Shown here: piece after piece, positions 1 through 64,000 of the stretch
How positions within the stretch are numbered: the first letter of the stretch is position 1
Layout: the number at the start of each line of letters is the position of its first letter
Source of the DNA: Octopus vulgaris
Taxonomy: Eukaryota
Direction: 5' to 3'
Length of the DNA: 64,000 nt
NCBI GenBank assembly: GCA_951406725.2
Contig: OX597820.1
Location: forward strand, 125,488,001-125,552,000
Notes under the pieces: model-generated
Database searches by the model: none
The model's input: the letters and a program-made list of their open reading frames with translations, nothing else
Told to the model about the DNA's origin: nothing
Position numbers and translations under genes: made by a program

Positions 1-314
1 ACACATACATATACACACATACGTACACACACGCACATACACACACACATACATATACATACATACAGACAGACACACACATGCACACATACACGCATGC
101 ACACATACATACATACACATACATACTCACACACACATACACACACATACATAATATACACACATACACATTCACACATACATACATACATACATAGATA
201 CATACATACGCAAATATACATATACATACATACACACACGCATGCACACACACATACACACACACGCACGCACACATACATACATACACACACATACATA
301 CACACACACGAACA

Positions 315-346
<32 letters not shown>

Positions 347-1710
347 ACACATACATACACACACATACATACATACATACACACACATACTCACACACAC
401 ATACATACATACATAAGCACATACATACACACACATATACACACACACACACATACACACACATATATATACATACATACACACATACGTACATACATAC
501 ACACATACACACACACACTTACACACATACACACACACATACATACATACGTACGTACATACATACACACACATACATATATAAACACACATACATACAT
601 ACATACACACATACACACAGATACACACATGCATACATACACGCATAAATACACACATACACACACACATACACCCACACATACACACATACATACATAC
701 ACACACGCATACATATACATACATACATATACACACATACACACATACACACATACATACATACACACATACATACACACATACATACATACATAGATAC
801 ATACACACACACGCACATACATATGCATACATACATACACACATGCACACATACACGCAGGCACACATACATACATACACATACACTTACAAACACACAC
901 ATATACACACATACACTCACACACATACATACATACACACACATACATACAAACATACATACACACATACACACACATACACACATACATACATACACAC
1001 ACGCATACATATACACACATACTTACACATACACACATACACACATACAAACACACACACACATACGCACACACATTCTTACATATATACATACATACAC
1101 ATACATACACATACATATACATACATACACATACATACACACATACACGCATGCACACATACATACACATACACACACATACATACACACACACTTACAC
1201 ACATACATACATACATACACGCATATAAACATATAAGCACATATATAAGCCTCCACATTGTACACACACGCACACATATATACATACATTCACTCGCTCG
1301 CACGTACACACATACGCACACACACATTTACATATATATATACTATACACGCACACACACATACACACGTACAAACACACACAAACTCACATACACACCG
1401 ACAGATATACATACACAATATACACCTATCCGCGCACACACTCATACACATAAACACACACAGACGCACACATACACGCACACACATACCCGTACATTCA
1501 TATACACTCACACAAATGAACCCACACATACATCCCTATACACACACACGCACGTACAAGCACACACGCACACATACACTAGGTTAAGCACAGTTACTCG
1601 CCACACACCCAAACTCTACGCATAGACACACGAACACACACATGCACACACACACACTACAAACAACACACACACATGATACATATACTTACACGCACAC
1701 ACATATACCC
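1..1710. repeat. Long degenerate (CA)n/(ACAT)n compound microsatellite
   Basis: Continuous ACAC/ACAT/ACGC units; the overlapping H/T/Y/I and V/C/M ORFs are translations of the repeat. Confidence 0.97.
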
Positions 1711-2044
1711 CTTTGTTTTTTGACCTGGTTTTGACCTGGCTGGATACAAACAAGCTAGCTGTCATAAAGGAGTGCCTTTTTGACAGCTAACTTGCCATGC
1801 TTATTATTCACCATACATACACACACACACACACGCACGCACGCACAAACACACTTGTCATCCTTGCACACACACACACACACGCACCCACACACATACC
1901 TTGTCTTTGAAACTCTCTTGTTTTTAAAAATCATGATTCGTCTACCTCTCAACTTCTGTTCTTTCAACATGTGATCTCTTGAGCACCACCAGCAAAAATA
2001 TTTTTTTCCTCTGTCCTCCCTTCTTGGGATCTTTCCTTCTCCTT

Positions 2045-2080
2045 ATTCCCGACGAAGAGCTCCGCTCGAAACGTTAAACC
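2045..2080 (+). ncRNA. Minimal hammerhead ribozyme-like motif (variant core CCGACGA)
   Basis: CCGACGA-a-GAGC[tcc]GCTC-GAAA-CG-TTA. Stem II and GAAA present, stem I poor. About 100 nt upstream of (TA)n at 2178. Confidence 0.55.
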
Positions 2081-2173
2081 CTCCTTCCCTTCTTTCCTGA
2101 GCGTCAAATAATACTTTAATTGTTTCACGTCCTCGCGTTGCTGTGTTTTTTTCTGTCTTTTTCTTGTTTGGAT

Positions 2174-2177
<4 letters not shown>

Positions 2178-2259
<82 letters not shown>

Positions 2260-2261
2260 AG

Positions 2262-2305
<44 letters not shown>
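2178..2305. repeat. (TA)n microsatellite
   Basis: Direct reading. Similar tracts at ~2500-2580, 3600-3710, 20375-20450, 22675-22755, 23150-23225, 29670-29738, 30550-30610, 41690-41868, 42335-42400, 43150-43335, 51040-51113, 58460-58690, 59565-59790. Confidence 0.97.
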
Positions 2306-2306
<1 letters not shown>

Positions 2307-2402
2307 CGGGGACGTTTACGAAAATAGACAAAAGACGAAGTCAGGTGGAGTACAAACAAACAAATGTATTAGTATGGCGCTCAGGAATAGAAGTAGAACA
2401 AG

Positions 2403-2440
2403 TCTTTTACGTTTCGAGCCTACGCTCTTCGACAGAAAGA
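2403..2440 (-). ncRNA. Minimal hammerhead ribozyme-like motif
   Basis: Minus strand: TCTTT-CTGTCGA-a-GAGC[gtag]GCTC-GAAA-CG-TA-AAAGA. 5-bp stem I, 4-bp stem II, palindromic ACGT in place of stem III; A6 is T. Confidence 0.7.
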
Positions 2441-2497
2441 TACACAGAAAAAACACAAGGAGAGAAAAATGCGTGTAGGAGGTAACGATCTATCATG

Positions 2498-2585
<88 letters not shown>

Positions 2586-2801
2586 GTAAGTATGCATGTA
2601 TGTATGTATATATAAATTAAAAGATAGCGCGTGACATAAAGTTGCGAAAACAGCATCGACCTGTTTAGAAATATGAGCTAAATCCTTAATATGCAACCAC
2701 CAGAAAGCAGCAAATAACAGAAAAACAATAGTAGGCAGAGGTAACATAAGAGAATCAAGACATTAAAAAAGCATACCTTTAAAGAATATGCCCTTCCAAT
2801 T

Positions 2802-2857
2802 CTCATACACCATATTTCGGATTCTGGCGCGTGAGCCTCAAACTTCATCAGTATGAG
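2802..2857 (-). ncRNA. Hammerhead ribozyme-like motif, probably inactive (G at position 17)
   Basis: Minus strand: CTCATA-CTGATGA-(26 nt, weak stem II)-GAAA-tatg-GTG-TATGAG. Perfect 6-bp stem I and canonical core. Confidence 0.65.
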
Positions 2858-2979
2858 TCACTGTTGAAAATACTAAGAATGTAGCGTTATAAATTTGCCC
2901 GTGTTATGTCTGGTTTTGCGTATATATATATATATATATATATATATGAATATATATATATATAATATATATATATATA

Positions 2980-3200
2980 TGTGTGTGTGTATTTGTTTCT
3001 GTATATGCCCTCCCCTACTTGACCACAAGCGCTGGGGTGTTTGCGCCTCTCTAAACTAGCGGTTCGACATTAGAAACCGATACAATAAGATACCGACTGT
3101 GAAAAATATGTACTGGGGTCGATACATCCGATTAAAAAATTCTCCAAAGCGGTACTCTAGCAAGGCCAGATTCTAATGACTGAAAAATGTGAATATAAAA
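2980..3200 (+). mobile_element. SINE family B, degenerate 3' portion
   Basis: Matches the 3' half of the copies at 3216-3596 and 63303-63695 (cttgaccac..gctggggtgttt..agcggttcg..ccgata..gggtcgat). Confidence 0.65.
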
Positions 3201-3215
3201 GATGATGTATATATA

Positions 3216-3596
3216 CTCTTTTACTCTTTTACTTGTTTCAGTAATTTGACTGCGGCCATGCTGGAGCACCGCCTTTAGTCGAGCAAATCGACCCCGGGAC
3301 TTATTCTTTGTAAGCCGAGTACTTATTCTATCGGTCACTTTTGCCGAACCGCTATGTGACGGTGACGTAAACACACCAGCATCGGTTTTCAAGCAATGCT
3401 AGGTGGACACAGACAGACACACAAACACACACCTACATATATATACATATAAATATCTACGCCAGGCTTCTTTCAGTTTCCGTCTACCAAATCCACATAC
3501 AAGGCATTGGTCGGCCTGGAGCTATAGCAGAAGACACTTGCCCAAGATGCCATGCGGTTGGTTAGCAAGCTACTTACCACACAGCCACTCCTGCGC
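3216..3596 (-). mobile_element. tRNA-derived SINE family B (octopus-type), near full length
   Basis: Minus strand starts GCGCAGGAGTGGCTGTGTGGTAAGTAGCTTGC, has an internal microsatellite and ends ...GACTAAAGGCGGTGCTCCAGCATGGCCGCAGTCAAAT..AAAAGAGTAAAAGAG. Homologous to 22756, 33116 and 63303. Confidence 0.85.
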
Positions 3597-3614
3597 ATAT
3601 ATATATGTACATAT

Positions 3615-3671
<57 letters not shown>

Positions 3672-5614
3672 TATATGTATGTATATATATATGTATGTAT
3701 ATATGTATATATACGTGGGTGTGCATGTGCGTGTCTGTGGTTAAACTCAACTCATTTCGCATCCACTTTTCTCCCTTGTTGGCGTGTGTATAGTTTGAAT
3801 TCATGTATGTGTGTGTGAGTGAGTATGTATGTTTCTGTGTAATTGTGTGTGTGTGTGTATACGGACATGTGTAAAAGATCCTTTAAATGTTAAATATCCA
3901 GATGTCACTCTATGCTAACATGTACCACGAATGTTAACGTGTTCCACATCTTCTGAATTGAAGATCTAAAATCAGTCACGACTTGAACCACATAACCATT
4001 AATATTTACCAAACATATGCAAGGCTTTCATCAGTTTTGCATTCTGCGCTTGTAATTGACTTAAATAATTAAAGAAATTCTCTTGCTATGCATTATGACA
4101 CCCAACGATCCGAGGCTATTACTAGGAAGTATCCTCATAAGTATTCACCATTTTCACTTTCATATTAGTTGCTATAAGTCGCACTGCCGATATGAAAAAC
4201 CTTGCGGCTTTACATTCATTTTCATTTTTTTAAGGTGTTAATGTTGTTATTTGCTGTGAAGTTTGTTGCTTTCGTTGCTATTAAGACAAGAGTCAGACCA
4301 GACCGAGTATACCTATGGACAACTGAGTCCAATACTTAGTATCCGGAGACATTTTCTTTTTAGTCACTTGGTTTACATTATTCTACGCGCCTTCCTATTT
4401 TAATGCATTAGGTACAGGTTGCTTGGGGGTTTTGATAGCCATTAGAAGCAGGTCAAGCAAAACGTAAATGGCTTCTTAATGTACGAAATGTTATTTTGGT
4501 GCTGTTGTTCTTGATATTCCTTGGCAGAGGAGGTTCTATTCATTTTGTGTTTATATTTTTCTAATTATTCTACTATGTATTTATATGTCAATATTGCTAT
4601 ACGTTTCGGTTCGTATACTTGTTTCTTTCTACCTGGTATTGATGTCGATAATGCTACTAGTGTTACTATGGTTGAACATCTTTGTAGCACATCCCGACAT
4701 TGAAAGCAGATCATTGTAGACTTATAAATAGGTACCAAAATAAAAATAATTTTAAAAACACACAAACAAAATAAGTACTTCACTGCTGAATGTACTGAGC
4801 CCTTGGAAATGGGTTAATGATATACCTAATTGGAAAGCATAAAGAAATAGCTCAGTAATGGTTGTAATAATAAATTTTGGTGGTTATATTGGTGCAGATC
4901 AGTGCTGGTGTAAATGGGTTGCCCTTCAAAACTATTTTGGTTGTATTAATGAAACTACTCAGTTGTATTGAAACAGCTAATTGGAGGATCAATTGATACG
5001 ATTAATATGTGGTGGTAATAAAATACCTTAGTGGTAGTTGTAACAGCACAACATCGTGATGACTATAAGGATATAGCTGATAAATTTTTCTTGACGCCTC
5101 CACTTGATTTTAGAACATACTTCTAAACTCTTCGTAATGAAACTTTTCATGAATGAGAAAAAACTGTTTCCGTTGGAGTCTCTGTGTCAAGACTATTATT
5201 GTACCTAAGAAAGTTTCTCATGCATAGCAGAATCAATTTCTCTTCTCATTGTTGAAGTTCATATAAACAATTTTAGCTTAGATATTTTGGTCTAATTTTC
5301 TCTGATCGAATTAGCTTTTCCTCCATTTCCTGTTGTGTTTTGTCACCTACTCGGTAGACGCAAGTCTATACAATTGATGTAGTACACCTACGATTCATGT
5401 AAAATTTACACTGGGAAAATTAAACCTGAGAGTAAAATAGGTTATGGGAATATAATAAAAGGCAGAAGAGAGATAGTACGTGAAATATTTAAATCTCATT
5501 ATTTTGCACTTCACACAACATTTGAAACCTGGCCAAAAATAAAAATGTACACACACGCGCACGCACGCACACATGCATACACATACACCATTATAATATG
5601 TATGTATATATATA

Positions 5615-5845
5615 TATTTCTTTACCACCCACAAGGGGCTAAACAAAGAGGGGACAAAGAAGGACAGACAAACGGATTGAGTCGATTACATCGACCCCAG
5701 CGCGTAACTGGTACTTAATTATCGACCCTGAAAGGATGAAGGACAAAGTCGACTTCGGCGGAATTTGAACTCAGAACGTAACGGCAGACGAAATACGGCT
5801 ACGCATTTCGCCCGGCGTGCTAACGATTCTGCCAAGTCACCGCCT
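5615..5845 (-). mobile_element. tRNA-derived SINE family A (Nin-domain-like core)
   Basis: Reverse complement of GGCGG..TGGCAGAA(box A)..GAGTTCAAATTCC(box B)GCCGAGGTCGACTTTGCCTTTCATCCTTTCGGGGTCGATAAATTAAGTACCAG..CCCCTTGTGGGTAGTAAAGAAATA, with a few substitutions; many copies in the window. Confidence 0.9.
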
Positions 5846-5863
5846 TATGTATGTATGTATGTG

Positions 5864-5895
<32 letters not shown>

Positions 5896-5925
5896 CTTAC
5901 ATATATATGCACACACACACACACG

Positions 5926-5960
<35 letters not shown>

Positions 5961-6829
5961 GTATGTATGTATGTATATGGTATATTATGGGAATTTATCT
6001 AAAGGAATCCCATAGAAACTCAACAAAAATGTTAAAAATGGAGAAGAGATGTTAAAATTTGAAAGAATTTCAATAAATGCGTACGATCGTTTCAAATAGC
6101 CATAACAACATGTAAATACATAGTAGAATAATCAAAATTAATTTGATTAAATTATATACATATCACTGTTCTCCTCTGTGAAAGAAGTATACAACAAAAA
6201 GTTATTTTTATTACAGAAGACCTGATGAAGAAAATAGCAGATAGCAAATTCGGATACACATATTTTATCCTTATGAAAAAGTTGAGAGCATACGAAAGAG
6301 TATTGTTGAGTTTAGTTGTATATAAACTAAAACTGATGCAGCTAACGGTTATTTGAAAATACGAGTGAAAATGTTTAAGAGACTTTCGCTCTGTAGAAGG
6401 ATAAGTGAATAAGTAATTCAAATTCCAACTAAGTCATTTATCATAGCAAGTTTAATGGAGGTGTCCAGGAAAGGCATTGTTATGTTTGAATTAGGATATG
6501 ACTTGACAGCTGTAAGTAATATCAGGTATAATCTAGCACTTCAGACGGTATAATACAAATATGAAATTAAGTTCAATGAAAACAGCAGCAGCAATGCAAA
6601 TAATAGCAAAAGTTATTTAGATATGAACAACACGGACAATATTAGTAAATATAAGTGAACTGGTGAATTAGTACACCCCGACAAAAACAAAAACTCTCAC
6701 TAATAGTCATCAACACAACTTTAGCAATGAACATAAATACTACAATCGCAATAAACATACTAATAAGCATAATCAACACGAGCAACATAACCAACACTTT
6801 TTTTTAAAAGAAACTTGCCTCAAGTCACG

Positions 6830-8052
6830 AAAACAAGCAAGCATCATAGTCAGAAACAAAAGTGGCTAAGGAATATCTCAGGGAATTCCAAATACAACAA
6901 ATTCCAGAATTAGGCGTACTAGAAACAAGTACAGAAAAGCTAACCGTATTATAACCGGTGCTAAAACTGCTGCCTTAGATATTATTGATAAATGGCAAAA
7001 AATACCACTGAATTACCTAAAGAGAACTAATAGTGCTGATGTTGACAAAGCCTTAACTCATTAATGGTTTGTGTCTTCAGGCTTAAAATCAGGAACAGAA
7101 GGGTTTATTATAGCAGCCCAAGATCAATGCATACAAGGAACTACCAGGCCAGCATAGTAAAGAAGGTATAGTCCAACATGTCATGTCATTGCAGCCCAAG
7201 ATCAATTCTGTATCTACTAGGAACTACCAGGCCAACATATTAAAATATGGCAGTAGGCCAACATGTGTATGTCAACATCAAAATGAAACTATTAATCATG
7301 CTGTCTCCATGTGCAGTCTTCTTGTGACTACAGAGTATCTCAACAGGCATGAGAGAGCAGCACAATATATTCACTGGAGAATTTTCAAAAATCTGGGCCT
7401 GCCACATGATAAAAACTGGTGGGAACACAAACCACCTCTAGTTCTTGAAAATGATCCCATCATACTCCTCTGAAACGTCACCATTGAAACTGACATAAAG
7501 ATAGATGCGAATAGGCCAGACGTTATATTGAAATACTTCAGACAAAAGCCATGCCTCCTCATTAATAAGACTGTCCCAATCGATATAAACGTATCTGTCA
7601 AGACCTACCAAAAACCGAGCAAGTATAAAGATTTTGAAATAGAAATTTGCAAAATGTGGAACCTCAAGACTAAAACAATATCTCTTGTCATAGGTGCAAA
7701 AGGGGATGACACCTACCTATCTCAGATACCAGAAATCCCCAAAATTGCAGAAATTCAAGATAGTGCTCATGGCAACTGTCCATATCCTACGTAAAATATT
7801 GTGTATCTAATTTCAAATTTTAAAACAAACTCATAATTTTCTTATGTTTTCTAGAACATTCTCTAGAACAATACTATGTGCAAATAGAAATTGGCAAAAT
7901 GTGGAACCCCAAGAGGAAAACAATACCTGTTGTCCTATGACACTCGAGGCATAACACCAACATGAACTTCTAACTTGGTGTCTCTTGAGGTCTCTGGGGG
8001 AGATTTGGAGTCAACTTGTACATATACAAAACGAAAGTCAAACATAAAGTAA
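6830..8052 (+). mobile_element. Decayed 3' part of an R4/Dong-like non-LTR retrotransposon (CCHC + restriction-like endonuclease)
   Basis: Translates across stops/frameshifts to SSGLKSGTEGFIIAAQDQ, CQHQNETINHAVSMCSLL..EYLNRHERAAQYIHW, ANRPDVIL..CLLI..VPIDINV..KYKDFEIEICKMWNLKTKTISLVIGA. 3' end runs into (CAA)n(TAA)n. Confidence 0.88.
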
Positions 8053-8098
8053 CAACAACAACAACAACAACAACAGCAACAACAACAACAACAACTAC

Positions 8099-8132
<34 letters not shown>

Positions 8133-8133
8133 G

Positions 8134-8537
8134 ATTCAAATTTTGGCACGAGTGTAGAAATTCCGGTGGGAGGGATTAAATCGATAACATGGACCTCAGT
8201 GTTCAACTGGTTCTTTAATTTATCGACCCCAGAATAACGAAAGGCAAAGTCTACTCCGGCGTAATTTGAACTCAGAAGGTTTAGACGGACGAAATGCAGC
8301 TAAGCATTTTGCCTGGCGCGCTAACGGGTCTGCAAGATGGCCGCCTTAATGATGTTAATAGTGGTAATGATTTAAAATTGTGGCACAAGACCTGCAATTT
8401 CGAGGGAGATGGTAGTCGATTACATCGACTCCAGTATTTGAGTTGTACTTATTTTATCGACCTCCGTAACGAGGAAATCCAAAGTTGACCTCGGTGGAAT
8501 TTGAACTCATAACGTAAACAGGAACGAAATGCCGCTA
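8134..8537 (-). mobile_element. Two tandem degenerate SINE family A copies (8134-8345; 8371-8537)
   Basis: Each has tttatcgacc..aaagt.gac.tcgg.g.aatttgaactca core; embedded between (TAA)n tracts. Confidence 0.8.
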
Positions 8538-8752
<215 letters not shown>

Positions 8753-10224
8753 ACAAGTGTCATGTTTTTCTACAAATGGTACTTTAGGCGAGGCTCTCAT
8801 AAATGAGAATCTGTAGGCGTTCCACGTATTTTGAAATCAATTTAGCTTAATTTCAGTTACCTAAGAAATGGTTAGCTTTAAATTGGAAGTTAGCCTGGGA
8901 AATTTTAAGCCTTTGTAATGAATGTTTTGCTGTTACTCTGAGTACCTGGCTGTACACTCAGTTTACGCATTCATTGTCTATCTTCATAACAGCCTAACAC
9001 TTCGTTCCATGAATTAATATTACTCCACTACCGTAAAGAATTCAAATTTTGCGAGTTTGCATTCCATCAAGGAGACCTTTCTTAGTGCTCTTCAAGCTGT
9101 GTAAGTTTAGTTCTAATTTCCTCTAAGCATCATCTATATCTTTCGCTTGAAAGCGTAAAAAATTAAAGATGTTTATTCGTTGCAATGATTTTCTTTAGAA
9201 TATCTTCGATAAGCATTTCATTTTGCAAAGCATAGATTCAGTTTTTCTTCCATTGGCATGTAGTCACGCATCCTTGGCATTAGGTTCTTTGCGTTTCAAT
9301 TCTATGAAGAGACGTTGTCACTTATGCTGTGTTTGAAAATGTTATTGTTTGTGATTGGAAATCCGTCACATTGAAAGTAAGTTTTTATCTTTTTGTTGAA
9401 ATGTATATTACGTGCTTCTCTAATTTTCTACTGCGTATTGCTCCTGCAATATTATACTGCTAATCGGAAAGGATTATGTTTGCAAAGAACTAATCCTTGA
9501 GATAGACGCAACAAGTAGAAAATGTTGATGTCATAACAGCATTTCTGCGGTTTCAGCCAAAAAAATATTCAGCAAAATTAGGAATTAAAATGTATATATG
9601 GCTTCCAATATCAGGTGATTCGTTTCAGTCATATAGAAAATCTTTTCTGTATTAATAGCTTATTTACAGCATACAGAAAATCTAAGATAAACATGCTACA
9701 ACAATGTATACAGAATATCTTACATACATGCATACATACGCAAGCACACACGTATGTATGCACCCTCACATGAATATATAATTATACATACGCCTGCACA
9801 CATATACGCTTACGTTTGAATGACATTATTTTAGCATTTTGCTATTAGTTATGTATGCATTTATATTATGCATGTATTTATATTATGCACGCATAATGCA
9901 AGTTTTACAAAAACCGGCATATATATACACACATTCTTACGTACATATATATAGAAATCGATTATTATATATATGTGTGTGTGCATTTGTAGTTACTTAT
10001 AAATAACAGATAATTCCAATCATATTATCGTTTATTTAATTCAATTCTAAATGAAAGAATGCATTGCCTTCACCCTGCCTGCTTGCAGGTGAATGTACAC
10101 TACTAGAAAAAAGGGTGAGATATATTTTTACTAGTTTTATCTTAATAAAATAGTACACCCAGAATATTTCATGTCATTAGTTAGCTATTCAGTTCATGCA
10201 TATTTCAATAGCCAAGAATTATTC

Positions 10225-11990
10225 AGAAGCTATGACGGATGTGATCTCTTTATTTGGCACTACGGCCATAACACAGAGAGGACAGCAGAAAGACAGATAG
10301 AACATCGCAGTGGAATCAAAAAACATAAAAAACATAAAACGAATGAAAAATGGTAAAATATATAATGAAATCGATGGTGATGAAATGGCTGCAAGCGCCC
10401 CACTCATATGCGCCACCATTTTAACGTTCTTACTTTCCTTTTATAATCTTTTTCAATGTTTTTTTTCTATTAGTGTCGTTTTGTTTTACTCTTGTCTTTC
10501 CTCCTATTTTTACACCACAGTTTGCTCTCTTTTTTATGGCTCTACTGCTCTTAGTTCAACTACTGGAGTTAGTCCATCGAACTCCACCACCAATACCATT
10601 GCTTCAACATTACATTTTTCTTTCAACCTGCTATACTTTTCCTCATCGATCAAAATTGCATTCATATTTTCCCCGTACATGTCCTTGGTTAACTTCACCC
10701 TAATAACTAATTTCAGTTTGGTTATCACTTTTTCTGTATTTACATTTTTGTCGCAAAATTCCAATTGTATTTTCTCCGCCTTCTTGTTCGTGCACCGTGT
10801 TCCGCTCTTGGCGCCACTTCTTCCAATACGGCTAATATCGCTGATTTTCTCGTTGCTGTTCTACTTCATTGTTAACAAAATCCTTCTAGTATGTTTGCTT
10901 TTGTCTCTTCCTCCGTCATAACTTTCTCAACCTCCTTTTCTACCTGTATCTCCTTTTCAACACCCTTTAATTCTTTCTCAATCTACATCTCTGTTTCTTT
11001 TTTTTTCTTCCTCTTCAGCAGAGATCCCTTCCTCTTTCTTTTTCACACCTTCAAATCGCTCCTCTATTCCTGTTTTCTCCTTCACCTCCTCCTGCACTAC
11101 ATAATTCACTTTCTCCTGCTCCTCAGACTGTTCTGTCTGTTTCTCTTTCTCATTTCTCTGGGGGCATCTCGCTTTCATGTGGCCTTTCTCCCCTCACAAG
11201 TAACATATTATAGGAGACCTGCCCTCCACCACTACTCTTAATCTCTCATCTTCAGGTAGTATAATTTCTTCCGGAATTTTGTTCATATCACTTACAGTTG
11301 ACTGAACTGAGGTCTCAATTCCGTAACCCCATCAGTGATTCTTTTCGGCCTTGTCACTCTCAGGATCCTGGCATCCTCTTCCAGCTATGTCTCATTCAGC
11401 TTTGATGCCACTTTTCCCACCCTTACACTGACAACTCGCTTTCCACAGTATGTCGGTAGGAGCAGCCACTATTCTGTCTTTATAGCATCAGTGGAGTGCT
11501 TTATCGCTTCGTCCTCGCTTGCGAATCGCACATCCACTGTGCCATAACTTCTTCCTCTTTTTATGAATTTAGTAGCCTTTTTAACCTCTTTCAGGCACTT
11601 CAGTATCTCTTCTATTGTTGCTACTTCTATTATTTGTAGATACTTTCAGTGATTTGTAAATCACTGTTTTTCTCTTCGCTCCATTTTTTAACTCGAGCGG
11701 AGGCGTTAATTTCAAGTAGTTCCCCGCATTCATTCAGCCTTTTCGGGTCAGTCTTAATTTATTGCACCTCCAAACCTTCTGCGTCAATTCCTTTGCCAGT
11801 TGCAACCGCTTAACTGTCGCTCTTCGCTGCTTCAGTTTCCATTCTGCTTCCTCACGCCAGTTCACCCATAAATGGGAAGAAACAACACAATTATTCAGAA
11901 AACTCGTTAGTAACAACAGTAATTTCAACAGGGAACAAACGTGGTGCACCCATGAGGGGAGACCTTTAACAACAATATAACACACTTACT
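10225..11990 (-). mobile_element. Retroelement relic carrying a disrupted ORF1/gag-like gene (RRM-like region + CCHC zinc knuckle), no ORF2 seen
   Basis: Minus-strand translation 11684 to 10534 with stops/frameshifts: KFIKRGRSYGTVDVRFASEDEAIKHS..LRVVVEGRSPIICYL*GEKGHMKARCP (CX2CX4HX4C, ~11161-11206), then an E/K-rich tail. T-rich 3' region with AATAAA near 10250. Confidence 0.7.
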
Positions 11991-13612
11991 TTAACGGAAT
12001 CGTAAAGATTTCAACCAAAAAGCAACAGACTGTGTAGGATGTATGCTTAAAGCGTAGTTAAAGTTATTTTGAAGTCGTAGCATGCAGTTTAAACGAATAT
12101 ATGTCTTTAGTATCGACTTAGCAAAAGAACATCGACTCAGTAAATAAAACATCGTCACAGTTGATAGAACTACTTGAAATAACACATCATACTTCTGTCA
12201 AGGCATAATGAGCAGACTAAGAAATAGAAACCATACGTATATTAGATGATATAGACGTAGAAAACATGCAAATCCTTTAATCTTAAGCCGCACGTGTATT
12301 TAAGCTTCCATTTCGTATAAGCTTCTGGGGCCTATTTGGCCACCCTAATTTACAGCAATTTTGAGCGATAATATTTCTTGCTTCTAGTTACGTGCTACTT
12401 TGCTCCGTTTCAAACCTGCAGCCATTATCTGGAGATAAATGATTTTATGTCTTGCCACTATAGCTTTTTAATAGAACGCCAAGTTGATTTGTTAGAAAAT
12501 ATTATATACCTCAAAAAAAAAGATAGACAACGTCAGACAGCAAAAGGAACAAGAGAACTTAATTGGCACTATATTTATATAGAATGATAAGGTATTACGA
12601 GGGACTTTAAATTATAACGTAACGAATAGAAGCATTTGACAAAATGCATGTCTTCGGCGCTATAAGTATTATACACGTTTGGGTACACATACACACACAC
12701 GTATATATATTATCTTTTCCCTTGAAATGATTAGGTGATTGAAAATAAAATTATACTAACGGTAGGTGGTAATTCTACTGGAATTAATAGGCTTGTCTAC
12801 CTTATACACAATATCTGGAATTTTGAGGAAGGGGCCAGTCGACTAATTTGACTACCGTGTACTTTTATCGACCAAGAAAGGAATGAAATGAAAAGTCCGC
12901 CTCGAAATTTCAACGCAATAACGAAGAAGATATCGCTAAGTATTGTTAGTCCGTCACCTGCCCAACAGAATGTAACGCACCTAATAATTTACTATGTAAC
13001 GAGCAGAATTACAATATTAATGGATACGTTCACATATGGGTTGATACTATACCCTGCTATTAGTATTTGTTTCTCTTTTTTATTTTATATATAAATTTTA
13101 CAGTGTCAAATTTCGTTTTGTTAACTTTTGTCAGGAGAAAAAAAATTCAGTCTTCAACAGTAATTGACGATAGTTTATGTAAACATGAATATTTTTCAAT
13201 GACTTTTATTGTTATTTGAAAAGTTGTTACATTTTAAAGTGTTACACGAAGATGTAACTGTGTGGTAGAGGCCTCTCTTTGCAACACAGGGAATATACAT
13301 TTGATCCTATTGTAAATAATTTCCACTTTAGCCAAAATTGACAGGTATTTCATGAACTGTCTTTGGTATATGAAAGCAATGCTAACGACCAATTATGTGT
13401 TTGTATGGTTATGTACGCATATATATATATATATATATATATAAGGTAAAGTTATTCAGGCAGTAACCATAACCGCTCTCGTGTATAGAGCTGGATGCGA
13501 CTAACCGCATCAAGAATTAAGAAGCACCCACGATCGCTTCGGGTCGGCAATCTTCTGATAGGTTGTGAATATTTTAGGGATTATCATGGAAATACACTTC
13601 CGAAAATACACA

Positions 13613-13672
<60 letters not shown>

Positions 13673-15184
13673 AAGCACGTTTGTATGTATGTCAATTATG
13701 TGTGTACGTATATATATATATATATATATAATTTAATAAATAAAATATATGCATACATACATATATGTACGTACCTACATCTACATGTATATATACATGC
13801 ATATATATATTTATATATGTGAGTACAGGACACCACAAATAAACGTAGAACACAACGAGAAACGAAAACATAAAAACAACTAGGAAACGGACTTTTTTTT
13901 AACAACAAAAAAACAGAGTACAAGACAAACAATACAAGGAATATTCCCCTTCATCAGCTGTCCCTGGGTCGACTCAATGCGTGTTTCGAAGGTAAGGACA
14001 GAACTCGATCCGACGATCTAATCCTTCCTGCAAAAGAATTAAATAAAATTCCTTTGCAGAGGGGTAAAAACAAGGAATGAAAAAAATGTGACAAGAACAG
14101 GAAGTAAAAGCAATACAAATAAAATACAATTACAAATAAAAATACAAATACAAAATAAAAATACAAATACAAAAAATACAGTACACATAAAGAATAAAAA
14201 CAGGACGTGTTATATTAAAATTATATTCATAATTACCAGTTAAAATTCTAGTATTGATCAATGCTTCTATATGATCATAATATAAAATACCTTTATATGA
14301 TCAACCAAATAACCTTGCATAATACAAGAGTATTCAATGTTCTGGTGTAACATCACCATTTTACATATTAGTTTTTTGTGGTAATTTCAAATATATACTA
14401 CCACAGTTGATTTGAATATATTAAGTTATACTTATTTTTTACACTGAAATTTTCGGTAGAATCAAAGATAACTACTTGATAATTTTATTATTATTTCAGA
14501 CATGTGAAATAGTGACATTGGTAATGGTTTTCATTGAACGCTGTATATATAACTCGGGTGTAGTGTATGTGAGTTTTGTAGAGCGTTTCTTTTGCTCTCC
14601 GTTGCGTTTGTGAGGGGTCGTTCCTTCTTTTAAATGCTACATATTAGCTTAGTTAATCTATTTTTGTTGTATGTGCTTAGTTCGTTTCTTATATAATTTT
14701 CCTATATTTAATTGTGTGAATTCCAGCGTTTTTACATGTTATCCCTGTGACGCTGCATTCCATTGTGTATTTTCCGATTATGTTATCCAATTAATGGTTC
14801 CGTTATAATGCACATAGCAGATATATCTATTTTAACGATCTCATTCGAATATCCATATTTTTTCTGCCATGCAAGATCTTCGGACCGAATACCGTATTAA
14901 TTTAATATGTCGCTATTGTATATTGGATGCAACGTAGCTGAATATAAGTGTGAAGTACTATGTCCTATTTTATTTTACCTCTGATACTACATTCACTCAT
15001 TCTTTATTTATTTCGGAGAACGTGAATTCCGATATATACCACATGTAACCATAACATCCTTCATTCTTCGGATTAAAATCCTTACATTATCGCCCATCAA
15101 AAGTCTAGGATTAGTGAAGCATCGTAATAGCAGACATTATGTCATAAATAAATAAATGATGATATTTCTATAGAATGTTATTAA

Positions 15185-15380
15185 GGCGGCAGCGAGCTGG
15201 CAGAATCGTTATCATGCAAGATAAAATATGTTGCGTCTTTACGTTCTGAGTTCAATTTCCGCTGAGGCTGAATTGACTTTTCATCTTTTCACGGTCCAGA
15301 TAGACGTTACCATTTCAGCAGTGGAGTTGATGCAATCGACTAGCCCATTCCCTCAGGCTGTGTTCCTACAGCATAAACAA
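15185..15380 (+). mobile_element. SINE family A, degenerate
   Basis: ggcggcagcgagctggcagaatcgtt..acgttctgagttcaatttccgctgagg. Confidence 0.75.
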
Positions 15381-15399
15381 TTATCATTATAATTAGTAT

Positions 15400-15950
15400 T
15401 GAGTGAGAGAGCAGTGCATGCAATCAAAGTGACACTGGGGTGAAATATACGAAGCCCAGTATACACATCATGACTAGCCGTCTGGTAAGGGTACATCAGG
15501 TACATGCATCATAACCATATGTGTGCAACATGGTGACCCCCCCCCTATCAAGATTAACAGCTCATGACCTTGCAGGTGAGGCCCAGCTAAAATTTGCATC
15601 AGGTGGAGTATCCCATCCCGCTCAAAAGATCCCTGAATAAGGGCTGTTTAAGTATGTTGAACGAAACAAACCTTGTTTCCAAAAGTGAATTATTCAAACC
15701 CCAAAGTATTCCTGTCAACACATAGCTATGATACTCCCCCACTACTACTGCTCGTGATCAGAGATGCACATATCGTCAGTCACTATGGGACATACTAAAC
15801 TGGTTAAAGTCAAAGATTTAATACGCACACTTGAGGTATTGAGCAGAATATTTGCTGTAGCCCAACTTTGATACAACGTACATGAAAACACTTCCAATCA
15901 GTTAAGATGAGAATTCATGAAAGTCGCTGCCTGGTACTGCATCAGGGTTT
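15400..15950. repeat. Probable interspersed repeat of unknown class bounded by TTA-rich tracts
   Basis: GC-richer block between TTA-rich sequences and SINEs; no recognisable protein motif; single copy in the window. Confidence 0.3.
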
Positions 15951-15958
15951 TTATTATT

Positions 15959-16177
15959 AGGCAGAAGCGTTAGCGCGCTGGGCGAAATGCTTAGCGGCAT
16001 TTCGTCTGTCGTTACGTTCTGAGTTCAAATTCCGCCGAGGTCGACTTTGCCTTTCATCCTTTAGGGGTCGATAAATTAAGTACCAGTTACGCACTGGGGT
16101 TGATGTAATCGACTTAATCCCTTTGTCTGTCCTTGTTTGTCCCCTCTATGTTTAGCCCCTTGTGGGTAGTAAAGAAA

Positions 16178-16178
<1 letters not shown>
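15959..16178 (+). mobile_element. SINE family A with (TTA)n tail
   Basis: Near-consensus copy followed by (TTA)n at 16179-16238. Confidence 0.9.
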
Positions 16179-16240
<62 letters not shown>

Positions 16241-16426
16241 ATACAGGTGTAATAATCGTTCACACAGCGACAATGGTCTTTTCAATCCGTGTAACGTACC
16301 AGTTAAAACAATATTTTACACTTACTTTCATGGATGGTAAATCAGGGCACATTCTCAAATAATTTTCACTTCATTTTTTAATCATACAAAGTGTTCCTAC
16401 AATCCTTGGTATTATAACCGCCTGAA

Positions 16427-16655
16427 GGCGGCGAGCTGGCAAAACGTTAGCACGACGGGCGAAATGCGTAGCCGTATTTCGCCTGTCGCTACGTTCTGAG
16501 TTCAAATTCCGCCGAGGTCGACTTTGCCTTTCATCCTTTCGGGGTCGATAAATTAAGTACCAGTTACGCACTGGGGTCGATATAATCGACTTAAACCGTT
16601 TGTCTGTCCTTGTTTGTCTTCTCTCTGTTTAGCCCCTTGTGGGTAGTAAAGAAAT
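16427..16655 (+). mobile_element. SINE family A, full length
   Basis: GGCGGCGAGCTGGC..GTTCTGAGTTCAAATTCC..CCCCTTGTGGGTAGTAAAGAAAT. Confidence 0.92.
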
Positions 16656-17049
16656 GGGTGTTAAAACCGCATTAAGATATCACCTTTGTTTTCAATTTCA
16701 ATGAGCAAATCTGTATATTTTCTGAGCTTGTCGATTTCTTTTACCGAGATATTATGATGAAAATTGTCGTTCAATAAACAAACTTTATTGCTCAGATATT
16801 TCACAACTATACCCGGTACATTACCTTTGATGGTTCAGGCTGCATGTACTAGACATTTCGAAAGAATCGTGAGGTTTACTTCTCGGGGTTTACGCTTGTA
16901 ACACTCGTCGACTATTTTGGGTTTATAATGCCGACATATTAACAAGTGTAGATATTGGCCAAATCTGTCATATCTTGATTTATTCTACACTACCGCAAAC
17001 ATTAACATTCACAGATTAGTAGGTCCATTCTTCTAATCTTATCCAAGCT

Positions 17050-17405
17050 AAGATGATCTTGAGCAGCTAATATGAAGCCTTCCCTCTCTGCATTTAACTC
17101 TGAGCTCCGTAGCCACTGATGACTACGTTTGGTATTGTTTGCTTCGGACCACATATTTTCCATGCAGACGTTTCTACTCCCACCTATCAGCCAATTGTTC
17201 TAGCCCTCTTTTTTCCTTGCCACTAATTGTACCATCTTTGCAACAACAGTTGCCGCATTTTCCCTCAGGTTATTCATCCTGGTTATCATGCATAAAGTCA
17301 ATAGCAAATATTTTGCTCTCCTTTATGACGGAATGAAGCTTCTTACCCTTCCCGTGATTTTCAACGACTTTTAGCATCCAGTCGCTAGTTGTCTCAAGAT
17401 ATTTA
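17050..17405 (-). mobile_element. Internal fragment of an R4/Dong-like non-LTR retrotransposon
   Basis: Minus strand: KYLETTSDWMLKVVENH..LEQLADRWE*KRLHGKYV..SHQWLRSSELNAEREGFILAAQD, homologous to the EGFIIAAQDQ region at ~7100. Confidence 0.8.
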
Positions 17406-19396
17406 GTCAGTCCGGTTGTGATTTCAATTACCAGGGAGGTCGACTTAGCCTTTCACCATTTCAGATTCGATAAAATAATTACCTGTTGAGCATTAGGTCT
17501 TCGTGTAATTGACTGGACCCCCTCCTACAAAATTTCAGGCGTTATACCTATTGTGGATGTTATGTCTTTTATTGCGAAAAGCGTGAGCGAGAGAGAGGGT
17601 GAGAGAGGGGAAAGAGGGGAGAGAGTGAGAGGGAGAAAGAAAGTAATATAATTTGATTGATGAGAGAGCAGAAATATGTGTAATGAAATAAAAAGAGATC
17701 GTGGTAATGTGGCAAGCTAAAATCGTAGAGCGATGCGTAAGATCAGTAAAATTGGGGAGAATTATGGAAGTGACGATTAAATGAATTGCGAGTGTTGTAG
17801 TGTGATACAAATGAAACTGCATGAAGTATGGTAACAAGGCGTAAAGTAGGTGAGAAAGAGAGGAAAAGGCAGTTGAAAGACGGAGTATGGTAGAAGAAAA
17901 TGGCATGCTAAGTAAAAACAGAAGAATATCACGATTCCGTGATAGTGTTGTTTGAAAGGACGAATAGGAAACAGAAAAGGCAGCAAGGTGAATTGTGGCA
18001 GAATATCTGAAAAGATTGGTATCATGAAAGTAAAGATGTTAGTGCGTAAGGAAATGGAGGCGTGACCGGACATGAGAGCAGCATGAATACAAATATTGCA
18101 GTGACGCCCAAAACAGGAATGGCGAGATGTTATTAATTGACAAAATAAGTCACTCTGTGTACCTTAGTTAGAAACCATTATTCCTTATTGATACGTCGGA
18201 GTTTCGCATCTAATAACTTATAATATTTATTCCGAATCATGGCATTGTGAGTTTGCAACATCTGCGCCAGAGAGAATAAATTTTTGACTTGAACAAAATG
18301 CAGTTGGAAGCGCATATCTGGTAAGTGTGAAATGCGAAAAACATATCTTCCCATGCCTCCACATTTTGTAAAATGTATAGGAATTAGAATAACGTCATAT
18401 AAACATTTCACGAAATCATTTGGGATTGCTTGTGTGTTTTCTACGAATGAACTGAGTATTTTGTCTAATGAACGAATGAAAATGTAGATCAGAGCCTGTT
18501 TGTGAGGAATTGAGTATTTAAGCAAAGGGCTCATAGAAATGTTATATTCCCCAACCGTTTATGTTCGTGCATCACAGTAAATGTCCCACAGAAGCAAGTG
18601 TGAGACTAGCCCTTGTCAAATTAATATTGGCGAGTATGTACGAGTAGAAGAAGTGAGTGCAACAAAATATGAGAAGTCAATATTCCTAAGACACAGCGAA
18701 ATCTTATGTCTAATCAAGAACTGTAACCAGTTGTAGTTACAGAAATACAACCAATGACTTTGACATGATAGAAGGACTGAATGTGTTACTTCTGTCAGCA
18801 AAGGACTTGATACCTCTCTGTTCTGAGCGCAAATAGGCTGACAAAATCAAGTGTAGGATCAAAAGGTAACCACTCCATCGGCACCCATCACGGTCGAAAT
18901 CCCGGAACTGACTTATGACAAGCAGCATTACATGTTTTTAGTGTGGAAGGTATTGGAATAAAGTTATGAAAAACACATACACTGCAACTATTAAATGATT
19001 GGAAAAATGTATAATATAATTCAGTAAATATAGTTGCTTAAAATTGATACAGGGGCTTAAACAGCATCATAAATATTTTAAAACATCGGTTGTACCCAAA
19101 CGTCCATAGGAGTCATGCGTGTGGTTAGAAGTTCAGCACAAAATGTCAAACGTCTAGGTTCAAGTTGTTGACTTCTGTAACTACTACGATTCGACATAAC
19201 ATTTGCATTTTACTGAGTATATGATAACTATAACTTGTGAAAAAGAAACTGTACAATAATGCAACTAGAATCAATTGTGTATTCTACAGACTTTGCATCG
19301 AATATATTATGGTATTAAAAGTATATAACATAAAGTATTTATTTAACACATACACACACACAAACAAACGGGCACATACACATACACACAAACAAA

Positions 19397-19451
<55 letters not shown>

Positions 19452-19732
19452 GTATTAATTATATGTAACATCAATTATATCCGATATCAAAATCTTCCTG
19501 ATTAGTTTTCTTTAAAGTCACAATGAGTTGCTTTGATGTTGCATAACTGTTTAGAAAATATTGATAAAAGTTCGCAGACCTACCTAAATAAACAGTTACA
19601 AATAAAACCGATTTCGCTGTTATATTTATATACAATATTCATTCATACACGTGAATGCATCAGTTCAAGAGATTCGGAATTTGGGAAACAGAGTTATGCC
19701 CCCACATTCTACAAACAAATACAGAAATCCAT

Positions 19733-19874
<142 letters not shown>

Positions 19875-19891
19875 CTCTATCTACCCATCTA

Positions 19892-19938
<47 letters not shown>

Positions 19939-20375
19939 CATAAGAAAAGAAAATAGAGATAAGGAGGTCAAGTGTTTATTATTAACAAATTGGTCATCTC
20001 CGCATCTTCGTTTCAATTAATACGGAATAACATTCAACGGTACATCTTTGTTTTTCACAGATTAAATTGCACTCATGTCACATAAATGTAAATTTAATGT
20101 GCAAATTTGTAATAAAATTATTGAGTAATAATTGAAACTGCTTTACGAAGCGATGAAAGACCAGTTTGTTACTAATAAACAATTATTAACTTACTTATCT
20201 ACATTTTCCGTTCTCCTTTTAAATGGATATCTTATATGCTTAATATATACCTATCGCTTTAAGGCAATTTCATTCCTCCAAAATCCTACGTATTCAATCA
20301 GTATTTCCTTTGGTGAAACCATCCCTTCACTAGGCTGACATATCCCCGAATTAAATTTAAATACATACCCATATA

Positions 20376-20444
<69 letters not shown>

Positions 20445-20701
20445 TTATATATATATGATGAATAGCATTCGCGTAAACCATTGGTTCGTTTTGTTCTCTT
20501 ACTTTATTATGATCTTATAATCATCTCTTAATAATGACCTTTATGACTCATATTACTACCTCAGTCTATCTAAATGTGTATATTTGTCACTACCTGTCAT
20601 AGATAGCCTTTTTCTATTTGCAATATGCATTTTCGTTGATTTTTCATATTTAACCTTACTTTTTCACGTGTATTTTATATTTTCTTTTCGTAACATATTT
20701 A

Positions 20702-20744
<43 letters not shown>

Positions 20745-20748
<4 letters not shown>

Positions 20749-21089
20749 GTATATAATTAAGTCATGCAATATTTTTCAAATTCAATCATAATTGTCAAAA
20801 ATGAACGAGATAAGATGTTTAAAAAGTTGTAAGAAATTTATTAATGTATACAACCGTTTCGTACATAGATATACATTCATTTTAGAATCTTGCAAATATC
20901 ACATTACTCATCAGTGCAGAGAAAAGATAATAGGAACTTAGAAATAGAGTAGAGAAGTTGGATATCTGAGTTTCATTCTTATCTGTTCCTTTCTAGTGAT
21001 AGTGATAGTGATGGGGGTCATGTCAATTATTAAACCACAACTAACGGTTGAACAGTTTGGGGATGATATAAATATAAAGATATCGACAA

Positions 21090-21127
<38 letters not shown>

Positions 21128-21240
21128 GTAGGTAAGTATATATTTGCTAATAAAATCTCCATATATGCAGCATCGGGTGATTTAGTTGGAGAAATGTCCA
21201 ATGAGAAAACCTTACCTAATGTAAATTAAATCTAACCGTT
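20745..21240 (-). mobile_element. HHR-containing non-autonomous element; inverted homologue of 23700-24145
   Basis: About 450 bp alignable by eye to the reverse complement of 23700-24145. HHR motif at 20845-20918 (TGCA-CTGATGA-GTA...TAC-GAAAC-ggtt-GTA-TACA). 3' end abuts (TA)n. Confidence 0.75.
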
Positions 21241-22193
21241 GAAAACAATACTTGGTGTTTTTTCTTATGAAATTCATAAACAGAAGAAGAATGTTTAGCG
21301 TAAAAATAATATGTTTGTAAAGCTTATACTAGAAAGTTAATATAGTCATTTATGAAAATGTAGGAATATTTAAAAAGGAATCTGGTTCACTCAAGATTGC
21401 TTTTAAGCTAGCATGGAAGTAAAATGAAGGAGAACATGAGGAAAAGTGGTAATTCCAATGCAAATATGACGATTAAAGTTGTATTATAACTTACGAAGAC
21501 TGTTATTCATAAGAGAGATAAGAGAATACTTTAGGAGATGTGGTAAGAAGATAAATTTTGAAGCAATAATGTATTAAATTAGAGGGAGTGAAAAGTAAAC
21601 GAAATTATACTAGTGTAGGAGAGATAAATAAGAAGAAACATAATAATGATCAAGTATGGGATGCGAAAAATAATGCGAAAAATAAAAGAATGAGGTATTA
21701 ATGATAAAGGTATTGTGTATGTAGTATAATGTTATACAAAAGGAATGTTTTGTATATATATATATATATATATATGATAAGTTGTCAAAAGTATTATTCT
21801 TGCTAAGTTTTATGTAAGATTGATAGGATATGTCTATATACGATCGTAATGAAAAAATATACACGATATGTAGATTCAGTGCATGTATATATATTAAAAT
21901 ATAAATATTGTTATGACCTACGAGTAGATAGATACACATAGCGGTACGTATAAAGTTACAAAAGTATAGGATAAATGCTTATCATATATAGAGTAGAATA
22001 TGTATATGCAATCACATAGGTATATAGATGCATACATACACATATAAGCATATTGGTACACAAATATATATACATAAACGTTAGACACACATGCTTATAC
22101 GTGAGCAAATACACCCATAAATATGTAAATAAAAACGTATATGTTTTTATATATACACGGATATATACACATATTTATATATATACACACACA

Positions 22194-22236
<43 letters not shown>

Positions 22237-22669
22237 ATATATACACATATATACATAAAACCGCATATATACACACGTAGAGAGACATAGAGGCATACAT
22301 AGATATGCGGACATATCAAATCACGCACAGCCCGACTATAACACACATGTGTATATAAACCAGTATTAAATATATACTTAATTGTAAGTTAGAATAACTA
22401 ATAACATATGCAAGTATTTAGTGAAGTAGATATGTTGGGATATAACAATGGGAGTACATATACATACGTATAAACATAAGTAGAAATATATATGTATAAT
22501 TAAATACAAATACATATGTATAGAGAAAATCTCCATTCAGAATAATGATCCTATATATAGAAGGTACTTCATTTTTCATTACGGAAATATTAAAATTAAG
22601 TAATTAAAGGGAATATATGCTATAGTAATACAATGGTGATAGACGTTTCTATGTTGGGTAATAAGGGAG

Positions 22670-22734
<65 letters not shown>

Positions 22735-22755
22735 CATATATATATATATATATAT

Positions 22756-22888
22756 GGCAAAAGAGACCGATAGAATATGTACTGGGCTTACAAAGAATAA
22801 GTCCCGATGTCGATTTGATCGATTGAAGGTGGTGCTCCAGAATGTTTGCCGCAGTCAAATGACTAAAACAAGTAAAAAGAGTAAAGAG
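22756..22888 (+). mobile_element. SINE family B, 3' fragment
   Basis: ggcaaaagagaccgatagaat..gtcgatttgatcga..ggtgctccag..gcagtcaaatgactaaaacaagtaaaaagagtaaagag. Confidence 0.85.
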
Positions 22889-22890
22889 TA

Positions 22891-22959
<69 letters not shown>

Positions 22960-23148
22960 TATATATATTGATTTTGAATTTGGTTTGCAAGATTCTTTAT
23001 ATGAGTTCGTGCGTTGTCAAACTATTATATAAACTATTACGTTGCAGGACGCAACGAAAATTTTATATTAAAATAATAAGATGGAAACTTTACCGGTGAA
23101 TGTTACATTATAAGGCACAAAAAGAAAATGACTCTCCCCAGACACAAC

Positions 23149-23230
<82 letters not shown>

Positions 23231-23285
23231 AAAATAAGTCAAAATATATAAAAATGCTAAAATAATTTTATAAACAACATTTCAG

Positions 23286-23326
<41 letters not shown>

Positions 23327-23699
23327 CTATAACCCAGTTTTAAATGCAACCGATATATATATATGAATATACATACATATATAAATGAGTCCTGCGTTAT
23401 AATTGTAAAAAGAAATACAACGTATTTGCTTTTTAAAATTTCTTTCAAATTTAAAAGCATTAGGGTCTCTACAATTTCAATTTGTATTGGTCGGTGGTCT
23501 AGTATTGTTATATATACGTGTTGTTGAATTGGATATTATTATATTATTATTATTGATATTGTTAATTGTATGATTATACGTTATTTATCAATATTATTGG
23601 ATGTTCTAGATTCAGGTTTAGTAATTGTGTTTTCATAAAGTTGACCTAATTTATTATTAAATGCAGATATTATCCTAGAAAGACTGAAAATCCAGTTCT

Positions 23700-24145
23700 A
23701 ATGTATTTATTATTTTTAACGTTTTCTCATTGGACATTGCTCTAACTAACTCACCCTATGCTACCTATATGGACATTTAATTAGGAAATCTATACTAATC
23801 CATACATTGAGAGTTATCGATAACTCTGTATTTATGTCATCCCCCAATCATTCATCTGTTAGTTGTGGTGTAATAATTGACATGACTCCCATCACATAGA
23901 TAGGGACAGATAAACAAGAAACTCATAGATCCAACGCCTTTGTTCTTTTTAAAGTTCATATTATTTTTTTCTCTGCACTGATGAGTACTATGATATTTGC
24001 AAAGTTCTAAAATGAATATATATCTACGAAACGATTGTATGTATCTATAAACTTTTCACAACATTTTAACATCTTATCTCCTCCATTTTTGACAAATATG
24101 ATTGGATTTGTAGAACTTCATTCTATAAATTAGTTATATACTTAA
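23700..24145 (+). mobile_element. HHR-containing non-autonomous element (same family as 20745-21240; related to ~5990-6100)
   Basis: Inverted homology with 20745-21240; contains the HHR at 23974-24043. Confidence 0.75.
23974..24043 (+). ncRNA. Type I hammerhead ribozyme-like motif with canonical core
   Basis: TGCA-CTGATGA-GTA(37 nt)TAC-GAAAC-gatt-GTA-TGTA. Stem I is 4 bp (one GU); GUA cleavage triplet. Confidence 0.72.
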
Positions 24146-24319
24146 TATGCTATTACTACTTTTCGTATCTTCGCCAATTTACTCCAGGAAACTCTCAGCA
24201 AAGTATGAAGAATCAACGTTAGAAATGTTTTTGGAAGCCACTCCAATTAAAGGTCGAATCCAGACTAATCCTTCCACACACGTATATATGTGCATATGGA
24301 TGTATGTGTGAATGTATAG

Positions 24320-24352
<33 letters not shown>

Positions 24353-24397
24353 CATATATATATATATATATATTTTACATTATCTTAATCTTATTTC

Positions 24398-24442
24398 GGC
24401 CAGAGTTCTTTCGTCACACTCCTGTGACCGCATCAATGGTCC
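24398..24442 (-). ncRNA. Degenerate minimal hammerhead-like motif
   Basis: Minus strand: GGACCA-TTGATGC-g-GTCAC[aggagt]GTGAC-GAAA-gaac-TC-TGGCC. Stems I and II clear; core has two substitutions. Confidence 0.55.
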
Positions 24443-27133
24443 TTTGTTTTCTTCTTTCTTATTTGTGTCTCTCTTTACTAAGTAAACGAGACATATAAAT
24501 ATATATATATATATATTTTATCGATCACTTTTGATGAAGCTACAGGTGTGTAAAGACACCAACGCCTGATGGTGTCTTTACATTTTGACTGATTACGAAC
24601 CACATAGGATTTCATTGTGGATGAAGACTCGTTTGTTATAATACTTATATTCACCAATTTCACATCTTAAAATGTCAACGTCTGTGGATGCCAAGATAAT
24701 TGCGACTTTCTTCAAAACATTCTATATCAGGCGCGTGAACAAATGAAGAAGATGGCTTGGAGCAGCCTGCTAAAATGGACACTGGGTGAAAGACGTTCTG
24801 CCTCAGTGCATCCAAAAAAGAACTCGTATTAAAGAAAGGACATAACATTTTTAGAGTCATAACATTACCATACAATATGTTTGAGATTTTAGCACGGAAG
24901 CTTCTATTCTGTACAGTACGGAAATATGCAAATTTGTACAATATTTATTCCATTGTTCGAAGGATACGTCCACCTGACGTGATACATCGTAGTGTGAGTC
25001 AGAGATATATCTTCTTTCCGTTGCCTTTTCGTATTTATAAAAATATTCGACAGTGATGACTATGCCTCCTTCGCCAAAGTGGTTTTCCTAAACAGAGTCA
25101 CATATGGTCATTTCCACAGATGACTAGCTGCTGCAATGCACATTGGAACCTATTCAGTGTGAAACATAAACTGGCACAGAACCTCGTGTTTTGTCAAGGA
25201 ACATATTTATCGTAGCAGTTTTGGAACTGCCATGATACTGCGGTGGTTAAAGACATTGCATGAAGTCCTGGAAAAGTCAAAACAAATGATATATTTGTCC
25301 TCGCATGTCCGTCATATTGTTGGGCAATTAGGACATCCAAATGGCTGACAGTATTCGAGAAAAATATCGAGTAATAGTCGTTTACAACTTGGAACACGTG
25401 AGTAACTTTCATGTGGAAAGAAGGATTCTGTGGGTAAACTGAACGACATACTAAGGTGCTCCGTGTCTGCTTCGCACCAGAGATTTTCTGTACGAAATAA
25501 TTTCTTTTCACAAATATTGTGAAGAATGCAGTCAAGAAATCGTAAGAATTAATAACCTTAGAGGGAGCTCTCTTTGAATCATTTTCATAGTCTCAGTAGT
25601 ATACTAGTAACTGATCGTAATGCTTTCTCTCCCTCAAAGCTTCTCTGTCCAGTTACAGGTATATATCCTTTCTCTTCACGTGAAAGTGAAACTTTTTCGC
25701 GATAAAGAGCTCCATCTACAGCCGAAGGTCTTCCCAGTTGCCTCCGGAATTCTGCTGGTGAGATAGCGACCTTAGATTTGTGGCTTACATATTTGCCAAA
25801 ATTCCGAATCTACAACGATGACAAACTTGACACGGTCATTGCTCTTTGTGTTAATTTTATTTTTTCTTCAAATCACCCCACCCCCAATGCATACTAATAG
25901 AGTCATTATTAGTATAATAATTCTCATCATATATTCAAAACGTACCTACTATTCTCTACTGTACAACCAGAGACACGGTTGTCTTCTTCAGATATGTGCA
26001 GAATTTGTATTTTTTCGTGTATGATTTCGTGTGTGAACTATATGCCATTTAGTTAAGGGATTTATTTAATTGGTTCTATTGTAACTTTTATTTTGCGTCA
26101 GAGTATTGTTTGAGATAAATTCAATGATGTATATTACATTACTGCGTAAGAAATGTGCATTGTAGTGTTCTTTTAGCTGTATTTGTGTCATATTATGATT
26201 GACATCGGAACTGATTCCATTCGAAGATTATAATATAAAGCAGTGAGGGGAATTGTATAGAATACGAGATCTACTTGTTATAGGCGATGTGAGTGATGTG
26301 CTTTTTCATTAAATATCGGTTACTTAAGTTTACATGTGCAATGATTGTGCATAGCATGTATGGCATATATTGTTTTAATATTGAGCGGCTTATCTTTAGC
26401 GTATGTGTTGTGAGACTTGTGTTAATTAGTAAACGATGCATGTATAAAACAAATATTATGAAAAGTGAAACTATTTGAATTCTACCATTGAAATATAAAT
26501 ATTTTCCGCCAGATGTAATGTCTGCTCCCCAACATAATGCATTGTTTTACTCCGTGAATAAGTGTGAGCCCTTCTATGTTCCACTATTCGTTTTTTCATC
26601 ACAGCTAGTGCTCCTATTCTTTGTAGCACTGTTTTGACTATCATACTCAACATCTCGAATACCGTAATTCCAATATTCTGTTATCGTTGTCAATCTCCTC
26701 CTTTGCGATATTTTAGTCACATAGAATCGCAATACCAACCATAATACAGCAATCAAAGTATACTGTTCCCGTCCTTGATAATATATTTGATAGCTAAATT
26801 TATCTTTCTGCGTCTCTTGAAGAGCTTGTCCAAGTTAGTCTTGACCAGACGGGTTTCCGTACAATGTTCCGCATATCTTTATATCTGGTCTTAATCACTT
26901 TCCCCTACACAAAAGCATATGAAAATAAGTTTCATAACTGATTCACTTATGTTTCTAAGTGTCATCGCAATTTGCTCAAACAATACAGACATTTATAATC
27001 TCTATTATTTAATTCACTTGATATACAAGTATGTAATAGAAGCACATATCATATATTATTAATAAAAGATATATTTGTGTTTAATTAGTGCCTGTCAATG
27101 TAGCAATTAATGTGGGTTTTTTTACACTTCTAG

Positions 27134-27299
27134 GCACCATTACGTCGGATGGCGATTCTACATCTATGATATCTGACTTAAGTGCAGCGACGAGTATATG
27201 GCAAGTTGATTCTCCATCTGGTCAGCGAATTTACCTTCGACTTCATTCATTAGGAGATGACACTTCATGCACTGAAAGTATTGAACTTGTAGACTTCAG
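27134..27299 (+). CDS. Probable internal exon of a host gene encoding a CUB-like domain
   Basis: Acceptor tttttttacacttctag|G and donor AG|gtaagc. Open frame GTITSDGDSTSMISDLSAATSIWQVDSPSGQRIYLRLHSLGDDTSCTESIELVDF fits the CUB pattern W-x-I/V-x-x-P-x-G-x-R-I-x-L..C-x-D/E-x-I/L-x-L-x-D. Phase 1 in, phase 2 out. Confidence 0.65.
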
Positions 27300-27508
27300 G
27301 TAAGCATTTTATTAATTCCTTCAAGATAAAATGTTTATTGTTGTTTATTTTGTGAATATGTTACAAAAATATATATAATGAATCATTCTCCAAGTAAAAC
27401 ATACAGGCATATAAGTATATTGATATGTCTTACTCTGGTCGTCGAAATAAATTTCACTATAATATTGATAGTTCTTCACACACACACAGAGATGTGTGTA
27501 TGTGAGTG

Positions 27509-27604
<96 letters not shown>

Positions 27605-27887
27605 CCTAATCGAAAAGAAGAAAAATAAAGAAAAGTTACATCGGATTATGCAAAGGCGTTTTGAAAAAACATTATGCAAACCACGTCTCTTTGTTCCACA
27701 AATCAACAAAATCTAAACTTCTGGTATGAATTTCATTTACTCTTATTGAGTATAAAAAGCAAATGCGACCTCAGCGGAATTTCAACTCAGTGCTTGAAGC
27801 CGGAAAAAATGTTAAGTATTTTGTCCGACGGACTAGTGATTGTGTATTATCATCAACTTGTATTTTCATAATTGTTATTATTAAATA

Positions 27888-29013
27888 CAAACTGCGTCCC
27901 ACATTATTAGGCAAATCAACCCTCTCTCAATGAATATATTGTTTATCCACTGACTGTTGGCAAAACCCATCTGAGCACATTCTGTTGAAATAAAACGGAT
28001 CTGCAAAGACGCCAATAAATGGCAGCCATTTTTTTATATGGGGCAACATTTCCACCGTCACAAATTATTAGGCAAGTATAATAAATATGATAATCGTGTC
28101 AGAACAAAGGTTTATTTATTCAGTAGTAAAAGTTTTAAAAAATATGCATAAAGGCCTTAATGGTAAACATAATAATAAGTTCGTATGAAAGTAATCGGTG
28201 GATTATGACATGATACAGTTCCTAATGTTTTATGATGGTCCTTCATATTGAAAAGCATTCTTTATGCGCTGATCCGTTGAATTTGTCAAGGTGATGATAT
28301 CTTGTTGTGTCATGCTTAGAGCAGCATCTACAATAGCATCCCAGAGGGCAACATTACGTTTTGGTAATAACAACTCGTCAGGACACACCACAGGTTCATG
28401 CTTGGGTTTATCTCATGGAAGCAAGGTGACCACTCAATCAAACGACCTTCAGAGAAGCCTATTTGCTGCAGGTATTCCTGAGACGGGGCATTATCTTGCA
28501 TGAAGACCAGCTTTCTCTTGATTGAAAGATTTTGCTTTTTGAACCATTGTTGGAAATTTTCCTTTAAGAATGTAATAGGTAATATATGTTTCCGACGCCC
28601 TCCTAATGCCACTTGGAACTTTCCATGTCTTGACGATCATACCTCGACTCGCCTTATCAGCTCTCAACCGGACTGAAATTGGAGAGTGCACAGATATCGT
28701 CACTGTTCGGTGATCTCTTCCCAGTATTTTTGATATTTCTATGGTTGTTTTACATTTTCTAAGCTCTGACACGATGATAGACTTCTCATTCGATGTAAGA
28801 TCACGTTTCTGACCCATGATGACACTTGAAGTGGGCACCTGTCTAATAATCAGACATGTTGCTGCCACTCGATATTGGCCACCGTTTATTTACGTCTGCG
28901 CAGATTTATTTTAACAGAATGGGGGCAGCGAGGTAGTGCCAACAGTCAGTGGGAAAAAAACTGGTTTTGAATGAATATACAGATTGATTTGCCTAAAAAC
29001 ATGGGACGCAATG
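27888..29013 (-). mobile_element. Internally deleted Tc1-like DNA transposon
   Basis: Imperfect ~140-bp TIRs (..TGCGTCCCACATTATTAGGCAAATCAA / TTGATTTGCCTAAAAACATGGGACGCAATG), TA on both flanks. Transposase remnants MGQKRDLTSNEKSIIV..EISKILGRDHRTV and FMQDNAPS..EWSPCFHEINPSMNLW. Confidence 0.9.
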
Positions 29014-29669
29014 TACTTTTTCTTTGATGTAATCTACATGCATTTCTTCAGAATAAGTCATGAGCAAATCTTCATTTAAATCTCAACAATAATACGTTTA
29101 ACATTTCGGACGCCATGGTAATCATTCAATAAACACACAGTGTTTAACGTATTGTTTTTGAAGCTAAATTTTGAATAAATGCACAGAGTGTACACGGTAA
29201 AATGTGTGTATCATTAATTTATTATTATGACTTTACTATTTTAATCGTAATATTAATCATTTTAATCGTGAAATTTATTTCAAATAATGACATATAAAAG
29301 GTTTACAACAAAAGAAAGATATTACCATAAATTCCAGTCTTTGGTTTTATTATTCTTTCTCTGCGATCAATCCACTCAAATCGAAATTTCAGGTAGTATA
29401 TGTAGTTATCTCATTTAAGGTAACTTATGTATGGATATAGAGTTGATAATCGCTTCAGGGTTTCGTGTGTAACAGCGTGGAATATTTATCGCGGATATAT
29501 ATATATATATACACACGCAGGCACACACACACACAGACACAAATATATATCTCTATGTGCTGTCACAGAGCACTTACTCGTCACTCGTCCTACTTCCGGT
29601 CACTTCAGAAATGTAACCGCATGTGGTTGTTGGCGATTTTTCTGCTCTTTTTCTGTATTTTAATGGACT

Positions 29670-29738
<69 letters not shown>

Positions 29739-29743
<5 letters not shown>

Positions 29744-30546
29744 CAGAATGAGATAACTAATCCTAGGCAGTGAGGAATTTTCAGGACATTTATAATGAAA
29801 TAGTCTTACAGCCGTTTCTGGAATATTATGGATATCTCTCCATCGGAGACGGAGTGAGGAAATATTTGAGATCGAATTATTGTGGAAAAGGAGGAGATAG
29901 GTAATATAGAGAGAAATAAAAGAATGAACGTAGAAATAAGATATATAAAGATATTGTTGTTGCCATTCCATTACTCGAGGAAAATGGTATGTAAATGTGG
30001 TAAACAAATTTCCTGTACATGGTATGTAAGTTCCAGTCGCAGTTCATATTTATTCATTTCAAAGTATGACGCCGTGGAATCCATGTTGCTCGTTGGAAAG
30101 GGTTTGAATTTGATCTGTCATTTCTTCCTAATTATACTCTGTCTCCTCCCACCATCTATCCACAAAAACTGCCAATACATTCTCAAATTTTCGTTCATAT
30201 CGCATAACACTTTCGAACGAGTAACTTTGATTCCACGGTTCTATACTTTGAAATGACTAAACATGAAATGCTATTGGAAATTACCACTTCTATACACCAT
30301 TTTCTTCGGATAATGGAACAGCAACTATAATATCTTTATATATCTTATTTCTACTTTCATTCTCTTATTTCTCTCTGTATTCCTTATCCCCTCCTTTTCC
30401 ACAATATTTCGAACTGAAATATTTTCTCTCACCCTATCTGATGAAGGGATATACGTAATACTCCAGTGAAACAGCCGTAAAAGTATCTCATTATAAATGT
30501 CCTGAAAATTCCTTACAGCCCTAGATTAGTTACCTCATTCTTTCTA

Positions 30547-30547
<1 letters not shown>
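29739..30547. mobile_element. Fold-back element: ~265-bp diverged inverted arms each carrying an HHR-like motif, flanked by (TA)n
   Basis: 29739-30003 aligns to the reverse complement of 30281-30547. HHR motifs at 29803-29850 (-) and 30434-30484 (+). Confidence 0.8.
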
Positions 30548-30615
<68 letters not shown>

Positions 30616-31375
30616 CATACATACATTCGTACATACATTTATATACACTTATTTATACAAACATAGATACGATGATATGTTCGTATGTATATACGGATAG
30701 ATACAATCGTGTATAGAGGAAAGAACAGTGACTCAAGAAATAATGTGTAACTGTCATATTTGCAAACAAACTGTCTGAATGACCAGAATCCTCTGTTTGT
30801 GTCTGTAATTATACATCAATATATATGTGTGTGTATGTGTGTGTGTGTGAGTGTGTGTGTATGTATAGTCACGATGAGGATATTTAAACTTCTTGGGATA
30901 CTTTTTCCAAGATACTCTGGTTTGATATATCAATGAATATATCATATAAAATATCGTAAAATATCAGACATTATTATCGAGTTCGAAAACAGAGAGATCT
31001 AATGGATACAAATCAATTAATTATTTAACATTTTCACTTACAATTATTTCATTTCACAAAGAAGCTTGAAATTACAAGACATATATAAATATATAATTTT
31101 GCGTTTTAAATACCTCGTATGGAAAATCATGAGGGTGTACAAAGCACAATAAAAAGAATTACAATAAGATTCGTTTGGAATACTCAGAATATATATATCG
31201 AAGCTACTAATAATATATGTAATTATTGGGTCGAAAACCCTTTTGCATGGAAAATAAAACGAAGGCTGCTAGACGGATTCGAAACAATATATCATGTAGA
31301 TATGATTGTAGGCGTACTCTTCGCAGCCTATGCTAACGCCTGAATAATTAAGTTGTTATATCCATATATTCCCCT

Positions 31376-31494
<119 letters not shown>

Positions 31495-31800
31495 GTATGT
31501 ATGCATGTGTGTGTATGACTATGTATAACTTCATATAACAATCTCTCGAGGAAGTATAATTTGATGGGATTTAAATGTAAACACGGCCGAGTATAATTCT
31601 GTCTGACACTATTGCAATATGAAGTGTAAAACATGTCTCTACTGTGTCTTGCTGCCAACAAATTAAAGTGCTAAATATACCTGACAAAATATCATGAGAA
31701 AATAAGTATTAAGGTAATATTTAGCAAAAAACCGATATCCATATCTCTCGTGAGAGATAATAAGCCTAGAAAAAGAGATTCGGAAATAAATATGAAGTTC

Positions 31801-31995
31801 TTTTCTACTCTAGGAACAAGTTTTGGCGGAGGGGTCCAGTCGATTAGACCGACCCCACTATACAGCTTGTACTTCATTTATCGACCACGAAAAGCAAAGT
31901 CGACCACGGTGGAATTTGAACTCAGAACGTAAAGGCAGACAAAATGCCGCTAAACATTTCGCCTGTAGTGCTAACGTTTCTGCCATCTCGTCGCC
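31801..31995 (-). mobile_element. SINE family A (alternative 3' tail)
   Basis: Core tttatcgacc..aaagtcgaccacggtggaatttgaactcagaacgt; tail reads ..cttgttcctagagtagaaaa on minus. Confidence 0.85.
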
Positions 31996-32474
31996 TTGTA
32001 ATAAATATGAAATTAAAACAAATCAATAACCGTCACTCGTAAGCGAGTTCGACCTTCTAATATGTCCCATCCATACGTTTTTTTTGTTTTTTTTTCATGT
32101 GCTTATGTGATATCGACCGGCATAAATTAATTCTCGGTCCTCCTTCTCTCTGGACCTATGAAAAGGTCGAGGCTGTTACACCTGATGAGAGAGAGAGAGA
32201 GAGAGAGAGACCGATAAGAAGAGAAAGATAGATGAGAGAGAGAGGAGGCGGGAGAATGAGAGAATGATGGGTGGGAGAGAGAAAGATGGGCAGAAAAGGG
32301 AGAGAACACTTGTTTTGTATTAATCGTCCGTAGAATAACTGGAACACCGTAAATTAATTGACTAGCTGTAGCAAGAACCCATGATTCAATGATTTTCGGT
32401 CCAACAGTCTAGCCATAATGAGGCTCACCTTTATGGTAAAAACTTTATAACATGTAATATTTTAATTTTTCTGA

Positions 32475-32645
32475 AGGTGAAGAGCTGGCAGAATCGTTAG
32501 CACACCACGCCGGACAAAATGCTTATCGAGTTTACCGTACGTTCTTGCAGGGTCGATAAACTAAGAATAATTTGAGCACTGGGGCCTATGCAATGCACAT
32601 ACCTACCTACCCAAATTTCAGGCCTTGTTCCAAAATTTGAATTAA
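32475..32645 (+). mobile_element. SINE family A, deleted/degenerate
   Basis: gagctggcagaatcgttagcac..gggtcgataaactaag..aaatttcaggccttgt. Confidence 0.7.
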
Positions 32646-33019
32646 ATATTTCTAGTCAACAATTATATTTCCTTTATTTAATTTTCTACTTCCTCGACGT
32701 TATTTGTATATTAGTTATAGTTATGCAATATATAATGTCAAGAAATGTCCCCATTTCAAAAATAAGGCATTTGATGTCAGATTAAAATGCTGATATATAT
32801 CATTCTATGTAATATGCTTTATACTTTAATGTGAATGAAATATCAAGTTAACACACATTAATACTCATTCTCATGATGAGAGAATAGTTGTTGCCCCTCC
32901 TCCACTCAGTAACTGTTGAAAACAGAGGTGTTTCCGTAAATATTTATCACGTTCATGTACAGTCAGATATGAAATGACCCCTTTTAGCAGCAACGGATTT
33001 AGAAGGGAAAATATTCACG

Positions 33020-33100
<81 letters not shown>

Positions 33101-33115
33101 AAGAGAGAGGGAAGG

Positions 33116-33400
33116 GGCTCAGGAGTGGGTGGGTGTAAGTAGCTTGCTTACCAACGACATTGTTCTGAGTTCAGTCCCACTGCGTGGCACCTTCGGCAAG
33201 TGCCTTCTAGTATAGCCTCGGGTCCACTAAAGCCTTGTGAGTGGATATAGTAGACGGAAACGGAAAGACGCATGTCGTATACACACACACACACACACAC
33301 GCACACACACACACATATACATATATATATATATTTGTGTTTGCCCCCCCCCCCCGCACCATTGCTTGATAATTGATGTTGGTGTGTTTACGTTCCCGCA
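33116..33400 (+). mobile_element. SINE family B, 5' portion
   Basis: caggagtgg..taagtagcttgcttaccaac..gttcagtcccactgcgtggcacc..ggcaagtg..aagccttgtgagtggat..gtagacggaaac. Confidence 0.85.
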
Positions 33401-33785
33401 GCATGTGAGCCTATCAATTGTTTCCTTAAGTAATGGAATAGTAGTCGAATTACTACTGCTAACATTACTCCGTTTAAATTTTGAGTCCAAATCCGGCAGA
33501 TAACGATACGTATTTTATGATTCCAAGGTTGATATCACAAATAGCAGTCAAGTATTTTAGGGATTTTGCAAGCAGCCCTTTCGCCCAAACACATACAGTT
33601 GAAGATACTTTGAAGGTTACTTCTGATTATCTCAAAGTCAAACCGCTGATTTTATGTACTATCTTACACCACTTAAAAAATGATATTCAAAACTACAATT
33701 ACTTTCATCCAATATCTGTAGATCACGGTTCAAAAGGATAACAACTCGTTTGCTGTTGAAACACACACACACACACACGCACATA

Positions 33786-33823
<38 letters not shown>

Positions 33824-34620
33824 TACACACACACACACGTATAAAACGTCATACAAAATGATCGCTTATACATGTAATCTAATACCAGCAGCAACTACAA
33901 GAGCTTACACGCTCTGATTTACATACATACAAATAAAAGTAAGTGTGTTTCTATGTGGGCATGTTTAAGAAATGTCTAACTTAGAATTTTAGGTATATCT
34001 CGTTAAGATTATGGTTAGTTCAATATCCATACCAATGCTTGCCATATTTCATTCGTATCACCTGCGACCAATCAAAGCCAACGAGCACGTAATTAGCCGT
34101 TGCAAGTGGATTTGTACGAAGCAGTATTTAAGTAATGAATCGAATTAAAATTTGATTATGACGGATTATGTACACTGTATGACAGAATTCGAGATGAAGT
34201 TAATTAAAGTTTGACTGATTGGTGCAGTAGAACTCTAATGAGTATAATCTATTAATGTACTGGGATTTAGGTATTATTAAAGGATGATTGATATGCAGTA
34301 AGAGTGTTTCGTAATGTCTTAACCATATTTTCACATAAGTGAAATGAATTCTGTAATATGGTAAATTCTATCCTCTCCAGATTATGAAATGCTAACGTGT
34401 ACTTTGAAGATGGTTTGTGATTAGTTTATACACGTACACAGATACACACGCGGGAATACATATATTTATATATATATGTAAATATATTTTACGGAGTTGT
34501 ACTTGCATAGCGAGTGACTTGATCTGAGATCCTGTGCTGGAACGAAAACAATTGCAAAGTGGAAGGTGATTATAAGTCCTTTAAGAAAAGCGTTAGATTC
34601 ACTTCAACATTTAAATTTAA

Positions 34621-34671
34621 TTTGTCAAAATATTTTCGTCGTTTTGAGACCGCAACCTGTTCACTGACAAA
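34621..34671 (-). ncRNA. Minimal hammerhead-like motif with G3:C8 compensatory core
   Basis: Minus strand: TTTGTCA-GTGAACA-g-GTTG..CGAC-GAAA-atat-TT-TGACAAA. Perfect 7-bp stem I, 4-bp stem II, palindromic AATATT stem III. Confidence 0.65.
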
Positions 34672-35146
34672 TAGAGAGAGAGAGAGAGGGGAGAGGGAAG
34701 TGAGAGATAGAGACAGAGAGAGAGAGAGAGAGAGAGAAGTGTTTCCAAAATGGGAAAGTGCATATGGTCCCTATATCATTTTAGCGCCGTATACTCAGAT
34801 TTTCTTCAGAATATTTTGCATCCTTGCTTTACTACTCATCTGATTTTCGTTATAGCTCGTTCATTATATCATATCACATTTTATTACGAGATTTTTCTTT
34901 ATATACCCTTTCAACTTTCGGTCAACGTGTATCATTTAACCTCAAATGATACACGTGCAGTCTTTTGAATCTTATCCTAATATAAATTCAACTTAAACTC
35001 AAAAGTATTAATATGTAAAACTATGTGGACATTATTATTAATAGAATGGAAACGTATAGATTTTATTCCTGTTTTGTAAAGAAATATTAATGAAAATTTA
35101 AACGAAATATATTATCTTCAACTTCCTTAATATTTGGTTTAATAAA

Positions 35147-35353
35147 GGCAGTAATCTGGTAGAAAGGTTAGCATGCCGGGCGAAATGCTTAGCGACATTT
35201 CGTCTGTCATTATGTTCTGAGTTCAAATTCCGCCGAGGTCGACTTTGCCTTTCAGGGTTGATAAATTAAGTACCATTTGCATGCTGGGGTCGCTTTAATC
35301 GACTGGCCTCTTCCTCAAAAATTTCGGGCCTTGTGCCTAGAGTAGAAACGAAT
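35147..35353 (+). mobile_element. SINE family A (alternative 3' tail)
   Basis: gttctgagttcaaattccgccgaggtcgactttgccttt..aaaatttcgggccttgtgcctagagtagaaa. Confidence 0.88.
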
Positions 35354-36484
35354 ATTTGATTACATGCATAAAAACCATCCTTTAATTTTGCTTATAATTA
35401 ATTATAATTTAAAAGTTAAATGTTAATAGCAACGTTAATAGTAATATTCACATCAGTATTGATATGAATAATAAAGCAAAATGTAATATCAGTACCAGCA
35501 TCAATATTATTACTAGTGATGAAGTTTATCGTATAAAAAGGATGAGAATGCCAAGGAAAATACGGAAAATGAACAAAAGGTGGATAGCTTTATTGCAATA
35601 ATAGTTACAGTGTTGAAATTTAATAATAATAAAAAGAAGACTAGGACATCAACATTGGAGTAATGAGGTGGAAGAGGTCACATGGTGATGAAAATACAAA
35701 AAGAAAATTATGATAATATTTTCCAGCGGGAAGTTTCATGAAAAGTGATAAAATTGAGTAGTTGAAATAATGTATATATTAGATAGGAAGAACATAAGGT
35801 ATAGATTAGTTTTGATGGAAAAAAAATTAAGCATAGATTAAAAGATGTAAAGATTTGCTAAGTGTATTAAAAATATATGGAGTGGAGTTAGTTGATAACA
35901 AATATCTAATTATAAGAGAACCGGTGAATGCATGAGAAAATAGAGCAATATATTCCCGTATATAAATATTATCAATAATTAAGATTAGGATGATTAAATG
36001 GAGACTTGAAGATAAGAGCATAGAAAACTAATAAAATTAATTGATAATGACATACAATACTGGTAAGATTGATTTTAGCTAAGGAGACATATTCATCGAT
36101 AAAACACTACGTACATGAAATTAAGAAAGAGCTAAATAATATATAAAAACAACACAGTGAGAGCTTTGTAACAAACCAGATACACTTTTCTACCTGCTGT
36201 GGTAGTTGCCTCATGTCACTGATATGCATATATCCATATATGAATGTGTGTGTGTGTATGCGTTTATACATGTTGGTGTGTGTACGTTTTGTATTTGTGC
36301 GTCTGTGTATGTATACAGTAACTGTATATGTGTGTGTGTGTTTGCGTGTGTGCAAGGAAAACTGACTACTGTACAATGACAATGATATATGTAGTTATTC
36401 AGTTATTCTTGTATGCATAATTGTTTTCATTTAAGATATGTTTAACTTTACATATGAGAGTGTACAAACACACCCACACACACC

Positions 36485-36551
<67 letters not shown>

Positions 36552-36569
36552 GTATGTATGCATGTATTT

Positions 36570-36688
36570 ATATCATCATTCAGTTTATTTTAAGATATCT
36601 TGCCAATAGAGAAACAACCGTTTTCTAGCCTATATCCAAGCATCGGAATTTCAAAATCAACAACGGTATTTTTTGTGTATGTATGTAT

Positions 36689-36729
<41 letters not shown>

Positions 36730-37705
36730 ATGTATGTATATATGTATGCATGTATGTATGTGCAGATTTGTATCTTTTATGCATGTATTCACATGCATAT
36801 AGTTGCATATCTAGACATGCTCATATATATTTAAATGATAAACTTCTGGAAAGTTTTACAGAATTTTTAAGATTGCTGTGATAGAGTAGATTTGTAGTCT
36901 TCGAATTAGCTCTCTCCTCTCTGGTTTCTGTAACACTGCCTAATTGGTATTTAGGCCGTGTATTACATATCCCAGAGCCCCATTAGTTACAGGTATAAAC
37001 CTGAACTTGCAATCTGGATAGAGTAACTGCAGATTTCTTTATAGGTCAGCATAGGCGTTCTCTTTTTCACTGAATTTCAGCTTTATGTTAACATCCGCTG
37101 GGCAGCTAATTTTTAAAACTGTACACAGTTTCTCTTCTCTATCCCAAATCATTATATCAGATCTGTTTTATTCATATTTTATTGAGGACTTCACTAGTAC
37201 ATTCTACAAGTATTTTTTTTTTTTATTATGACTGGGTTTGGCTTCTACCATATTGTGGGTTCTTATTTGTCCTTCCCATGGATTTAATTATACAGTGGCC
37301 TAGCAAGAAGGTCATATCTCATCCGTAGATAAACCGTGGTGACATTTTCGAACAACCGCTTATGATGTGGATAATATCTTCAGTGTGAGCTCCACAAAGT
37401 CTGCATCGGTTGTCACATTTTACTGCTTTTCTTGCATCTCTATCACCTTTGTTCATCAGGTATTTAGTTGATGTTTCTTGTTCCTGGATTGCAAACACAT
37501 ACCCTTCAAAGTGGAAGGTAGTAATCCAGCAATAGGTCCATGATAAACTTCTTTGATGATCGATGTTACTATCATCATGGAGCTTTCTACTAACATATCC
37601 ATGCATAGTCTTCTGTTCACATATGCTCATCATTTCAGCTGATGATACGTTGAGGTAGAGTCGTGCGACGTCTTTGTGCATGCATTCTTGGTTACCAGAC
37701 AAAAA
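36570..37705 (-). mobile_element. 5'-truncated R4/Dong-like RLE non-LTR retrotransposon
   Basis: Minus strand: MHGYVSRKL..FEGYVFAIQEQETSTKY..CRLCGAHTEDIIHIISGCSKM (CCHC), then NRSDIMIWDREEKLCTVLKISCPADVNIKLKFSEKENAY..FIPVTNGALG (RLE). Coding ends ~36830; putative 3' UTR to ~36570; (TATG)n on both sides. Confidence 0.88.
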
Positions 37706-39525
37706 ATGATGCAATAAATGTATTTGTGTGTATGTATGTGTGTATGTATGTATGTATGTATGTATGTAGGTATGTATGTATGTATAAAGGTGCATATACA
37801 TGGCTGGGCGGTTCACATCAGTATATAAGGATTTTTTACCATCGCGTCGTTAAATTTAAAGTTCTAGATAATTATATATTCCTGTAAAAAAACGTATAAC
37901 TCTCTTAACAAACTCTATAGCAAGTGATGACATAGATAAGCATAAACTATTTGAGAAATTATTTCTTGTAATGTAGGAATGTTTAAAGGAAAAATCGATA
38001 ATATGTCGGAAGCAAAGCATTCGCTATTGGTCAAGTTGTCTAATAATTACAATAATAACTGCATTTGTATTATTTAAATTAAATTCTATTACTTAAACTG
38101 TCAGTACAGAAATTTTTCAGTATATTTTATTATAGTAATATAATATAGTTATTTGTTTGAGAAAATGATTATCGTGAAAAAACATCGGTATTTATAAAAA
38201 TAATATTGAGAAGAAGAAATAAGAAAATCATGCGACACGTATGATAAATGTAAATCACAGAAGACGAAAAAAGAAGCATATAAGTTATTTAAGCCGCACA
38301 ACGATATAAAGTGATACATTCTGTTTTAAAATTTCAAAATGAATATTATTCTTGATTTTTATAGTCGAGTTATATTTTGGACTTGGTTTGCTTTTAGGTT
38401 AAATGAATAACCAGAATATTTTAAGATGGTTTATTGCAATACATGCCGCACCCCAAATATTTTATGAGGTTTTTGTAAGCCATAATTGAATAGCTCAGTT
38501 TTATACATGCGGTGACTCCATTATCTTCGACATTTTGTGATAAATTTATGTAACTATCTCTGCAATAAATCATTTCTGAAGTAATCGAAAAAGCAGGAAC
38601 GTTGGCATTTTGGAATACCATTGCCATTATGATTTGGCTGTAGACGTTTCTGCAGTTGAAGAGTACACTTCGCAGTAATATTACTCCATGTGTTATGCCA
38701 CTGAATAGCATTTCTCAGCATGGAGCTTCTACTAAAGACTGGAAATGTCCAATGCATCGTAGACCGAAATTTAGTTGACGCCAGCGTTTAAATATTTGCT
38801 TGCATATGTAATCGGGTACATGCGCATGTGCATGTTTGTATATTTATTATTTCAATAATTGTATATCGGAATAAAATTGGCCCAAAGTCGAGTCATTTGT
38901 AACTGACGCTGTTGTTCGAACGAAGTGTTCAATGTTTACAAATGTTTCTTCATCACTTCCACCTTCAGCGATCTGGTCCAGACAAACATTTTGTTGTTCT
39001 TGGATATCGCAAACAAAGGATCTATTATCACTACGCAGTAATACAACATACATAAAGTTCTCTAACTGTTAACAGACAATGGAGAATCTGGTTTGACCTT
39101 AATCAACACGATAATTAATAGTTTCTTATATTTTGGACCAAGACATGATATTTCTAGAGAACAGTAACATTTCACTACATTGTAGCAGCTTCAGTAATGA
39201 TATTCTGGCAGTGATGCAGAATCTATTTAGGAGTAATTTTGTACTAAAGCTACATTAACTTAGTCAATGTGATGCACATCAGATTTCCTCGTTAGCTCAT
39301 GTCAAACATTTTTAGGAGTATAGTGAGCATACCAACTCTGGTTCCACAGTCTCCAAAGATATTTCATCTCATAGACTTCTCAGTGTATCGCCATTCAATT
39401 GGCTATAGCACTGTGCGCCTTCTTTTGTTTGTCTGCGAAGTTAATACAGAGTGTACAGTAATACTATACATCCACGTAATGGGCCGTTTTTTCTATATAT
39501 ATATAGCAGCGTATGTACACTTTGT

Positions 39526-39604
<79 letters not shown>

Positions 39605-39609
<5 letters not shown>

Positions 39610-39760
39610 AGACGGCGGATAGTACTAAGCAGAGAGGCAATGGTCAGCATGAGCAGGGTCTGGAAGAGTAGAGAAAATCCTAGTTTACAAAAAAGTAAAA
39701 GAAAAAGCGGGCTGGAGTTTGTTGCAAATTTCGCTGTCATAGAGACTTGCAATCCTGCAG
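39605..39760 (+). mobile_element. Short RTE-like LINE fragment (RT C-terminal region)
   Basis: IRRRIVLSREAMVSMSRVWKSRE resembles the RTE motif EIxRRIxxxRxAMxxLxxIWKSR. Confidence 0.5.
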
Positions 39761-40599
39761 ATGAAACATAATTTGATTCTGCTGTGTTTTCAAATTTCGA
39801 ACGTACGTGAACAAAATGAAGATAAAAAATATTCTTGTCGTAACAATATCATCATTTGCGTATTAACAACTTCATTGTGCAACATAGGTTTCTTTTTAAA
39901 CAGTACACCGCTACTTGAAGTTACGTAGTTTCTTATTCTCCTCACCCTCTAATGCTTGAAAACTGAAGTGGGTGGAGAAAACACAAACACATATACCGAC
40001 ACACATAAACACACAAACACCACCACCGCCCAACATATAATATACGACAATTTTCCACACTATTTAAATCTACCAATTTCGCTCACAAAGCATTGGTCTG
40101 CAATAAAATGAAGTAGACGATAATTAGCGAAGGTGCCGAGTAGTGGAACTGATACGGAAACCACGCGGTTTTAAAGTGAAATTCTTTATCACACCATCAT
40201 ACCTACGTCTGTATAGGACATGCTTTCGATGTAAAAAGACAATACCAGGAACGACAAATTTTAGTAATGTATAACGTACAGTGCCTTATTAGATTCCTAG
40301 TGTATATGTATGTCTAAGAATGTTACCGTCAAATGCTGTTTGACTGTCTCTTAACTGCAAGTATGAAAACACAGTATGCATATACTCACTCACATATATA
40401 CACCAAAACATATGTGTGTGTGCCTGTGTGTGTGTGTGTATGAGTGAGTGTATGTGTGTGAAAGCCGCGGGTATTTGAGGACACCTAAATATCAGTATAT
40501 TACTTTCCTAAAAGCGGTTGATAAATCTTGATGTCTATCAGATTCTCCTATGGCAGATGCATTACGAATACAGGAAAACAAACGCATGTAGTAATTTTT

Positions 40600-41560
40600 G
40601 CTATATATTTGGAAACCGGCAATTTAGAAAATTACCAACTTTCTAAACGTTGTAAAAGATAAAGGCCGAGTTTGGAGCAATAATTTTTCAACTGTATCAA
40701 AGACAAAAAATAACATACTAAACGTTCGTATACTAAAAACAAATGTCATTGATCTAACATGTTCATAACATTATCAATGATGATCCACAAAAAAAAAAAA
40801 CAAATGATGACAATCACAGAAGAAATCCAGGTGCTGGAGTGTACTATAAGAACATTGGTGCACACGGACAATTGATACAAAACGTATGCACCTGGCGAGT
40901 AGCCTCTATATATCTGTGAAACAATGCATAACCATTGAATCCGTGCCAGATATTTACTTAACAGGATACAAAAAAACCCCTAAAAACATGGCATACATCG
41001 ATTGCTCTCCAATGTAAAAAGCTGCAAACAAGTCTAATTATCTAACAGGAATAGTAACGGATTGTTGTTTGCAGAGCAGTCTGATACTCCCGGACTGATA
41101 CACCCTAAGGTTCCAATAATAGGATTGAGATACGAAAGTTACGTCATTCCACTATTCATCTTTTCACAAGGTCTTACGCTTAATGCTCTTACATATGCCG
41201 GAGTGATGAAGAAAGTAATTAAGTCCTGGATAGATGAACTACTCAGTGGAAGGTCATGTCTGTTTTAAAATTACTCACGCCGTGTCAAAAGCCGTTGTAA
41301 ACCAATGATGGATAGTAAAACAGTATTTTCGATCCAGTAACCAAACTTCGATACTTCCAAACTCGCTAGTTACAGATTCCATTGACAACTCTATCTGGAG
41401 CGTTTTATCCAAGATGAGACTAGTTGATATCGTCAAAATAACATAGCCTCACCGAAGGCCGACATTCTTCTGGTGATGTTCGAAATGAATAAGAAGCGCT
41501 TAGCGCAGACATGCCAAATGTGCTAATGCCACATTGAAGCAGTCACAGCAGCTAAAATAG
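40600..41560 (+). mobile_element. Highly decayed Tc1/mariner-superfamily (maT/DD37D-like) transposase relic
   Basis: FIFSQGLTLNALTYAGVMKKVIKSWIDELLSGRSCLF and PNSLVTDSIDNSIWSV (cf. PNSPDLNPLDYxVW). No clear TIRs. Confidence 0.6.
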
Positions 41561-41687
41561 GAATGCTAGGGTAACATTATAAGAAAGCATATCGGGAAAA
41601 TGCACAGAAATCTCGAGTTAAATATATGTTTTGAAAGATTAGAATCGCTTTATTAAATAAAAAGCATATGTCCTCAAATACCATCCC

Positions 41688-41739
<52 letters not shown>

Positions 41740-41747
41740 ACCTGTAC

Positions 41748-41791
<44 letters not shown>

Positions 41792-41813
41792 GATACCTGT
41801 ACATCATCTCCAA

Positions 41814-41872
<59 letters not shown>

Positions 41873-41900
41873 AGGTTTGGAGATGATGTACAGGTATCAT

Positions 41901-42329
41901 ATATTAGAAGAAATGAGGTAATCAGAAGATCGGATGGTTCATATTTACAGATATTTATTTATATATTACATTTTTTACATAAATATATCATATCATTCAG
42001 ATCATAGCGCTTTCTCCCATTCTAGTGGGGTTTTCAAATCAAAATAATTTTTGCGGGGAATTTTAATCATTTTATAGAGTTTCGTAGTGGTGGAGAGGAA
42101 CAAGACAGCACAATACTTCACCCTCTTGTGCTGTCTTGTTCCTCTCCACCACTACGAAACTCTATAAAATGATTAAAATTCCCCGCAAAGGAATTATTTT
42201 GATTTGAAAACCCCACTAGAATGGGAGAAAGCGCTAATGATCTGAATGATATGATATATATGTAAAAATGTAATATATAAATAAATATCTGTAAATATGA
42301 ACCATCCGATCTTCTGATTACCTCATTTC

Positions 42330-42338
<9 letters not shown>
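41901..42338. mobile_element. Near-perfect palindromic fold-back element (213-bp arms, 12-nt spacer) within a (TA)n region
   Basis: 41901-42113 is the reverse complement of 42126-42338 apart from a few indels; spacer TACTTCACCCTC. Each arm has an HHR-like motif. Confidence 0.92.
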
Positions 42339-42393
<55 letters not shown>

Positions 42394-43137
42394 TATACAT
42401 GTGCATATTATGCACGTGATATACACACACACATATATGAATATACATAATGATGCAAGTTTAACAAACATTCAGATGTACAATATAAAGGTAACGTTTA
42501 CCAAATATGTACATTTTTAATGCTTTTGAAACTCGTAGAAAAACATTAAAGTGTCGTAATGCTTCGACCGCCCCTATTCAATCAGAGAGATAAAGACAGG
42601 CAGAATTTAAAGAGTCTGAGAGGCAGATATGTGTGTGTGTCTGTGTGTGCGTATGCATATGCATTATATATATATGCATATACATTATATATATGTACAT
42701 ATATATATTTGCATATATATGCTATATATATGGGAGTATGTGTGTGTGTGCGTGCGAATTGTGCGTATGGGTGTGTGTGTGCGTGCGTTTCTTGATCCTG
42801 GTGATAATGAAATAATGTCAAAGATCTGTATTATAGTATATTCTATTAGTAAAACTATACATTTGTTTCGTAATATTAATCCTGAAGGTAATGAAATAAA
42901 TCATTTTATTATTAACATTCTAAAAATGATACTTTGTGTCTTTCGCATTATATAATTGTATTTTATATGTGCTGGAAATATTTAATCGCATAAAATATCG
43001 TATTTGTATGCAGTAAAGAAACAATTTTTCAGATATATAATATGTATTTGCATAACAGCAGTTGTGATGAGAGATTTAAACGTCTGAGACTGATGAAGTT
43101 TTAGCTATTGCAAATTGGAAACTAAATATATACATAC

Positions 43138-43228
<91 letters not shown>

Positions 43229-43231
43229 TGT

Positions 43232-43341
<110 letters not shown>

Positions 43342-43483
43342 AAATAGAAAGATGAATTTTCTTGTTACAGATTATTCAAAAGTTTAACCGATACCTGGGT
43401 AGCAAAAATCACAGCAGAAAAAAGCACGGTTGGAGATAAGACCATTTGGTGTTGCAACCGTGCGTTGGTGCGGATAATTGAAG

Positions 43484-43775
43484 TTTAATATTATTAGTGA
43501 ATGGAAGAAATGGAGTTGAACGAAGATTGTACAGAGTTCAGCCATGGGCTCTTAAGGAACGTCCTCGTTCGAATTGCGTTGCTGCGCCTCTGTTTTGTTT
43601 TGTTCTGTCAACGGAATTCCTGTTTTTTTCCTGAAGAGAAAGCCACAATATGGTACCCTTATTTAATCAGAATTTGGAAATTTGTGGCCTTTGAAACATG
43701 TGTAGAATGTAATAAAAGGAATTCTGTACAGTCTTCGTTCAACTCCATTTCTTCCATTCACTAATAATATTAAAA
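43484..43775 (+). mobile_element. HHR-containing element with a ~55-bp inverted copy of its 3' end at its 5' side
   Basis: 43484-43539 is the reverse complement of 43719-43774 (2 mismatches); ends at (TA)n. Confidence 0.82.
43613..43724 (+). ncRNA. Type I hammerhead ribozyme candidate with fully canonical core
   Basis: TTC-CTGAAGA(43631-43637)-GAAAGCCACAA...TTGTGGCCTTT-GAAAC-atgt-GTA(43702-43704)-GAA. Distal stem I extension GAATTCCT/AGGAATTC. Confidence 0.78.
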
Positions 43776-44563
43776 TTATATATATATATATATAGATATA
43801 TATACATACGTACACACACACACACACACACGCATATATATATATATATATATATGCACACACACACACGTGTGTGTATGTGAATTTTTCCTTCTGTATA
43901 AAACCTATTGTGCATTTTGTTGGAGTATACGAGACTTCAATACAAATCGAGATTTTCGTATTCTTTTAATTTTATTATATATATATCCTCAACGTTCGAA
44001 TTCACTTCCTGTAGGAATGAGTAAACTTTATTTGAACTAAGCTAGAAGAAACTTCACCAAAGTTTTCTCTTATTTACTATATAGTGGTATATGCTAACAT
44101 TTTCGCTTATAGATATTATATGTTTTTGAGTATATATTGTGGTATCACGAACCCTTTATTCAATTTATATATGCCCTCCGAATATTCACAACCGCAACAG
44201 TAACTGACAAGTACGAAAACTGAAAGTAAAAATCCCTTGGGGACATTCTCCTATCTATCTACACCAATACAGGATGTGTCTTCATTCCAGCCTCGGGCAT
44301 AAACACGCTTGATACTTAACGCTAAATACACTTGTTTATCCAACAGAGTTTCAATGATTATTATGCGTGATAGGTTGCTAACATAACGACGGGGTAATTT
44401 ATAACCTACGATGTATCACATTTTTATCATTTCCTATTATATTCAGAAATGTATTTGTTGCTTGATACGTCTTCGTCTAATTACTTGGCACGAGTTATGT
44501 AATTCACATCAACTTACGTATTCATCCCGTCAGTCAGTCTGTCTTTCATTCTCTCCGATCTTT

Positions 44564-44655
<92 letters not shown>

Positions 44656-45053
44656 TGTGTGTGTGTGTAAAATGGCTATATGTATTTATGTATGTAAGTA
44701 TATTATACATGTGTGTGTGTGTATGTATGTACATGTGTGGGGATGCGTCTGAAGCATGTGCGTGCGCACACAGACATACATATGCATAATATATTTTGCT
44801 TCTGCAGTTTGATATTACAACTGTTACTGGTAGGTTTAGAGCTCCACGTAGGATATCATCGTCCAGTCTGCTTTCAGTATAGCGATGTGTTTTTTTTTTA
44901 TTCTGTACTTAGTAGTGTTAATGTATATGAGAATGGCAAGTGTTACATTATTTGTTCTAAAATCCGATGGGAATAAATGATACAAAATTAGGTGTTTCAT
45001 AATTTCTCCTACTCGCATACACACACACACGCACATGCACAAACACGCATGTA

Positions 45054-45093
<40 letters not shown>

Positions 45094-47351
45094 TGTATGT
45101 ATGTATGTGTGTGTGTATATATATATATATATAGATAGATAGATAGATAGATAAACACACTGACAGATATATAGATAGATACATAGATACATAGTTAGAT
45201 AGATATGTAACACACTCTAAATGGCGTCCTAATTTTCACAAGAAGTCAAATGTGACTTCCTTGTGTGAGACCATGTTTAAAGAAAATGCATTCTAGCCGA
45301 GAGCAATAAAGAGTGGTTCTATAATTTTAATATAAAATTAATGTTTTCCTATTGAAATCACTATTCAGTGTAGTTTTGGAATTGAATAATATACAAATTT
45401 TTAGTTGAACTCTGTATTATCAAATGTTAAGAAAGCAAGAAAAAACACATCTTATAATATAATTGCATGTTGCGCGTAACAATTACATGCTTAATAATGC
45501 GGATATCTTTTGTCTGGTACTTATAAATACTTACTTTCAACTCATAATATTCTATGTGAGAGGTGTTTTTGCTACAATCTAAATGGTGTTGTCAGAGAAT
45601 TCTCATCGATTTTATTGTTATATCCCAAGGAGATTTAATAATTAGAAACGCATTAAATTGTTTAAGTATAAAATATATTAATAAATGTATATCACTAAAG
45701 TTGTTATTTATATCACTTTCCAAATATTTTCTAATTTTATACATCATTTTAATTTGTAATTCTACATGTACTTTAATTTAATAATGAAATAAATTAATAA
45801 CTAAAAACGTTGTATTGAATTTTTTTCAATATAACTTTTGCATTTGCCCTGCAGTGATGTTGAGAAATCTTAACATACTGCCAATGGATAATCGAAAAAT
45901 GTTTAAATGCTTTGACTTAAAGTAAAAATTTATTTAAGATTCAAATAAACGACACGATTGTTGGCCCTCCTAGAGCAAGGCAATCATAGAAGTGTCGATT
46001 TGTTTTATAGTCACCATGTGAATGTATTCAAATTATTTGGAATATTTGATACTAGCCTGTAGAAAAACTGAGAAAAAATATCACTCCGATAAACCCATTG
46101 TTCTATAAATGAATTCTTTAATTGTAACATAAAGTGTAATATTGCCTTTTCATTTAAATATTTATTATTTCCAAAGTTATTTCCATTTACATAGTTTTAA
46201 GTAATAAATTCAGATGACTGTCATGTCAGATAAAACTATTTATTCATAAATGCATATACATATGCATATATATGCACACAGAAGCAGACAGACATGCACA
46301 TATATTTATATACACACAGCACACATATAATCATTTATAAATTTTAAGTTAATATTGAGTTGCTGGTTTACGCATATTGAAATATACGTATATTGAGTTC
46401 CCCAACTGATTATTAGTAACACTATGGCTAAACCGGTTGAACATGATATATGTGTGTGTGCGTATGTGTGTGTGAATGGGTGTGTACAGTAAGAGAGTAG
46501 AAGAGCGAAAAAGAGAGATCCGGTGAGAAATGAAATTCAATTCCTTACAGACTATAGATATGTAAATGCACCTGTCACATATATTCTGTATCCTTATCAC
46601 GTCTCCAAAAATAGTTTTCTTGCATAGCAAAACATTTGATTGTATTACTTACTGCTTGTATTCCTTCAGATGTTAAATTCAGCTTCGAAATAGTGAGAAA
46701 CGTAAGACGTTTCCTCCAATTACTTTCCGCTGCATAGGGAACATCATAACCGAGGCACTACGGGAAAAAAAAAAGCGTAATTAAAACGTTTGCAATGTAC
46801 CGAAACACAGAAGCATATGAGATGAGGTCAGCATGTCGTATACTACGCCGATAGTTTTATGAAAGACATTATACTGTACACTAAGTAGTATACCTTACTT
46901 CTGTGTTTATATTAAATGATATCTTATGGAACTTTTATACCTTGGATAGCTGTAAATATTCTATAAATTCGGGAATGAACATGTTAGGATTCTAGAATTC
47001 TAATTTATTTTATTTCTTCTCATCCTGAAAATTCCTTTCTATAATATAAAGTAGAAAGGAGCGAAGTATAAACTTTAAAACGATATTAGTATTTTCTTGA
47101 ACTTAAAAGCAATAAATGACAAATGATACCATTTCGTTGCTCTTTCAACAAGTTATAATGAGGATCGGGAATTGAGGGCGATTAATCATCCTATGTATTG
47201 GGAGAATTTCTAAGTTTTCAATTAACTTCTCTTGTATGTTCTTTATATACTAGAGAATATACATCAAAATGTATGCAACCTGCTGTTACTTAAGAAAATA
47301 TTAAGTTACGTTAAGCCGTGATAATGACAAAAAATAAATATTTGTCTGAAG

Positions 47352-47500
47352 CAGTAATGCGCAAACTGCGGCCTGTGGGAGTTTCTGAATGACTCGCCTA
47401 TATGATATTTACCTTGAGTTTTTTTTTTAATAATGCAACCCGTTTGATTATAAACCATTTCTCATGCGGCCTGCTTCTCGAAAAAGATTTTTCTTGCTTG
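47352..47500 (+). mobile_element. Possible hAT (Charlie-like) MITE remnant
   Basis: Begins CAGTAATGCGCAAACTGCGGCC and has ATGCGGCC..AAAAAG near the end, the layout of Charlie-type MITEs; right TIR eroded. Confidence 0.35.
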
Positions 47501-48739
47501 GGCAGTTTTCTTTCAGTAATCATAGAATCGACAGCAATATTGAGGTATAATTGAGGTTAAGCAAACAATAGTGTAGAGATCAGAGAATAATAAATATGGA
47601 TTTATTTGTCCATTATAGTATTTCCTAGTATTTGTTGGCTGATAAAAAATAGCGAAATAGTGTGAGCCGTTGAGAAACCATCAATTATTTCAGTCCATAC
47701 ATTGAAACTTACCCACTAAATCTTATATCAATATTTCCATTTAATAAAAGCTAATGTAATATTTAATAATAACTAACGAAATATTTGAAGCATTGTCCGT
47801 CAATGTTTTTCCTAACACATTCCTATCCCACCATAAATTCATAAAGTCTCATAGGACATTACAAAAGTTATACGTAAGATGAGTTACGGTCCAAGACTTA
47901 TACTTATATCAATGAAAACCGTTCTGAATATATCTTTCTGGTTAAAGACTCCGGGATGAAAATTGAGGATAATTTATTTGTAAATTTTTAGCTTGTTAAT
48001 GGACCGCTTAGATGTTCGCTTGATCGCTTCATCGCTCGAGCTGCATTTTATGTTACAGATATTTACCCTCTGTGATTGAAAGACATGCAAATACATCGCT
48101 TGCTCGAACGTAACACGTTCCTACAACGATATGATGGGTATAATATTAACATATTAGATATGGAAGTGACTATGCAGAAGGGATATTAGATTTATAATAC
48201 AGCAACGAAACCAAAAAATACTGTCGAAAATAAATGCTAAAATGTTATATAGCACAATTATTTTGAAATTGCAGCCAATAAAAAATAATAATAACAATAA
48301 GCTTAGAGATAACCATTATTGTATGTCGGAATTTTTTCAACGGTGTATTACATAGAAGTGTGTACATGATCGTAAAAGTAGAAAATATTATTGGAGAAAT
48401 AGGTGAGAAATTGGATAGATGGTGTCCAAAATATGTAAATCAATGTTTTGTATGCATATATAATATACTATAAGTGTAAGTGAAATCCTAGTAAACTATA
48501 TTACTATCTACTTCTGTAACAGACTAATGAAATAAGAAAAACGGCGCACGCACAATAGCAATTCGTCCATTATATTTGCGTAAACATTCCCTGAAAACAG
48601 AAAATATAATTATTCCCACGTATATAGAAGATTTAGAGAAGAACAGAAAATTGTGAGAATTGTAATATGTCGAATATTATACTTTGCAATATTACTTTCT
48701 GCTGCGGCAAAGCTGGCATGGTATCTATCACGCCGATAA

Positions 48740-49360
48740 GGCGGTGAGCTGGCAGAAACGTTAGCACGACGGGCGAAATACTTAGCGGTATTTCGTCTGC
48801 CGTTACGTTCTGAGTTCAAATTCCGCTGGGGTCGACTTTGCCTTTCATCCTTTCGGGGTCGATAAATCAAGTACCAGTTATGCACTAAGGTTGATATAAT
48901 CGATTTAACCCGTCTGTCTGTCCTTGTTTGTCCTCCCTGTGTTTAGCCCCTTGTGGGTAGTAAAGAAATAGGTATGTAGCACACCGGCTAATAGCATTTT
49001 CCCGGGTTTTACGTTCTGAGTTCAAAAGATGTCGAGGTTGAATGTGCTTTTCATTCCTTTGGAGTTGATAAAATAAGTACGAGCTGGATATTGGGACCGA
49101 TGTAATTGACTTACTCCTAATAGAAATTGCTAGCCTTGTGTCAAAACTTGGAAATCAATATGACTTCAGATAAAGTTGTCATGATAGCATGGGTAGCAAC
49201 ATTTTTTCAGACTTTACGTTCTGAGTTCAAATTCTGCTAATGTCGATTTTTTCCTTTCATCCATTCGGAATTAATAAATTGATACCAGTTGAGGTTTTGT
49301 GGATGTAATCCACAAGCCCCACTTCCACACTGAATTTCAGGCCTCGTGCCTAGAGTGGGA
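48740..49360 (+). mobile_element. Tandem cluster of SINE family A: one full copy (48740-48970) and two older partial copies
   Basis: ttacgttctgagttcaaa recurs at ~48803, ~49009 and ~49214, each followed by the tttcat(t)cc..taaa core. Confidence 0.85.
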
Positions 49361-50113
49361 AGAAATTCAACTTGGAAAATTTTAAGTTGCGACCAAATCA
49401 ATTGTAGTATATTTTACAGTTTTGATAATAAAAAAAACCCAAACTATTAAGTAAAAATGGCTTTCATTTTGATTAGCCAGTATTTTTTAACACCCATTTA
49501 ACTCCATCGAAATATGTAACCAAATATGTCTAACATTTCAAGAATAAAAGGGGAAGTCGAGAATGATGTGACATTTTAGGCGTTTCATCTTTTCGAATTC
49601 CATGAAATGAAGTACCAGGTAAGAAATGGTGACGACTGTCGATTGGACCTATCATGTATATGATACAAAGGAACAAGACAGCATAGAGTATCGTCATGAT
49701 ACAAGCTATGGCAGCTGGTCATGTGTTATATCATTTGCACGAAATTACTGCTATGTCAATATTATCTGTCTGAAACAAAACATTACATAGCAGGTGTCAT
49801 AGGATCACCAACATGCTTTTATGGTGGAGGAACTTTTGAATTTATAACGAAACAATGAAGAAGCAAGAATGTGTCAAGAAGATCACTTCACAGATAAAAC
49901 TTCCCATATTTTGAATCACTTCATGGCAGCTTTGACACTTTATTGTTTTTTTGCAGCTTCAGATTGCTTCATACCTTGCGACTGAATTCCTACAGGCCTA
50001 AACTGTATAGAAGCCCGTGAAGTTAATTACGTCTGTATTTCAAAAGTCCCAGGCTTGTCACAAACAATGTATCATACAAATTCTACCTGAGAATTACGCT
50101 TTGAATATTAAAA

Positions 50114-50308
50114 GGCGGCGAGCTGGCAGAAACGTTAGCACGCTGGGTGAAATGCTTTTTACGTTCTCAGTTCAAATTCCGCTGAGGTCAACTTTACCTT
50201 TCATCCCTTCAGGTTCGATAAATTAAGTACCAGTTGCGTACTGGGGTCGATCTAATCGATTAGCCTCTTCCCCCCAAATTTCGGGCCTCGTGCTTAGAGT
50301 AGAAAAAA
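50114..50308 (+). mobile_element. SINE family A (alternative 3' tail)
   Basis: ggcggcgagctggcagaaacgttagc..caaatttcgggcctcgtgcttagagtagaaa. Confidence 0.88.
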
Positions 50309-51036
50309 TTCATTGAATGTTCATTTACTAAATCCAGGTACAGCTAATATACTACATCCTCATCACCGCATCCCGAGTTTCGGCTGACAGTTATTTCATA
50401 GGTTAACGCTATTACTTCCTCTGATTATTTGCCTCTAGGAGACTCAAAATATATATCATGTTACGTAGATTCTGATACTGGTGTGTGGTATGGATATCGG
50501 AGAACTTTGCCTTGATATCATTTTGGGCCTGGATGAGCAGATTATGTTACATAAGTATTTGTTGAACATTGTTTCTGTTATGTTTCTTGTACATCTCACA
50601 TTAAAATATGCATATGTTTGTTGCAAAATTGATAGAACAGGCTGCCAACTCACTCATACACCTTAATAGATTACATTTTGCAAGAAGGGGGTATGTAGAA
50701 ATAATATCGTCTACTGCTGTTTTTACAACCTCCTTTTTCCAGTTATTTCTCCTAGTAAAGTATTGATCAGTATTATTATTACTTACACTCACCACTATAT
50801 TTTTTATTACTGCTCTATACTGCATTATTAATGCGGAACGCGTGTAAAATTACACATTCTATAAAACTTCTTACGTTGTTGATGCACACATTTATAGATA
50901 TTCATAAAATTGTTATACATCGTAGAAGTTTCGATTTAATTTTATTGTCAAGTTTCCGTTAGCATCCTGAATGTATAAAGCTACTGAGGTTGAAGAAGAA
51001 TATTATACACAATGTTCTTTATTTCCTGATATCGTA

Positions 51037-51117
<81 letters not shown>

Positions 51118-51933
51118 CGTTGTTGCTGTCATAGTTACTACTGTTTATAGGTTTGGCTGTGCTTATTGATTATGGAGTTAAAAACAACGATCTAAGGCGC
51201 TGATTTTTGCGTGTAGATTGCCGAAATGCCCAGATTGCTTTCGCTGAATTTTTTATGCAGAATAATTGATAAGGTGTACATACATATGAACGCACACAGA
51301 CACACACACAGATACACACAAACACATGCACACAAACACAGATAGATGCATACATATATAAAAATAAATAAGGTGTTGGATCCAAGGATATAAATTCGTG
51401 GCTCATGATGAAATGAATTTGCATTCAGTATTCGTGTATAAATTAGACATGGTAGCAGGATTGAGCCCTTGCTCTTCGGTAATCAGATTAATCCTGGATA
51501 TATACTGTTCTTTGATTACCTTGCTATTTGGGACGTCTCTTTTCTTACTGTTATGAATCATAAAGGAAATAGAGCAAGCCATTACATAAGGCTTATCAAT
51601 AAGAATATCATCAATCAGAAACCAATACTTCCTGAACACTTTAATCGTATTTCTATATAAAATCAGAGAAGATGCGTTTGACTCATTCTGAACGAACAGA
51701 ACAAAATAATAGCCCGAGTGACGAGAATCGGAGGGTCGGTCACAATATATACCCGGTAGCATTCCATTGTTTTCAGAGCTTGAAAGGTCAAATATATGTA
51801 TCCCAGACACAAGAGCACGGTACACGAGAAGACTATCACAATGTGCAAAAGTTAAATGATGTTATAATAAATTGGACAGTGTCAATTGGTGCCAAATATT
51901 ATTTAGTTTATGTCTTCTCGTTCATGTGCGAAA

Positions 51934-51969
<36 letters not shown>

Positions 51970-52027
51970 CAAAGACTTTCATCCCTATTCGCACATGAAC
52001 GAGAAGACGCATACTAAATAATATATA

Positions 52028-52063
<36 letters not shown>

Positions 52064-54778
52064 TATATTTATATATTTATATATATGCACATATGTTTAT
52101 AGATTTTTATATACACACATATATGGAGCTGTGTGTATATGTAGGGGGGTTTACACCCGTACACAAGCACACATGCATACATACAAACACACATGCATAC
52201 ATAATGGCGCCGTCAACATCGGACGTCGAGGTGTAGAGGACCGTTGAAAAAGTCCGTTTCGAACGCTTTCCTCCAGAAATATGTCGACTTCTCCAGCTTA
52301 AATGGGTTAGTGGTTTACTTCTCCAGCAATTGATAAGAGAAACATCTTTTACTCGCCATCGTAGCGCTATACTGACCAGTGAATTTGTCTGCGTTAACTA
52401 CATCCCAAAGATAGAGCATACTATCTTTGTTGGAAACCAGATCCCTCCTCGGTGAAAGAGTCAGAATAATTAAAAAATAGAAGACATACATATATGAACA
52501 TACATTCATATATACATATTAACATATAGGCGTCTTGTTTTGTATGAGTTGGTGGGTTTTGGTGACGTATATCTGACAGTATTATTATTTTAATTATGTT
52601 GTGTGAATTTTCTCATCGATATTAATGCTTTTCTTTCATGTTTGCTGTGGAAATTCCATGTACATTTTGGTCCCTATTGTCAGTAAGAAAAACTATAATT
52701 AGGCCACCTGTAGAGACTTTACTAAAGATATCATTAGCAGCAGCACACTTGGCACTTATTAGTCTATGATTACTTGTAGCTAGACCAATTACAACATTGG
52801 ATAATTAGTGAGTATCTAATTATACATCAATAGGTCGTAGACTAAGTTGTTGTTGTTATTGCCACAGGAAAATAAATAATTCAACAAATCTGACAAAATA
52901 CGCCAACTATTGAAACAAATTTGCCAACAAAGCAAAATAGAAAAGAATGAAATTTAGCAAACTACGCAGAAGGGAGAATATGACATTTTGCTTTACTGCA
53001 CTTGAAATCATTTTAACTTCAACAATTTTTGCGCGATAAATTGTTCACTCAGGTCGTTGTTAATTTTCTCTAAATAAATTATATTTGAAGATTTAGTGAT
53101 GAAAAAACAGACATGGGTTGATGAAGCTCTACCTGATTACCAGCAGTTAATGTCCGACAAGAGAAAAACGGATTTGAGGCGAAGATTCATTGTTAGAAGC
53201 TCATTATAATAAGCGTTTTGCATCAGTGATCTAATTGGAGCAACATTTCTCTTATGACACAGTTAGCTAGATGTAATTAGAATTGGATACAATGAACCAT
53301 ATATGTTAACACGGTAGGCTTAAGGTGTAATGCATCCTTACATCAATTTTAAGTTGAATTGTCCACATATGTATCTGTTTGGGTTGAACTGATTTGTATT
53401 CTCTAAAATATGAGACAAATCCTTAGCAATAATTTCGCAGATACATTAGCTAAATAAGAAAATATTGAATGTAAACATTGTACAAGCTAAAAGCTTTTAT
53501 TTCTAATGCATTTTGACTTAGTTTGAATACAGATAAACATAATTCAATATGCATCAATTTTTTAAGCTTGGATAGAAAATCTAAGTGATGCCATAAATAT
53601 TTATAATATTTATAATATACGTTTGTCATACATAGAGATACAACTATTCACGCATATTAGATTTTTGAATCGGAAACTAAAGTACAACTAATAAAGAGTC
53701 ACCCAACATCAAATATATTGACACATTAATTGCACATATTATTTATCTCAAAATTCCATTGCAATCATTAGAAACTTACAGTATATCATGCAAGCTTCCC
53801 ATTAATTACTGATTAATTAGTGTCTAGATTATAAAATGTGAGACAGAAGGAAACATACCTATGATTAAACATCTTTCGGGAGATCAGAGCAACTTTCTGT
53901 TTTGTCTTCCAATAATTTTCAATGAGATGTATTAAAGCTTATGTACAAGACATAAAAGGAAATAAACTTAAAGCCTTTAATTTTCCCTGTTCTATCCAGA
54001 GGGAAGTCATGAAATATATCTTCCACAATTTTTTTAATACATGCTAAAAAATGCCTACTATTAGATTATACAGTAATATTCCATAATATTAATGAAATGT
54101 CTCTTGAACTATTTGTAAATATATCTTGTGGCTCTAAATGCATTTCAGTAGATGTTAATAGATAATGTTTCTATGCTACACGAGTGTTTAAAACATCAGG
54201 TTATATATAACAATACTTCTAAATTGGTCAGGATGAATTATATAGGTGTGTGTATGTGTGTGTACACATATAAATACGTATATATGTATTTGTATATGTA
54301 GATATATATGCAACCACAAAACTACACACACGCATTTACACACACACATATATTTCATATACAAATAATTTGCATAAAAGCTATAGATCAACATGCCTAC
54401 CGAATTGATTAATAAGTTCAGGTAATTTACCGTTGGCTAAAGATATGTTTTATGATTCAGCGATCAATTTGCACTGCTACAATTAGGTGAATTTCTTTGC
54501 ATTTTGGATTGATTCCCAGTTTACCAACTTTAATGTAAAGTAGATCAATGTAAATCAGAGCTGGAATTTGCATAATTGAATGTTCACGCAATATTAGATG
54601 TGCATTTCATGACTATTCCTTGTTAGTTCTATTTTATAGTTTTCTTAATTATTCTAATATTTAATTAAATTTTGTACGAAAAATCAATACATATATTAAT
54701 CTCTTATCTGTCCACATGCATCTTATTGAACAGTAACGAGAAATCATTATTCCATATCAAAATCTGCAATAGGTGAAG

Positions 54779-54942
54779 TACAGGTGATGTATCTTTTGCA
54801 TAATTCCAAGCTGTTAGGCAAGGGGAATAATTCAAGTGGGGTACTGACATGAATTTAGATTATTCAGGCTGTGGTGTACTGAAAGCTTAGTAAAAAACAA
54901 AAAGATAAACCAAGCACTAACAAGTAAAAGCGAAAAATTCTA
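54779..54942 (+). repeat. ~165-bp direct repeat, copy 1
   Basis: Aligns by eye with 57325-57493 (tacaggtgatgtat..ctgttaggcaagg.gaataattcaagtggggtac.gacatgaatttagattatt..ccaagcac.aacaag.aaaagcg.aaaattcta). Confidence 0.88.
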
Positions 54943-55429
54943 ATTAGTCCTGTTATATATCTAAATCATGGTTTGTTCAGAAGAGGAGAGTGAAAACTTA
55001 CTTTCATAGATTGCATAAGAAATAAACATTTGCACTAGGCAGTATTGCATGAACGTTCAATTAAGTAAATTGAAGTACTAGCATATATTGATTTGATAAT
55101 CATCATAATAAATAGAATTGAACTGCATCGAAAATACAAGCAACTGCACCTAATGCTGTAGCCGCGCAGTGTAATTGATTGCTAACTAATTTTACATATT
55201 GCATCAATCATAAAACATCAATTAACCAAATGCTAAATTGGCTGAAATCGTGTTTCATATCAGCACGCTGAAATTATATGAAATAATGATAGTCTAATGA
55301 GTACACAGACATACACACACATACATATGAAATCACGTATGCACACATGCACACATGCACATAAAAGCAACAACAAAAACAAACCATTCGCACAGATATG
55401 CACACACATATATGCATACATACATACAT

Positions 55430-55477
<48 letters not shown>

Positions 55478-56261
55478 GTACATGATGATAGTATGATAGT
55501 TAAGTAGCTAAAGAAGGAGACACTTGGTAGTCAAAGGAAGCTACATATTCACTAGAAACATCTATTCTATAGTTTCTTCAAACAGTTCTAGCTGCAGGTA
55601 TCCATAAAAATATTATTTATACGAATAGCAAAAGGAGTTGTATGAGAATTTTGCTTTTCATATACTGGTTCTACTTCACAGTCTAGAAATCAGGCCTGTG
55701 CTGGAAATGCTAAAACTGCAATAGGATAATTATACTTGGGAAGAAACGACTTTACAAAGAATGCTTGAATTATCCTTTTTTTTCTGCCCACGTTTCTTAG
55801 ATTATTTGTCATCTACTTGAGAATATTATGAAATATTACTAAGATGATAATGACTATTCAATTATTCGTACATTTACCGCTGATTTAAGTCGTAATATAA
55901 TGCGTCTTATATAGTTCGTTGTGGATAGACAAATTATAGGAAAATGCGTTAGGTCTCGTGTTTCGATTCCCTTATAAGCTTCTTTCCGATTGTTAGAGAT
56001 AACAAGAAATTCCTGAAGGAGCATTGATTTGAATAATTAGTACATGGAGTAATGGTGAGACTAATTATGCTCTGATTCTAAAAGCATGCTGGGGAAATAT
56101 ATCTTAGAGACAATTTTTCACATAATAAAATAATTTTTTAGATAAAATTTATCAGATTAGATATCAAATCGGTACGGAGTTGCATCTCAATATTTCCAAA
56201 AGAAGTATGTATTATACGCTTGTGTTAAAGGTTCATAATATAGCAGAAGTCAAACGAAATG

Positions 56262-56829
56262 TTGGGGGAAGGGCCAGTCAATATGATCGACTCCAGTACG
56301 CAACTGGTACTTAATTTATCGACTCTGAAAGGATGAAAGGCAAAGTCTACCTCGGCGGAATTTGAACTCAGAACGTAAAGGCAGACGAAATACCGCTAAG
56401 CATTTCGCCCGTCATGGTAATGTTTCTTATTTCTTTATTGCGCAGGAGGGGCTAAACATAGTGGGGACAAACAAGGACATACAATGGGATGAAGTCGATT
56501 ATGTCGATTCCAGTGCGTAACTGGTACTTAATTTATCGATCCCGAAATGATGAAAGGCAAAATCGACCTCGGGGGATTTGAACAGCAAACGAAATACCTA
56601 TTTCGTTACTACCCACAAGGAGCTAAACACAGAGAGAAACAACAAGGACAGACAAACGGATTAAGTCGATTATATCGACACCAGTGCGTAACTGGTACTT
56701 ATTTAATCGACCCCGAAAGGACGAAAGGCAAAGTCGACCTCGGCGGAATTTGAACTCAGAACGTAGCGGCAAACGAAATACCGCTAAACATTTCTCCCTG
56801 TGTGCTAACGTATCTGCCAGATTGCCGCC
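56262..56829 (-). mobile_element. Three tandem SINE family A copies (56262-56425, 56428-56597, 56599-56829)
   Basis: Three consecutive aactggtactta.tt..tcga...gaaa..aaaggcaaa..c.acctcgg cores. Confidence 0.9.
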
Positions 56830-57324
56830 TTCTATATATAAATATTGAGAAAAAAGAAGCAGTTAGATGTTTGGATAATTCTTATTAACGCTTTCATTCG
56901 TTTTTCAAACTCGTCAAGAGAAAATCAAAATCAAAATGGTAAAAAAGAGAACGTTTTGTTGCTCATTTATATGAATCGGATGCATTTTTGATTTGCTTAG
57001 AAGAGGAGAATAGTGCTTTTCTTTATCGGAAAAAAGGAGAGTGAGAGAGATAAAAACAAAAGGGGAATATACAGAGAGAGAGAGAGAGAGAGAAGTTTCA
57101 GGACAATGAAGAATGGGAAATAATAACGGATGGGGACAAAGTAGATAGATAAATAGATTGATTGATTGATTGATTGATAGATAAATAGATACATACATAC
57201 ATGCATACATACATACATACATACATAGAGAGAGAGGTTTCTTTTCAATTTCATGCGATGAGTTCACTGAACTTTATTTCCAAAGAATTTTTCATTTTTC
57301 TTTCTCGTTTCTCTTTTCTTTCAA

Positions 57325-57493
57325 TACAGGTGATGTATTTTTGCATAATTACAAACTGTTAGGCAAGGAGAATAATTCAAGTGGGGTACGGACATGAATT
57401 TAGATTATTAAGGTTAGTGGTGTACTGGATAGCTTACGTAAAATAAAAAGAAAAGAAAACCCAAGCACCAACAAGGAAAAGCGGAAAATTCTA
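57325..57493 (+). repeat. ~165-bp direct repeat, copy 2
   Basis: See 54779-54942; preceded by a long polypyrimidine tract ending in CAG. Confidence 0.88.
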
Positions 57494-58458
57494 GTTTTTC
57501 ACAAGTGCTGGTGACCTTTCAAAGATGTCAATTTGAGGAGGTAGGATAGAAAAAAGTAAGAAGAAAAATAAAAATGGAATTCAAACTGCTATGAAAATGC
57601 ATATTCGTTTGAACATGTAACAGTCGAAAGACTAAACCCCCCAAAATAATATTTATAGACTTATTGGTTTCAATTTTAACGTATTGGATTACTAACCACA
57701 AGACTACATGTACATCTCAGTCTACTTGACTTCAAGCAATTAACACTTATAAATTGAACTGAATGCTTAAGAGTAAGAAAGATATCCAGGTTTCTTTAAA
57801 AATATTCTGAGAAAAATTATTTTTCAGAACAAAACACACATACTCTCCTCGCACACGCACACACACGCAGATACACACACTGGTGTATCTGTGCTAATTT
57901 GAGCTGCTACAAATAGCGACCAAGTCTCTCTTAAAACACACCCTTTCATCAAAGGAAAGACACAGATTCATAGTATTTCATGAAAACAGATATGTATGCG
58001 ATGGGTCAGCTACATCAGAGGCAACCCTGGGTTAAACAAAACACAGACAAACATACTTCACGTTAAAATATTATCTATTAGATAAAGGTAAAAACGTTGA
58101 TGGTATATCTTCGAAGTTTCAAACCCTAGTAAACGCCATGTATTTTAAACATTTTCTGCTGATGCCCTAAGACATGGAAATAGTTTTGGCAGAGTTGCCT
58201 TCCTTAGCTAAAGACCTCCAAATTGTGCGAACCGACCTCGTTTCTATTAAAAAAAAAATTATTCGGCAAAAATAAAAATTCATTTGGTTGCCGAAAGATT
58301 ACTGATCTTTTGATGAGTCATGCGTCAAAACCGACAACTCAGTTTTCATATCCACAAGGAACATGTGCACACACAAACACACACACACAAACTCTATATT
58401 ATGATATAACATAATAGGAATATATATATATGCATACACAAACGCACACACACACCAC

Positions 58459-58544
<86 letters not shown>

Positions 58545-58621
58545 ATATATATATGTATATATATATATGTATATATATGTATATATATGTATATATATAT
58601 GTATATGTATATATATATATG

Positions 58622-58668
<47 letters not shown>

Positions 58669-58737
58669 GTATGTATATATATATATATAGAGAGAGAGAG
58701 AGGCAGACAGACAGAGAGAAATGGAAAGATAGATAGT

Positions 58738-58783
<46 letters not shown>

Positions 58784-59607
58784 TAGATAGATAGATAGAT
58801 AGACAGAGAATCAGACAGATAGATATGCATACATACGCATTTGGCTCAAAACATCTAAATATCTATACAGTGCAATTACCCACCCGTAGTACACAAAACA
58901 CAGTATATCGCAGTATATTAACTTCAATACACATGTACATGATGAAATAAATGTTCAGAAATATGAAAATATTTGTGTAAATCAGTACAAAATATGCCTA
59001 GTCACAGATATAATTATAACTTTGCAGATATAGATATAATCAAATATATGCGTGTGCTGGAGTGTTTGTTAGTGTGTGTGTGTTTGCTACTATAGGACAA
59101 TATGCAATATGGTATAATGCATAGCTTTCGTTGAAATACGAAGGCTATGTTATCATGTTGATTGGTGTTACTAAAGAGGTAATTAATTTATAAATGTTAT
59201 TGATTATATAGGAAATAAAACAAAAGTGAAAGTAATTGTCTTTTAGTTTAATTGTTATTGCAAATAAACGAACGTCTGCGAACTGAAACTTGGAGCATAT
59301 TACAGATTTCTTGGAAAATGCTCTATTGAATTTTATTTGAATAGAAAAAGAAAGTTTGTGCAAAAGTTCTGCTTTTACATATACACCTACATGCATATAT
59401 GCACACATGAGGAAAAATACACAGAGAGACATGCAGGTATATATACACTTTCTGAATATATTCTCTCATAAACGGTGTTGCTTTCGAAAACAGAAACATC
59501 TTGATATGTGTATTTGTGTATTTATCCACAGCATATTTTATTTGCAGACATTTATGTGTAAAATTATATATATATATATATATATATACACTTATATATA
59601 TATACAT

Positions 59608-59791
<184 letters not shown>

Positions 59792-60477
59792 GTGTAAATG
59801 ATCTTGAATATAAATATTTACAAATGAAAATTACACACACGCAGGGACACATGCACGCGCTCATATGTGTATACACATACACATGTGCCAATATATATTG
59901 ATACAATATATGAAATAAATACACATGCAGGTAATCACATCTGTATATATATATAGGGCAATATTACTTCTTAATTCTAAGCATGTATGCCTATATGTGA
60001 GTGTGTGTGTCTGTTTGTGCGCATGTATGTATGTGTGTGTGTCTCTTTATGCCTGTATGAATGAGTGTTCAAATATATTTTAATGCATATTGTATCCTCC
60101 ACGATGTTTTCTGTAATTCTTTCCTTCTTTGATGTTATTTTCAATAAATTCTAACTGGTTTCCTTGTATAAGTTTTTCTTATATGATATATTCTCATGCA
60201 CAATACACTTTGTTATAAACTTGCAAAATCTGTAATATTAGTAGAGCTTCGTCATACTCACTGCGCTCTAAAAGAGAAAGCAGATTTATTGATTATATTT
60301 AAATGAATATATTCGAAATAGTCTATAAAATATTTTATATATTGCAATATTTAATATTTCATGCTGAATAGTCAGATATGAAGACCTCTAAGAAGGAGTT
60401 CATCTCAATTGTCTTCACTTCATCTTATTAACAAACTCTGTGTCCCGCGAACACCTTGAGTTAGGACATCAAAAATA

Positions 60478-61198
60478 CGAGGTGATATCAAAGACTTCCC
60501 GGAATACTTATATTTAATTTTTTTTAAATGACTTATTTACCTCAATTTTAATATAATCTCCTTCAAAATAGTAATTTTGTTCAGCAACATACTCGTCCCG
60601 ACGTACCTGTCCCTTTTTTAATCCAGCCTGGATGTATCGATAACGGTGTTAAACGCTGACCTTTGAGATGTATTTTCATCTTGGGGAAGGGATAGAAGTT
60701 CGCAGGTGGTAAATCTGATGAAAAGTGCGGGTTCGACCGAGCAACAACATCAACAAAATAGGTGATTGCCTCCCGACTATTCTCATGCACAGGCCCATGA
60801 ATTGTCTCCACGTGTCTGGGGTTGACGCTCGTGCCAGGTTTTCCAGATTGCTTTCTTTCTTCCTGGAACTTATTCTCCGTCTCACTTGAAACATCGCGTA
60901 CGACTCATTGCCTCGTTGCCGTAAGTTTGCCGATACGTGGCCAACGTTTCCCTTACAGACACCCCAAGTTTAAAGCAAAATTTCACATTGGCTCTTTCTT
61001 ACAACTTCCTGTTCATGGCAAATCTCGCCGACAACAGAACACGTATGATCACTAAATCACAAATTTCAAAAATTGCGAAGCAAACACAGCGATATCACTC
61101 ACGAAGGTAACTGGTAGCTCTCACTATGCACGCAACCGTGTGCTGCTGTCTGTTGGTGCGCTACAGAACAAGTCCGGGAACTTTTTGATACCAACTCG
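60478..61198 (-). mobile_element. Internally deleted mariner element
   Basis: TIRs CGAGGTGATATCAAAGACTTCCCGGA / TCCGGGAACTTTTTGATACCAACTCG with TA on both flanks. PHFSSDLPPANFYPFPKMKIHLKGQR resembles the mariner YSPDLAPxDFxLFPKLK motif. Confidence 0.88.
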
Positions 61199-61234
61199 TA
61201 ATAGCACCGATATAGATATATTATTTCAACTCGT

Positions 61235-61303
<69 letters not shown>

Positions 61304-61360
61304 AATACATACATATCTACACACACGAACTCGCTCACACACGCGTAGCTGCACACATGC

Positions 61361-62250
61361 ACAAAGCGGATGTCCTGAAATTAAGGTAACCGAAGATTCG
61401 GTTCTTAATTACTATCAATAAATGTTGTAAGATATGGGAATTATAGCATCATTAAATAAGTTTAGTAAGTTTAGTGTGTCTTCATTTTGTTTCAGCCTAA
61501 ATAAATTTAGATTTATAAATTAGCTGTGGACCGAAATACAAATATAACCCTCCACGAAGAAGGCGAAAGTAATACAGCTATGGCAAAAATGCTTAAATTT
61601 AACCTAACAGCATTCTGGAATATTGTCAGGAAATTTCAAGAGACTAGTTCCACTGCTGATGGACCTGGACGTGATAGGAAATTATGTGTGCGGACTTCTC
61701 AGCTTATCAAAATTATCTGTCAGAAAACTGGCTGACAAATAAAAAAAATGAAGCCGAACATCTATGCATCGAATAATGAAGGAGAATCTCAGGACCTACC
61801 TCCAGAAGATGATTCGCCCTCATGAACTCATGCAAGTTTATAAGTCCATGAGCCTGAAGCGAAGTCGTCTTATCCTGCGTGAAGTTGGTGAAGGTACACT
61901 GCCCAAACTGGTGTTCATTGATGTCAAGAAATTTGACATCGAGCAGACTACATCAACAGAATGACCGACCTTAGAGTATTTGTGATTCTGTCAATAGTAG
62001 ACTCCTAAACCAACATCAAAATCCATAGTCAATTATGGTCTGGGTTGCTATGACGACCTCTGGAAGGTCACCCCACGTTTTTGTGCCTAGGGTATTAAAA
62101 TTAACACCCATTGATAAATCAGGGACATTCTGTAAGCTGAACAGCTTTCATGGCCGAATGAGAACTTTCAAAGCGCACCTTGGTGCCTCCAACAAGCTAG
62201 GCTCCAAACTGACTCAGCACTGGATTTCGATAAATATTCCGTCGCTCACC
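61361..62250 (+). mobile_element. Decayed Tc1/mariner-superfamily (maT/DD37D-like) transposase, 3' truncated
   Basis: Consecutive frames: HTH-like GESNTAMAKMLK..WNIVRKFQETSSTADGPGRDRK, LVFIDVKKFDIEQ (cf. FSDEKKF), MVWVAMTTSGRSPHVFVP. Confidence 0.8.
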
Positions 62251-62252
62251 CG

Positions 62253-62315
<63 letters not shown>

Positions 62316-63240
62316 ACACTCACACATACAGTTTCGCAAATCTATAGACAGGTACTTGACAACGTTTAAACCGAAATTATACGGATAAAACCAAAGTATT
62401 CAGGGTTCCTCCCCCCCCCCATTTTTGAGGGGACGGTAAAGAAATTATCGACTGCTAAATAGTTAGATTCACATCACTTTTCTTTTCCAAAAGACGACGT
62501 TTCAAGTCAACATTGAAGTGAGCAATCTTATTAATGTTTTTTTTTATCGTTTCCAAAATTACAACCACTCCTTCATCTTTCGCAAAGTTAAAAAGACAGG
62601 GAAAGTGCAATCATTTTGTATCTTATCCATTTTGGTGTTGTATCCTGACATTACACTTCTGGGGAAAAAGAACTTTTCAAAATTTGTAATTGCTTATCAC
62701 TTTTTCGTCCTGCTTAATCATAAAGTTATGTACGGTAACTATTTTAATCTTCCGGATTTTTGGTTCTAGAATGATATGCTTGAAACATAGGAGAATGTGA
62801 TTCTACACGAAAATAAGGGCTAGCGTTAGGGGCTGGGTTTAGGATTTGATATTAGGATTAGTATTGTAGTTTGGATTTTAGAGATAAAATTAGGATTACC
62901 TGTTAGCACGTAGAATACAATTTTGTGTTCGGGAAAAGATTTTGTTTCGGCAGAAATTGAAAAGATATTCAAAAGATTTGAATTTTTGTGCAAATTATTA
63001 CAGAATTGAACTTGCATATGTTTGGACTTTAGATATTAAACAAAAATATTTTCTTAAAAGAAGGAAAGGAAAAGTGTCTACAGAGTTTTCTTAGTCCGAA
63101 ATTTCGTTAAGTGACTTTTTTTACGAAAACAATTACTATAAGTTAGGTAAAACGATTTGTAATGTTACTGTTTATAGCCTGAGCCATTAACTCGGTCAAC
63201 GGCGGGTAATTTAGCTAGTATACATACATACATACATACA

Positions 63241-63274
<34 letters not shown>

Positions 63275-63302
63275 CATATATATATACATACATACACACA
63301 TA

Positions 63303-63430
63303 TGTGGCAAGTAGTTGTTTACCAACCACATGGTTCTGGGTTCAGTCCTACCGCAAGTGTATTCTACTATAGACTCGGACCGACCAAAGCCTTCTGGATT
63401 TTGTAGACAGGAACTGAAAGAAGACCGTTG

Positions 63431-63467
<37 letters not shown>

Positions 63468-63490
63468 ATGTGTGTGTGTGGGTGTGTGTT

Positions 63491-63521
<31 letters not shown>

Positions 63522-63695
63522 CTTTGTCCCCGCACCATCGCTTGACAACCGATGCCGTTGTTTCCGTTCCCGTAAAAGAGACAGATAGAATAAGTACTAC
63601 GCTTACAACGAATAAGTCCTGGAGTCAATTTGTTCGACTAAAGGCGGTGCTCCAGCATGGCTGCATTCAAATGACTTAAATAAAAGAATAAAGAA
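63303..63695 (+). mobile_element. SINE family B, near full length
   Basis: tgtggcaagtag..accaaccacatggttctgggttcagtcc..gactaaaggcggtgctccagcatggctgcattcaaatgac. Confidence 0.88.
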
Positions 63696-64000
63696 AGGGA
63701 AAATATATATATATTTATAATTAAGGAGAACAGTGATGTGTATATCCTGTTTAATTCTGAAGTCAATAATACTATCGCCACGTCTAATTTTGGTTCGACT
63801 TGTATTTACTTCAGGAGGAATCTGAAAGGCAGCCTGAAGGAGCGGCAATTAACTCAAAACATGGACACGATTATGCAAAGGTTTGCAGTCTGCACTAAGT
63901 TGCAGCAGATTCATATGTAGCTACAGAAATGGAAAGACGTGATTGGAAATGGAAAGACTGGATACAGCTGGATATATAATCTATGTTTCCCTTAGTTATT

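What the first reader, a model, noticed from the sequence alone, without database searches (positions are those of the whole stretch)
34490..34671. Candidate natural G3:C8 covariant hammerhead
The core reads GUGAACA rather than CUGANGA: both partners of the C3-G8 tertiary Watson-Crick pair are swapped while U4, G5, A6, A9 and GAAA are intact. It is enclosed by a perfect 7-bp stem I with a palindromic AAUAUU stem III. Established: C3-G8 pairing is needed for the active fold and compensatory swaps can rescue activity. A double compensatory change is unlikely from neutral decay and would be missed by CUGANGA searches. The cut triplet would be UUU, which is suboptimal.
Basis: partly seen in the sequence, partly recalled or inferred. 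Interest (0 to 1): 0.75.

Follow-up and report, generated by a model that had tools for sequence, protein, structure and literature searches.

The report
Swapped-core hammerhead in Penelope-like retrotransposon
This is a worn end-piece of a jumping gene with thousands of copies, whose hammerhead-shaped RNA motif has two paired core letters reversed (G-C where related families have C-G); the family motif is likely a slow self-cutting RNA that standard motif searches would miss, but cutting is untested and this copy is predicted to be dead.

Summary
The motif is there (minus strand, G3 at 34664). The stretch is the 183-base end of a Neptune-like Penelope retrotransposon: hammerhead, first 30 codons and tail. 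G3:C8 is the family state (1116 of 1235 pattern matches; C3:G8 in 0). Three related families carry the same hammerhead layout with C3:G8 (5460 matches, control 80). For the one with a whole ORF (55% protein identity) it sits at the same place. This is a real compensatory difference, but one event only. Against a strong role for cutting: copies begin at the cut site in only 2 of 94 cases (sister family 1 of 82), and a mispaired G3:G8 form recurs in 3-4% of copies. The engineered swap partly rescues a Penelope-type hammerhead (PMC11167929) and natural U3:A8 is published; I found no natural G3:C8 in the papers I could search, but one key paper was not held. This scan noted the same swap before on other DNA. 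New variant of a known kind; moderate interest.

The parts
34489..34671 (-). 5'-truncated end-piece of a Neptune-like Penelope retrotransposon (pLTR end, ORF start and tail); solo copy, 6% from the family majority, one 9-base deletion
   Evidence: linked to RT/GIY-YIG ORFs in L068 and L124
34665..34671 (-). hammerhead stem I, 5' strand (7 bp); the copy is truncated right here
34658..34664 (-). core positions 3-9, GUGAACA: G3 at 34664, C8 at 34659
34657..34657 (-). extra G between A9 and G10.1, a hallmark position of Penelope minimal hammerheads
   Evidence: PMC4209133
34638..34656 (-). stem II and loop II; family GTCGC/GCGAC, here GTTGC/ACGAC (one wobble, one broken pair, both CpG-type changes)
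34629..34637 (-). G12 A13 A14 and palindromic stem III AAUAUU (A15.1 to U16.1)
34627..34628 (-). U17 and predicted cut site between 34628 and 34627 (triplet UUU)
   Evidence: hammerhead numbering applied; cleavage not shown
34621..34627 (-). hammerhead stem I, 3' strand
34489..34580 (-). first about 30 codons of the retrotransposon ORF; start codon lost here (AGG at 34580-34578) and frame broken
   Evidence: family translation resembles the N-terminus of the sister's 1312-residue frame
34489..34549 (-). about 60-base tail between the family's two preferred 3' ends (inferred two reverse-transcription start sites)
   Evidence: compare PMC11167929
34455..34488 (.). AT-rich, (TA)n-like target flank
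34673..34737 (.). (AG)n microsatellite flank at the truncated 5' end; no target-site duplication seen

Best explanation
The stretch is a decayed end-piece of a Penelope-like retrotransposon whose family carries a minimal type I hammerhead motif with G3:C8 in place of C3:G8; the family motif is likely a slow ribozyme, predicted to need a second copy or the element's own protein, and this particular copy is predicted to be inactive. Shown: identity of the element, family state, homology with C3:G8 families. Inferred: the RNA starts about 60 bases before the cut site; G3 pairs with C8 and the 2'-OH of position 8 still serves catalysis; U17 avoids a G3-C17 trap; cutting, when it happens, would remove the leader ahead of the start codon and so act on expression or turnover of the RNA. 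It is not needed to make the template for insertion, since copies are made from uncut RNA.
For: Family state 1116 of 1235, C3:G8 0; 83 of 86 G3 and 78 of 86 C8 in a sample picked without regard to the core; same core in young, middle and old subfamilies whose loop II differs. RT, C-X3-C-xx-C linker and C-terminal GIY-YIG upstream. The sister family with 55% identity over 815 residues has the hammerhead at the same place with C3:G8; 5460 matches vs 80 control. In 13 representatives of four families U4, G5, A6, G9a, G10.1, C11.1, GAAA and U16.1 are invariant; 92.9% of cells pair and 6 of 12 pairs change on both sides. C3G/G8C partly restores cleavage in a Penelope-type hammerhead that needs its protein (PMC11167929). 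A G3-C8 variant is less active with C17 than with G17 (PMC3884650, passage, data not shown there); this family has U17 in 100 of 101.
Against: One covariation event only; no second G3:C8 family with an ACG-type stem III (23 matches vs 36 control). 5' ends at the cut site in 2 of 94 copies, one of them an internal deletion; background 0.5 per position, p about 0.09. Mispaired G3:G8 in 38 of 1235, against 4 for the reciprocal C3:C8, in several subfamilies including young near-full copies. The youngest sister lineage spread with A9C, so the clade tolerates poor cores. The stem III duplex is barely stable (-0.2 kcal/mol). Representatives are related and were picked with a pattern that fixes several core letters, so their invariance and the shuffle scores overstate the case.
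Confidence: 0.6

Rival explanations
1. The motif is a hammerhead by descent but no longer cuts; its stems and purine-rich core are kept as a protein-binding, packaging or promoter element, and G3:C8 arose by two unselected changes that happen to be complementary.
For: Templates are uncut; G3:G8 copies recur at 3-4%; the A9C sister is the youngest and most numerous listed form; hammerhead mutants do not impair insertion in vitro (PMC11167929); the motif lies just behind the apparent RNA start, where Penelope has an internal promoter (PMC2377424, passages).
Against: Both partners of a pair that forms only in the active fold changed together while neighbours stayed fixed over about 0.7 substitutions per site; other families met in the fetched loci use only C:G or U:A at these positions; no G3:G8 lineage has taken over.
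Confidence: 0.3
2. The motif cuts efficiently in vivo and the cut is a required step that releases unit-length or circular RNA from tandem transcripts, as proposed for Penelope hammerheads.
For: Partial tandems and inverted pairs put two hammerheads on one locus (L124, L138, L143); model proposed in PMC4209133.
Against: No pile-up of genomic 5' ends at the cut site in this family (2 of 94) or the C3:G8 sister (1 of 82).
Confidence: 0.08
3. Chance resemblance: an AT-rich repeat end with an inverted repeat, not related to hammerheads.
For: No Rfam hit; monomer z-score -1.15; two chance-like relaxed matches elsewhere in the window.
Against: Homologous families have the canonical core at the same place; Rfam misses those as well.
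Confidence: 0.02

Closest known systems
Minimal type I hammerheads in the pLTRs of metazoan Penelope-like elements (Cervera and de la Pena 2014, PMC4209133; text parts 1-2 of 4 and supplement parts 1-2 of 3 read)
   Same: Type I order, short stems, unpaired nucleotide between 9 and 10.1, G10.1-C11.1, palindromic 15.2-16.2, place in the pLTR, opposite-strand pairs, mostly solo truncated copies; U17 is common there.
   Different: Their Fig. S3 alignment shows C3:G8, U3:A8 (two S. mansoni families) and one U3-G8 row, and no G3:C8; the extra base is G here, against consensus H.
Hammerhead of the anole Poseidon element PAc and its engineered C3G/G8C mutant (Frangieh et al. 2024, PMC11167929; text parts 1-2 of 4 read)
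   Same: Same swap, partly active; uncut RNA is the insertion substrate; two RT start sites inside the ORF give a tail; AT-rich targets.
   Different: Theirs is engineered and in the Penelope/Poseidon clade, with the cut inside the ORF; here the swap is natural, the element has the Neptune-type linker, and the cut lies about 47-56 bases before the start codon.
Natural U3:A8 hammerheads (Perreault et al. 2011, PMC3088659; section on core variation read)
   Same: Natural covariation of the 3:8 pair.
   Different: U:A keeps pyrimidine at 3 and purine at 8; G:C reverses them.
Neptune clade of EN+ Penelope-like elements (as defined in Craig et al. 2021, PMC8557442; passages read)
   Same: RT followed by a CX2-5CxxC linker and C-terminal GIY-YIG with CCHH; (TA)n targets; inverted 5' copies; tail.
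   Different: Placement among named Neptune or Nematis references was not tested by a tree; the tail is about 60 bases, not 30-40.

Membership tests
Type I hammerhead ribozyme | Three-way junction: stem I closing the motif, stem II, stem III | tested here: met
   Family copies fold stems I and II with pair probabilities 0.94-1.0; cross-family covariation; stem III only as an inferred intermolecular palindrome
Type I hammerhead ribozyme | U4 G5 A6, A9, G12 A13 A14 and A15.1-U16.1 | tested here: met
Type I hammerhead ribozyme | Watson-Crick pair between positions 3 and 8 | tested here: met
   G3:C8 in 1116 of 1235; C:G in relatives
Type I hammerhead ribozyme | Literal consensus C3 and G8 (CUGANGA) | tested here: not met
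   0 of 1235 copies; this is what makes it a variant
Type I hammerhead ribozyme | NUH triplet before the cut | tested here: met
   UUU; NUH rule as stated in PMC8495972 (passage)
Type I hammerhead ribozyme | Self-cleavage after position 17 | not testable with these tools
   Indirect test by genomic 5' ends gave no signal
Type I hammerhead ribozyme | Match to an Rfam hammerhead model | tested here: inconclusive
   No hit for a good family copy, nor for a canonical-core relative
Type I hammerhead ribozyme | Tertiary contact between stem I and loop II | not tested
   Loop II differs between subfamilies; no contact was modelled
Minimal hammerheads of Penelope-like elements | Unpaired nucleotide between 9 and 10.1, G10.1-C11.1, palindromic stem III | tested here: met
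   against PMC4209133
Minimal hammerheads of Penelope-like elements | Located in the pLTR of an RT/GIY-YIG element | tested here: met
   L068, L124, L125
Minimal hammerheads of Penelope-like elements | Cleaves as a dimer or with protein help | not testable with these tools
   Needs an assay
EN+ Penelope-like element, Neptune clade | Single ORF with RT and C-terminal GIY-YIG | tested here: met
   Pfam GIY-YIG E 9e-05, above its cut-off; YVDD and other RT motifs read by eye; Pfam RVT_1 did not hit the 530-residue piece
EN+ Penelope-like element, Neptune clade | CX2-5CxxC linker and CCHH motif | tested here: met
   Read by eye against the definition in PMC8557442
EN+ Penelope-like element, Neptune clade | Inverted 5' copies, partial tandems, tail, (TA)n targets | tested here: met
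EN+ Penelope-like element, Neptune clade | RT groups with named Neptune references in a tree | not tested
   No reference proteins were fetched

The most novel reading that the evidence does not exclude
A successful retrotransposon lineage runs on a naturally reversed catalytic-core pair: the G3:C8 hammerhead cuts, is co-adapted with U17, and its job is to decapitate the element's own mRNA in a dimer- or protein-dependent way (self-limiting feedback), not to make the insertion template. The swap would be natural proof that the active fold is under selection in Penelope elements, and G3:C8 hammerheads would be a class hidden from CUGANGA searches.
Probability: 0.3. Interest if true: 0.65.

Novelty: new variant of a known kind. 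Interest (0 to 1): 0.42.

Why it matters
Why Penelope-like elements keep hammerheads is open: the motifs cut poorly, and mutants do not block insertion in vitro. The 3:8 pair forms only in the active fold, so a natural reversal kept through several subfamilies is an argument that the fold is selected. It also gives a ready set for assay from one genome: C3:G8, G3:C8, G3:G8 and A9C forms of one homologous motif. It would complete the natural series C:G, U:A, G:C and shows that search descriptors should ask for pairing, not letters. The biochemical tolerance is already known from engineered mutants, which limits the surprise.

Tried and rejected
Rfam on the whole window: the 150 listed of 202 matches were microsatellite-driven microRNA-type hits, no hammerhead. 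No second copy in the window, so no partner in cis. Close pairs of copies at about 2.7 kb were segmental duplications, not a full element. Intron reading of the branch-point-like and pyrimidine-rich stretch before the motif (517 exact matches): not supported, since the 34 of 94 copies that start there share no upstream exon; an RNA start site fits better but is inferred. G3:G8 as a basal intermediate subfamily: rejected, it occurs on many backgrounds and in 4 of the first 100 listed of 585 matches of an old subfamily. Family B (L156, L157) as closest relative: rejected, its endonuclease is nearer the 1312-residue family and the tree splits this family from all three others, so direction of change rests on the general C3:G8 consensus. 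Coding constraint from the short upstream frame through the motif: both core forms read open, so it does not explain the swap (inference). Inversion as a single-step cause: neither core is the reverse complement of the other. Expression: no RNA holder listed; all runs were contigs, which cannot show ends; the second laying was cut before the core rows could be seen. Second G3:C8 family with an ACG-type stem III: none above control. Papers not held: Lunse et al. 2017, Przybilski and Hammann 2007, Martick and Scott 2006, and two further ids tried for a 2015 paper and a 2012 review.

Full report
Observation. The minus strand at 34671-34621 holds, in type I order, a 7-bp stem I, core GUGAACA, an extra G, stem II, GAA, the palindrome AAUAUU, U17 and the other strand of stem I. 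The window is a repeat-rich animal sequence with no evident gene among the 47 frames of 110 residues or more and no second copy of the motif. That the genome is an octopus is recalled from the look of its repeats and stated in earlier scan notes; I did not test it.

The family. A DNA search gave 2792 candidates, 40 scored. A 35-base pattern with positions 3, 7, 8 and 9a free has 1235 exact matches, control 0. Of these 42 lack G3 (A 24, T 14, C 4), 81 lack C8 (G 38, T 28, A 15) and 4 lack both; none is C3:G8, so 1116 of 1235 are G3:C8 (counted by hand from the full lists). Departures are independent (Fisher p = 0.35). A 25-base pattern at the ORF start has 4329 matches. In copies picked by it, core and stem III differ from the reference at 2.8% and background sites at 2.5%: inserted copies decay neutrally. 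Contigs of four runs labelled as four organisms cover the motif with no core variant at 5% or more (contigs at least 80% alike only).

The element. [quoted passage not shown] L124 has a 1025-residue frame, a hammerhead behind it and an inverted copy in front. Copies end at two places about 60 bases apart, mostly on (TA)n, as for the two RT start sites of PAc (PMC11167929). The window piece includes the first 30 codons, whose family translation resembles the N-terminus of the sister protein. By the definitions in PMC8557442 (passages) this is Neptune-like; no tree with named references was made.

This copy. It differs from the family majority at 10 of 166 sites, has a 9-base deletion, has lost the start codon, and has two CpG-type changes in stem II that lower the predicted G10.1-C11.1 pairing from 0.99 to 0.09. 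It is cut off at the start of stem I. It is predicted to be inactive.

Covariation. A protein search returned 150 matches: this family, older subfamilies and a sister at 56-60%. The sister (55% over 815 residues) has a hammerhead of the same build at the same place, with C3:G8 and, in its youngest form, A9C. A pattern for that build with C3 and G8 gives 5460 matches, control 80, from at least three families. One of them differs from ours in the core only at 3 and 8 (2 exact matches). On 13 hand-picked representatives, 92.9% of cells pair, 6 of 12 pairs change on both sides, and 3:8 is CG in 9 and GC in 4. These rows are related and were picked with a pattern that fixes part of the core, so this counts as one event. 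The tree separates our family from the other three by about 0.7 substitutions per site; direction rests on the general C3:G8 consensus. Unrelated families met in the fetched loci have C:G or U:A. Between subfamilies, 20 other diagnostic sites in 233 bases fall in loop II and the flanks, with one pair-preserving change in stem I and none in the core, stem II or stem III: modest support.

Against. I mapped 5' ends of 94 copies from the first 100 listed of 4329 places, all on one contig; 4 places already held as long copies were not included and 2 dropped out. Of the 94, 34 start within seven bases about 60 before the cut, 6 run further upstream, and 2 start at the cut, one being an internal deletion (background 0.5 per position). 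In the C3:G8 sister 1 of 82 starts at the cut (70 loci from the first part of 5894 matches). Templates are thus uncut in both, as reported for PAc. G3:G8 is about ten times commoner than expected (38 vs 4; 3 of 86 against a 0.35% background) and lies on several backgrounds, including two young copies with long ORFs. In some inverted pairs only one half has it. I cannot explain this; minor source elements with recombination, or a copying hotspot, are possible.

Mechanism. Most likely the RNA begins just before the motif (inferred) and folds stems I and II. It cuts slowly and only when a second copy supplies stem III or the element's protein assists (inferred from PMC4209133 and PMC11167929). 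G8C alone costs about 10^5-fold and C3G partly restores it (review PMC8495972, passage). U17 may matter, since a G3-C8 variant did worse with C17 (PMC3884650, passage). A cut would separate the leader from the ORF, so it would lower expression or clear surplus RNA rather than prepare the template. I put this at 0.6, a vestigial or non-catalytic motif at 0.3.

Novelty. Natural U3:A8 is published (PMC3088659 section 8; PMC4209133), and the engineered G3:C8 swap is known. Searches found no natural G3:C8, and Fig. S3 of PMC4209133 has none. Lunse et al. 2017, the paper most likely to list such variants, was not held, nor were its supplements, so absence from print is not settled. I also opened PMC6765202, PMC11014351, PMC10085705, PMC6155905 and PMC2377424 (passages) and the first fifth of bioRxiv 10.64898/2026.07.22.740005; none of what I saw reports it. 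Earlier scan notes describe the same swap in this genome and others; they are not independent support.

Verdict. Observation confirmed; interpretation partly supported; a new variant of the Penelope minimal hammerhead; interest 0.42.

Noticed in passing
G000-wide; L074-L093, L116, L117, L128: C8-to-G is about ten times more frequent than the reciprocal or background transversion and occurs on many subfamily backgrounds; in L021, L086 and L087 only one half of an inverted pair has it, which hints that the two halves may come from different RNA molecules or that the site is a copying hotspot.
   Followed up: partly
L137 2942-6877 (+), L138, L143: Young sister family with intact 1312-residue frames and a hammerhead with A9C and a non-palindromic stem III; apparently the most recently amplified of the clade.
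   Followed up: partly
L068 7143-7166; 517 exact genome matches: Branch-point-like and pyrimidine-rich stretch ending in AG just where most short copies begin; intron end or RNA start site not resolved.
   Followed up: partly
L068 7164-7229: A short upstream frame of about 19-22 codons runs through the whole hammerhead and stops before the main start codon.
   Followed up: no
L068 7254, 7275; L016 1533, 1578, 1579, 1599, 1600: A-to-G differences are far commoner in the two small runs guessed to be RNA than in the large runs, as RNA editing of inverted copies would give; run type and individual are unknown, so this is only a hint.
   Followed up: no
L135 7064-7648, L141 9045, L126, L050, L070, L129, L131, L136: Several other minimal hammerhead families in this genome with U3:A8, C3:G8 and U4C cores.
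   Followed up: no
L069 927-3365, L073 6629-7795, L126: A different Penelope-like family with RT and a C-terminal endonuclease-like region lies next to or interleaved with copies of this one.
   Followed up: no
L031, L032 (contig C1): Multi-kilobase inverted duplications that carry the element and are shared between two loci 55 Mb apart.
   Followed up: no
window 41789-41901: Hairpin of inverted arms around a (TA)n run; looks like back-to-back ends of another small element.
   Followed up: no
window 7114-7473, 28491-28889, 37319-37849: Short frames that read like decayed transposon proteins (non-LTR-like and Tc1-like, by recall only).
   Followed up: no

What the first reader, a model, noticed from the sequence alone, without database searches (positions are those of the whole stretch)
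43484..43775. Best intact hammerhead candidate, in a classic inverted-partial-end structure
All core nucleotides are canonical (CUGAAGA, GAAAC, GUA). Stem II is long (GCCACAA/TTGTGGC plus flanking pairs), stem I has an internal loop and an 8-bp distal helix, and ACAUGUGU is self-complementary with GU pairs, so it could work as a monomer or dimer. The 5' side carries an inverted copy of the last ~55 nt, as described for PLE insertions.
Basis: partly seen in the sequence, partly recalled or inferred. Interest (0 to 1): 0.75.

Follow-up and report, generated by a model that had tools for sequence, protein, structure and literature searches.

The report
Long-armed hammerhead in Hydra-clade Penelope stub
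This is the cut-short, back-to-back end of a very common Penelope-type jumping gene sitting in a TA repeat; its hammerhead ribozyme motif is intact but is predicted to cut only as a pair or with help, and the family lacks a zinc-finger motif that was thought to aim such elements at TA repeats.

Summary
The hammerhead motif is real: core 43631-43704, covarying stem II, and 6,770 genomic matches against 0 for the control pattern. It lies in the terminal repeat (pLTR) of a Hydra-clade Penelope-like retrotransposon; full-length sister copies encode an 895-aa reverse transcriptase plus GIY-YIG endonuclease. The insertion is larger than reported: 43335-43774, between two TA tracts. The inverted arm is 201 nt and carries the element's true 3' end, a 153-nt tail that the hammerhead-bearing arm lacks. 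55 of 56 two-armed insertions pair one long end with one short end. Monomer cleavage is predicted to be poor; a dimer through the palindromic stem III is favoured. Cutting is untested, and 28 of 30 tail-selected arms read through the cut site. The design is known. Three traits differ from the published Hydra and PLE descriptions I read: stem II about twice as long, a 153-nt tail instead of 30-40, and loss of the CxCX5C linker with TA targeting kept. This scan noted the long stem II, the linker loss and the paired ends before on other DNA of this genome.

The parts
43123..43334 (.). (TA)n-rich target tract, left flank (left edge approximate)
   Evidence: sequence
43335..43535 (-). Inverted arm with the long 3' end; covers +19 to +219 from the predicted cut site; has no hammerhead core
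43335..43487 (-). 153-nt tail between the two fixed 3' ends (+66 and +219); in full-length copies it lies in the 5' UTR and ends 47 nt before the ATG
   Evidence: 43336-43487 is identical at 8 other loci among 40 listed
43535..43535 (.). Head-to-head junction, one shared base
   Evidence: read
43535..43774 (+). 5'-truncated pLTR arm with the short 3' end (runs 4 nt past the usual end at 43770)
   Evidence: about 98% identical to its closest copies
43614..43630 (+). Stem I 5' strand: distal 43614-43621, proximal 43628-43630
   Evidence: distal helix 78% paired across relatives
43631..43637 (+). Hammerhead core CUGAAGA
43638..43692 (+). Extended stem II, 55 nt: 11-position outer helix plus an inner helix
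   Evidence: 6 of 11 pairs change on both sides
43693..43704 (+). GAAA, palindromic stem III (43696-43703) and cleavage triplet GUA; predicted cut after 43704
43705..43724 (+). Stem I 3' strand: proximal 43705-43707, distal 43717-43724
43777..43805 (.). (TA)n-rich target tract, right flank (edges approximate)
   Evidence: sequence

Best explanation
The region 43335-43774 is a recent, non-coding, two-armed insertion of a Hydra-clade Penelope-like retrotransposon in a TA tract, likely made when the element's own endonuclease nicked both DNA strands and its reverse transcriptase copied the RNA from two fixed internal start sites. Shown: the anatomy, the parent ORF, the two fixed ends, their one-long-one-short pairing and the TA flanks. 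Inferred: both nicked strands primed cDNA, one at +219 and one at +66 from the hammerhead cut site; both cDNAs stopped early and were joined head to head; the templates were mostly uncut by the ribozyme. The hammerhead is inherited pLTR sequence, predicted to cut only as a dimer through its palindromic stem III or with protein help, most likely in tandem transcripts of full-length elements rather than at this locus.
For: Parent: full-length copies read pLTR, tail, ATG, ORF; a tandem array with a 3,624-bp unit holds stop-free 895-aa ORFs. Fold: telomerase RT is the top Foldseek match (E 2.5e-9); residues 774-877 match the I-TevI GIY-YIG domain (Z 10.7, rmsd 2.5, 89 of 92 aligned). Ends: 55 of 56 two-armed insertions have one long and one short end, none has two alike; 54 of 54 readable arms from mixed subfamilies end at (TA)4 or more, 52 at the two sites, against 13% of background windows (2 further arms unreadable). 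7 of 55 pairs have arms that share no template, which fold-back cannot make. Two internal RT start sites, cleavage of both strands and a protein-assisted, dispensable hammerhead were shown in vitro for Poseidon_Ac (PMC11167929). Stem III centre is TA, TG or CG in 6,728 of 6,770 matches and CA in 42. Modelled dimer -56.0 against -45.2 for two active monomers.
Against: No cleavage or transposition assay. The in vitro precedent is from another clade. Two inactive monomers (-57.2) are still slightly below the modelled dimer, and these energies omit tertiary contacts. 48 of 55 pairs overlap in template, which fold-back could also give. The test of a shared source for both arms was weak: own partner strictly nearest in 6 of 21, tied in 7, another insertion nearer in 8. 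Stem III counts come from few ancestral changes, and the pattern fixed the core and allowed only Y-R at the centre. Loci were chosen by similarity, not at random.
Confidence: 0.85

Rival explanations
1. Same element, but the inverted arm arises by self-priming or fold-back of one cDNA or an antisense template, with the tail set by endonuclease resolution of the intermediate.
For: Proposed for PLEs in PMC3846280 and PMC8557442. Several junctions fall at short self-complementary words; 48 of 55 pairs overlap; 9 private alleles are shared by both arms in 4 of 21 insertions.
Against: 7 of 55 pairs do not overlap. Here the inverted arm holds 153 nt that the other arm lacks and the other holds about 190 nt that the inverted arm lacks, so neither is a copy of the other.
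Confidence: 0.1
2. A monomer-active ribozyme that cuts transcripts at this locus, stabilised by the long stem II and the distal helix.
For: Intact core; stem II pairs at over 0.93 probability; folding z -2.04, 6 of 200 shuffles as good.
Against: Stem III has 2 bp as a monomer; active fraction about 1e-4; G.U at 10.1/11.1; the inverted arm competes for the distal helix; metazoan PLE hammerheads cut poorly in vitro (PMC4209133).
Confidence: 0.12
3. A non-autonomous retrozyme, SINE or MITE-like fold-back element of its own.
For: Short, non-coding, abundant, with inverted arms.
Against: 5' ends are scattered from +180 to beyond -900 and run on into the ORF in long copies; no fixed unit length.
Confidence: 0.02

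Closest known systems
Hydra clade of C-terminal EN+ Penelope-like elements, including Hydra-1_Obim (Craig et al. 2021, PMC8557442; section 11, passages and supplement read)
   Same: Single RT-EN ORF, DKT motif, no CCHH, CxxC and CxH around E and N, hammerhead near the 3' end with a self-complementary stem III, (TA)n insertion, inverted truncated copy (Penelope-13_HM).
   Different: Not Hydra-1_Obim: the N-terminus and hammerhead differ by eye. No CxCX5C linker; about 130 aa of S/N-rich disordered sequence instead. RWL for RWK. Unit 3.6 kb against under 3 kb as a rule. Stem II region 55 nt against about 25 nt at most in the Hydra rows of File S2. Tail about 153 nt against the 30-40 bp given for PLEs.
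Poseidon_Ac of the green anole (Frangieh et al. 2024, PMC11167929; parts 1-2 of 4 read)
   Same: Two fixed 3' ends that define a tail; AT-rich target; hammerhead upstream of the start sites; uncut RNA as the main template.
   Different: Other clade; its start sites lie 111-118 nt inside the ORF, here both ends lie in the 5' UTR and 153 nt apart.
Metazoan PLE hammerheads (Cervera and de la Pena 2014, PMC4209133; parts 1-2 of 4 read)
   Same: Type I topology, short palindromic helix III, longer helix II, short helix I, predicted dimer.
   Different: Helix II longer (11 positions plus an inner helix against 7-8 bp); G10.1-C11.1 is G.U in this subfamily.
Adineta vaga Penelope families (Arkhipova et al. 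2013, PMC3846280; passages read)
   Same: Inverted pLTR with a one-sided tail; asparagine-rich in-frame inserts between RT and EN.
   Different: 31-bp tail overlapping the ORF; target-site duplications visible, which TA tracts hide here.

Membership tests
Type I hammerhead ribozyme | Core C3 U4 G5 A6 N7 G8 A9, G12 A13 A14 A15.1, U16.1 H17 | tested here: met
Type I hammerhead ribozyme | Three helices around the core, open end in stem I | tested here: met
   stem II covaries (6 of 11 pairs); proximal stem I 3 bp and stem III were partly fixed by the search pattern
Type I hammerhead ribozyme | G10.1-C11.1 pair | tested here: not met
   G.U in the window; G-C in 17 and G.U in 9 of 27 relatives; several published Hydra hammerheads also lack it
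Type I hammerhead ribozyme | Loop I-loop II tertiary contact | not tested
   no 3D RNA modelling done
Type I hammerhead ribozyme | Self-cleavage after H17 | not testable with these tools
   only contigs of guessed RNA runs were available
Penelope-like elements, EN+ | Telomerase-like RT and GIY-YIG endonuclease in one ORF | tested here: met
   sister-subfamily ORF P0002; the window's own subfamily gives a 661-aa stop-free RT-EN piece
Penelope-like elements, EN+ | pLTR, tandem or inverted arrangement, one-sided tail | tested here: met
   the tail is 153 nt, not 30-40
Penelope-like elements, EN+ | Retained spliceosomal intron | tested here: inconclusive
   no clear splice joint in contigs of 4 runs
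Hydra clade | DKG changed to DKT; C-terminal EN without CCHH; CxxC and CxH beside E and N | tested here: met
   SDKT, CNLC..SEL, LVN/MVN, CPH
Hydra clade | RWK motif | tested here: inconclusive
   RWL at the aligned place; some homologs also vary
Hydra clade | CxCX5C linker motif | tested here: not met
   absent in all subfamilies read; a loose CxC pattern is present in 81 of 82 homologs that reach the EN. So this is a derived Hydra-type lineage, not a typical member
Hydra clade | (TA)n insertion | tested here: met
   54 of 54 readable arms
Hydra clade | Placement in an RT tree with the published Hydra families | not tested
   published sequences were compared by eye only; no tree was built

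The most novel reading that the evidence does not exclude
This lineage shows that the linker zinc finger is not what aims Penelope-like elements at (TA)n. Its strict one-long-one-short ends record a two-RNA, two-enzyme insertion complex in which the hammerhead's palindromic stem III is kept mainly to pair the two templates rather than to cut them.
Probability: 0.2. Interest if true: 0.65.

Novelty: new variant of a known kind. Interest (0 to 1): 0.33.

Why it matters
The stub itself is ordinary transposon debris. The family is a useful test case: it is young, has intact tandem ORFs, and keeps strict TA targeting without the linker zinc finger that PMC8557442 associates with it. Its two start sites lie 153 nt apart in untranslated RNA, so they can be mutated without touching the protein. 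Both points bear on how PLEs insert and what their hammerheads do, which that paper calls unclear. Its hammerheads escape Rfam.

Tried and rejected
Rfam at gathering score on the whole window: 0 hits; by E-value on 43300-43900: 35 hits, none a hammerhead. Pfam named neither RT nor EN for the family protein; the PDB sequence search gave one weak unrelated hit. The EN folded alone failed (pLDDT 34.5) and was not used. Naiad was my first guess from the EN piece; rejected because the EN is C-terminal. I considered that SGCRSRNEYS is a relic of the CxCX5C motif; the more distant subfamily has no cysteine there, so I do not claim it. A pile-up of 5' ends at the cut site was sought and not found; one locus (L091) is ambiguous. 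Same-source test of the arms: weak. Consensus fold of the tail: weak, -2.96 kcal/mol with no covariation gain. Expression: no RNA holder listed; contigs cannot show ends or strand. Literature searches showed no description of this family; PMC13282606 (passages) lists recently active Penelope-like families in an octopus without the words Hydra or hammerhead in its main text; its supplement, Repbase and Dfam were not seen and may hold the family. bioRxiv 10.64898/2026.07.22.740005 (passages) does not mention octopus; its supplements were not seen.

Full report
Observation. Stem II (GCCACAA/TTGTGGC), the 8-bp distal helix (43614-43621 with 43717-43724) and the self-pairing ACAUGUGU are present. 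The pair at 10.1/11.1 is G.U. Rfam finds no hammerhead. A pattern of the core matches 6,770 places in the 2.8-Gb genome and none when read backwards. The host is likely an octopus; this is inferred from the one homolog with a named organism, an Argonauta protein, and from earlier scan notes.

True extent. The window is G000:C7:125488001-125552000. A search with 43590-43776 gave 1,149 candidates; 40 were scored and matched at 96-100%. Comparison with these shows that 43335-43535 on the minus strand is the element's complete 3' end, and that the plus arm 43535-43774 stops early. The arms meet head to head at one shared base, and both outer ends touch (TA)n. The tail, 43335-43487, is 153 nt; 43336-43487 is identical at 8 other loci among 40 listed, so the subfamily is young.

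Parent element. A longer copy led into an ORF. Full-length copies read pLTR with hammerhead, tail, 47 nt, ATG. A sister subfamily forms a tandem array with a 3,624-bp unit and stop-free 895-aa ORFs. The model (mean pLDDT 80) matches telomerase RT best, and residues 774-877 match the GIY-YIG domain of I-TevI (Z 10.7, rmsd 2.5, 89 of 92 aligned). DKT, the missing CCHH, and CxxC and CxH beside E and N fit the Hydra clade as defined in PMC8557442 section 11. It is not the published Hydra-1_Obim, whose N-terminus and hammerhead differ; two motifs of this family are absent from that supplement. No tree with the published families was built.

Two fixed ends. 3' ends fall at +66 or +219 from the predicted cut. 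Among 82 insertion groups from 105 loci, 56 were two-armed and tail-out; 55 had one long and one short end, one had a long and a clipped end. Three of these are likely one duplicated event, and loci were picked by similarity. In the 30 loci picked by the tail alone, 27 had a partner arm in view and all were short. Other subfamilies show the same two ends, at about +45 to +68 and +188 to +222. 48 pairs overlap in template and 7 do not. This fits priming from both target strands at two internal start sites, as shown in vitro for Poseidon_Ac (PMC11167929). Fold-back (PMC3846280) cannot give the 7 non-overlapping pairs or this locus, where each arm holds sequence the other lacks. Overlapping arms would need two RNAs or re-use of one; my test of a shared source was weak.

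The ribozyme. In 27 distinct sequences (the window, 26 of 30 pattern-picked loci and L057; L109, L110, L120 and L126 left out), stem II has 6 of 11 pairs with changes on both sides and 89.5% of cells paired; the distal stem I helix is only 78% paired. These copies are related, so this is support and not a probability. The centre of stem III is CG in 1,838 matches, CA in 42 and, by subtraction, TA or TG in 4,890. Those two bases pair only in a dimer, but few ancestral changes lie behind the counts. For the window copy the active monomer is 6 kcal/mol above the minimum, fraction about 1e-4. A double hammerhead scores -56.0, against -45.2 for two active and -57.2 for two inactive monomers. In a plus-strand transcript of the whole insertion the inverted arm takes the 3' strand of the distal helix. 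28 of 30 tail-picked long arms read through the cut site, one of them ambiguously, so most templates were uncut. This agrees with low activity of metazoan PLE hammerheads (PMC4209133) and with the protein-assisted, dispensable ribozyme of Poseidon_Ac. No data on cleavage in vivo could be had.

Linker. Of 106 homologs, 82 reach the endonuclease and 81 of these carry a CxC linker pattern. No subfamily of this family that I read has it, down to about 55% EN identity; an S/N-rich stretch, predicted disordered, stands there. The endonuclease is under purifying selection: dN/dS is 0.10-0.15 in the 12 pairs with dS from 0.14 to 2.8, dS is saturated in 6, and 3 close pairs with dS under 0.1 give 0.25, 0.42 and 2.37. 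Yet 54 of 54 readable arms end at (TA)4 or more, against 13% of background windows. PMC8557442 ties the linker to TA targeting; this family argues that the motif is dispensable. Help in trans from another Hydra family in the genome is not excluded (L134). N-rich inserts between RT and EN are known from rotifer PLEs.

Novelty. The layout, the hammerhead in the pLTR, the one-sided tail and TA targeting are all published. Eight literature searches showed no account of this family, of a tail near 150 nt or of a Hydra lineage without the linker motif; Repbase and Dfam were not seen. Earlier notes of this scan on other DNA of the same genome report the long stem II, the missing zinc finger and the paired ends. 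I had noted all three before reading those notes; they are not independent evidence.

Verdict. A real hammerhead motif in an ordinary stub of a likely recently active Hydra-type Penelope-like family. New variant of a known kind; interest 0.33.

Noticed in passing
window 41869-42338: Another fold-back insertion between TA tracts, from a different family: about 215-nt arms, a short one-sided extension near 41869-41904 and an ACGAAAC word on each arm.
   Followed up: partly
window 30438-30479 (+): A compact hammerhead-like motif about 70 nt before a (TA)n tract, likely another PLE end.
   Followed up: no
window 20745-21214 and 23717-24145: Inverted pair, 72% alike, each with a decayed hammerhead-like core at 20914 (-) and 23978 (+).
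   Followed up: no
window 43090-43123 (+): A minimal hammerhead-like string just left of the TA tract that holds this insertion; may be an older PLE end or chance.
   Followed up: no
window 5617-5844, 15960-16177, 16425-16659, 48738-48975, 56282-56832 and others: An abundant dispersed repeat of about 230 nt, up to about 90% alike, SINE-like.
   Followed up: no
L136, L137 (G000:C1:119.511-119.530 Mb): Head-to-tail array of four hammerhead-bearing units, period 3,624-3,625 bp, 99.9% alike, with intact ORFs and an inverted 1-kb cap; an unrelated 307-aa PLE-like ORF piece lies beside it.
   Followed up: partly
tail, alignment A2: A near-palindrome TACC-NN-GGTA in the middle of the tail is kept in 12 of 13 aligned copies from several subfamilies; it could be a protein-binding site.
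   Followed up: partly
L134:2256-2620: A piece of a different Hydra-type endonuclease with cysteines before the GIY motif, so other Hydra families share this genome.
   Followed up: no
G000:C12:34.196-34.334 Mb (L003, L012, L013): Three near-identical two-armed insertions with similar flanks, likely a segmental duplication; they are not independent events in my counts.
   Followed up: no
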